From Dicyema japonicum (lineage: Eukaryota; Animalia; Dicyemida), in contig RDEW01000064.1 of NCBI GenBank assembly GCA_011109175.1, positions 1-64,000 of the forward strand: DNA of 64,000 bases, written 5' to 3'. The notes beneath the pieces were generated by a model. That model saw nothing but the letters and a program-made list of their open reading frames with translations, had not been told where the DNA came from and ran no database searches. Numbering within the stretch: position 1 is the stretch's first letter; each line of letters opens with the position of its first letter. Both the position numbers and the translations under genes were made by a program. Of the stretch, positions 1 through 64,000 are shown in pieces.

Positions 1-210
1 CATTGGATACCTTACTCAGAAGACACCCAATGCCTCCCACATACAAAAGTATAACTATTCCATCCATCGGGATAAATATACATCTGCCGAATACAGTTTA
101 AAAAATAACTGATATAACATCCGAATGCACTTTTAAAAAGAATGTGTTCGGATTAAATAAGGTCGAATTCTTATAGACATATATATAATGAAGACTAACG
201 TCTAAATTAG

Positions 211-1151
211 ATGATAGTTGAGATTGTCGTATTATTTTTCACTATTAAATCAGGTAATTTTTATATTTTGATTAATAGCTCCTGAGTATCGTGTAGTAGG
301 TACAATCAAAGTATAAGCAATTAAAGTTATAATTAGAATTTAAAAAAAGTCAAACGTACTACATCTTTGACTACGAAAGGTATATAATGATAATTTCCGG
401 TAGCTTCTACTATTCCATTAACCAAAGGTATGATGAATGCTCATTTTAGTAGCTTCTACTACTCCGTCGACAGCAGGTATGATGAATAGTCATTTTAGTA
501 GCTTCTACTACTCCGTCGACAGCAGGTATGATGAATGGTCATTTCCGCTAGCTTCTACTACTCCGTCGACAGCAGGTATGATGAATGGTCATTTTACTAG
601 CTTCTACTATTCCGTCGACAGCAGGTATGATGAATGGTCATTTTACTAGATTTAACTCATCCAACAACAGCAGGTATTACGACAAGTAATTTACTTAAGA
701 TACTGCAAATGAATCCGAGAAATGTGTAATGTTTCGTGATATCCATTAGTTGATACTATTCTGCCAAAAGCAGGTATAGTCATGCATGATTCCCAGTCCT
801 TACTACTACTCCAAAAACAACGGTTATAACACCTCTTATAACTTCTACAGCAGGTTAATTTCATGTTAATTTTTTATACAAAATATATTTTCAAAATACT
901 GGTTTAAGTATATTTATGTATAGAAATTCCAACAGAATGTTTATTTATGAATTATATGTAGTGAAAGGGAACAACGATTCCGATTCAAAAAACACAGGTT
1001 TACGATCCAAGAATTTGGAAAAAATTGGTGAAAACGAAAAAACTACCTTTTCTAGTAAATTTAATATCAAATAGATAAATTATTTTATTTAGTGATTCCA
1101 GCGATCATTGTCATTATTCCTGTGGTCTATATTCTGCATAGGAATATTTAA
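211..1151 (+). CDS. Micro-exon-encoded type I membrane mucin-like protein (about 183-190 aa, 15-16 exons)
   Basis: Exons 211-253, 279-310, 337-379, eight 24-nt phase-1 exons (404-427, 453-476, 502-525, 552-575, 601-624, 650-673, 700-723, 750-773), 797-853, 924-938, 962-1054, 1075-1151; every intron GT-AG, 20-26 nt except 854-923. Spliced product: signal-like MIVEIVVLFFTIKSA, KKVKR, repeats ASTIPLTK/ASTTPSTA/DLTHPTTA, and C-terminal hydrophobic LFYLVIPAIIVIIPVVYIL before TAA. Confidence 0.75.
404..673 (+). repeat. Tandem 49-50-bp repeat whose unit is one 24-nt exon plus one 25-26-nt intron
   Basis: Unit cttctactactccgtcgacagcag|gtatgatgaatggtcattttactag present in four near-identical copies plus diverged copies on each side. 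Confidence 0.9.
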
Positions 1152-1989
1152 ACGAAAAAGAATAATGCTTTATTCAACAAAGTGGTCATTTTCTAAGTTA
1201 ACAGATTTATAATAATTTCAGATTGGAACTTGAATATCCAATTCTAATTTCGTTGATGATTTCGGTTACTAATAACATTACTTCTCTCTGGCTGTTATTA
1301 AAAAGTTAGTGAACTTGCAATTCTCTCGTTTTCATCAAGAGAGGCTTTTCCAATTTTTCATCCGCCTATCAGCTATTGTTAGTAAAATTAAGTACTTTCT
1401 TATTGAACCAATCTCCGAATAAAAATGAGGCCGATTAGAACTGGAAACCTAAATTCTTAGAAATCAACCAAACCTAGAGAGATCAGTCCTAAAAGACTAT
1501 TCGGAAAGCATCAAGGACTATAAACATAAGAATACAAGGTAAACCAATTTGACTGGAATCCCGACGACCTAAATTAAGATTTGCGAAACCTACACATGGA
1601 AATGGAAATTAGACTCAAAATGAACAGAGCTTGTTCACTTTGAGCATAAAACAGGCTGATCACGCGTTTAATTCTACAATTATCATCCTAGTGCCTCGTC
1701 AGTCATCTTCTGCTTCAGATTCCTAACAGACAAAAGATTGCATGTGGTATATTGGTAATATTGCCACTTGGTGAGAATCTTTGGCTCCCTTAGGTTAGGT
1801 AGCATTTGTATTAAATAATTGAAAAATCCGTGATCTAATACTTCCATGATAAGATATTGTCTCTGGCTTCAGCATGTAGGAAGCTCTGTCAGCATCATCA
1901 AAACGTACTTCAAAAATCAATTCATACGTTAGGTCCAGTTCATTAGAGTGATAGAAAACTTTTGATTTTTGCGTGTATATGATTCTAGA

Positions 1990-2200
1990 TGAGTTTGGTG
2001 GAATCGGCATCAACTCGTGTATTTTTAAGTTTTCCAACCACCGATTTGATGCTTTAAAAGTCTTAAAGCGTAATCTATGAGCAATGTTTAAATGTCGCAT
2101 GACATTATGGTTACATTGGTAAGTATGGTCAGTCAAGGCCGCTTTAAAAAATCACTGACTCTGTTAAACAGAATCGGGTTGCTCATCTCGAAAAAAATAA
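1990..2200 (-). pseudogene. Tigger/pogo transposase fragment (CENP-B-type HTH)
   Basis: ORF 1795-2136 contains FKASNRWLENLK, matching the FKASxGWLxxFK motif; no DDE domain seen. Confidence 0.4.
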
Positions 2201-2559
2201 TAAAGAGAATTGAGCGTATTTCTTGAAAATCGTATGGGGAAATGCGTTCTCGATTGCGAGACCAGCCAGTGATTTTAACTGTTAATTTTCGTCTTTAATT
2301 CGGCTAACAAATTAAGAAAAAAGTATAAGGGTTAACGATTGTAAAGTTTACTTTAGTGTAACCGTAATGGCATATGTCATTAAACCAAAGGGTCAATAAT
2401 ACGAAGATTACCACCTTTATTAATAAGCGGGCCGCTAACTTGGACAGTTAGAAGTCCATAAAATCATAATTAGGTCAATTTGTGCAACACTCATAGAAAC
2501 AATATTTATAGTTATTCTCTTCCATCTTCCTTTGTCGAATGCTAGTGATCTCAATTCGT

Positions 2560-2765
2560 CCACGTCCCCCGTCTTTAGATTTTTTTCACACGATTTAGAT
2601 TTTTGTTTAATGCAGTCGGACGTGTCAAATTAAGTCGTCCGCGGAAGAGTTTGTCGCAGCTGTCAAAGTAACCTTTCATTGCTTTGTTAGCGGGTGCGCC
2701 CGGGTTCATTCTTAGTACATGCCCAAATAGCCTCCACCAGGCATCTATCACATCTTTGCTGATGT
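2560..2765 (-). mobile_element. RTE-clade LINE 3' fragment
   Basis: Minus strand reads WRLFGHVLRMNPGAPANKAMKGYF, the same motif as the RTE copy at 26665-27528. Confidence 0.6.
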
Positions 2766-2769
2766 ACGA

Positions 2770-2990
2770 ACTTTTTTTTTTTTGAAGAAATTAAATAGGT
2801 TTTATTATTAAATGAATAAAAATTAAATTAAGGCATCTGAATGGCCATGCTATTTCCCCTAACAATAGCCAACGAGATATGTTCTCGGAACCAACCAGTC
2901 TCTCGCGGATCCTTGGTCACAGCTTGAATCATGGAGCCGATCTTACGAACCAACTCATCGGCTTGGGGGCCAATGATTCCTGACGTTTCC
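2770..2990 (-). mobile_element. CRE-clade retrotransposon 3' end with poly(A)
   Basis: Minus strand reads DPRETGWFREHISLAIVRGNSMAI, then an AT-rich UTR and an A-run (T-run at about 2770-2783 on +). Confidence 0.6.
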
Positions 2991-4860
2991 ACCGCGAATC
3001 AGGACTAACTTCCGGTTACGTCCGCATGGTGGAGGCTCCGCACGGATTCCAGGCCTGATTTTAAGTAAGATAACACTTAGAAAGAGGTACCTGAGGTTCA
3101 AAGCGAGAGCACATATGAGGAGAACCGGATCTTCTACCAGAAGAAGGTAAACTCCTTGAGAAGGGAAATCAGGATGGCGCTCATTGACTTCCAGAGCGAC
3201 AAATGTAGGAGGGCCTGCGAGAGGGTGAACCCGCATGGCCGGACTTCTGGAGTCAGCTGAAGCGCCTGTTGGGCAGAGGGGAAGAGTCATCTGCGCGTAC
3301 CCTGTGTCGTGCGGACGGTTCTAAAACCTCAGAGCCGGCTGAAATAGCGAGCATCTTTGCAGGTAGCTTTAGGGCAGTTACTGCAGTTTCGACCAGAGAA
3401 ATTCGTCGAGTTGACAGCTCGACGAAGTATAGAGGACGTCATCTCTACGGAGAGACGAAAACTGAGCCACTCTCGGGGGAGTCCGAAGATGGCATACATC
3501 ACTGAGGAGGAGGTCCGGGCCGCGATCATAAAATCGAAGAACAACGCACCGGGCCAGGACAAGATCGCCATGGCCCTTTTCAAGAAAGGACCTGGAAGTC
3601 TCTTGGCGACTTTGGTGAGGTTGTACAACGGTAGCTACAGGTTGGGTTACGTTCCTTCGCGTTTGAAGGAGGCGGAACTGGTTTTTGTACGGAAACCAGG
3701 AATACCTCCTAAATATCCGAGTAGGTATCGCCCTATAAGCTTGTTACCTGCCGTTGCTAAAATCTTAGAGAGAGTGATACATTAGAGGTTAACCCAGGAA
3801 TGCATAATAAAAGACACCCTCTCGGACCTTCAGATGGGATTCCGTGAGGGGCGTTCCTGTGGGGACTGCCCTTTGGAGGTTGAGCTCTCAGATTCGTGAA
3901 AGTGGTAAAAAGCATTGCACAACCGCGTTGTTCCTGGATGTGGAAAGGGCGTTCGACTCGGTCTGGCATGACGGCCTCCGTTGCGCCCTTGCAGAAGGAG
4001 GAATATCTCTGGAACTAAGGAGCTGGTTATCAAGCTTCTTAGAGGATCGGATGAACTACGTAAGGTATAAAGGTTGCCGATCTAGTTTGTTTAGATCTAA
4101 CCGGGGAGTTCCACAAGGGTCGGTTCTGAGCCCACCCTTTTTAACATATACATGTCTACACTCCCCCACCCGGCCAATGTGAGGACGGAGATGGCTGTCT
4201 ATGCGGACGACATAGTACTCTGGGATCACTCGTGGGAAACCAGATGTAGCGTGTCGGAGGATTCAAGTAGCTGTCAATGAAATCATACGCTGGTGTGGGA
4301 GCAGAGGACTTAGGCTGAGACCTGAGAAATGCAAGTTGTTAGTTTTTGGCCGCCCTAAGCGGTCTAATAATTTAATACCTAGAGTAACCATCTATGGGTA
4401 CCTATAGAGGTTACTGGGCGGACGAGCTACCTTGGAGTGACATTCAACTCCAAGTGTAGTTTCGAGGAGCACACCGCCCTCGTTAAGAGGCGGGCTGTGC
4501 AAAGACTAGGAGCGTTGAGGGCTTTTCAGCTGAGTCGCGATGCCTGGGCCAAAGTGTTCAACGCCATGGTGCTGCCTATGCTCACTTATGGTGCGCACTC
4601 CTTGTATTGGAGTGAGGAACGCGAAAAGTGCCTCACCAACTTGAGGAAGGTTCGGCGGCGGGCAATACGGTATTCTATAGGATTGTCTTATAGAGCGCCG
4701 CTGCCTGAAAGAGGATATCCGGATTTTAAGGACCCGGAGGAAGTTATTAAAAAGATCTTGAAACTAAATTAAAGAAGGAGGCACGGGGAAGCATCCCATC
4801 AGGGCGTTTTCCATCGTTTCGGGAAAGACCAGCAGGTTCTAACAGGCAATGGTGTCCAGC
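2990..4860 (+). mobile_element. Degenerate I/Jockey/R1-group LINE reverse transcriptase
   Basis: Frameshifted ORFs 3357-3785 (APGQDKI, YRPISLLPAVAKILER), 3844-4182 (FLDVERAFDSVWH, GVPQGSVLSP), YADD at about 4200, and 4437-4772. Confidence 0.8.
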
Positions 4861-4899
4861 AGAGGCAAGGGAATTCTTTAATGTCATGTTAAGACAGGA

Positions 4900-5270
4900 G
4901 TGCCTGGGGAAACGACCCGCACTCATTTTGCATGAAAAGGAAGACGAAACGAGGTAGCTATTCTCACAGCCTCATCATCCAACAGGTTTCCAATTTCGGC
5001 AGATGGATAAGCGTTCATCCAGGCCCCCGTCGAGTGATAACTGGCTGTTTTGAGGCAGGCAAGCCTTCTTACATCTTCCGTCTTTTCAAGGGACTCTTTC
5101 TTCTTTTCGAAGACACAAAACAAATAGGACTTTTGCTTATCACAATTGGCCGGAGCATTCAGGTACAAATTCATCCATTCATCCCAGGCTCCCGACGGCG
5201 TTAGCGGTACGTTTAGTCCGGAAGTAGAGTGAAGGACCGTATCCACTAAACGCCTTGACGAGCCGAACAA
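4900..5270 (-). mobile_element. CRE-clade retrotransposon fragment
   Basis: ORF 4923-5270: RRLACLKTASYHSTGAWMNAYPSAEIGNLLDDEAVRIA parallels the copy at 32372-32722. Confidence 0.7.
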
Positions 5271-5280
5271 AGATAAATAG

Positions 5281-5490
5281 GGGTTCTAGGTAAATTCATC
5301 GCCGGTAAATTCATCGCTGGTAATTCATCGCGAGGTAAATTCATCGCCGGTAAATTCATCGCCGGTTAATTCAGACGACCACGTGGGTTCTTGAAAGAAG
5401 TGGTCGAAATTTTGATTTTTTATATTATCATTAAAATGTAATTTTGGAGATTAATTTGACGATATGAGTCACGTGGCCAGATCCCCAAGA
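5281..5490 (+). repeat. Non-autonomous repeat starting with a (GGTAAATTCATCGCC)n array
   Basis: About five 15-bp units at 5290-5370, then about 120 bp homologous to the reverse complement of 9050-9190. Confidence 0.6.
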
Positions 5491-5805
5491 TAGAAGAAAT
5501 TTGAAAACCTCAATTCTCCAAATAGTGTTAAATTTTAATCAACGATGTGCACCACACGTGTGTGTATTGGTTAAAGTGATAGAAAAATTATTGATTATCT
5601 TACTGATTATTGATTAATAACTAGGGCAATTTAAGTGCTAAAATGCTATTTTTATTATTTATACTTTTTTAAATATACGATTGAATTTGGAATAATTATT
5701 TTTTAATTTTGTTTAAAAAAACATACATTATAAATGCTATAAGTGCTATTTTTAATTTTAAATGCTAATTTTTGTTTAACTGCTAATTTAAATTGCAGTT
5801 AATAA

Positions 5806-6470
5806 TGTGTTTACGGATTCCGAAATTCGCGGAGCACTCCTTCGGCTGAATAACAACAGAGCAACTGGCTATGACAATATTTGTAAGGAGTTGTTAAAAT
5901 ACGCACCAACCCAGCTAGCAGAAAAGATAACTTTCATATTCAACAAGATATTCAGGACTCATTGTTCAATTGACATCGCGATGGGAGTTTTACTTCCTTT
6001 ACAAAAACCTGGCAAACCTGCAGGTCCAATTGAAAATTTCAAGGCGATCGTGCATTTGACCACTTTGCGAAAAACATTGTCGATTACAACATGTTTTTCG
6101 AAAAGATGTGGAGTATTTGGACTCGCAGAAAACTTATCTCCTTAAATCTTCGGATGCGCTTATATAGCGCGTTCATACAACCAGTCCTATTATATAACTC
6201 GGGAACATGGGGAACATCAAAAACGGACCGTGAATGATAGACACATTTCATAGAAATCAATTGATAAAAATTGCGGGAACTAAATGGCCACAGATTATCA
6301 AAAAAGACACTCTCTACAAATTATGTACATGCAAACCGATAAGCAGAGAAGTAATTACCTCACGCTGGCTACTTATCGGACATGTTCTGAGAATGGACGA
6401 AGTGATTCCTTGCAATCAAATGATGGAAGATTACTATTATACAAGGACTACATTTTGATAATGACAAGGC
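5806..6470 (+). mobile_element. Internally deleted RTE-clade LINE fragment
   Basis: RATGYDNICKELLKY, LQKPGKPAGPIENFKAI (5807-6145) and RWLLIGHVLRMD (6234-6458). Confidence 0.75.
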
Positions 6471-6699
6471 AAATATCAAATATTATATAAATAAAAGAAT
6501 GGAGGAAAATGGATTTAAACTTATTATTGAAATGACTGAACCAAAAATTAGCTAACAAGATTATTTTTCTCTTTCACGCTGTCAGGCATCCTATGCATCT
6601 GTTGAAAGAGCAATTAAAATGCTAAAAAATATTTTAAAAAAAAGATAGGAACTTCCATCCAGACAATATCAGGCATTAACTTTTATTATATTACAATAA

Positions 6700-7200
6700 A
6701 TAAAATTGAAAAAATCCCATTTTTAAGTGATGAAAGGACATTTAAACAATAGAAGTCAGGTAGTTGCCGCCCTCACTGCGTGGCTGTTCCCTCTCAAAAT
6801 TGCGAGCGAAATTCGCTCAAATAGCCAGCGGCGTTCACGGAGATCTCCAGTGCATGAGGTGATCCGGTTTTCAAGACGTCCGAGAAACTCGAGTATAGAG
6901 GGGGAGTAGGATCCGGAAGTCTCCATAGCAAGGGGAACAAATTTGACATCATCGGGAAGGTCGACGTATTTAACAAGTTTGGCCTTCTCCGCCTTTACGG
7001 ATGCTGAACAGGCCCTTGTAGCACTCTCGTGAAGATTTTTCTGGGCGAACGTGTCTGTACATGTCACATCCCAAACCAGTGGTTTCCCGGCCTCAAATAG
7101 AAATATGGTCATCCCGTCCGGTCGTTTCCCGTCACTTCTGCATAACCCGACCGGTTCAAGAATGGCCGAGTATCCAGCGGCATCCATAGCTCGCCTGACA
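6700..7200 (-). mobile_element. CRE-clade 3' end (restriction-like endonuclease)
   Basis: ORF 6756-7187: DGKRPDG, LVWDVTCTDT, FVPLAMETSG, ISLAILRGNS. Confidence 0.85.
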
Positions 7201-7471
7201 ATTTCATTCTTCCAAATAAAATTTAAATGTTATATTTTATTATTTTAAGTTATAGATTTGACAAATTTAAATGCTAGATTTTATAATTTTAAGTGCTAAC
7301 TTTTTTAATTATAATTTTTGTGATTTTTTAGCGCTAAAAAAATTTTTTTAAGTGCTAGAAACAACTTGCCCTATTAATAACAAAGGTCAAACTTTAAGTG
7401 AATATTTATGATAATATAATTTTTAGAAAACAAGTTTATGACAATTATTAACAAAAACATTGTGTTAATTT

Positions 7472-8542
7472 CTAAAATGCTAAATTATAGGCAATGCTTT
7501 TTAAATAGTCAAGAATTTCGCGATTGTCAAAGTCATTTACAATGCGTTGAATTCTTAAAGCATTATCTCTGTATTTTTTCTTTTGTGTAGGACCTTCCCC
7601 ACCAGCAATATACTGTTCAATTTTAATTTCATTTCTTGCTTGTTCTTTCTTCAAAACGTCAATAAACTTCCAAATCGTAGGATGACACGCTCCAATTAAA
7701 GAATTAAAAGAATGATGCCATCCTTCGCAAGAGTTATTCGTTTTAGGCCCAGCAACTCTCGCTGCTTCAAAACAATTCCACAATTCATGGGCAAAACGTG
7801 GACAATGACGTACTTGACGGCGTCCTATCCAAATATCTTCTACATAATCCAGTACAGGTTGAGCTTCTTCTGGGAAACTGTTGTAATCGCACAAATGTTC
7901 AAAATAATGAACAACGTGTAATGTTGGGACAAATGTATATAATTGATTAAACAAATATGGGACTGTCTAAAAAGTACCATCCGCATACAAAAAGTTTGTA
8001 GTGGAAAGCAAATTTAGATTTTTTCTCGTTGTAAAAATTATTGTTCTGTTAACACTGTCTTCACTATCAAACAATAGAAAAAGTTCATTGGCATAAGAGT
8101 ATCTGTATTCTGAAGGTATTCTTAACTGGTCTATGTTAAGTGGATTAGGAGGGGCTTGATCTTTTGTATTTCTTGAATTTCTAATGTTTCTTTTAATTAA
8201 AGAAGCTATGGGTAGTCGGGCAGACACCTTCAGTGGCAAACCCACACACACTTCAGTCGTAATAATATGTGGATTATCTTGTGATGCAAGAGCTCTTCTT
8301 TTTATTTCTTGAGTAATTCTCTTTGATTCGACATATGCAGCATCACCAGCATGATTGTGTTCGTTGACTCTTTTAATAATGATGTCTCCCTTGGTGTGTA
8401 CTCTCGCTTTACATTTAATTTTGTAGTAGGATTCACATTTCCATAATGTGACTTCGCCATTAAATTTTTCAAAACAGTAAATGTATCCATCTTCAAAAAG
8501 TTTTCTCTTAATTCTATCACTCATTACAAATTGCAAAGCCAT
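7472..8542 (-). mobile_element. MULE (Mutator) transposase with FLYWCH domain, disrupted
   Basis: ORF 7967-8542 has FLYWCH-type WKC..Y..IKCKARVHT..HNH and LYADGTF; ORF 7472-7954 has TNNSCEGWHH and HPTIWKFIDVLKKEQ; the central catalytic region appears deleted. Confidence 0.85.
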
Positions 8543-9173
8543 GCTGTCAAGATATAAGAAATTAGCGAAAAAATATCACTTTATAGTAATCAATTATGAT
8601 AATGACGATAAAGTACAAAAGAATTCAAGGGCATTATCACCACATTACAAATGAATTCAAGGACATTATCACCAGATTATAAGCTACTTTATCAGTTAAA
8701 AGAAATACAATTACATGCAACCATTACTCTTGTGTTTAAGATAGAGATGAATACTGTCCTCAGCACTAAAGAAAACTGGCAATTTTATGTTTCAATCGTC
8801 GTATATAGATGAATACTGACAGAGTTATTTATTTTATTATTTGTAAGCCACAGGCGTACAATCTTTGGTAAGCCTAGCAAAAACAGTCATTGGTAATTAA
8901 TCCAAGGAGGGAACGCTAAAGAGAACGTCTGCTTGTGACAACTAAATTGATCCCGCCAATAATACATGGCAGGCATACGTCAACTTCTGAAGAGAGGTGA
9001 AAAAATAGGTCCTCTCTCTTCAGTTTTCATAGGTCCTACCGTCACGGATACGTGACTCCTATCGCCGAATAATCTCCAAAATCGCAATTTAACTATAATA
9101 TAAAAAATCAAAATTTCAACCTCTTCTATCTAGAAACCAGCCCACGTGGTTCTTTGATTTAACTGGGATGAAT

Positions 9174-11100
9174 TTACCGGTTACCTAAATAGGCGCCCAA
9201 AGCAACGTCCGAAGGAAGAGAAAGACCCAAACCACCGTAGGCTACAGGGAGTGAGGCCTGTAACCATCCGAAATCATCAAAACAAACATTAAGAATGGAC
9301 CCCATCGTCGACCGGATATCCATATCAATTAACGATAGAAGGTTTTTTTCGGCGTAGCATGGAGATCCCCGTAGAATAAAAAGGAGTTTTGTGAGAAGGA
9401 GACAATTCTTCAGCATAAAAAAGGCGACATGACGGTCCAAAAAACTCATCCTGTCGGCATACTGACGTAAATTAGTCCTCTTGCCTTCCAATAACTCCCT
9501 CACCCGGTTTACCAAAATCCCACACCCAAGGAAGTCGAGAGAATCAATGAGTCTCCCTAACCCCTGGGATGATATTGCAGAGTTTTCTATGAAAAAGGTA
9601 GAATGAATCGGAACTCAAATTCAGATTAATTGCTTCACACTTTTCATTGTTAAATTCCAGACCGATTTTTCCACACACACGTCTGATCGATGTCAGGGAT
9701 CAACTTTGGTAAGAATATCATCGGGACTTCCACCGAGAATACAATCGTCCAGATACCAGACGTTTAGTGGAGTGCAACGGTCCTGGGCAATATGGTCGAT
9801 AGACAAGGAAAATAGAAGAGGACCGAGTGGGTTCTCCTGTTGAACTCCGGATCCTGACGAAATAATTCCACTGCCAAAAACAAGAGGGGATGGATCCGAA
9901 TACGCGAGATATACAAAGGGATAAATCTGAGGAATCCTCCTCCTACAGGTATCAAGGACGGTGTCCCTTCTGACTGAATTGAAGGCATTCCGGAGCTCCA
10001 ATTTGAATAAAACTCTGTCCTCAACATTCAATTCAGCCGATTGTGACGCAAATTCTCTCACTGCGTGGATCCCAGCTTCACAGCCGCCATTGATTCCGAC
10101 ACCAAGCTGCGAAGGACAAAATTCGGCTGAAATTCGGGAGATAACAAAACGACAAGCCATTTTTGCGGATAAACGTTGAAATACGTTTCCAATTGCAATG
10201 GGGCGAATACCACCATCTTTCTTTCCGAGGCCCGTTAGATTCGCCGAAAAGAGGAGATTCCGACCAAAATCGGAAACGTTTCCGGAAAGCATGCGAGCTA
10301 CGAGATCCCGGGTTTGCTCCAAGAGTAGCGATCCAGGCCTGCCGATAGAATGGGACACCAGGTCTGATAGATGTTCAGGTTTGAGACCGTCAACTCCTCC
10401 ACTGCTACTTCTTCGGAAAGAACGAAGAGCGTTGTAAATGGCTGAAGTGGAAATATCATGCATAGATTGTTCTGGACGAACAGGTTTACAAAAGTCTTCT
10501 GGTTCTTGAGGATGTTTCTGTCCCAATATACAGAGTGTCTCCTGAGTGGCTTTCACCGGGTCAGAATCCGTACAAACAGTTCGAACTGCAGCAGTAATAT
10601 CGCCCTCCATTAATTTCCTCCTGACACGAGAGCGAAGCCTCTCAGGAGCCATACTAAACTGTTTGGAATTGGACTTTGGAAAGTAATCAACTGGGGAAAC
10701 AAATAAATCTTCAGCCAGGGACTCCCATGAATCCATAAAGGCACTCACGCGTTTCTTCAGGACATGGATAGAGAGGGTTTTCGAGAAGATGGGGCAGGCT
10801 TACGCTCTAACCCTATAGCCAGGACAGGGAAAAAGAAAAGAACCATCCAATCCTTTTTTGAGCCATTGGACACAGCTTTCTCAATGCAAGAAGAAAGGGC
10901 AGAAGCAATTGAGATCCGGGAAGCCTTGGGGATCCTGACAGGGATAATCTTCCTTTGTCGCGTGTTTGATAATAATACCAGAAAATCCACCGAGACATGG
11001 CTTCCAAAAGGTCTGATACAGATGATGATGACACAAAATGATCATGAGGTTCAATTTTAGTGAGTTCCAGACGGCAAGACCGGCACGACTACGATGGAAG
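9174..11100 (-). mobile_element. CRE-clade retrotransposon, RT region, degenerate
   Basis: ORF 9693-10748: SSGGVDGLKPEHL, GGIRPIAIG, QLGVG, NAFNSV, GVQQENPLGPLLF, WYLDD; ORF 9174-9515 QASLPVAYGGLG. Confidence 0.85.
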
Positions 11101-11164
11101 TGATCGAGCAAAAAAAATGTACGAACGAAAACACTAGTTATAAATACCAGTGGTTGATATTCTA

Positions 11165-11350
11165 CGTGGCCAATCCATTCCGATAAGCTTCTTAGTTGCC
11201 TTCTATGGACTGAATCCAGATCGGTTTCACAAACGAATTGTAAAACCTGCTTCTGATGTCAATTCCAAGTTTTTTGGCTTTTAGCCATCCTTTCCTCAGT
11301 TTAGCCATTGCTGCATTTGCCAGTGTTTTTTCCTTTATCCATCTTCCTTT
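11165..11350 (-). mobile_element. RTE-clade fragment
   Basis: AMAKLRKGWLKAKKLGIDIRSRFYNSFVKPI matches ORF 26665-27528. Confidence 0.6.
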
Positions 11351-11399
11351 ATCANTAAGAAAAAAACATTTTAGCACTTAAATTGCCCAAGTCATCAAC

Positions 11400-12100
11400 A
11401 TTGATGACTAATTGTTAGGACGGAAATAATAGGACATATTTTTAGGACATTTTTTAGGACATTTTAAAAAAAAATAGTACATTAGCATGAAATATTTTTC
11501 AATATTGTTTACATTGAAATTTCTATCTTTAGACATCTGTTTTTTCAAAAGGGAGAAAGATTGCTCCTCTGCAATTGAAGTAGCGGGATATTTTAGAAGG
11601 TTGCAAAATGTAATTGGATTTATTAATTTGTTAGTCATTTTAACAACATCCATTAAATCATTATTCTCATACCTTTCAATAAAATAATTTTCAATGTCCC
11701 CTTTACCGAAATAGAACCGATCTTTTCCAAATCTTAATAACTTTCTTTGATTGAATGCCGTGAGTTTTGTAATTTTTCCAAATTAGATTTTAGCATTTAT
11801 ATTTCGCAATTTCGAAAAGTTCATGAAGCAAATTTTCATTCATTATTGATTGCTTCACAATTGCAACTATAATCCCATCGTTTTCAAAATTGTTTACTAT
11901 GTCTTTTATTGTAACGAGATTTCCGGAATAATAAAATGCCGCTTCTAAGAAACTCCCCCATCTTGTGATAATTACATCTGGAAGTAATTTAATTTCATCA
12001 AACATAGATCCGCGCTTTATTGATTTCGAAAGAGAAATTTTCATTTTTCAATTAATTCATTAACTGCGGGATATTTTGGAATTGTTTTCATTTTACAATT
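11400..12100 (-). pseudogene. hAT-like DDE transposase remnant
   Basis: LLPDVIITRWGSFLEAAFYY and PATSIAEEQSFSLLK (hAT dimerisation-like SxxxERSFS). Confidence 0.55.
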
Positions 12101-12263
12101 TTGTAGCAAATGAAAAAAATAAGTAATATGAAAATTTTTATTATTTTCATTATCTTGCCTGACTTCACCATATAAGGAGCCACATCGCTAATAAAGATGT
12201 CAAACTTGAAATTTTAAATAAGAATTTATCAAAAACATCTCTAATTGTTTGAATTATAACAGT

Positions 12264-12447
12264 TGTGGGGGAGCTATTAGGTAGATTGTCATAGATAGCA
12301 GGTAGACACGATAACAGAACGTCCAAGACGGCAAGAGAAGAAAGTGAGTAGCCAGATATATACCTGGGATTTCCGTTGGGATAATCTTCTTGACAGAGCG
12401 CATCTTCTAATTCAAATGTACTGAATTTATTGATGACTTAATAACAT
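12264..12447. repeat. Short interspersed repeat, possibly a solo LTR (second copy at about 19515-19660)
   Basis: About 140 bp shared: tgtgggggagctattaggtag...acacgataacagaacgtccaagacggcaagag...cagagcgcatct; begins TG, candidate ACA ends. Confidence 0.55.
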
Positions 12448-12449
12448 CT

Positions 12450-13400
12450 AAAGTGTCTGGATTACAAATTGTGATCCCGATGCGTTCCAGTAAAATCCTC
12501 ATCCTTTCCCGGTGCTTTCACCTCGTGCCCACACAAGCTCGTACTGGGCGGCTGACTGTATTTGCAGGGCCATTTTCTCGCATGCCGGAGTTTACTTTCA
12601 TGAGGGCCTCCAGAGTAGTCGGTCCGGTTCTGTGTCTCCCACAAGTCCACCGCTCGGTAACTCTGAAAGCCTTCTTTTGTACGTCCTCGATTTCTTAGTT
12701 TTCGTCATTGATAATGAAGGTCCCCACGAAGCACACGCGTACGAGAAGCATGGTTCAATGTATTGTTTGTAGATATTCATCAAGACCGGGTTCTACCGCT
12801 CGGTAACTCTGAAAGCCTTCTTTTGTACGTCCTCGATTTCTTAGTTTTCGTCAATGATAATGAAGGTCCCCACGAAGCACACGCGTACGAGAAGCATGGT
12901 TCAATGTATTGTTTGTAGATATTCATCAAGACCGGGTGGGTACCTGTCTTCCTTATTCCAGATAAACATTTCAATTGATTTTCTTCTCGCACTTCAGAAC
13001 AATGTTTGCCACGTGTGGTGACAAACATAAGTGCGTATCCAGTGTCACGCCTAGGATCTCCTGACATTTGCTGACGGGGATTTCAACGCTGTTCAATTTT
13101 AAGATGACAGTCTTCTTCCCCAACCTTTTGTCCGAAGTAAACATAGACGTGACCGACTTCTGGAATTTACCGTGAGTCGGTTCTTCATTACCCAGGCGTT
13201 GAGTCGGTCCAGATTAATTTGTAATCTTTCTGTAGAATTTTGTAATTTAATCTTCCAGGTATAAATTGAATAAAGCGTGATAAAGGAGATCCTTAGGGGA
13301 CACCGTTTGGGAAAAGAAGCGAGACTGATTTCAGTCCTCCGAGGCATACACGTCCCCTCAGTCCACTTAAGAAATTTGTTATCTAAAGTTTAAGCTTCTC
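12450..13400 (-). mobile_element. I/Jockey-group LINE RT fragment
   Basis: LQINLDRLNAWVMKNRLTVN and IYKQYIEPCFSYACASWGP, similar to 45266-46078. Confidence 0.7.
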
Positions 13401-13519
13401 CGGGATCTCCGACATGAAAATTTTCTTTGATAATATTTTTCTCGAAATAGAATCAAAGGCATTGTTAATATCAATGGAACATAAGACTGTTTTCAAATGC
13501 CTTGGTTTGTTTGAAAAAT

Positions 13520-15262
13520 CATCTATAATGAAGTTGGTTTTGGTGAGGTAGTGACGTGCCTCGTTTCTTGATTAGATCGCAATTGAGGAAAATGTCTAAA
13601 AGGCAATGGATACAAAGGGATGCATCTCGTCTAAAAGTCCTTACGTTCAATGCTAGAGGCTTATCTACGACCTGGTCGAGGAAGATTCTCTGTGATGACC
13701 TGGAGAGATACGACGTTTCTATTGGGTGTCTACAAGAGACGAAAGTTACTTGTAGCCTTGATGAAAACTTTGGCGAATATCGAATTATATGTCAGCCGAG
13801 CGACTCAAAACATTATAAACTTGGATTTGCCATCCACTCAAAGTTGACAAGTGCAGTCCACCGTATATGGAGTGTGAATGACAGGATCTGTGTTATACAA
13901 ATCCGGCTAAACGACTTACCTCCTTCGAAGAGCTTTCTGACAATTGTAAATGTTTATGCGCCACACTGCGGGAGAGTAGCGAAAGATCCGACAGAACTAC
14001 ACGACGTCTATTCAACACTGTTACGGACGTACAACGAATATGAGTCGTTATCACTAATACTCATTGCTGGTGATTTGAATGCTAAAGTCGGGATGAAGAA
14101 TAATCTGGATGATGTTTTCTTGGGAGAACATGGACGTGGAATAAGAAATTTACCCGGGACAATACTTGGTCACTTTTGTATGGCAAACAACCTTTTCCTA
14201 TGCAATACTGCATTTACGCATCCTGCCTGCCACAAAACTACGTGGATGGGGAAGCGAAGGAACTCAGAAGGAAAGCTGGTTCCAATATACAACCAAATCG
14301 ATTATGTCATATGCCGGGCTAAAGACAAACACCTTCTAGTAAACGCACGTTCATATCAAGGTTCGACGACTGTCAGCGACCACAAGATGGTTTTTGCGAC
14401 CTTCACCCTGAAAAAACATGCCATTAAATACAGGAATGCAAATAATCACGAATTTAAGAAAATCAGAGGCGACTACGCGACTGAAAGGCTGATTTCTCAA
14501 CCGGAGACTACTGAGAGATATCAACAATACATTCAGACTAATTTGCAGGACGTATTGGTGGATACCACGCTAGAAGACGCCTGGAAACGCACAAAGGACA
14601 CCATCAACGAAGCTGCTGAAGCATGTCTTGGCAAAAGGGAGAATAGTAAAATGCACCTGAAGGCTATTCATCCAGATGTTCCCGAGCTTGCGAAAAGTCT
14701 AAAAGAAATAAATATGAGAAAATCAAATGCCACTGACACTAATGCGATAAAAGCCCTTCAAGGCGAAAGACAACGTGTCAGAAGAAAAATAAAGGGTCTG
14801 AACAAGAAGCTTTTCATAGAAGAAATAGCCTCCTGTATAGAAGAAGTAAACAAAGTGAAAGACAACGCACAGGTGTACGTCGCTGCCCGTTTGCTGCGGC
14901 GAACGAACCGAAGTCGACTAACCATAAAAGACGAGAACGGTAAGCTGATACTGAACACCAAAGAACAAACTGAAGCCATCGCGGCCCACTTTGAGAAGCT
15001 TTTCAACATCAAAACCATAGAAATCCACCCATTTGATGGAAGGCCAAGACCCCTTAAGATACCAATCACGGCCGAGGAAATCAAAACGGCCTGCCGAAAA
15101 CTCAAGAATAACAGAAGCCCCGGACCAGATGCGATAAACCCAGAACTACTGAAATACGGCCCTGACTTCCTTTTTGAAAAAATCGCTACACTACTAAATG
15201 AAATGTTTTCAACTAACTCAACTCTACCTCTGGGTACGGGACTACTAATCCCCATACAAAAA
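13520..15262 (+). mobile_element. RTE-clade LINE: AP endonuclease plus start of RT, open frame, cut by an N gap
   Basis: ORF from 13556: TFNARGL, GCLQETK, NVYAP, AGDLNAKVG, NQIDYVI, SDHKMV, then SPGPDAINPELLKY. Confidence 0.9.
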
Positions 15263-15442
15263 NNNNNNNNNNNNNNNNNNNNNNNNNNNNNNNNNNNNNN
15301 NNNNNNNNNNNNNNNNNNNNNNNNNNNNNNNNNNNNNNNNNNNNNNNNNNNNNNNNNNNNNNNNNNNNNNNNNNNNNNNNNNNNNNNNNNNNNNNNNNNN
15401 NNNNNNNNNNNNNNNNNNNNNNNNNNNNNNNNNNNNNNNNNN
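15263..15442. other. Assembly gap (N run)
   Basis: 180 N. Confidence 1.
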
Positions 15443-15899
15443 ATAGTTTCAACCATTGACTAAAATTGCTAAAAAGTTGCAACTTTAAAATGAAAATATA
15501 TAACTAAAATGAATTATTTTTCACTACATTATTATTTATCTAACTTTTATTAAATTATATTTAATTTCAATTTATTGCAATTAGTTGCCCTAATAATCAC
15601 TTTATTATATTTAATTAAGTTTTCTTGCACGATTCACTTTATTTATTTTTGATTTACCTGAAAGCGCTTTGAGTATATAAATTATTAATATTTACCTCTA
15701 GGCGATTATTCGATAAAATATCAGTAATTTCAGCTGGTTTTTCATAAGGCATCTTAAAACGGTTAAGTCTTAATGACAGGTTCCATAATCCCTTACCATG
15801 CGAACCAAAAATTAATTATAAAAAATACTTATCTTCTACTTTAAAGTGTCATGTTTACTGTAAACATCAATTACAGTTAAAATTTATTTGTAGTCTTCA

Positions 15900-16560
15900 T
15901 TTGAAGTAATCAAATTTTTGACATCGATTCATATTACAAATGACAGATGATGGTAACCAGTCCAGCACATTACAACTATTATTTTAGCAGAAACAATTTT
16001 TAACACAAAAATTTAGTGAGATAATTTTTTTCATTCTTGACAAAGTTTTTGAAGTCTCGGTGTCATTGAGGAGAGTGCTACTCATAGCTCATTATGCACT
16101 AACAAACGAGTTCGATATTTAGATTTCATTGCATCTGGTGCAGAAAATCCAGTTTCGCATAAATGAGGTTACAAATGTTAACAAAACTTTCATTGCTTTT
16201 ATCGTCAAAATTTCATATTCCTTACATCGATTCAACCAAAAATGAATTAGCGGTTCTCTCAAATTTTTGTCTCAATAATGTATCACATAACAATTATATC
16301 AATTTTTTCTAATGTTGTCAATACAAATTCATTATCTTCATCAATAAATGGATTCTGCATCCATGAGAACGTTCGAGATCTTTAAAATAATGAACAAAAA
16401 ATAGATCTTCTATTATTGTATTTTCCGCGACATATCTGATACGGGCAATTAAATGTGCAGTTATGTCACTTCCCTCATCAACTTGTATAGCGAATTTATT
16501 ATTGCGTAGTCGAGAAACCAATCGATCACAAAGATCTTATATGTCTTTACTGGGGGTTTT
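15900..16560 (-). pseudogene. Charlie/Buster-type hAT transposase remnant
   Basis: KFAIQVDEGSDITAHLIARIRYV..IIEDLFF. Confidence 0.65.
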
Positions 16561-16759
16561 GTCAGTAAGTCGAAAATTCATATGTTTTTTTAAATTGTTT
16601 AAAACTTATAAAAATATCGATTTTAATCAAAAATATTATATAAATCAAAAGTTATAAAGTCAAAAAAGTCAAAAATTTGGGTAATGTCAAAAAATCAAAA
16701 TTTAATTTTTTATGTCAATAAAATAAAAAATTTTTTATCAGCTCACGAATTTTCTAACA

Positions 16760-17303
16760 ACACCTTTTGATTGAATCTNCCTTCACGTCTGGAAGATCTA
16801 TGGTCTGGGACGCAACTTGCATAGACACGTTCTCAAGCACGAACATTTTTAAATCTGTTCAGACACCTGGAGCAGCTGCTTCGACCGCGGAAAACCTAAA
16901 AATTAAGAAATATTCTTGCCTCGGGGATCGCTACCGATTTACTCCTGTTGCGACCGAATCATCGGGAGCCGTTGGTCCAATGACGGCTGAATTCTTGCAA
17001 GAACTCGGAGGATTGCTTGGCAGAAAGAAAAGGGATCAACGAGAAGGGTTATGGCTAAGACAAAAGATCGGAATAGCCATACTCCGAGGGAACTCGTTCG
17101 CAATCCACGCAGCAGGCTTCCTCAACTGACATTTGTTTAATTGTTAAAAAAAATTAATCATGGCAGAAAGAAAAGGGATCAACGAGAAGGGTTATGGCTA
17201 AGACAAAAGATCGGAATAGCCATACTCCGAGGGAACTCGTTCGCAATCCACGCAGCAGGTTTCCTCAACTGACATTTGTTTAATTGTTAAAAAAAATTAA
17301 TCA
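16760..17303 (+). mobile_element. CRE-clade 3' end; last 143 bp tandemly duplicated
   Basis: ORF 16767-17129: VWDATCIDT, FTPVATESSG, WLRQKIGIAILRGNS. Confidence 0.8.
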
Positions 17304-17339
17304 ATTGATTCACTAAAAAAAATTAAAAAAAAAAATTAA

Positions 17340-18040
17340 TATAAAATAATAATATTCTTTGTGATGTCTGAAAAACGTTTGGAATAATTCCCGCATAAAT
17401 GACTATTGTGAGACTCCCCCAAACGAAACATATATTCTAAGATGTTTGGAGAGGTAAATGTAAACAGACTCCTTTCCCAAAATAGGGATTCTATTTTCGT
17501 TCCTTTCAAATCTTCTTGATTGTTGTGGTTACATTTTGTACTTCTTAATAAAGACATCAGGCAAGACACGTGTGATATCGTACAATTTTAGGTTATTCTT
17601 GATAACGTCAGGTTCTCATCATTTCATTAATTGAGAGGGAAATTATAGACTTATTAGACAAAAGTCTATGATTATCGGATTTGAACGTCGTGGGTTCGAA
17701 CCCGAACGATGAACTTTTCAGGAGGTCAATTTTCGTCATTAAGATCCCACGTAAGGTGACGATTTTTTCTGACACGGCACGGTTGCTCAATGTGATCTTC
17801 TTACCTTCTCTCTGACCAAGTCTACTAATGATGATTACCATTATGAAAACTCTTCTACCAAGAGTGAAGTGCGAGGGTGAAGAGACCTCCAGCAGCCTGT
17901 AATGGACTATTTGAGGATGGATTTGCCAATCAGATGTTCTCCCTTGGGTTCTTGCTTTTAGTTATAGTAACTATGATACTGTCCGGGTTGACAAATTTAT
18001 CACTTGAAAACATTAACAACAACTAAGTCTTGTTTAGAAT
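17340..18040 (-). CDS. Putative micro-intron host gene of unknown function
   Basis: A 25-nt GT-AG segment (gtatcatag...taaaag) joins MFSSDKFVNPD to an open frame (IVHYRLLEVSSPSHF...) running into ORF 17608-17841; no family recognised. Confidence 0.3.
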
Positions 18041-18289
18041 GATAGGTCCCTTTTTACCTCAAAAAACAAAAAAATTTTTTTTAGTCAATAAGGCGATTAA
18101 ATTTGAAAATAGAAGAGGTCGAAGGATCGGTCCCTTTTTCCCTTTTTTAACTGAAATATTTGTTGAATACAATTTTGAAATAATATTTGCATGTTTTATA
18201 ATTTTTTTCAAATATTTTTTATTTCTTTTTTTTAAATATAAAATTGCACGCTTCCTTTTGATTCTGTTACGCCTTCTACATTACAGCTG

Positions 18290-18870
18290 ATGAATTAAAA
18301 AAATTATGAATAATCTCGTATATGAACAGCATCTTGATGGATTCAATGAAAATCAAAAGCGTACGTTACGCAGATGTCAGAATTTAAAACTTATAAATGG
18401 AAAATTAATTCTTGCACTTAATGGAAATCTCGTACTGTTGTCTGTTCCTTTCAAGAATCCAAAATTAATTCAATTTTAACCAAAGTACATTCTATCGGAC
18501 ATCCTGGAGTTTCCAAGATGTGCCATTTAATTTGGGGAAAATACATTGGTATCAATCAAAAAGTTATTCGCCATTTCATATCAACTTGTGATTCCTGTAC
18601 ATTTCAACAGTCTAAAGACTTGTTAAGATTTTCAAATGATTACCGTTTCACATAAATTCGAAAGATTCATGGCGGATTATATAGATCTTCGGAGATATTT
18701 TTCCTATAATAAAGAATATAAATGGATTCTCAATTTAATTGATTGTTACTCAAAATTTGCTGGTCATTTTTTTAATTAGTAAAACTTCACAAAATATAAG
18801 AAATTTTTTTGGACATGTTTTACACAGTTGGACCACCTGAAACCCTACACACGGATAATGGAAAAGAGTC
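18290..18870 (+). pseudogene. Ginger/Gypsy-type integrase remnant
   Basis: ERFMADYIDLRRY, IDCYSKFA, GPPETLHTDNGKE in broken frames. Confidence 0.6.
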
Positions 18871-19865
18871 CCGACAGAGATAAATACTTGTAGGAGTGGC
18901 TGGAGAGATTTCCTGAGAGGAAGCATCCTGTAGAACCAGTAATGACTCTAAGGGACTCTCAACTGGACACTTCCTGGTAGCTAGCATCCCTACATTCTAG
19001 TGAGGTAGGTGTAACGAATCAAAGATATTCTAAGCATGCTGTCATGAATGTAAACTCATGATATGTGATCTTGATCTTCGGTCGATGACGAATGTTACAC
19101 TTCCTGCTCATTTGTCCTTGTTTGCTTTGAGTTGCTGCCTCACTTTGAGATCTTATGTAACCCCTCGACATCACCATTCAGGAAGGCCATATCTGAAACC
19201 CAGACTCTAGGAGGATAAACTGTATCAGAATTCGTATAATTAGGCTTCCTACAAATCTTCCCTCAGAAGCTGAAGAAAAGCCTTGTGTCAGGACAGCAAT
19301 AATTTCAGAGTTTTGTCCAACAGTTACCCACTTCATAGCTTCGGAACTTCGTTGGATAATGAGAGTCTCTGAATCGGCATTGGTTTGCGTCTTGGGCTCG
19401 ACGTCTGCGAACCTCGCATTACAATATCATCGACATAAATGAAATGTACCGGTATTCGAGTTTACCTGTATAATTGGTAGATGTAGGTTGATTAAGGTTG
19501 TAAGGAGAACTGAGTTGTGGGGGAGCTATTAGGTAGAATGTCATAGATAGACACGATAACAGAACGTCCAAGACGGCAAGAGAAAAAAGTGAGTAGCCAG
19601 ATCTATACCTGGAATTTCCGACGGATGATCTTGCTCAGAGCGCATCTATATGTCCTGACAAACGGTTTGGAGACATCAGTTAAGATTTGCGATCGTTAAA
19701 ATCTTCAATAATAATAAATAAAGTCTGGGAAGTTGGATTCTGTAGTGGAAAGAGCGGAACTCATATTGGGGTTCGGTGAACAGCAGGTCTTGTTAACTTA
19801 ATACCATCCCTACAAAAACAAAGGCAACAGATTAATTTATAACTCATAAAGAACACATTAACCAA

Positions 19866-20811
19866 TCACAAATACACAGTAAAAGAGACCACTCTAGCAG
19901 TCATCCCCCCGTTATGAAGAAAGGACATAATTTTGTCGTAAGAAGGCATAGGAATGTCATCTTTTTACTAATCAACTTCGGATAACTACAGTCACTACAA
20001 CCCTCACTCATATTTATCCTCACAATCAGCAATCACCCGACCGTCCTTCATTAACGACACATCCAAGGTACGATCTACTACAACCACCCACTACCATTAA
20101 GAGTCCTTCGATGGTAAAAGTTCTTCACAGCCACAGCTTCCTCCATTGTAGAGAACACGAGCTCTGCAGTGTACTTCTCCATCTTAGCCTCACAGACAGC
20201 CCCAATGGCTGAGAATATGTGCTACAATAAAAATGAGGGTTACATATAGATTCTGGACTGTTATAATGTCAGGGAGATTCCTCACTATCACCTTTACTCC
20301 AAGGAGGGGACTTCTGTACTCACAGTCCTACTTTGAGTCACTCCAATACTTGTCTCTCAGACAGACTGTACTGTTGGGAGAAGTCCACGTGGCCATAGGA
20401 TTTGAGGAGTTGGTCGATGTGGCGGTTTATTTTCTGTTTGCTTTGCTCGAAGGAGGTCGTTGTTCCTCCGTTTTGGATGTTCCTGTGGGAGTTGACGGAT
20501 ACACATAAATTTTTAGGAGGAGACTCCATTGAAATAACGGTGACTGGACGATCCATCTGGATGTTGTCGATTGAGACTTTTTTTGGTGGTGGCTGAGCTG
20601 TGAACTTGGTCTTCTGTTTGTTTCTCACAACGAATGTATTTTTGGTAGTGGAAGTTAACGAAGGCACTGATTTCAGTTTGAATGTGATTTGGGATGATCC
20701 ATTATCTTTACGTTTCGTCACAGCGGGATTTGCTGTCGTTATTCTACTACGGGCGTCACCCTTGATGGGCTCAGTTGGTTTACTTCTTTCTATTAAACAA
20801 CGAGCATCCAT
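19866..20811 (-). CDS. POLDIP3: POLDIP3/SKAR-like RRM RNA-binding protein with micro-introns
   Basis: Introns 20328-20349 (22), 20222-20243 (22), 20075-20094 (20). Spliced RRM: RSPLLGVKVIVRNLPDIITVQNLYHIFSAIGAVCEAKMEKYTAELVFSTMEEAVAVKNFYHRRTLNDRTL. N-terminal DAR motifs; candidate C-terminus VVSFTVYL-stop. Splicing at 19950-20010 unresolved. Confidence 0.7.
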
Positions 20812-21169
20812 TTGTATCACCAACAACGATAACAAATTGATTTAAAATCGTTTATAATTAATTTAAAAATTATCTATTAATAATAATATAATGTTTGTTT
20901 TATATCAATTTATATTGAGCCTTTTGCTGTATTTTATGTACCACAGATTTTTTTAATATCTCGTGACGCCATGTGGTGCTACGTGGATAGTTTGCCAAAA
21001 TTATTTTCTTTCCTTCCGATGGCGTCACTGGATCCACCATACTGAAGAGGCGCCCAATGCCTGGCCGGCAACAAGAGGATCCAACAATTTTCCCCGGTTA
21101 CCTGGTGACAAGTTCTGGAATGCTGGAACTAGTCATGATTGAGGAGTTGTTAGTTTGGTTACCCTTGGT

Positions 21170-21420
21170 CTTTGGAAATAATTTTAATTTTAACAGACCC
21201 ATCAGGACACCATCGTTGGAGACTTTTTGAACACGTCCTGAGGTTGGACCTGATACCCTCACCGATTATCGCAATGGAAGCTTACTACTCCTCCAATGTA
21301 AAACTCTTTCGTGGAAGACCGAGAAGAACCCTCCCATTCGTTTACAAAACGATCTGAAAGCCGTGAAGAAAACATTGGCATCTGGTGACGATCTGGACTC
21401 ACTGGGGGACCAAGAACAGA
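21170..21420 (+). mobile_element. RTE-clade 3' fragment
   Basis: RWRLFEHVLRLDL..IAMEAYY..FRGRPRRTLP. Confidence 0.6.
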
Positions 21421-22563
21421 AGAGCCTAGAGCAAGCTTACTATTTCTCTAATATTTTTTGCTGTACATGCGGGGCTAAAAATATTATGGCACTCGTGAAA
21501 GTGCTAATAATAATAGACCCATCAGTTTGGTGATCAAAAAGCACGTTGGCGTCTATTCGGGCATATTCTGAGACTACATCTACAATTCCCCAAAAGCTGC
21601 GCAATGGAATCCTATTACACCATGAGCGGAAGAACAGCATTCCATACCGGCCACGAACATGTTATCGCCTAAAATCTACAGCGTGTAAAAAACAGCTAAA
21701 ATCTTGTATATTGCATGCAACTGATGATGGTGGAAAAACTTATGGAAAAAACAGTATTGCATGCAACTGATAATAGTGGAAGAACCTATGGAAAAGACAC
21801 TTCCCTCTGTGGGTTATGTGGTAAATTAATTTGCATATTTTACATTTTTCTTATGATTATAATTCTTTGACCTAGAAATTGGAAGAACATGGAAAATCAT
21901 CTTTCTGAGACCCCATATGAGGTGGTGGATAACAAGAATCTGCGTTAATAATAAATCATATTCTATTGAATTTCACTACCAAAAAAAGTAGACGCATTTC
22001 TATTCAATAAACAGTCAGTTCGTGTTGATTACAATTTTTAATTACTAACCAGTTACGTTGGGGTTGCGATTTCTTTAGATATCTACTAAGCTTCATGGTG
22101 GATGAAAACCTTTGCCCTCCTTTTCGTGAGCATGGATGAAGTGACAAACTATTGAGCCATTGGAAACCCAAAGTTCTAAACAAAGTAAATGTCGACTGCA
22201 CATGCGGGCCGCAATCAGTCCACCCAAAAATTGAAAGAGCATGGACGATCACCTATTGATGTACTCCACTAATTTTGTATTATATGCTGTCGCCAAAAAA
22301 TCCAGTCTTTGATAACCGAAACCTTAAATCATCCACGTGCACGTTTTTAAAAACTTACTGTCGATTTTATGTCAGCGCTGTCCTATCCATTTGCCCGACG
22401 TCATTCAATCAATCCACGAGGAGACTCCCAGTGCCAGGGTAGCAAAATATTTTTAATTTAAAATCATGAGACGAATTATACAACCCCCAAAACCTCAATT
22501 AGAAAAGAATACAGAAAAGAGATAGTTTTTTAAAGATAGTCTTTAAAAATGAGATTTAGTGGG

Positions 22564-23095
22564 TTAGCCATTGTGAGAACTTCTTAGTGATGCGACGTAT
22601 GAGAATTTATGGGAGAACATTTTGATTGCTCGTCTCAAAATATCGTGTTTGGAATTCATGACGGCGGAGTAGTTATAATTACCAGTTTCAAGAGGAAACA
22701 AACCAAATCCAGGAAGTGTGAAAATATGCTTTATTTCTTCAATTTTTTTAAACCCAATCAATTCTGATCTGTTTAGGTTAATTAAAGTGGTAGGAAGTTT
22801 TTTTCTAATCTTGCCCATGTATCTGAGGATTTTCTCGTCGTCTGAGAAAAATACAAGATGGTTTTCAATAAAGGCAAATTTTCTCATAAACATAAAATAC
22901 TTTTGAGGTCTACGAAACCCACCTGGTTTCATAAAACTTCCTATATTATAGTATCCACTCACTAATAAGATGTCTTTGTTGTTGACATTTGTCTACATAT
23001 TATAAACTCTTTACATCAATCGCAAACAACAATATACAAATAACAATCAAAAAAAGCAAGAAAATGATTCTTTTGCTTATACCTCTAATCCACAT
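22564..23095 (-). pseudogene. 3'-truncated paralogue of the HtrL/YibB-like gene
   Basis: ATG 23095, TM segment IIFLLFLIVICILLFAI, 22-nt intron 22993-23014 at the same position as in the 41768-42665 copy; similarity stops after SHKFSYVA (about 22592), before the WVDVG motif. Confidence 0.75.
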
Positions 23096-23149
23096 GTGAA
23101 TTTATTTGTATCAGCGCTGAATAACTTATATCTGTGATGAATAATTTAT

Positions 23150-25930
23150 ATCTGTGATATTTTAGTTTCTTGTGGTGACGTGCATTCTTGTTTCTACTGT
23201 TGACAAGGAAGCATTTTCATCGGACCTATCTACGAAAGATTTTGATAGAGAAACCAATTGTAACGTAGATCAAGTGGTCAATGGGCTGTGTGAGACTCAA
23301 GAAAAAAGACTACCTCCTAGTCTGGTGTCACAGCCAGATTGCCGTGCAAATCTCCTTTCTTTAAATGCTATTATCGACCAAGTGGATTATAAAGACAGAT
23401 TTGATGGACGTCTAAAGTTGTTCGAGCTGATCAAGCAAGATTCGGGAGAATACTTCGTGGTGGCTAGCCGTTAATCACTTAGACTTTTCATGAGAAGCTT
23501 GGTATGTCCAATCGATTGCTAAGGTGAAGAGTTTGGCCAAGTTAAAGTGGTCAAAATCTAAGCCCTCTATGAATATTGATCATGGCAATAATGCATACAG
23601 CACGGAAATCTCTAATTTTAGAGTTTGTTCAAATGAATTTTGTGTCCAAATTAATCGAGTAAAATCCATGCCCCGTGTATTACGGAAGCCTACCAAAAAG
23701 TCCTAATCCACTTTCTCAACAAATAAATTCTCTCGGGGATTAACTCTTCGATATGGCAATATATCAATTCCTACTCTCCTGCTAATTTGGATGATTTTAC
23801 AGATATCGTTTATGCTGGGCATTTGATGCTCTCTCCATCTACGAGAAATAAGAGCCATTGGGTTGAGCGCATGCAAGGAAGACTTCTGAAGTTGAACAAA
23901 CAGCTCAAGCAAATCTCGGTGCTTGTCGAACAGAAGGGAAATAAGAGGTTCGATGACGATACGAGAGATACACTGTGCCATTGTGGATATCGAAATTTGA
24001 AGAAGGGTGAATTAAAAGAATAGTTAGTTGCATTCAGGATGAAATAAATATCGTGGAGAAAAAACTCAGAGTACATAAATCCCGGAAAGAATTCAGGAAA
24101 CAAAATTGGTGCTTTGAACTCAATCGGAGGCTTTTTTATAGAAAGTTAAATGGAGAAACCAGGGATGCCATATTCTGTTTTAAAGAAAGTGAATGTCTAG
24201 CATTTTTGGAAAATATTTAGGAGAAGCAAGGAAAACACATATCCGATGAGTAGGAGAGTTACTGGAGTAGAAGACACACTTGTAGACTGCAAGAAAGAAG
24301 ATATCCTTGAAATAATTAATTCCTGCCTAATTGGAAAGCCGGGCGGGTACAACTTTTTAAAAAAATTCACGTTGTCACCACAAATCTTTGTACTTCTGTT
24401 GGATCCTCTCAGCAGGATTTTGAATGCAAAATACCCAAAGATGACCATAGATTGCTTTGATCGAGGATCTCTTGCGTACGCCACAAATAATCTACTGTTC
24501 ATGGAAGACTTGAAAATATTATCCCACAAAGAGGATGTTGTTTATGATGAATGAAGTTAATATGTTCTTCGAAGCTACTGGACTTGAACCAAATGCAGAA
24601 AAATCGGCTACTAATGTTTCTGGGTTGAGCTCCCAAGCCAAACTGCTGGATGGAATGGAGGGATGTCGATACCTTGGTGTGTTGGAGGACAAAAATAGCA
24701 TCGTCTTGAAAAACGAAGTTGTAAGACGATTTTTAATGGAGTTAAGAATAGAATTGACAACTTGGCAGTGACAAAATTAAATTCTGGGAATTTGTTCAAG
24801 GCCATGAATGAGCATGCTTTATCTCTCCACAACTATTACATCGGATTAGTTGATATCGAACCAACTGAATTTGAACTCATTGATAAGGATAAACGAAAAA
24901 TCCTTGTAAATCATAGGATTCACTTTAAATCCGGAAACAAAAAAAGATGTATTTACCAAAAGATCAGCTCAAAAAGGGTCTAGTCTCCATTACACACAAA
25001 ATTGAACGCATGCTGCTCCAATTCCTATGGGATGTTGAAAAGAAATCATGCTATTGTCTGAGGAAGGCAGGAATTCTAGGGGCCTCAAATCAAAGAAAAC
25101 TCATATGGCCACAATAATAGAATTCTCTACCGAAAAAATAAATTTCAAGAACCCGATATTCTCAAAATGGACACATTGAAATAACTACAGAATAATGTTA
25201 TTGGAACAAATACGTGCAAAACCATTGCATGGAATACTTTTCAACTGTCTTGATGATAACAATGTTGATATAACAGAATCTTCCCTTTGGCTTTTGCCTA
25301 GAAACAATTCACCCAAATCCGATGGAATGTTGTGTCTAACTCAAGATCGTAATTTATTCTTCGATAGCATTGGCTCTATTTGTGGTCACTGTAGCACTGC
25401 TAAAAAAGTGTTGACCATTTGTCTAAAAGTTATAGTAGAATGCTGAACAGTGACTATCCTCGCCGACACAACGAGGAAATGAGATGTATTCATCTGCACC
25501 TTGTCGATTATATGGGACAAAACACTCTAAGAAGCTCAAAACACACTCTGCAATCAATAGTCGCCAATGTTGAAATTCGTGTGGAGACCACAACTAATAC
25601 CGAGACAAATATTGAGCATAACAAGCCTAATATATTTGTTATCGATAAACTGAAGATTACACTTATTGAGATTGGCATCACTTCCCAGCAGGCACTAAAG
25701 CAAGTCGAAGTGGAAAAACTGCACAAATATGAACTGCTTGCAGGCGAATTGGGACTAATACATAATGCTAAGGTTACATTGTACCAATTGTGCTTACGTG
25801 GGATGGAATTGTATCAAGGTTTTATAAAGATCACCATGCTTCGCTTAATGTGGAGAGTCCTATAAGAGCGCACATCCAATCTTAAGTGATCAAGAAAACC
25901 TTGGAGAGCATGCGAGTAGAACACAAATAT
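23150..25930 (+). mobile_element. R4/NeSL-like RLE non-LTR retrotransposon, degenerate
   Basis: QDEINIVEKK..FELNRRLFYRK; RT LSPQIFVLLLDPLS and NLLFMEDLK; C-terminal RHNE..CIHL, NKPNIFVID, LIEIGIT, EVEKLHKYELLA (PD-(D/E)xK-type). Confidence 0.8.
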
Positions 25931-26519
25931 GGACTTACTCTTTAAGAAGGATTGGTGGACGTTACCCTTAGAAAAGGACTAACGAGCCAAATATGCCACC
26001 TTGGACAGAAACAAAATGGACAAACTGGGACAACAAAGATTTTAGATGTTATTCAGGATGAGTCTGTGTTATTGGTCGGGTCGGGCCATAAGAGAAGGGG
26101 TATGTGTTAGGAGGATAACATAGAAGGAGCCCCTACATTAGTTAATTTATCTCTGACGTTAATCTTATTATTATTTTTTTCTGTATGAATAATTTATCAG
26201 CGATGAATAATTTATTTACATCAGAGTTGAATATGACATACAGAAACTTTCTTGAATTTCGCCACTTTTAAATTTGCAATTCTGAAATTTGCCATTTTTA
26301 TCGTTATTTTCTATTTTCCAACGATATTTACCAATTCTACAATTTATCACAATTTTTGAAAATTATTTTAATTTTTTAATAAAAATGGTTTAATGCAAAA
26401 ACAAATAGCAACGCAACGTCAGTAATGTTGGCGGGGACCACTTTGGATCGATTGCTGTGTTTATTAATTAATCGTTACTTTAAAAAAATTTTTTAAATCC
26501 AATTAAAGTATAAAATGCC

Positions 26520-27530
26520 ACGACCATCCTGGGGATCGATATATCATGAGCTTTCGACACCATTAGCCGACACAAGCTAATGGTTGTCTTTCATCAATTT
26601 GTGGACCAATCATTGCTACGGATAATCAGAGTACTTCTCTCAAGTACTGAACTGTCAGTCCGAATTGGGAGAACCATACAAAACTACAATCGGCACTCTT
26701 CAGGGAGACTCCTTCTCCTCCTTACTATTTGTTATATATCTCGAAGCTGCACTAAAGGATCTAAGAACTTGCTATGAAGGAAAAATAAACGAAGTCGTAT
26801 ACGCGGATGGTGTGGATTTTATATCCGAGGATACAGTAGCTCTCAAACATCTGCTGGAAAATGCACCGGACAAACTGGGGGAATGGTTTCTCATCGTTAA
26901 CCGAGCCAAAACGGAAATCACGGAAATCAAAAGAATGGAAAACATCCTTAATGAACGTTGGCGACATGTTAATAAGCTTGGATCCCTACTGGGGGACACA
27001 GAAGACATCATCAAAAGGAAAACACTTGCAGGAGTAGCAATGCGAAAACTCAAAAAGGGATGGCTGAAAGGACTAGATGTCAATCTGCGGACACGCATGT
27101 ACAATGCATTTGTGAAACCGATACTGACATACAATGCTGGTACTTGGGCCTGTACAGGTGCGGAATCAATGGCTCTCGATGGGTTCCACAGAAAACAGCT
27201 TAGAGTATTATTTGGCATGCAGTGGCCAGCCAGAATCTCGAATACCGGTATTTACAAAAAATGCAAGAGTAGGCCTCTAAGCCTGGAAATCACTGACGCC
27301 CGGTGGAGACTGTTTGGTCACGTACTACGCATGGATCTTGCTGCCCCGGCTAATGTGGCGATGGAGGACCATTTCATGTTCGAGGGCAAATGCTTCCGTG
27401 GCAGACCAAGGATGACCCTGCCTATCATGCTGCACAAAGACCTCCAAAGGATGAAGAAATGCCTAAAGACGGGAGACGATCTGGACAAGCTGAGATCGAC
27501 TGCGTGTAGGATAGAAGAGGCTAACTAATA
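26520..27530 (+). mobile_element. 5'-truncated RTE-clade LINE (RT C-terminal half)
   Basis: ORF 26665-27528: GTLQGDSFSSLLF, VYADGVD, LGSLLG, RWRLFGHVLRMD. Confidence 0.9.
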
Positions 27531-27649
27531 ACATTGTTTCTTGTATTGCACATGCTTTGCTATAACTATTATGGCAAGGCGATAAGTGCTGTAATAATAA
27601 TAAAGTATAAAATATATTTTCGTGTTATTGGCACAAATCATAGTTGTGG

Positions 27650-28080
27650 TTGCGCTCAGTGCAAGTTCTGAATGGAAGAGAGCCGTTCGACTTTCCCTAC
27701 CTTTCTGCGATCTTCAGAAGGGTGGTTTACCAAAACTCATATGTGATTTCAAAAAAGTAACAATGGAATCAAATATTATAACAAATCTATCCAATCTTTT
27801 TCCTTTTAATAACCATCTAATTTCTGTAGAAGCAAAATAACATAATCTTCCCTTGTTCAATACAATATTCACGGGAAGACGATCGCATTTATTAATAAGT
27901 TATTTTTTATTCTTTTGTTATAGTTTTGGTTTAGAATTATAAAAGATTCAATATCTCTTCCTAGTGATTGAGGTTGCTTGCGTTATGCGTCTTCTAATAA
28001 GCGAGATGGCTTCATCGCTTCATTAGAAATATCCCCACCACATTGCAAACACAAGGGTTTATGTGGATCCTTTGGACTTT
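27650..28080 (-). pseudogene. Internally deleted Charlie/Buster hAT remnant
   Basis: Minus strand: PLCLQCGGDISNEAMKPSRL (BED-finger-like) and STEIRWLLKGKRLDRF. Confidence 0.55.
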
Positions 28081-28129
28081 GAATAGCCATATGATAAATG
28101 GTTTCCTTGACGAAAAGTAGAGGGTATTG

Positions 28130-28450
28130 GCTTCTCACCACAACTCCTGCCATATCTGGAGTCGACCGAAAATACCCATTGCATTAAACAGTTTTAATCC
28201 AAGGAGTCCGCACCAGTCTTTTATCTTTTCCATATACACATTGAGTCTCCTCTCCGAGATCATATTCGATCTCGACACATCAGATTGTAGCACGTCGTCT
28301 TCGTATATCAGAGATCTCGTACTTGGTGACCTCGGAGACGGGAAACCGGCCATTAGAACATTAAAACCGGACGGTAGCTAACTGGATCCTTCTTTGGTCT
28401 TCCTGTTTTCGCTACCATCCGTAGAATCGTCTTCTTCAACTCACGTGGAA
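28130..28450 (-). mobile_element. Jockey-group RT fragment
   Basis: SLIYEDDV..RLNVYMEKIKDWC..GLKL. Confidence 0.5.
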
Positions 28451-28479
28451 CTTGACCAATCTTAATACTTGCATTGAAC

Positions 28480-28990
28480 ATGTCCTTGAGAACTTTTTGG
28501 GGGCCTTCTTTGAACATCCTGACTTTGATGAAATCACTGCCAGGAGTTTATTCTTGACAGCTCTTTTGCCATCTTCAAATCTTCTAGATAGATCTCTATA
28601 AATGCTGTTTTCTCAACACTGGTTCATAACAAGGAGTTTATTCTTGACAGCTCTTTTGCCATCTTCAAATCTTCTAGATAGATCTCTATAAATGCTGTTT
28701 TCTCAACACTGGTTCATAACAAGGAGGTCAATGATTTTGGGAGAAAAGTCTAGGCGGTCCTGTAGATCTATGCATCTCCTCAGTTTATTCTTATCGACAC
28801 AATCTTCTTGATGTGCCAGGGAAAATGGACAACATAGTTTCTTTAGTATATTTTTCTGGCAACATTATCCAGACAGTATAATATCAGATCCGTTAATCGT
28901 TTACTTGTTTTATCAATTTCCAGAGGAATCTTGGGCTCACTGTGGCCTAACATTAACTCCTTTGCAATGAACATCCTATAGTCATGCCAG
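28480..28990 (-). mobile_element. R4-like element fragment
   Basis: Nucleotide similarity to 50290-50650; contains a 90-bp tandem duplication. Confidence 0.6.
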
Positions 28991-29959
28991 TTTAGATTAT
29001 TCGCATTTTAACAGACAAAGACTCCAGGTTTATTAGATAGTTCTTTTTATATTCGATTATTTTTTTTAGACAGCTCCACCAAAAAGTCGCATGCTTGCAG
29101 ATCTACTATTGGGTCACCAACTTCTATGTGGGAGATGTGGGTGATTCTTAGATGTTCTTCATATCGAGACTTAGGGATCAGAGTGTTGGTTGATGAAGAG
29201 GATAAGTCGGTGCAAATATGAAAAACCTGTGGAGAAGAAGACAGCCTTGTAAGCATTAGTTGTTCATTTTAGGGGAAGGACGTTTGAGCCCAAGTGAGGG
29301 GTGGTCGTGGGTTAGTCTATGATGTAAGCTGACTTACGGTATTTGGTGGTATTTTGCCACGTGGGTTGGTCATCCTGTCTTCATTCTCTCCGTGAGCACG
29401 GAAAAGGTTTCAGGGCAGGATGCATTGGAAAACCAAAGTTCTGAACAATGGAAGTAGAGGATGCACTAGGCAGGAGGCATTGGAAAACCAAAGTTCTGGT
29501 AGATTTTTAGAATGCAAGCCAGCTACTTGGAATCTCCTTGGAAAGGTAAACCGCATGGCTCCTCTTAGGAATTGAAAAAGGCAAAGAGTAAGTAGGTAAC
29601 ACTGTGGGTTTTCTGTTCTTCTAATTCCCCTGTCCAACTAGGATGAAGTCCGATTCGAAGAACTATGCAAAATTCAGTGGAGACATTTCCAGTGCCAAAA
29701 TATCATTCAAGAGTGGAATTGCAGTCGACGGGTTAAAATATTGCGTCTATTCGTAGCGTTGTATGTTGTATGTTTAATCAATCACGTGCAAGCTTATATC
29801 AGATTTCTCGTTTTGCGAGGGAATGAAATTACTGTTTATTTATTTACTCCCGGTTTGGTTGGACGAGATTAGAACCAGGTCCTACTCACATCAGACACTT
29901 AGTTGGAAACTTCGGATTTCCGACGTCTCGACAGTGATCATGAGAAAGAGGAAGATAAG

Positions 29960-30790
29960 CCCTTTTATCCCCCACGCAGCTAAGTAGACATTTCTTGCAA
30001 AGTTACGCCACCACCTCGAACTTTTATCTAATTAACCACGGAAAATTTTTTTTCAGCTTCAGAATCAGCCGTGTCACCGTATTCTGCATCCCATATCTTT
30101 CTTCCATCTGAGGAACCCCATATCTGCTCAAAACATAACCACGTGGACCTCATTTTTCGAGAGCGCAACAGTTCCGTAATCAAACGTCCTACAAACGTTC
30201 AATTGGACCAAGCGACTCTACCCGTTCTTATCTTCTCCGAACTCAAATAAAGGCTGATCCTTTACCTCCCAACTGAATCATCAACAAGTGATACGAAGTA
30301 CTTAGAAGGTCGACCGCTAGAACAGAAATAAATGTAAGAAGATCATTTTGAGAGACAATTGAAAAGGTCGAATCGACTCCGGCTTACGGATCAATACCTT
30401 CATCGGAAATAATGAAACAAGCCTCGACGAGAGACAGTCTGCATCTGGAATTCTACCCGACTAGGATTGAAAAATATCGAGCACACCTCGGACCCGTCGA
30501 TATATACGAATACCACACAAACGATGCTGTGTCTGCGAACACTCGGTTGGATAACACTTGGTCAGAAGCTTTCAAAATAGGGTTAACAGTGGCAATTTCT
30601 GGTAGAAGATTCACACATGTGAACCTCGTCCTTATCGAAAATGTACAAGAACACAGTCTGAACACCAGGAAAAAATGCGAAGACTGCTAGGGATACCGAG
30701 ATCACCTGAATTTTTTCATTCTGGTTATGACGGTGGTTTTTGGTTAATAAAAAGGAATAGAGGTAGATAGGGGTGGTGCCCACATCGTAG
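29960..30790 (-). mobile_element. Highly degenerate CRE-like 3' region
   Basis: Weak motifs (SEAEKK..FEVVA; EFQMQTVSRRG) resembling the CRE endonuclease region. Confidence 0.4.
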
Positions 30791-30849
30791 ATAAAATTAA
30801 CAAACCCGCGTGGTCATATCTAAATATGTGTCTGATATTATTTAAAGTG

Positions 30850-31370
30850 AGACGATCTTCTGATTTCAACACACGTTTAATGATGTCCCAAAAAACCTAG
30901 CACGTGGTTTGAGTCTCTCACTAGAGATCACTTATATCACTATTATCTCAAATTGAATAGCTAACTCTGTGAGAAGCACCTGGTGTAATTTTCTGTGAGA
31001 GGATCTTCAATGTTCAAGGTCAACCTCTTGATCCCTTCCTCCTAGTCTGATAGATCTCCCATAGTTGGTAAAAAATGCTACGTGGGTGACTCAAGTTTCA
31101 CCTTTAGCACGAAATTTTAATTTAATGCAATTCAAGCGTAACAACGTACATTCAATCTCATTCAAGTAAAAGAGTCGGCTAACTTCAAAACAATTTGAAT
31201 CACTCTTCACGGGGACAAAATAATAAACGTTGTGCTAGGAACTGCCAGAATAATCACCTCTGACTTGTCGGAAACAGTAAAAACCACCATTTTAACAAAT
31301 TTCTGCGAATTCTTAATGATTTGTTCATCAAGGTAATAAAGCGGTAAAGTTCGCGCAAAGTCACCAACTC
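30850..31370 (-). CDS. Putative micro-intron host gene fragment
   Basis: 23-nt (gtgattattctggcagttcctag) and 24-nt (gtgaaacttgagtcacccacgtag) GT-AG segments join an open frame of about 100 aa (..KFVKMVVFTVSDKSE/HNVYYFVPVK..KFRAK/AFFTNYGR..); family and termini not identified. Confidence 0.3.
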
Positions 31371-31879
31371 ATGCTAGCATGTGATTTACACAAAAAACCG
31401 TCAAATCTATTTTTACTTCGTTTTTATTAATAAATTATTTGTTACAGTCCATACACGCGAGACGCCGTAAATGCGAGATTCATCACAAAATACAAAAAAA
31501 AATTTCTTAGTAAAACTTTAATTGAAAAAAATTATTAATAATATTAAAATTACATATAGTACATATTTTATTTAAAATATTAATTATAAAACATTTATCT
31601 AGTGAACCTAACACGTGATACCTTGGAAAAAATTAGAATTTACTGTGCTACTGGTAAGATAGATATGAGACTGGAGAGAACGGGCAAAAATCAAATGATG
31701 TGCCGAACAATTCATTTTCAAAGACCCTACATTATAAAAAATGGTATAGAACTTAGAATCAGCACTTGCAAGAGTTACGCGATAAATTTTCCATTTCGCA
31801 TGTCACAGGACGTCCACGAGCTCCTTGGATACAAGGACAAGTAGAGCGGTTTTTGTTTTTTATCTCAATAGATTTAACC

Positions 31880-34620
31880 AATTTTTTTTTTTTTTTTAAA
31901 TCAAAAATTTATTAACAATAAAATATTATTTATTTACTATGGGGGAGAGCGGCTGCTGACATCACGGAGTAAGCATTTCCGCGAATAACTGCGATACCAA
32001 TTCTTTGCCTCAGCCAGACCGCTTCCCGCACGTCTTTCTTGCGGTGGGCCAATTTTCCCTTGATTGCTTTTAGGAAAGAGGCTGTAATACTTCCAGCCGC
32101 ACCAGACGTCTCGATTGCTATCGGTACAAAACGGTAGCGGTCTCCAATTTTGCCATACTTTTTAATCTTGATTTTTTCGGGCAGATCTGCTGCCGATCCA
32201 GCAGACTGCGCCGAGCTCAGCATCATCGAGTTCGAGAAAGAATCCACAACAGTGCAGTCCCATACGAGCGATTTTCCTTCAGTGAACGGAAAGATAGTTA
32301 ACCCATCCGGTCTTTTCCCATCTCCGCGGTCCAATCCCACAGGTTCCAATACTGCCAGGAAGCCTGCCGCTTCAAGAGCTCGCAAGACAATGTTGTTCAT
32401 AGCAGCATGGCGGGGTGCTCTGCCCGCACTCCTTTTGCACGAGAGCGGGTGCAGCCCTTTGGCATCGACGATCCCTCCGTTCGACGCAAACATCAGCTCC
32501 CAGGCGTTGTGCGATTCCAATCCGAATACAGTCATCGTCCAATAGGGTCCCCAGGGAGCAAGACGGGAGTGCATCCAGCCACGCTTTGCTCCCATGGTTG
32601 GCGGCGGACACGAGGCATGCAAGACGATGCTGGTTGGCCTCAGACTTTAGCACGTCGAAGATATTCTTGGAGTAAATATCATCCCAGTCACGTTGCCTCG
32701 AAGGATCGTTCGGCATATCCAAACCAGTTTCACACTATTCGCAACGAGCTTCGTCGAAGACTTTTCCCCAAGAGAGTCCGGTTGTAATACGTAGGATTTC
32801 TTGGACCAAAAGGCTTCCACTTGAGAGCGATGACACATATGCTGGATAGGCGATCTCCAGCGCCGACCTGAAACCCGTTCTTCCGAGGCGTGTAGGAAGC
32901 TTGCATTGGTTCCAACTCGGCGCATCAAACTGGATGTTTAGAAGTAATTCAGCTGATTTTCTCAATGTTCTATCCAGTGACAGGAGGATGTCACGATGTT
33001 TGAAGCAGGGAGAACATCGGAGAGCATATAGGAGTTTGGGCAAGCCGATGCTATTCTTCAAAAGGAAGAACGCTGTATGACCATCGAGTAAGGAAAGTTT
33101 CTCCGTGACTCTGGAGAGTTCATCCTCTTTTGTTTGTAGATGGCTCCGCAGTTCCTTTTCGTCAAGTGGGCGCCCAAGAAAGTATGTCCGCTCCCTGGGT
33201 ACGACAGTAATTCCAGGTAATACCGAGTTGAAAGACTCGACCACGTTGATGAAATCACTCTCCGAGTATGTGATATTTATTAGCTCCGATTTCTTTATGT
33301 TTATCTCAAGTCCGAGGTTTCGTAGTGCTGGAACACCTCGCAGCATGCACTGCCGCCTCGCATCCGTTCCTTACACCAACCCCCAGTTGGAGGGGGGAAA
33401 ATTCTTCAGATATTCGGGAGAGACAATGCTGCATGCAATTTTCGCTGTCAATCTTCTGAAATAGTTGCCGACTGCGATGGTGCGGACCCCACCTTCAGGT
33501 TTTTTGAAGGCCAATAAATGTGCAATGAAAAGGAGCTCCCTTGCATGGGGAGGAATATCTCCGTTCAAAATACGCATAACCAGTTTTGTAATTGATTTGA
33601 CAAGGTTGCATCCAGCTTCTGCAGTAGCCTCCGCCGTAAGATCTTTGATGTGACCCGGCCGCAAGCCATCGATGCCACCACTGCTACTCGCCGCAAAGAA
33701 CGAAATGCCGCGTCGCACTTCGCCTTCGGTGACGGTCATCCTTGACAAATTTTTCGGAAGCACGAATGGGCGGTAATCTTCCGGAGCACATGGATGTTTA
33801 TGTCTGAGTAGTTCTAGCACCTCAGGTGTCGCAGCCATGAAAGTTTCGTCGCTGGCGACGACGCGCAACGCCGCTCGGACGTCGCCTTCGAATAGTTTGC
33901 GGTTCACTCTCTCTTTAAGTTTTTCCGGGCCATTCAAATAAACCGGAGGATTGGAATCAGAATGTCTTGATTTCTTGACTTCCGTCTTGGTGAGAGAATG
34001 CACATAAAAAACCTGGATGTTCTTCTTCATTTTTGAGGAAAGGGAGTTTCCAAGTGTCGTGCTTTCCTCTGTATTCCGTTGATCTCCCTTTGAGTCGATA
34101 AATGGAATTCCAAGGGCCATCGGAGCAAAACTGAGGAGTATTAGCGAGGCCTCTAGGTCGTCGGACGTGAGAGCATCGTCAATTGCAGAGGCCAGGCATG
34201 TAGCCGCGGGGATCCGGACGGGTCTTGGGATCCTGATTGGGATCTTCCTGGCTTTCCTTAGATCCGACAAGAAGAGCAAGAGGTTGTCCATATTATTGAA
34301 GTCTAGAGGCTCGTTTGGTTCAACGTGCTCGTTTGGAATGATCCTCGGGGTTTTCCAACCAGTTCCCATGCAGACACTGCAGTTCCAAAGGCAGAGCGAG
34401 CACGCAGCCCGCTGAGACATCTTTATGCATCCAAGGTGGAAAAAGTCACGGCAAGACGAGCAGAAAAGTCCATATTTGCGTGCATTGGCAAAACCGCATG
34501 TAGAGCATGTAGTGTCCAGTCTCTCAGGTGTAATGTGTCCATTGTATGAACGACGCTCCATGATGATACAATTATTCACAACAAGACAAACAATTTGTAT
34601 TCAATTAATTAAAAGATGGG
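31880..34620 (-). mobile_element. Near full-length CRE-clade retrotransposon: PHD finger, RT, RLE; frameshifted; poly(A) tail
   Basis: ORF 33371-34579 begins CSTC..CSSCRDFFHLGC..WNCSVC (C4HC3) then SSGGIDGLRPGHI, GVRTIAVG; 32735-33346 RT C-half; 31930-32622 DGKRPDG, WDCTVVD, FVPIAIETSG; T-run at about 31884-31898 on +. Confidence 0.9.
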
Positions 34621-35121
34621 TTTTTTCCACGAGTTCATTCAAGGGATATTGGAAGTTATATTGACTTCATAAAAGATATTGTACGGGATTATAGTAAATC
34701 AAAACTTCATACAACAAGACAGCGGCCTTTTGAGATTATTACAACGTCAAACTAACAAAGCAATCAATCGATCAATTATTATTGGATTTAAATTAGGAGT
34801 AGGTTAAAGGTGAACACAAGAGGAGAGGCCATAATTAAAATTGGCAAGTAGTCCGACTCGCTGTAAAAAAGAGTCTCTCCTTTAGCTTTATATATTTTAT
34901 TATATAAAAAATTAAAATAACTACTTCCGATTTATGTGTTCGTACTCTCAACATAGAATCAATTGTAATAGCTTTTTCCTTTATAAAAGTGTCGTGGTTC
35001 TATAACACAAATTTTTATTATCACGTAAAAGTTAAATCAAAATTATTCAATGACTTAACATATCTTTAATTAAGTGTGGCTGCTCTAGAGTTAATATAAT
35101 GGAATTATAAATTTCAAAAAG

Positions 35122-35193
35122 TTTAGCGTCCGGGAATAGAACCCTGGTATCCGAAATGAAAATCCGAAATCTTAACCACTAGACCAACGCGGA
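35122..35193 (-). tRNA. tRNA-Glu(TTC), probably a pseudogene
   Basis: Minus strand TCCGCGTTGGTCTAGTGGTTAAGATTTCGGATTTTCATTTCGGATACCAGGGTTCTATTCCCGGACGCTAAA folds as a cloverleaf with anticodon TTC, but has two acceptor-stem mismatches and one T-stem mismatch. Confidence 0.7.
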
Positions 35194-35259
35194 GTGTTTC
35201 TGTTGACGTCAACTATTGATGGCTTGTTAGTTAAGTATTTCCTATTTTACATAATTTTT

Positions 35260-35510
35260 TCATTTATATTTTCCTCGGACATTGTATTTTGAGAGGTGAC
35301 GCCGATGAAACCTGTATGTTTTCAAGCTCCTGTTTACTTTCCTTCAGGTTCACGTATAACAGAATGGATCGGATAAACGTTTTATAAAATTTAGTCCTAG
35401 TCCGAGTGAGATGTGCCTTCTTCGTACAAATATTCCAAATTTTCTTAAAGATAGTGCCCAGTAACTTCCTTCTGCTGATATCCCCGGGGTATCCCAAAGT
35501 GAGCAACGGG
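35260..35510 (-). mobile_element. LINE RT C-terminal fragment (RTE-like)
   Basis: LTRTRTKFYKTFIRSILLY. Confidence 0.4.
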
Positions 35511-37013
35511 AATTAAAAGTTAAATTATTATTTCTCAAACGTTCTTAATAATATAATCGTCAATATATCAGAATATGTTAGGGTACATAATATCTCTTTA
35601 CGGATATTTTTTTCAGTCAAGGTTCGCCGCGTGAGCAACGGGAATTAAAAGTTAAATTATTATTTCTCAAACGTTCTTAATAATATAATCGTCAATATAT
35701 CAGAATATGTTAGGGTACATAATATCTCTTTACGGATATTTTTTTCAGTCAAGGTTCGCCGCTCTCAGAATTGAAATCGCATTTCGTTTACGATTCGTAA
35801 AGAAATAGATTTATAAGCCTGTTCCTTTATCTCTTATTCTTTTTCCTCTTTACGACAGCGATCCAATGTGTTTCAGTAAGGTTAGTGATCTCCTTCTAAT
35901 GACTCCTCATGTTTCGAAGACGACTGGTCCAAAAATGAAATGTCCATCAGTAGATTATTATTCCTTTTTCACATCGATCCAATGCGTTTCAGTAAGGTTA
36001 GTGATCTCCTTCTAATGACTCCTGATGTTTCGAAGACGACTGGTCCAAAAATGAAATGTCCATCAGTAGATTAGTATTCCTTTTTCATTCATACAGTTTG
36101 AGACAGATGATCCTCCAAGTCCTTTCAATTTCGGGTCTGACAGAATTAGAACTTGTATACTTCATTCATAACAGGTTTTCTTAATATCAGAACATCAGAT
36201 TTCGGTTCTCCCAACTCCGTCACCTCTCCCTGACTCACAAGAAGGAAGGCTAATAAATTGACGCATGTGTTCGTAAATATCATAGAGTATTATTATTCCT
36301 GATATCCACGTATGTGAAGGAAACAATCAATTGAGGGTCATACATTAGCCTGCATGACTATTCCCTCTCTGGATGGCTAGTGAGACTCGCTCAAACGCCA
36401 ACAGCGTTCACGTAAATATCTTATTCGTGTAGAAGTCCGATTCTCTGACGACCCAGGAATTTCAGCGTCGAATATGGCCTGCTGTATTTGCATGTTGAGT
36501 TAACGGAAATTAGGTTTTTATGATCGATTTTGTTTTTCTCAGATAAATTAGTTATTTTTATTTTTACAAAAACACTAAGTTCTAATTATTGATCCTCCCA
36601 GACATAATTGACGCGGTCGGTTCAAATGGTAGTAATAGATATGAACTGGAATAGTCATTGAGTTTCATGGTTCGATTCTTACAACACTACCGACCTGGTC
36701 GTAGGATTCATTTTTGCCTATTGACTCCTTCAGAGTCATCACTTCATCCACATCTCTCAGGAGACGTCCATTTTCCAAAAAGGATTTTTCATCCTTACCC
36801 TACAAGAAAGGTTGCTACAATGGGGGATGTGGATAGACCTGGTGCCTTGAAAGGAAGCACTCATACCGTGGAAACTAGATTTACCTAATAAGCAATTTGT
36901 AGACTATCTTTTTTTTATTTTCAATTATTTATGATATGAATCCAGACTGTTGTTACCAAAAACGACATGTGTTGTATTTTTTATATATATTTGTGGTAAA
37001 GACAAGGAGACTA

Positions 37014-50720: not shown

Positions 50721-51589
50721 CAATCACAATAACCAAAAACAATTTTTAATGTAGCTGTATCCTCACATCAGCCGAAGCATTCAGTTTATTTCAATATTTT
50801 GTTTTAATAGATATATTGAAAAACCAGACTCGCATAAGTAAGTCGTTGGAGAAGGTAATACCCTTTGGAAGGTAATACCCTTTTCTGAGATATCAGGATA
50901 TTTTGAAATGTATGCTCTCCAAAAATTAAAAAGGGATTAACTTTGATTGGATTTCATCAAATTTATCTGGAAAATATTTCGCAATGTTATCATCCAAAAT
51001 TACCAAATGATCTTTGATTTCCTGAAGTACTGTATCGTCAATGCGCAATTCGATTCATTAAAGCGGCATGTAATGTTATTTTTATTTACGGATTACCGCC
51101 AAAATTCGATTCTCCGTTTAAGGTCATTACTTAATCGTTCAAAATAAAAACATATTGATATTTTCCTTCTGGATAATTTTTTTGAACTTGACTTTATAAA
51201 ATTTTCGGCAATTATAATGCCTCTCCACAACGTGCTACAAGATAACTCACCTGTTTTTAATTAAAAATAATTCTACACTTCATAAGATGCTCTGGTCGAT
51301 TTTAAGGTGTCGTCTTTCGCAAAATTGGACATTTCCAACTTGCACCTTGTGGATGCATTTAATTTATTTTGAAAAAAAAGGAAATATCTTTATCCTTTAT
51401 ATTAGGATGCTTTTGGCGGGAGCAATAGATGTGTTAGTGATTTTACAATTTAATTAAATTAATAATTAATTAATTTAAAAATTCACATAGTCCAACACCG
51501 AGCTGTCACCGAGCCATCGGGATGTGAGAACTTGGTTGAGCTGGTGACGTGGCTCTAATAAAGTATTAACATGTCTGAAAAGTACGAAC

Positions 51590-51900
51590 CTTTTCTTTTG
51601 GAGAAATTCTCGCTGCTCTCATTCAACGTCCGAAGCCTAACCTATTCTTGGAAAAGGACCTCCCTCTGTCAAGACCTACATAATTACGATGTTTATGTAG
51701 TAGTTTCAATGCTGGGAAAGAGGTTCTGATGCCACCAAAAATAGATTTGATCAAACCAAGCTTTTTTGAGCAGGTTCCGGAGATATATTCGACATGAGGG
51801 GAGAAGGTCATGTGCGTGTCAAAGGCGACTCCTAAAATTTTCAATATCTTCGTAAAAGGTATTTTAGTTTGGTTGATAAATAAATTAACGGTCATTTTTC
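51590..51900. mobile_element. Abutting LINE scraps: RTE endonuclease start (+) and I/Jockey RT fragment (-)
   Basis: +: LLSFNVRSLTYSWKRTSLCQDL; -: KILGVAFDTHMTFSPHV. Confidence 0.45.
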
Positions 51901-53149
51901 CAAGACGTTTGTCTGAGGTAAAAGGGATGTGGAGGACTTCTCAGGTGATATATCAAGTCTGTTGGATGACTATGGAATATAAGGATTTTGGTTAGAAATA
52001 AGATTTAGTTAATTTATTCAATTTAATTTATTTATTCAATTTTATTACGTATTTTGAATAATATATTAATTCTATTTTTAAATATTAAAAATTGGTTTAC
52101 AAAACCACTTACAAGACAACAAAATATAATAGGTAGGCTTTGAAAGAATTAAATGATGATTATAAAATCTTGAGTTATTTCAGGTTCTTTATCATAAATA
52201 TGTCAAATGGTTTGTTCTCAATGATGAATTATGGATAAGTTACATAATTATTTAGTTCATCAAAGAGGCAGTGGAAAATGAGAATACTCCATTGCACGAT
52301 TGAAACTTCAATCGATTTTTCACACCTATTCCTCTGGAGAAAAATATAAACGAAAAATTGTTTCATGAAATCTGAAATTAATGTCATGAATTAGCAAACG
52401 TTCGTCCACAATCCCAAGACTGACCCCATTGCACGATTGAAACTTCAATCGATTTTTCACACCTATTCCTCTGGAGAAAAATATAAACGAAAAATTGTTT
52501 CATGAAATCTGAAATTAATGTCATGAATTAGCAAACGTTCGTCCACAATCCCAAGACTGACCGACCGCATTTTCTACGTCCTATTTAATAGCTGCTGGCC
52601 TCCTACAAATTAGTGAGGCTTTTTCTTTATGGAAATTGCACAAAGTGCATAAAAAAATGGACTCCCGAAGATGAATTACCAACAAATCGGACCTTTTCTC
52701 GAGGAGCCAATATCTGACTAACTCTGTTTTCTTAAACATATCCAGCCTGCTAAAGTCCAAGAAAATACCACTTAGGAATCCGAAAGCCGTTCGCATCCAT
52801 GCCGCTTAATGTCTATCTTCACTTTTCGACGATGCACTCATATCGAACTTTGAAGGTTCTTGGATACAAGAAAATACCACTTAGGAATCCGAAAGCCGTT
52901 CGCATCCATGCCGCTTAATGTCTATCTTCACTTTTCGACGATGCACTCATATCGAACTTTGAAGGTTCTTGGATATGAATACTGATCCTTGCTCATCTCG
53001 CTTTTGGCCTCTCAATCAATGAATCTACAAATAAATGACCACGGCCAAACTAAAGCCATACGTTCTGGAGGTACACATGAGTTAAACATTCATCAAGAAT
53101 GAAGAAGAATATTCAGACTATTTAAGAACACAACCTCTCCAACATTCAG

Positions 53150-54000
53150 GCACCGCAAATATGTAAACCCTCAGTCAAACCATCGCCCAATCCTTACAAA
53201 CTCAAAGAGAGGGTGAATCAAAAAATTCTTGAAGGAGATATCCGAGAAGCTATAAGAGTGGTTGCTTCGGACGATACAGTCTTTTCCCATTCCTCAAAAA
53301 ACCAAACCCTCCGATCGACTTTGATGCCTACTACTCTTGAAACTAATCTGAAGATATAAATTAGCAAGAGTGATGTGCGTTTGTGGATTGCATCGTTTGC
53401 TGGCAGTAGCAGCGGAGACTGGATGGACTGCGTTCAGATAATATCAGGGATCTGACGTCTGGTCCTACAGGTGAGGCTGAACATAATCTAGTCGAGTAGA
53501 TCACTAATCTTACTTACCGTATAATTAATGGGGATATTCCATCACATGCATGGGACTTTCTCTTCTCTGCTCATCTACTTGCATCCAATAAGAGTGATTG
53601 AGGCATCCGTCCCATTGCAGTTGGGAACTATTTCCGAAGATTGGCTGAGAAAATTGCTTACAGATTTGTCTCTCCAAGGATTCAGTGAATAATTATCCCA
53701 ATCAAACTTTATGTAGGCGTACGTAACGGATGCGAAGCCTCAGGTGTTTCTTCCCACAAGAAAACCAAAAATAATCCGTGTCTGTGATTAAAGCTCGGTA
53801 TCACTATTGTCTTCAATAAGTTTAAGAGATATCGTATCATTGAAGTATGCAGAAAGCGATCACCTGAGCTCATTCTCATTGTCATTCTTTCATACGGATC
53901 AAATTCCTCTCTGGTTTTTGGGGATGAGATCATCAAGTTACAGTTCGCACACCTCGTCGAACCGCATTGAATAATGTTATTCTGCGAACCCTCGATGCAT
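53150..54000 (+). mobile_element. Degenerate CRE-clade RT region
   Basis: ERVNQKILEGDIREAIRVVAS, GIRPIAVGNYFRRLAEK; parallels 33371-34579. Confidence 0.7.
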
Positions 54001-54889
54001 CTTCTACGGACGGTAATTTGGCAATCTCAATCAAACCATTTGGAAGTTGCTTGATAATCAGAAAAAATGAATCCATTGTTGGGGGAATTCACTTTTGGTG
54101 GCGACTAACCATTACTATCTCTCATTTGATGGTAATAAAAATCCAATGAAAATACATTTCATTTGACGGCCAAATTATTAAAATCCAAAATTTTCTTTTC
54201 AATTTGAATGGCGAAGGAAATTTATTCCGACTGAAAATGCTACTAGTAATATCATCCTTGTTTTTTATCCTACCCATTTCAAGTCAAAATGGGAAATACT
54301 TAAAGGACTACACAAGCGAATCACACATGATGTTGTTAAAAAAGATGAGAAAAACATTCCAGTACCTAACTTGTATGGTTTTGATTTTGTACCGAAAATG
54401 CTGAGTAAGTAATAATTAGTTAATGATTTTATTATGTTTGGTGATTTTGAATAAACAAGTTTACTCCAATATCACGACATCACTTTTCAAGTCAGGAAGA
54501 GGTATAGAGAAAGACAAAGTTATATCATCGAGAAGAATAAATTATATTATGACGCAAACACATATATATTTATAATCAAACCCTCGTGATTAAAACTCCT
54601 TAACCATTTTTATGTTTTCTGTCTCAATTTTTAAAAATCCTATTGCAAACGACTGAACTTACATATTTTAGTAAAATGAACAAACATTATTTCTAAATGA
54701 AGGATATTATGATAAAATCGAGTATGTGTCAGTTTAATAATGTCCCCGTTTGGGTGTTATTGTTGTAGGAGTTGATTTTTGGTTTCTGAGACCGAGGTCC
54801 CCCAGCAGGAAGAGTTATTTAGCAGGACCGGCTTTACGAAAGCATTATAAAGGCGCAAACGAAGCGCGATCGTTATCGGTCTGTTAGCC

Positions 54890-56690
54890 AACTAATCAGT
54901 TTTCATCTTGTTAAGTGGGACCGTCGATAGTACTTTTTTCCGGGTAATGTCCTCACTGTCTCCGAGGAGAGAGTCGAGCTTTCTGGAACGTCTCCATCCC
55001 TCTTCCAATCTTGATCCCATGTGTACGATTTCCACAAAATCAGTTTTAGTTGTAAATTCGGCTTGTTCCGTAGCGTCAAAAATCACATTCCCTTCGTTAT
55101 CCTGAATTTTTAGTATGCCCTTTTGGTTCCTCCTCTTAAGCAGGCGCATTGCCAAAAACATCTGCCCACAATCATTTAGATTTTCCACTTCCTTTAGCCT
55201 GCCATCCAAAACGTTTGCTACATGTTCAATGTTTAATTTTCTGATTTTTCTCTGTATTATAGTACGTTCCGACTGTAAAAAGCATTTCCTTTCTGTGTTC
55301 GTCATGTTTTCTAGCGATAGTCGAAGATTCTTCTGTGTTGCAGCAAGTGCGGGAACCTCGTTCTGTATTATAGTACGTTCCGACTGTAAAAAGCATTTCC
55401 TTTCTGTGTTCGTCATGTTTTCTAGCGATAGTCGAAGATTCTTCTGTGTTGCAGCAAGTGCGAGAACATCGGGGTGGCCCTGCTCGGAACCTCGTGCGTT
55501 GTGCTGCCGCCTCCCAATATGTTCGTCTGCAGCCATGTGAATTCTTTCCATTGTAAGCGTCCAAGTGACTCCCGGTGGAAAGCCTGCTTCTATTGCTTGT
55601 AGATTATGTTCCATGGATGCTTGAGAGATATTTCGATGACATAATCTCTCGACCTGGTATCGTCTCCGTATGACCTAAGATGGCTTTGTTCCTGAAGTGC
55701 GTGCAAAGAGACTTGTAATATCAAACAGGGCCACTACGATCTTGTGATCGCTTTCTACGACGGCACCTCCGTATGACCTCGAGTCCCGTAGTGTTCTATC
55801 TTTCTGTCGGCAAAGAATGTAATCAATCTAATTGTAAATCATCACATGGCCCCCAGATTCATTTCTTCAGAATGTAATCAATCTGATTGTAAATCATCAC
55901 ATGGCCCACAGATTCATTTCTTCAGAATGTAATCAATCTAATTGTAAATCATCACATGGCCCCCAGATTCATTTCTTCAGCAGCTCGTCCAGGTAGTCTT
56001 ATGTCGTGCGGCATGCGTAGACGCAGTGTTACACAGGAATAGACCAAATGCCCGGCAGAAATTTATCAGCACAGCCCCCGGCAGGTTCCTGATACCTCTT
56101 CCGTGTCTTCCGATAATCGACTCATGTTCCCGACGTACTCCTGCTGTAGCATTCCAGTCTCCGGCAATGAAAACTAGAAAAGACGATTCCAGCTCGGCAT
56201 ATGTCCTCGACAGCTGCACGTAGAAAGCGTCAAGTTCGTCCGAATCTTTGGCGACCCGTCCACTGTGGATTGCTTAAACATTTATAATTGAGATAAGGGC
56301 CCTCGACGTGCTTTTGACCCCAACTCGTATTTGCAGTATGCTGACTCTGTCGTTAACACTGCAACACCGACTTATCCCACGAACAAGTTTCTTGTGCACG
56401 ACAAATCCCTGTCCATAGTGTCTTAATGACGATGGTAGTAAAATGAGTCTATAGTCTCCATGTAGCTCGTCCATTCCAGCCAGTACTTTTGTCTCTTGTA
56501 GGCATCCCACGTCTGCACCATATCTCCCCAGATCCGAACAATGCAGGTTTCTTTTCCACTCCTTGCTGATCCCTCTTACATTGAAAGATGTTATCTTAAG
56601 CTCCTCCAAGCGGTTTAAGTGCGTTTCAGAGATTTGTGCAATAGAGATGTCGTCACCACCTCAACCAAAAATGATTTCATTCATAATACA
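54890..56690 (-). mobile_element. Degenerate RTE-clade LINE related to 13520-15262
   Basis: LKITSFNVRGIS, GCLQETKV, IAGDWNA, FLCNT..HAARHKTTW; 5' region similar to 13530-13555. Confidence 0.85.
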
Positions 56691-56879
56691 TGCTAAATAT
56701 AAACTTATACTATAAAAATAACTGATAATCTGTTGGAAGGTTATATTGGAAAACTTTTTCTAATTTATGCACAATTGTCAGCTCAATGGCGTGTGTAGGG
56801 TGAAATATGAATTAATACGTTTATAAACTAAATTCCGTAAATTGATGTAATAATTCTGATGCACAATTCAGTTATCTTC

Positions 56880-57680
56880 ACAGCAATATTTTATTACACG
56901 ACCATGATCAAGGAATGTAGCAATCAAGGAATTGTTGAGTCCCTATTGTAATATTTAAAATCATTTATTATCACAGATATTGGTTTGACTGTCAACTTGG
57001 CAATACTCCTGAACTTAGCTACGATTCAGAGATAAATATACTTTATGTACGAAACATTACTGTATTTAGCGGAAATGTTTTATCATTTGATAAAGTGAAT
57101 GTTGGAAATTTGTATAATAATGTAAATCATTTATAGTATTTGCCAAAGTGATCGTAGTATTACAACTATTAATTCGAATACTTTTCCTAGTACAATTTCA
57201 GCAATGTATTATATATTTTAAATTGATAGAGATTTAGAAACTTGTCACGGATTGACACTTATACATATAGATTTTGCTGAAACACTGACAAATCTTAGAA
57301 CTATGTAATTTATACTATTATTTTATAGTCATTTTCCTACTGATACAATTATACAATCTTTAGGGTAGCTGTTTCTGATTATGTTGAATTAAGAGGGTAT
57401 TTTCAATATTAAATTAGTATTCTTGCATTATGCATTGATCCATTTAATAAAACACGAGCGTTTAGAATTATATTTAATTTAGATATAAATCTGATGTTAA
57501 ACATATATTTATAAATAATAATAAAATGTATTTGTTTGATATTAATATAATTAGAGCATACAACAAATCAACATATCGAATATGTAATTATAAATATTAT
57601 TTCAGTCTGTAGTGCCATAGGAAACCCAAACAACGTGCTTGGCATGTGTGGAAAGCGTAATAAATTAATGCTAACATGAC
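56880..57680 (+). pseudogene. Leucine-rich-repeat-like surface-protein gene with micro-introns, two apparent 1-nt frameshifts
   Basis: GT-AG segments 56948-56976, 57047-57069, 57112-57136, 57206-57229, 57305-57328, 57397-57417, 57460-57482, 57528-57554, 57584-57605. Phase-2 symmetric exons of 42, 69, 75, 42 and 45 nt encode SITTINSNTFPSTISAI and IDLETCHGLTLIHIDFAETLTNLRTI; exons 56977-57046 (70 nt) and 57329-57396 (68 nt) are each one base off. Confidence 0.55.
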
Positions 57681-58939
57681 TATGGAATATTAGGATTTTG
57701 GTTAGAAATAAAAATTAGTTAATTTATTCAACAATGACAACAAAGGATAATAGGTAGGCATATGGAGGTTTAAATAATGATTATAAAATCTTGAGTTATT
57801 TCAGGTGCATCATCATTAATATTTCAAAATCGTTTGATCTTAATGATGAATTATTGACAAGTGACCCAATTATTTAGTTTATCGAAGAGGCGGTGAAAAA
57901 GTGGAAATTTATGTCTAAAGGACATAAAAACTCGAATAAAAGCTAATTCGTTCTGTAATGTTTTGTTATCTGCCATACCCGACAGGAAAATGTATAAGCC
58001 AATTAAGTGGTCCAATTATTTAGATACTGTACTGTCATAACGTTTTCCTCCTATTGGACATTTTGAGAAGGTTCATTTGCATGATAGAAACCTCATTCAA
58101 TATTCCAGACCGATGTCTCTGGATAAAAATATTAAAGTTGAGGCATAAAATGTTGTTCCGTGGGTCCTCAAGAATAGCAAACTGAATTTTGAGCGAAAGG
58201 ATGAAGTTTCATCCAATCTCGGTCGAAATCATAAATTTTAGAGAATGGATTTTGAGGTAACAGTTAAAGTGACCAGGAAAAATTTTTCATCTTTAACGCT
58301 CCTCGATTCCGTGACGACCGAGGACCTGCCTCCAGGCTTTCTTGGAGACCTCTAAACGATTGTGAGACGCCTAAGAGTGGGATAGGATCCCGATAAACTA
58401 CTAGATTGTCTTGGATTAGTTAACATGACTGCTGTTACTTCTTAACTAAAGTGTGAGTTCTGTCTAGCTGAGGTTTAACTAATAGAAACAATACTATTTT
58501 TTGGGTTAACTAATAGAAACATTACTAATCTATTTTCTTGGATGCCCACTCGACAATGCAGAATTATGGAAACACTTTCAGTCCAAAGATATTTTCTTTC
58601 TACGAAAAGTCTTGCTATTCTGTACTCCCACAAATCTTTTTTCCTCATGAAGAGAAGCTTATGTTTGCCGAAATTGGATACTTCTGCGGAAATCCCAGTC
58701 CATCGGCCATCGAGATTTGCTACCGAGCCTGGATCAGACGTTAAAGCAAACAGTCGAGTCACTACTTTGCTACTGAGCCTGGATCAATCTTTTTTAATGT
58801 AATAAAATGGCATTGTTGAGAATTCATTTTACGCAGTCTTGGTTGTCAGTTATTTAAGTATTTTTAATGGATGAGAAGATAAATATAAATATTATTTGCT
58901 GGGTCATTTTTTGAAATTTAGTATTATTTTGAATAAAAT

Positions 58940-59340
58940 ATTTTTTTTAAAAAGAAACAAATTTCAGTTGAGGAAGCCGGCTGCTTTGATTGCGAACGAG
59001 TTCTCTTTGAGTATGGCCATTCCAATTTTTTGTCTCAACCATAACCCTTCTCGTTGATCCCTTATCTTTCTGGCAAGCATTCCTCTGAGTACTCGCAAGA
59101 ACTCAGCCGTTATTGGACCAACGGCTCTCGATGATGAGTACATCGGTAGCGGTCCCTGAGGCAAGAATATTTTTTGATTTTTAGGCTCTCCGCAGTCGAA
59201 GCAGCTGCTCCAGGTGTCTGAACCGATTTGGAAATATTAGTGGTTGAGAACGTGTCTACACAAGTTACGTCCCAAACCAAAGATCTTCCAGACGTAAAGG
59301 GGAAAAGCTCATCCCGTCAGGTCTCTTTCCATCAGTTTAA
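58940..59340 (-). mobile_element. CRE-clade 3' end
   Basis: WLRQKIGMAILKENSFAIKAAGFLN; near-identical family to 16760-17130. Confidence 0.8.
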
Positions 59341-59929
59341 AAAAATAATAATTTTAAAAATTATTTTATTAAAAAATATTTTTTGATAAATGTAAAAAAA
59401 TGATATTTTTTTACTTAAAAAAACTTTTGAGTAATTTTCACTTAGTGAGCAGCTTCATTCGATCGCATCCTCGAACGAAGCCTTCGTCCGATTGGAGAAA
59501 ATGAATTCTTCACCTCTTTCATTATTAAAACAAAAAAATGTCAACTAAGTGAACCCCCATTAATCCGAATTTTTTGATGAGTCAGCAAAATTTTACTAAA
59601 TTTCCGTACAAACAGCCTTTACTTTTATTATTTAACTCCAAGACCACCAAGAAAGATAGGCTACTAACTAATTAAGTGATCCCAGCCTCCAACAACATCC
59701 GAACTCTCTTAGTCTTCTGATGACCCAACCGCATTCCGAAAGCGCCTTCTTTTTTTTCAGCATCGAAATCCTATCAGGACCGCTAGTCTGTTTTAGAGCA
59801 TTTTAGTCAACCGTAGTGGCACATGTGAATAAAATATTCTGAATAGTTTGCGGATTTGTAGGTTTTTATTAGTGATGTTATTTTTATTATTTTGTTTTAG
59901 TTTTTTTTAAATTTAATATATTTTTGGTA

Positions 59930-60040
59930 GTGATTGAGGATGCTTGCATTGCGCGTGTAATAATAAATGGGATTGAATAATCGCTTCCTTAGAAAAGTCA
60001 ACACCACAATGGAAACACAGATGTTTAGTGGACCATTTCA
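59930..60040 (-). pseudogene. hAT N-terminal remnant
   Basis: Diverged nucleotide match to 27965-28070. Confidence 0.4.
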
Positions 60041-60309
60041 TAATTTAAAAAAATCACTAAATAAAAAATCTCCCTGAAGGGGAATCGCCCCCTATGAGAA
60101 ACACTGTCCTAGTAGATGATAATTGGACACAATATATTCTTTGTTACTGATCCCTCTTAGAAATACCCTTAACAACGATGTATGCGTAAATTCTACATTT
60201 AATAAGCTCAAGGCAAAAAATTCAATTATAGACTTTATTAAACTTCCCTTACAGGTGGAAAATAAACTAAATTAAAATCATAACCCAACTATCTACCAAG
60301 CCATGTTTA

Positions 60310-63300
60310 TTAATCGAAAATAACATCAGGAAACCAATGCTCAATAACATCATGCGACAAATACTTTGTCCCTTTGATCACCTACCATACAATCATCACT
60401 TACTTTCCCTAAACACATCTTCATCATTGTGGAAGTATCAATCTCACACAGTATAGACGACGTCATCTACGTCACAACACAAACTACCAGTAAAAACAAC
60501 TTCATCAGATTCTCAATCTCATCTCCCTTAGATTCTTCCTCCGACAAAAGAGCGGGAAAAAACGTGCGAATAAACAATGAAATCGTATCAAAATTATTCG
60601 AAAATCCCCGGTATTCCTCATAATATCTAACACCAACGTGACAACACGGACGGGTCAAACAAACAGCAATGAGGACCACCAGAGAGTGAATCATGTTATG
60701 TTTGCTCATCCCTCCCCACTCTACCAATCACCCAACTCATACTGTTGCACGTGTCATTCAGAAACAACACCAACTCCTCGTCAGAGAAAGGCAACAGACT
60801 CGTCACAATCTAAGTCACCACCATAACTACAGAATCCCTACAACAGTCCTCTGCTAACTCTGCCAGTCCAGGACGCGTGGTTGAATACACCCTATTCACC
60901 ACCGACATTAAAATCTCCCGGTAGTGCAACAGCAGACTCGACAGTACCAGTCGGTTAAAGATGGCGTCCATTTCTAAGGTAACTCAGGGACCAACCTTTC
61001 CGACGGTTCTCTAAAATAAATCCACTCCTTACTCTGAAAATTCTTAATAGACTCAATCAGCAGTACGTGGTCTCCCACAGAATTACAGATGTGTACAACC
61101 TCTGACTGCAATTGAACGGCAACTTTCTGACATTATTTCCTACTCTACCATTATCTCATTGAATTGATCCAGCACGTGGGCAAAAACCTTTTCCATCAAG
61201 TATTCCATGCCACGTAACCCCATCAGCAAACACAATGCCTCCATCTCTACCATTACCACACTCCAACCTTGTCGTGATGTGTATTCCTCCAAGTCGAACA
61301 CGTGAGCACCCTCATTTGCACACAACCCCACGAAACAGTCACAGGAGAACGAGTATATCATTTCCCTCCGAGCCAACGCCTTCAGCAGAAAGTCAACGTA
61401 CCTAAGTAACCCCCACGTTACTACCACGCCGTCATTCTCTGCTGTAGAGGCGGTAGGTCCCCAATCTCAGTACAGTTCACCCACAGCTCATTATTAAGTG
61501 AGTCCATACCACGTGTCCAGCCAACTAGGAATAAAAGAACCCCTTACAGACAGCATCAACTTGCACAACCACATCAATGAGGACGGATTTCCTCAAGTTC
61601 ACTTGTGAGGGAAGACAAGTGATCATTGCAGCATTGCTTTGATACGAACTTTCATCTATCAGTCTTAAGAGGAGGGGACTGAGGGCGCTCTCAAACTGCT
61701 TTCCGTGATGTTCCGTCGCGAATCTACGGAAAGTCCTTGACAGGGCGGTGATAGATGTCATAAGGTTGGACCTACTGTGACCATAATAACCCACGTGGTT
61801 CAAAGTACTCTTTATTGTTGGATAAAGATATCTCAGACTTGCTTTTCGACTGCTTCCCGTATATGTGACCCATCATTCTCTGTCCCAACACGGCGGGATC
61901 CAAAGCCTTTATCAACCCACGTGTCACCTGTTCTGTAAACTTCAGCCTATTGTAGTAGACGTTCTCGATATACTGAACCAAGGAGAAAACCACGTTCTCC
62001 AGAAATTTATCACAGAGACTTTCTGCTAGGGTTATCAATGGAAATTGCTTGTGTTACCACCAGCTACCTCCTCAGGACAAAGCACGTGGAAGCAGGTTCC
62101 CACTCCCTCTGTAAGTCGAAGGTAGCCACCAATGTAGTTGATTCTGCTTATTCTGGAGAGACACAGAAAGAACTGGTGCTCTATCAGGTTGGGGGTGTGG
62201 CTAAATCACGGAAAAGGCTTACAAATATGTGGAGAGGTCACAGACACGTGCCAGAAATTCGGGGTATGCGTTAACAGCCATGTTTATGGAAGAGGGTCTG
62301 ACAGGAGAGCAGGTACAGGGATCCCCTTTAAGGAGCAATTCCCCTGAGCCATAGACAAAACATACTCGCAGTCATCTACATGTCCCTCACGGAATGCCGT
62401 CTCCAATCGTACGCAGATGTCCAGTCCACATGGAGTTGACAAAGTCAGACTTGTCGTCCAACTCTCCCTCAAATTTAATCTTTTTCCCGCCACTGAGCAT
62501 ATTAAGCCCCAAAATGAGTCTTATTTCGTCCGTTGCATACAGCAGGATCTTAGTCACGGAAGGTAACTACAACACATGTAACCAGTACCTCACGGTAGAT
62601 ATTGTTGGACAGCTGGGCATTGACCTCCTCCATCATACCCAGAAGGAGTGTCCTTCTCTCCCTTATCATAGTCAAACTGGAGATCAGTCACAACAATACT
62701 AGTTGGTGGGGAAATTCAAGGATTTGAACTCGGTGGAGAGCTTGGGAGGCAGTTGTCTAAATATAAAAGGTTACCAACAATTTGATGGCAGTAAAACATC
62801 GAACACAAAGATCTTGGGAAAACCTGACCTTGTCCCTGATGAGACAGACCAGAGGGAATGCTCTAACTGTGTTGATGAGGATCGAAGACAGAGATTCCTC
62901 CGTTAGTTCCGTGGCTATTCCGATGAGGGACACTTGGGATTAAAAAATTTGTTACGGATAATCAGTCTAGAGAGGCTAAAGGGGGTCAAACCGTTGAGCT
63001 CCGTCTAAATCTGAGACCACTTGATCACCCAAGTGATGGATTCGAAGTGAGAAGTGTCAATTTTAAGGAAATTCATCTTCATGTTCTTTTCGGTTGAAAT
63101 CACACAATTTCGGATCGCCTGACCAAAGAAGAAGACCTCCTTCCGGATTTTGCAGTAGGGGGCGTCGACCTCGTTCAGTAACCGGATCAACGCGCTAAAC
63201 TGGGAGTCCCTGAAGCTTAGAGGAACAAATACTGAATCTTTTCCCCATGAATACACAAATGACAGTAGTAGTAGAGGACGACCACGTGCTTAAGGTTAGG

Positions 63301-63780
63301 AATGTCGGAGATGATGAGAATACAGCTCACCAGGTCGGCCACCAGCTGCAAAATGGATACAGTCGGGTAGTAGTTGGTGTTCTATAGTGAGAAGAAGCAC
63401 TACAATGTCCAGTCGTGGAAGAGTATCGGCTAACAGTCTGGCGAACTCTCGGATGTGGTCAAGGAGGCCCATAAAGTTCTGTAGAGTATAGTACATGGGA
63501 CCGATGTCCTTCATAATATCCATCCTGAGAAGGCAAAGATTGGAAACAAAATTCTTTAGTGAGTGAAATTTAAACCGACTTAATGTCTAAGGAATCGTGC
63601 TTCTTGGAGATATACTTGATAGCAGACTCCACGTTTTTATCCGCTATCCATCCGGATGTGTCACACAGCATCTGCATGCAGGAGTAATGGTACCTTTTTG
63701 TAGTTGTAAAACCTTACAAGGAGGCCACTACATCTTAAGCATAATTTGGAGGTATATTCGGATAATACATAGCAATCCAT
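60310..63780 (-). CDS. NCKAP1: Nck-associated protein 1 (Nap1/Hem-2/Kette), WAVE regulatory complex subunit; about 20 introns of 19-24 nt
   Basis: Spliced reading follows remembered NCKAP1 motifs in order: GLLVRFYNYKK (GMLTRLYNIKK), ADKNVESAIKYI (IDKNLESAVKFI), LYYYCHLCIHG (LYNYAHEMTHG), CLIRDKV (LFRDEV), IRERR (HRERR), CDLSTY (SDLSIF), LCPEE, FDLEEY (FNAEEY), GFSNN (GHCNN), HWFPDV (SCFPYV). Introns include 63672-63693, 63554-63575, 63382-63403, 63210-63232, 63005-63028, 62933-62955, 61011-61032, 60974-60995, 60382-60403. Segment 62290-62440 not parsed cleanly. Confidence 0.9.
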
Positions 63781-64000
63781 TTGAATTTTATTATTTTATT
63801 TAAAGTTTTAAATTTCTGTAATTTTTAATCAATTTTTAATTAATTACTTTTTAACAGGTGTGGGAGATAAAAGTAATAATCCGTCTCTCAAAAACCTCTC
63901 CAAGTTATTATCTACACTAGAATCAAAAATTCCCTAATCAAAGATCACTTCATGATGCTCGGTCTATGAAAATAGTAAAACAATTGTCAACGGCCTTTGA

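Follow-up and report, generated by a model that had tools for sequence, protein, structure and literature searches.

The locus occupies positions 211-1151 of the forward strand of the window, that is, the whole 64-kb stretch of Dicyema japonicum DNA that was analyzed. A spliced reading frame can be followed there from an ATG at 211 to a TAA at 1149-1151, with a predicted 14 exons, a coding sequence of 480 nt, and a product of 159 aa. The exons and introns given for 211-1151 are predictions from the DNA sequence. Among the 13 predicted GT..AG introns, 11 measure 23-26 nt, 10 start with GTA, and 10 end with TAG; all 26 splice dinucleotides are intact. The 12 internal exons of the model all fall between 24 and 57 nt, and 10 of them are multiples of 3 with phase 1-1. 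Single exons encode at most 19 aa each, the last exon 25 aa. The mechanical ORF list contains nothing at the locus but a 70-aa unspliced read-through at 437-649. The predicted features, together with one discrepancy between the assembly and public reads, are:

211-253 (+): exon 1, 43 nt, with the ATG and a hydrophobic, signal-peptide-like N-terminus, MIVEIVVLFFTIKS; ends in phase 1, with a GTA donor next to it
254-278 (+): intron 1, 25 nt, GTA..TAG
279-310 (+): exon 2, 32 nt, phase 1 to 0, length not a multiple of 3
311-336 (+): intron 2, 26 nt, GTA..TAG
337-379 (+): exon 3, 43 nt, phase 0 to 1, length not a multiple of 3; NLKKVKR with a dibasic site, then TTSLTTK
380-403 (+): intron 3, 24 nt, a multiple of 3; retention would give an in-frame TAA as the second codon
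404-427 (+): micro-exon ASTIPLTK, 24 nt, phase 1-1; followed by intron 428-452, 25 nt, with a TAGTAG end
453-476 (+): micro-exon ASTTPSTA, 24 nt (27 nt from 450 if the first TAG is the acceptor); followed by intron 477-501, 25 nt, with a TAGTAG end
502-525 (+): micro-exon ASTTPSTA, 24 nt (27 nt from 499 if the first TAG is the acceptor); followed by intron 526-551, 26 nt
552-575 (+): micro-exon ASTTPSTA, 24 nt; followed by intron 576-600, 25 nt
601-624 (+): micro-exon ASTIPSTA, 24 nt; followed by intron 625-649, 25 nt
650-673 (+): diverged micro-exon DLTHPTTA, 24 nt, 16/24 identity to the repeat exon; followed by intron 674-699, 26 nt
700-723 (+): diverged micro-exon DTANESEK with an NES sequon, 24 nt, 9/24 identity to the repeat exon; followed by intron 724-749, 26 nt, GTG..TAG
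750-773 (+): diverged micro-exon FDTILPKA, 24 nt; followed by intron 774-796, 23 nt
797-853 (+): exon for a Thr/Pro-rich 19-mer, VLTTTPKTTVITPLITSTA, 57 nt, phase 1-1
854-961 (+): long intron, 108 nt, a multiple of 3; retention would give an immediate in-frame TAA (second codon)
962-997 (+): exon for VKGNNDSDSKNT, with an NDS sequon, 36 nt, phase 1-1
998-1074 (+): intron, 77 nt in the original prediction
1075-1151 (+): last exon as assembled, encoding DK, the 19-residue hydrophobic helix LFYLVIPAIIVIIPVVYIL, HRNI, and the TAA stop
1147-1212 (+): assembly/read discrepancy; one T of the T-run at 1147 is missing at full depth in the read sets X1 to X4

The central pattern can be read directly from the sequence, in agreement with the original prediction: eight 24-nt phase 1-1 segments lie at 404-773 (+), separated and flanked by GT..AG segments of 24, 25, 25, 26, 25, 25, 26, 26, and 23 nt, in this order. 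The earlier description of all eight as exactly 24 nt long is secure for six; the other two may be 27 nt because of TAGTAG acceptors. Use of the first TAG at the ends of introns 428-452 and 477-501 would shorten these introns to 22 nt, lengthen the exons to 27 nt, and add one Val, with the frame kept. The micro-exons had been placed between a signal-peptide exon and a transmembrane exon. Both ends of this arrangement are retained in our model, and four more exons (279-310, 337-379, 797-853, and 962-997) lie between them.

To define the 5′ part, we enumerated every open GT..AG path from the ATG at 211 to the donor at 380. The combination of exons 211-253, 279-310, and 337-379 was the sole route out of 24 in which both introns are 25-26 nt long and of the GTA..TAG type. 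An alternative consisting of exon 279-299 and intron 300-336 was discarded because it is out of frame. An in-frame TAG occupies 208-210, directly 5′ of the ATG; it resembles the other acceptors, and an intron in the 5′-UTR is a conceivable possibility. The 3′ part is more ambiguous, and the atypical length and uncertain boundaries of the 108-nt and 77-nt introns count against the gene model. No path built solely of introns of up to 45 nt spans 854-961. An alternative found by hand may divide this stretch into an intron at 854-908 (55 nt), an exon at 909-938 (30 nt), and an intron at 939-961 (23 nt). Further downstream, the frame is open through 998-1054, so that the penultimate exon can end at 997, 1027, or 1054. 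The last intron would then alternatively cover 1028-1074 (47 nt) or 1055-1074 (20 nt, GTA..TAG), and the 20-nt choice adds 19 aa. An intron of 20 nt suits this genome better than one of 77 nt.

The spliced product would contain, in order, a hydrophobic 14-mer, APEYRVVGTIKNLKKVKR, the 8-residue modules, the Thr/Pro-rich 19-mer, VKGNNDSDSKNT, the 19-residue helix, and HRNI. The module ASTTPSTA occurs three times. As originally proposed, the 480-nt spliced frame is open, rich in Thr, Ser, and Pro, and contains KVKR, NES, and NDS. Ser, Thr, and Pro together make up 47% of the 120-aa ectodomain, and Thr is the commonest residue overall (33 of 159). According to a hydropathy heuristic, a hydrophobic 11-mer directly follows the initiator Met, and cleavage is possible after Ser14; the Kyte-Doolittle mean for residues 1-12 is 2.6-2.9. 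The shortness of the hydrophobic stretch (14 aa), the lack of a basic n-region, and Glu4 inside the stretch count against a signal peptide. The C-terminal helix, a 19-residue window with a Kyte-Doolittle mean of up to 2.84, is the single one and is followed by positive charges, either HRNI or, in the read-supported allele, HRNIKRKR and further residues. In the assembly version the chain ends four residues past the helix, which could also fit a GPI-anchor signal. The KRKR directly after the helix in the read-supported version fits the positive-inside rule for an N-out/C-in orientation. Small type I sialomucin-like membrane glycoproteins such as glycophorin A, podoplanin, and CD164 combine a signal peptide, a short Ser/Thr/Pro-rich ectodomain, one helix, and a short basic tail in approximately 130-200 aa, and they are encoded by ordinary exon structures. 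The predicted product is similar to these proteins in architecture; this is a likeness by description, for which no relationship in sequence is expected, and its glycosylation is suggested by composition.

Tandem Repeats Finder (TRF) detected a 49-nt tandem repeat at 400-677 (+) with 5.7 copies and 88% match, whose unit corresponds to a 24-nt exon plus an intron of about 25 nt. Five of the eight micro-exon units are copies of this one recent repeat, in which exon and intron were duplicated jointly. They are therefore counted once and not as independent observations. The diverged units at 650-796 have only 9-16 of 24 exon bases in common with the repeat, yet they retain exactly 24 nt and the GT/AG ends. 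Where units differ in length, the difference always lies in the intron. The repeat exon can be read without a stop in all three frames. With introns of about 25 nt, open spliced paths arise easily, and the odds that a random 49-mer repeat allows an in-frame GT..AG parse are considerable.

We therefore evaluated the locus with the four duplicate units (453-649) removed, using as statistic the number of 22-27-nt GT..AG introns that can be chained in an open path with exons of 20-60 nt. The observed chain begins exactly at the ATG at 211 and comprises 7 introns when collapsed in this way and 11 when uncollapsed. In 300 dinucleotide shuffles, chains anchored at the ATG reached a maximum of 4, as compared to the real 7, and unanchored chains reached a maximum of 6, once. 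The reverse strand gave a chain of only 1-2, and a gene on that strand was ruled out on this basis. Real 764-nt tiles from the rest of the window reached a chain of at least 7 in 3 of 326 cases. A strict scan of the 64 kb on both strands for arrays of 12-30-nt exons with lengths divisible by 3 found 9 units at the locus versus at most 5 elsewhere; with the four duplicates removed, about 5 units remained, which does not exceed the background maximum. Another statistic, "maximum coding length", was dropped for its poor discrimination (272 nt, as compared to 133 nt on average in shuffles, with an s.d. of 53 and values up to 314; the collapse was off by one base).

Exons and introns also differ in composition. 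With duplicates and GT/AG dinucleotides removed, and with boundaries that had been chosen without regard to composition, C amounts to 19-23% in the exons versus 10-11% in the introns (Fisher p = 0.0005-0.003); exons are thus rich in C and introns in T. The two introns with lengths divisible by 3 (24 and 108 nt) would each yield a stop in the second codon on retention. In a census of GTA..TAG spacings across the window, lengths of 20-27 nt were not enriched. Around a transposon in the window, Pfam scans of ORF pieces gave only reverse-transcriptase pieces on the forward strand and nothing on the reverse strand, and hence no homology-verified intron; the introns were calibrated with literature values. 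Neither blastn, tblastn, nor a pattern search for the intron detected paralogues of the locus within the 64-kb window. The window is repeat-rich, with ORFs for reverse transcriptase, AP endonuclease, and FLYWCH as well as one tRNA, and its GC content is 33-45% in most 2-kb bins.

Public reads were used for comparison. The runs X1 to X4 derive from one 2019 sample, and their contigs were compared with positions 1-2000. They represent genomic DNA: the contigs are collinear through every predicted intron and the intergenic sequence, at even depth and with no spliced joint. Run X5 (2017, same species label) contains almost none of the words of the locus, though about one fifth of these lie in exons of at least 31 nt. 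If X5 is RNA, the gene is poorly expressed in it. Without the extra T at 1147, the frame continues to a stop ending at 1212 and gains the tail HRNIKRKRIMLYSTKWSFSKLTDL, 23 aa that begin with KRKR directly after the helix. With this read-supported tail and the alternative 20-nt last intron, the protein would be about 182-201 aa long.

The reads further revealed units that are absent from the assembly. In one contig of X1, position 652 is followed by 17 other letters and then by sequence from 522 onward, which corresponds to a form about three units longer. The insert together with its flanking bases forms an extra exon variant of exactly 24 nt, DSIDSSFA, with an open frame in phase 1. A second 24-nt in-frame exon variant (xSTDSSLA) occurs in loose ends of X1 and X2. 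The longer form and both variants are either alleles of the locus or paralogues. Summed over the contigs, the depth at 537-603 reaches 19-25 times the flanking level, a value that does not represent a copy number; clearly, many variant units exist beyond the 5.7 assembled copies. None of the allelic differences hits a splice dinucleotide, and the variants at 398 and 400 leave the terminal TAG of intron 380-403 in place. The contig over 800-1061 has one base unlike the assembly, and that over 1052-1286 has no base differences and two one-base gaps. In the downstream flank (1289-1900), the haplotypes are 5-9% apart, and the 3′ half of the gene is thus far less polymorphic. Five of the six allelic differences in coding sequence are nonsynonymous, which counts against protein constraint.

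We consider it probable (about 0.7) that the locus is a lineage-specific gene for a mucin-like type I membrane protein, with a stalk that gains and loses length at the DNA level through 49-nt exon-plus-intron cassettes, each spliced to 8 codons. Such a protein would begin with a short, cleavable, signal-like N-terminus, followed by KVKR as a possible dibasic site for processing, the stalk, a single transmembrane helix, and a basic tail in the cytoplasm. The stalk would measure about 100 aa, rich in Thr, Ser, and Pro and presumably O-glycosylated; its 24-nt exons would each specify a single 8-residue module and precede a GTA..TAG intron of 23-26 nt. Exon and intron together span only 49 nt and would thus be duplicated and deleted together, gained or lost as a minisatellite by replication slippage or unequal crossing-over. 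Since 25 nt are spliced out, even a repeat length not divisible by 3 would add or remove exactly 8 codons. Variation in stalk length and sequence would consequently be mostly genomic, distinguishing alleles or paralogues. Splicing, if it takes place as predicted, would most likely be constitutive by intron definition, with at most a wobble of the NAGNAG type. The original proposal that every module can be lost or duplicated with the frame preserved is arithmetically correct, given that all are phase 1-1. Going beyond this, the cassettes might be expandable, always-in-frame modules by which the mucin stalk of a parasite surface varies between individuals through gain and loss and within an individual through NAGNAG choice or occasional skipping; we regard this extension as tentative and rather unlikely.

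One alternative to a gene would be a non-coding 49-nt minisatellite in AT-rich intergenic DNA, for which the exon/intron reading is a chance parse under permissive micro-intron rules. It would account for the plain 49-nt array reported by TRF and for the three open frames of the repeat "exon"; moreover, the longest chains in shuffled sequences reach 4-6, and micro-exon chains of 4-5 occur elsewhere in the window. A plain minisatellite would, however, carry no constraint beyond the repeat itself, and we found that the parse and the frame reach unique sequence on both sides. Outside the repeat they cover about 500 nt, as far as an ATG and hydrophobic N-terminus at one end and a transmembrane helix with a stop at the other, and none of 300 start-anchored shuffles reached 7 introns. 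In addition, indels occur only in the "introns", the composition contrast is significant at p ~0.001, and the variants in the reads keep 24 nt and an open frame. We therefore judge a chance parse to be improbable. A gene that once functioned is a different matter: the locus could be a silent or decaying pseudogene copy from a larger family of dicyemid mucin-like cassettes, its structure being real and its expression lost. The depth excess at 537-603 and the many variant units that map there, with related units probably located elsewhere, agree with such a family, and decay would be compatible with the predominance of nonsynonymous allelic differences and the transposon-rich surroundings. Against decay, the assembly and the read-supported allele both keep an intact frame across 14 exons, the 26 splice dinucleotides are intact as well, and the 3′ half is much less variable than the flank. 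On balance, a pseudogene seems very improbable to us.

The remaining alternative accepts the gene and shifts diversification to the RNA, where symmetric 24-nt exons would be skipped and combined into a repertoire of surface isoforms resembling the variable antigens encoded by the micro-exon genes (MEGs) of schistosomes. There are arguments in its favor: exon skipping in MEGs and splice variants of SmPoMuc are documented in flatworms (PMC2576457; bioRxiv 10.1101/2023.06.21.545858), and the eight micro-exons as well as the 57-nt and 36-nt exons are all phase 1-1, so that any subset can be dropped in frame. The splice sites of the repeated units are identical, and only distance distinguishes correct pairing from skipping; skipping of one exon corresponds to a 74-nt "intron", which is within the range of the 77-nt and 108-nt introns of the model. 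Five modules, however, encode nearly one and the same 8-residue sequence, and skipping them would alter the length of the protein but leave its epitopes as they are. Such variation as can be seen lies in the genome, and the antigen framing is weakened by the host, a cephalopod, which lacks adaptive immunity. In genomes dominated by very short introns, splice sites are paired across the intron, and the usual alternative event is intron retention rather than exon skipping. RNA-level diversification is thus disfavored on general grounds, and we consider it quite unlikely.

The preferred reading, a mucin-like gene with cassettes that vary in the DNA, has a close known counterpart in the polymorphic mucins (SmPoMuc) of Schistosoma mansoni. 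Like the locus as predicted, SmPoMuc specifies a Ser/Thr/Pro-rich repeat protein with one short repeat per small exon (27 bp in SmPoMuc; PMC2576457). In both cases, exon and flanking intron form the genomic tandem-repeat unit, and the repeat number of SmPoMuc varies by recombination (PMC2576457). The scale differs: the SmPoMuc unit, which includes microsatellite spacers and introns of about 550 bp, measures about 1 kb, compared to 49 nt here, which is roughly one twentieth (PMC2576457). Furthermore, SmPoMuc is a secreted protein with a conserved C-terminal domain, encoded by 15 exons and with demonstrated RNA-level variants, whereas our locus has a transmembrane end and 14 predicted exons and is known from DNA. 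The conserved C-terminal domain of SmPoMuc is not present in the predicted product, which ends in a helix and a short tail.

A similar comparison can be made with the MEGs. These share with the predicted gene a coding sequence that resides mostly in very short, largely symmetric exons between signal-peptide and terminal exons, and they are missed by automatic ORF and gene finders (bioRxiv 10.1101/2023.06.21.545858). MEG micro-exons are 6-81 nt long and mostly multiples of 3, as are those of the predicted model. MEG introns, in contrast, span 0.1-5 kb, whereas 11 of the 13 introns at the locus have 23-26 nt and the longest has 108 nt (bioRxiv 10.1101/2023.06.21.545858). MEGs occur in Schistosomatidae only, encode secreted proteins, consist of exons that are mostly not tandem duplicates, and have been shown by cDNA to undergo skipping; the locus consists of tandem cassettes in a non-schistosome genome. 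As it lacks the long introns of MEGs and SmPoMuc and probably does not share their descent, the locus would work like both and is probably a member of neither.

The intron lengths agree with what has been reported for dicyemids. Among animals, introns shorter than 30 nt have been published only for myxobolid myxozoans and D. japonicum, and the signals of the latter are reduced to GTa and AG (PMC13644364). In Dicyema sp., the median intron length is 27 bp, and two thirds of the introns are shorter than 30 bp (PMC6543705). The D. japonicum assembly has 36.7% GC, 49% repeats, 5,012 genes, and a mean exon length of 198 bp (PMC6736024). The GC content and repeat load of the window are in line with this genome, as are the years of the runs, whereas Henneguya has a GC content of 29%. 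The introns of Dicyema and the myxobolids resemble those of the locus in length (20-27 nt) and in the GTa...AG signals, but the published ones lie between ordinary exons. These three publications (PMC13644364, PMC6543705, PMC6736024) describe no array whose exons match the introns in shortness and whose exon-plus-intron unit behaves as a minisatellite. What is new is the scale, with exon and intron both at about 24-25 nt and arranged in series; the principle of one repeat per mini-exon is already that of SmPoMuc.

Overall, the gene prediction is well supported by the sequence, and a role at the host interface or as an antigen is speculative. Exons of about 24 nt need special help for inclusion in vertebrates. 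If the locus is spliced as predicted, exon and intron could each approach about 24 nt in series, which would provide a natural test of the steric limits on spliceosome assembly. Should the cassettes indeed serve as expandable modules, 24-nt exons flanked by 25-nt introns would alternate more tightly than exons and introns known from any other animal and would test how closely spaced spliceosomes can be on one pre-mRNA. Predicted splicing would also mean that repeat units whose length is not a multiple of 3 can build tandem-repeat proteins, with the intron travelling along with the exon. Animals with micro-introns would, on the same condition, possess a class of secreted or surface proteins that is invisible to ORF finders and masked as "satellite". 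Such hidden genes would then bear on the low gene count of Dicyema (5,012 genes in an assembly with 49% repeats; PMC6736024).

Apart from the predicted mucin-like membrane gene with its 24-nt exons and ~25-nt introns, seven to nine short GT..AG introns could be chained in an open path in only three other tiles (764-nt pieces) of the window:

61657-62420, + strand, short-intron-chain tile
62421-63184, - strand, short-intron-chain tile
44467-45230, - strand, short-intron-chain tile

On the - strand around 44.5-45.6 kb, Pfam scans of ORF pieces returned no domain. The Pfam family HtrL_YibB, described as bacterial, was matched (E = 9e-7) by an intact 242-aa ORF (41768-42496, - strand) within this animal-like genome. 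A degenerate interstitial array of TTAGGG-like, telomere-type repeats (46414-46682) adjoins a reverse-transcriptase-bearing element, and a single tRNA-Glu (TTC) gene (35121-35193, - strand) lies in otherwise transposon-rich surroundings.

The window also contains 11 tandem duplications, 90-170 nt long, in which a unit occurs exactly 2.0 times at 96-100% identity. Rather than biological features, they look like artefacts of the assembly, either contig overlaps left unmerged or products of gap closing.

Two-copy tandem duplications
1: 12649-12937
2: 17018-17303
3: 28542-28726
4: 35499-35762
5: 35855-36087
6: 39307-39487
7: 42942-43280
8: 47378-47635
9: 52289-52562
10: 52758-52975
11: 55251-55471

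In all four DNA runs (X1-X4, from one sample), the contigs had, at full depth, one T fewer than the assembly in the T-run starting at 1147. The extra T is an error of the assembly or else a rare allele, and it alters the predicted C-terminus of the mucin-like protein: its tail comprises 4 residues with the assembly T-run versus 27 with that of the DNA contigs.

Downstream of the gene, at 1289-1976, the DNA contigs fell into two haplotypes differing by 5-9%, each at about half depth. A 69-nt indel (1878-1946) with AG..AG ends was likewise present at about half depth in X1-X4, if less clearly in X3. The DNA sample of X1-X4 is clearly polymorphic, and it perhaps represents pooled individuals.
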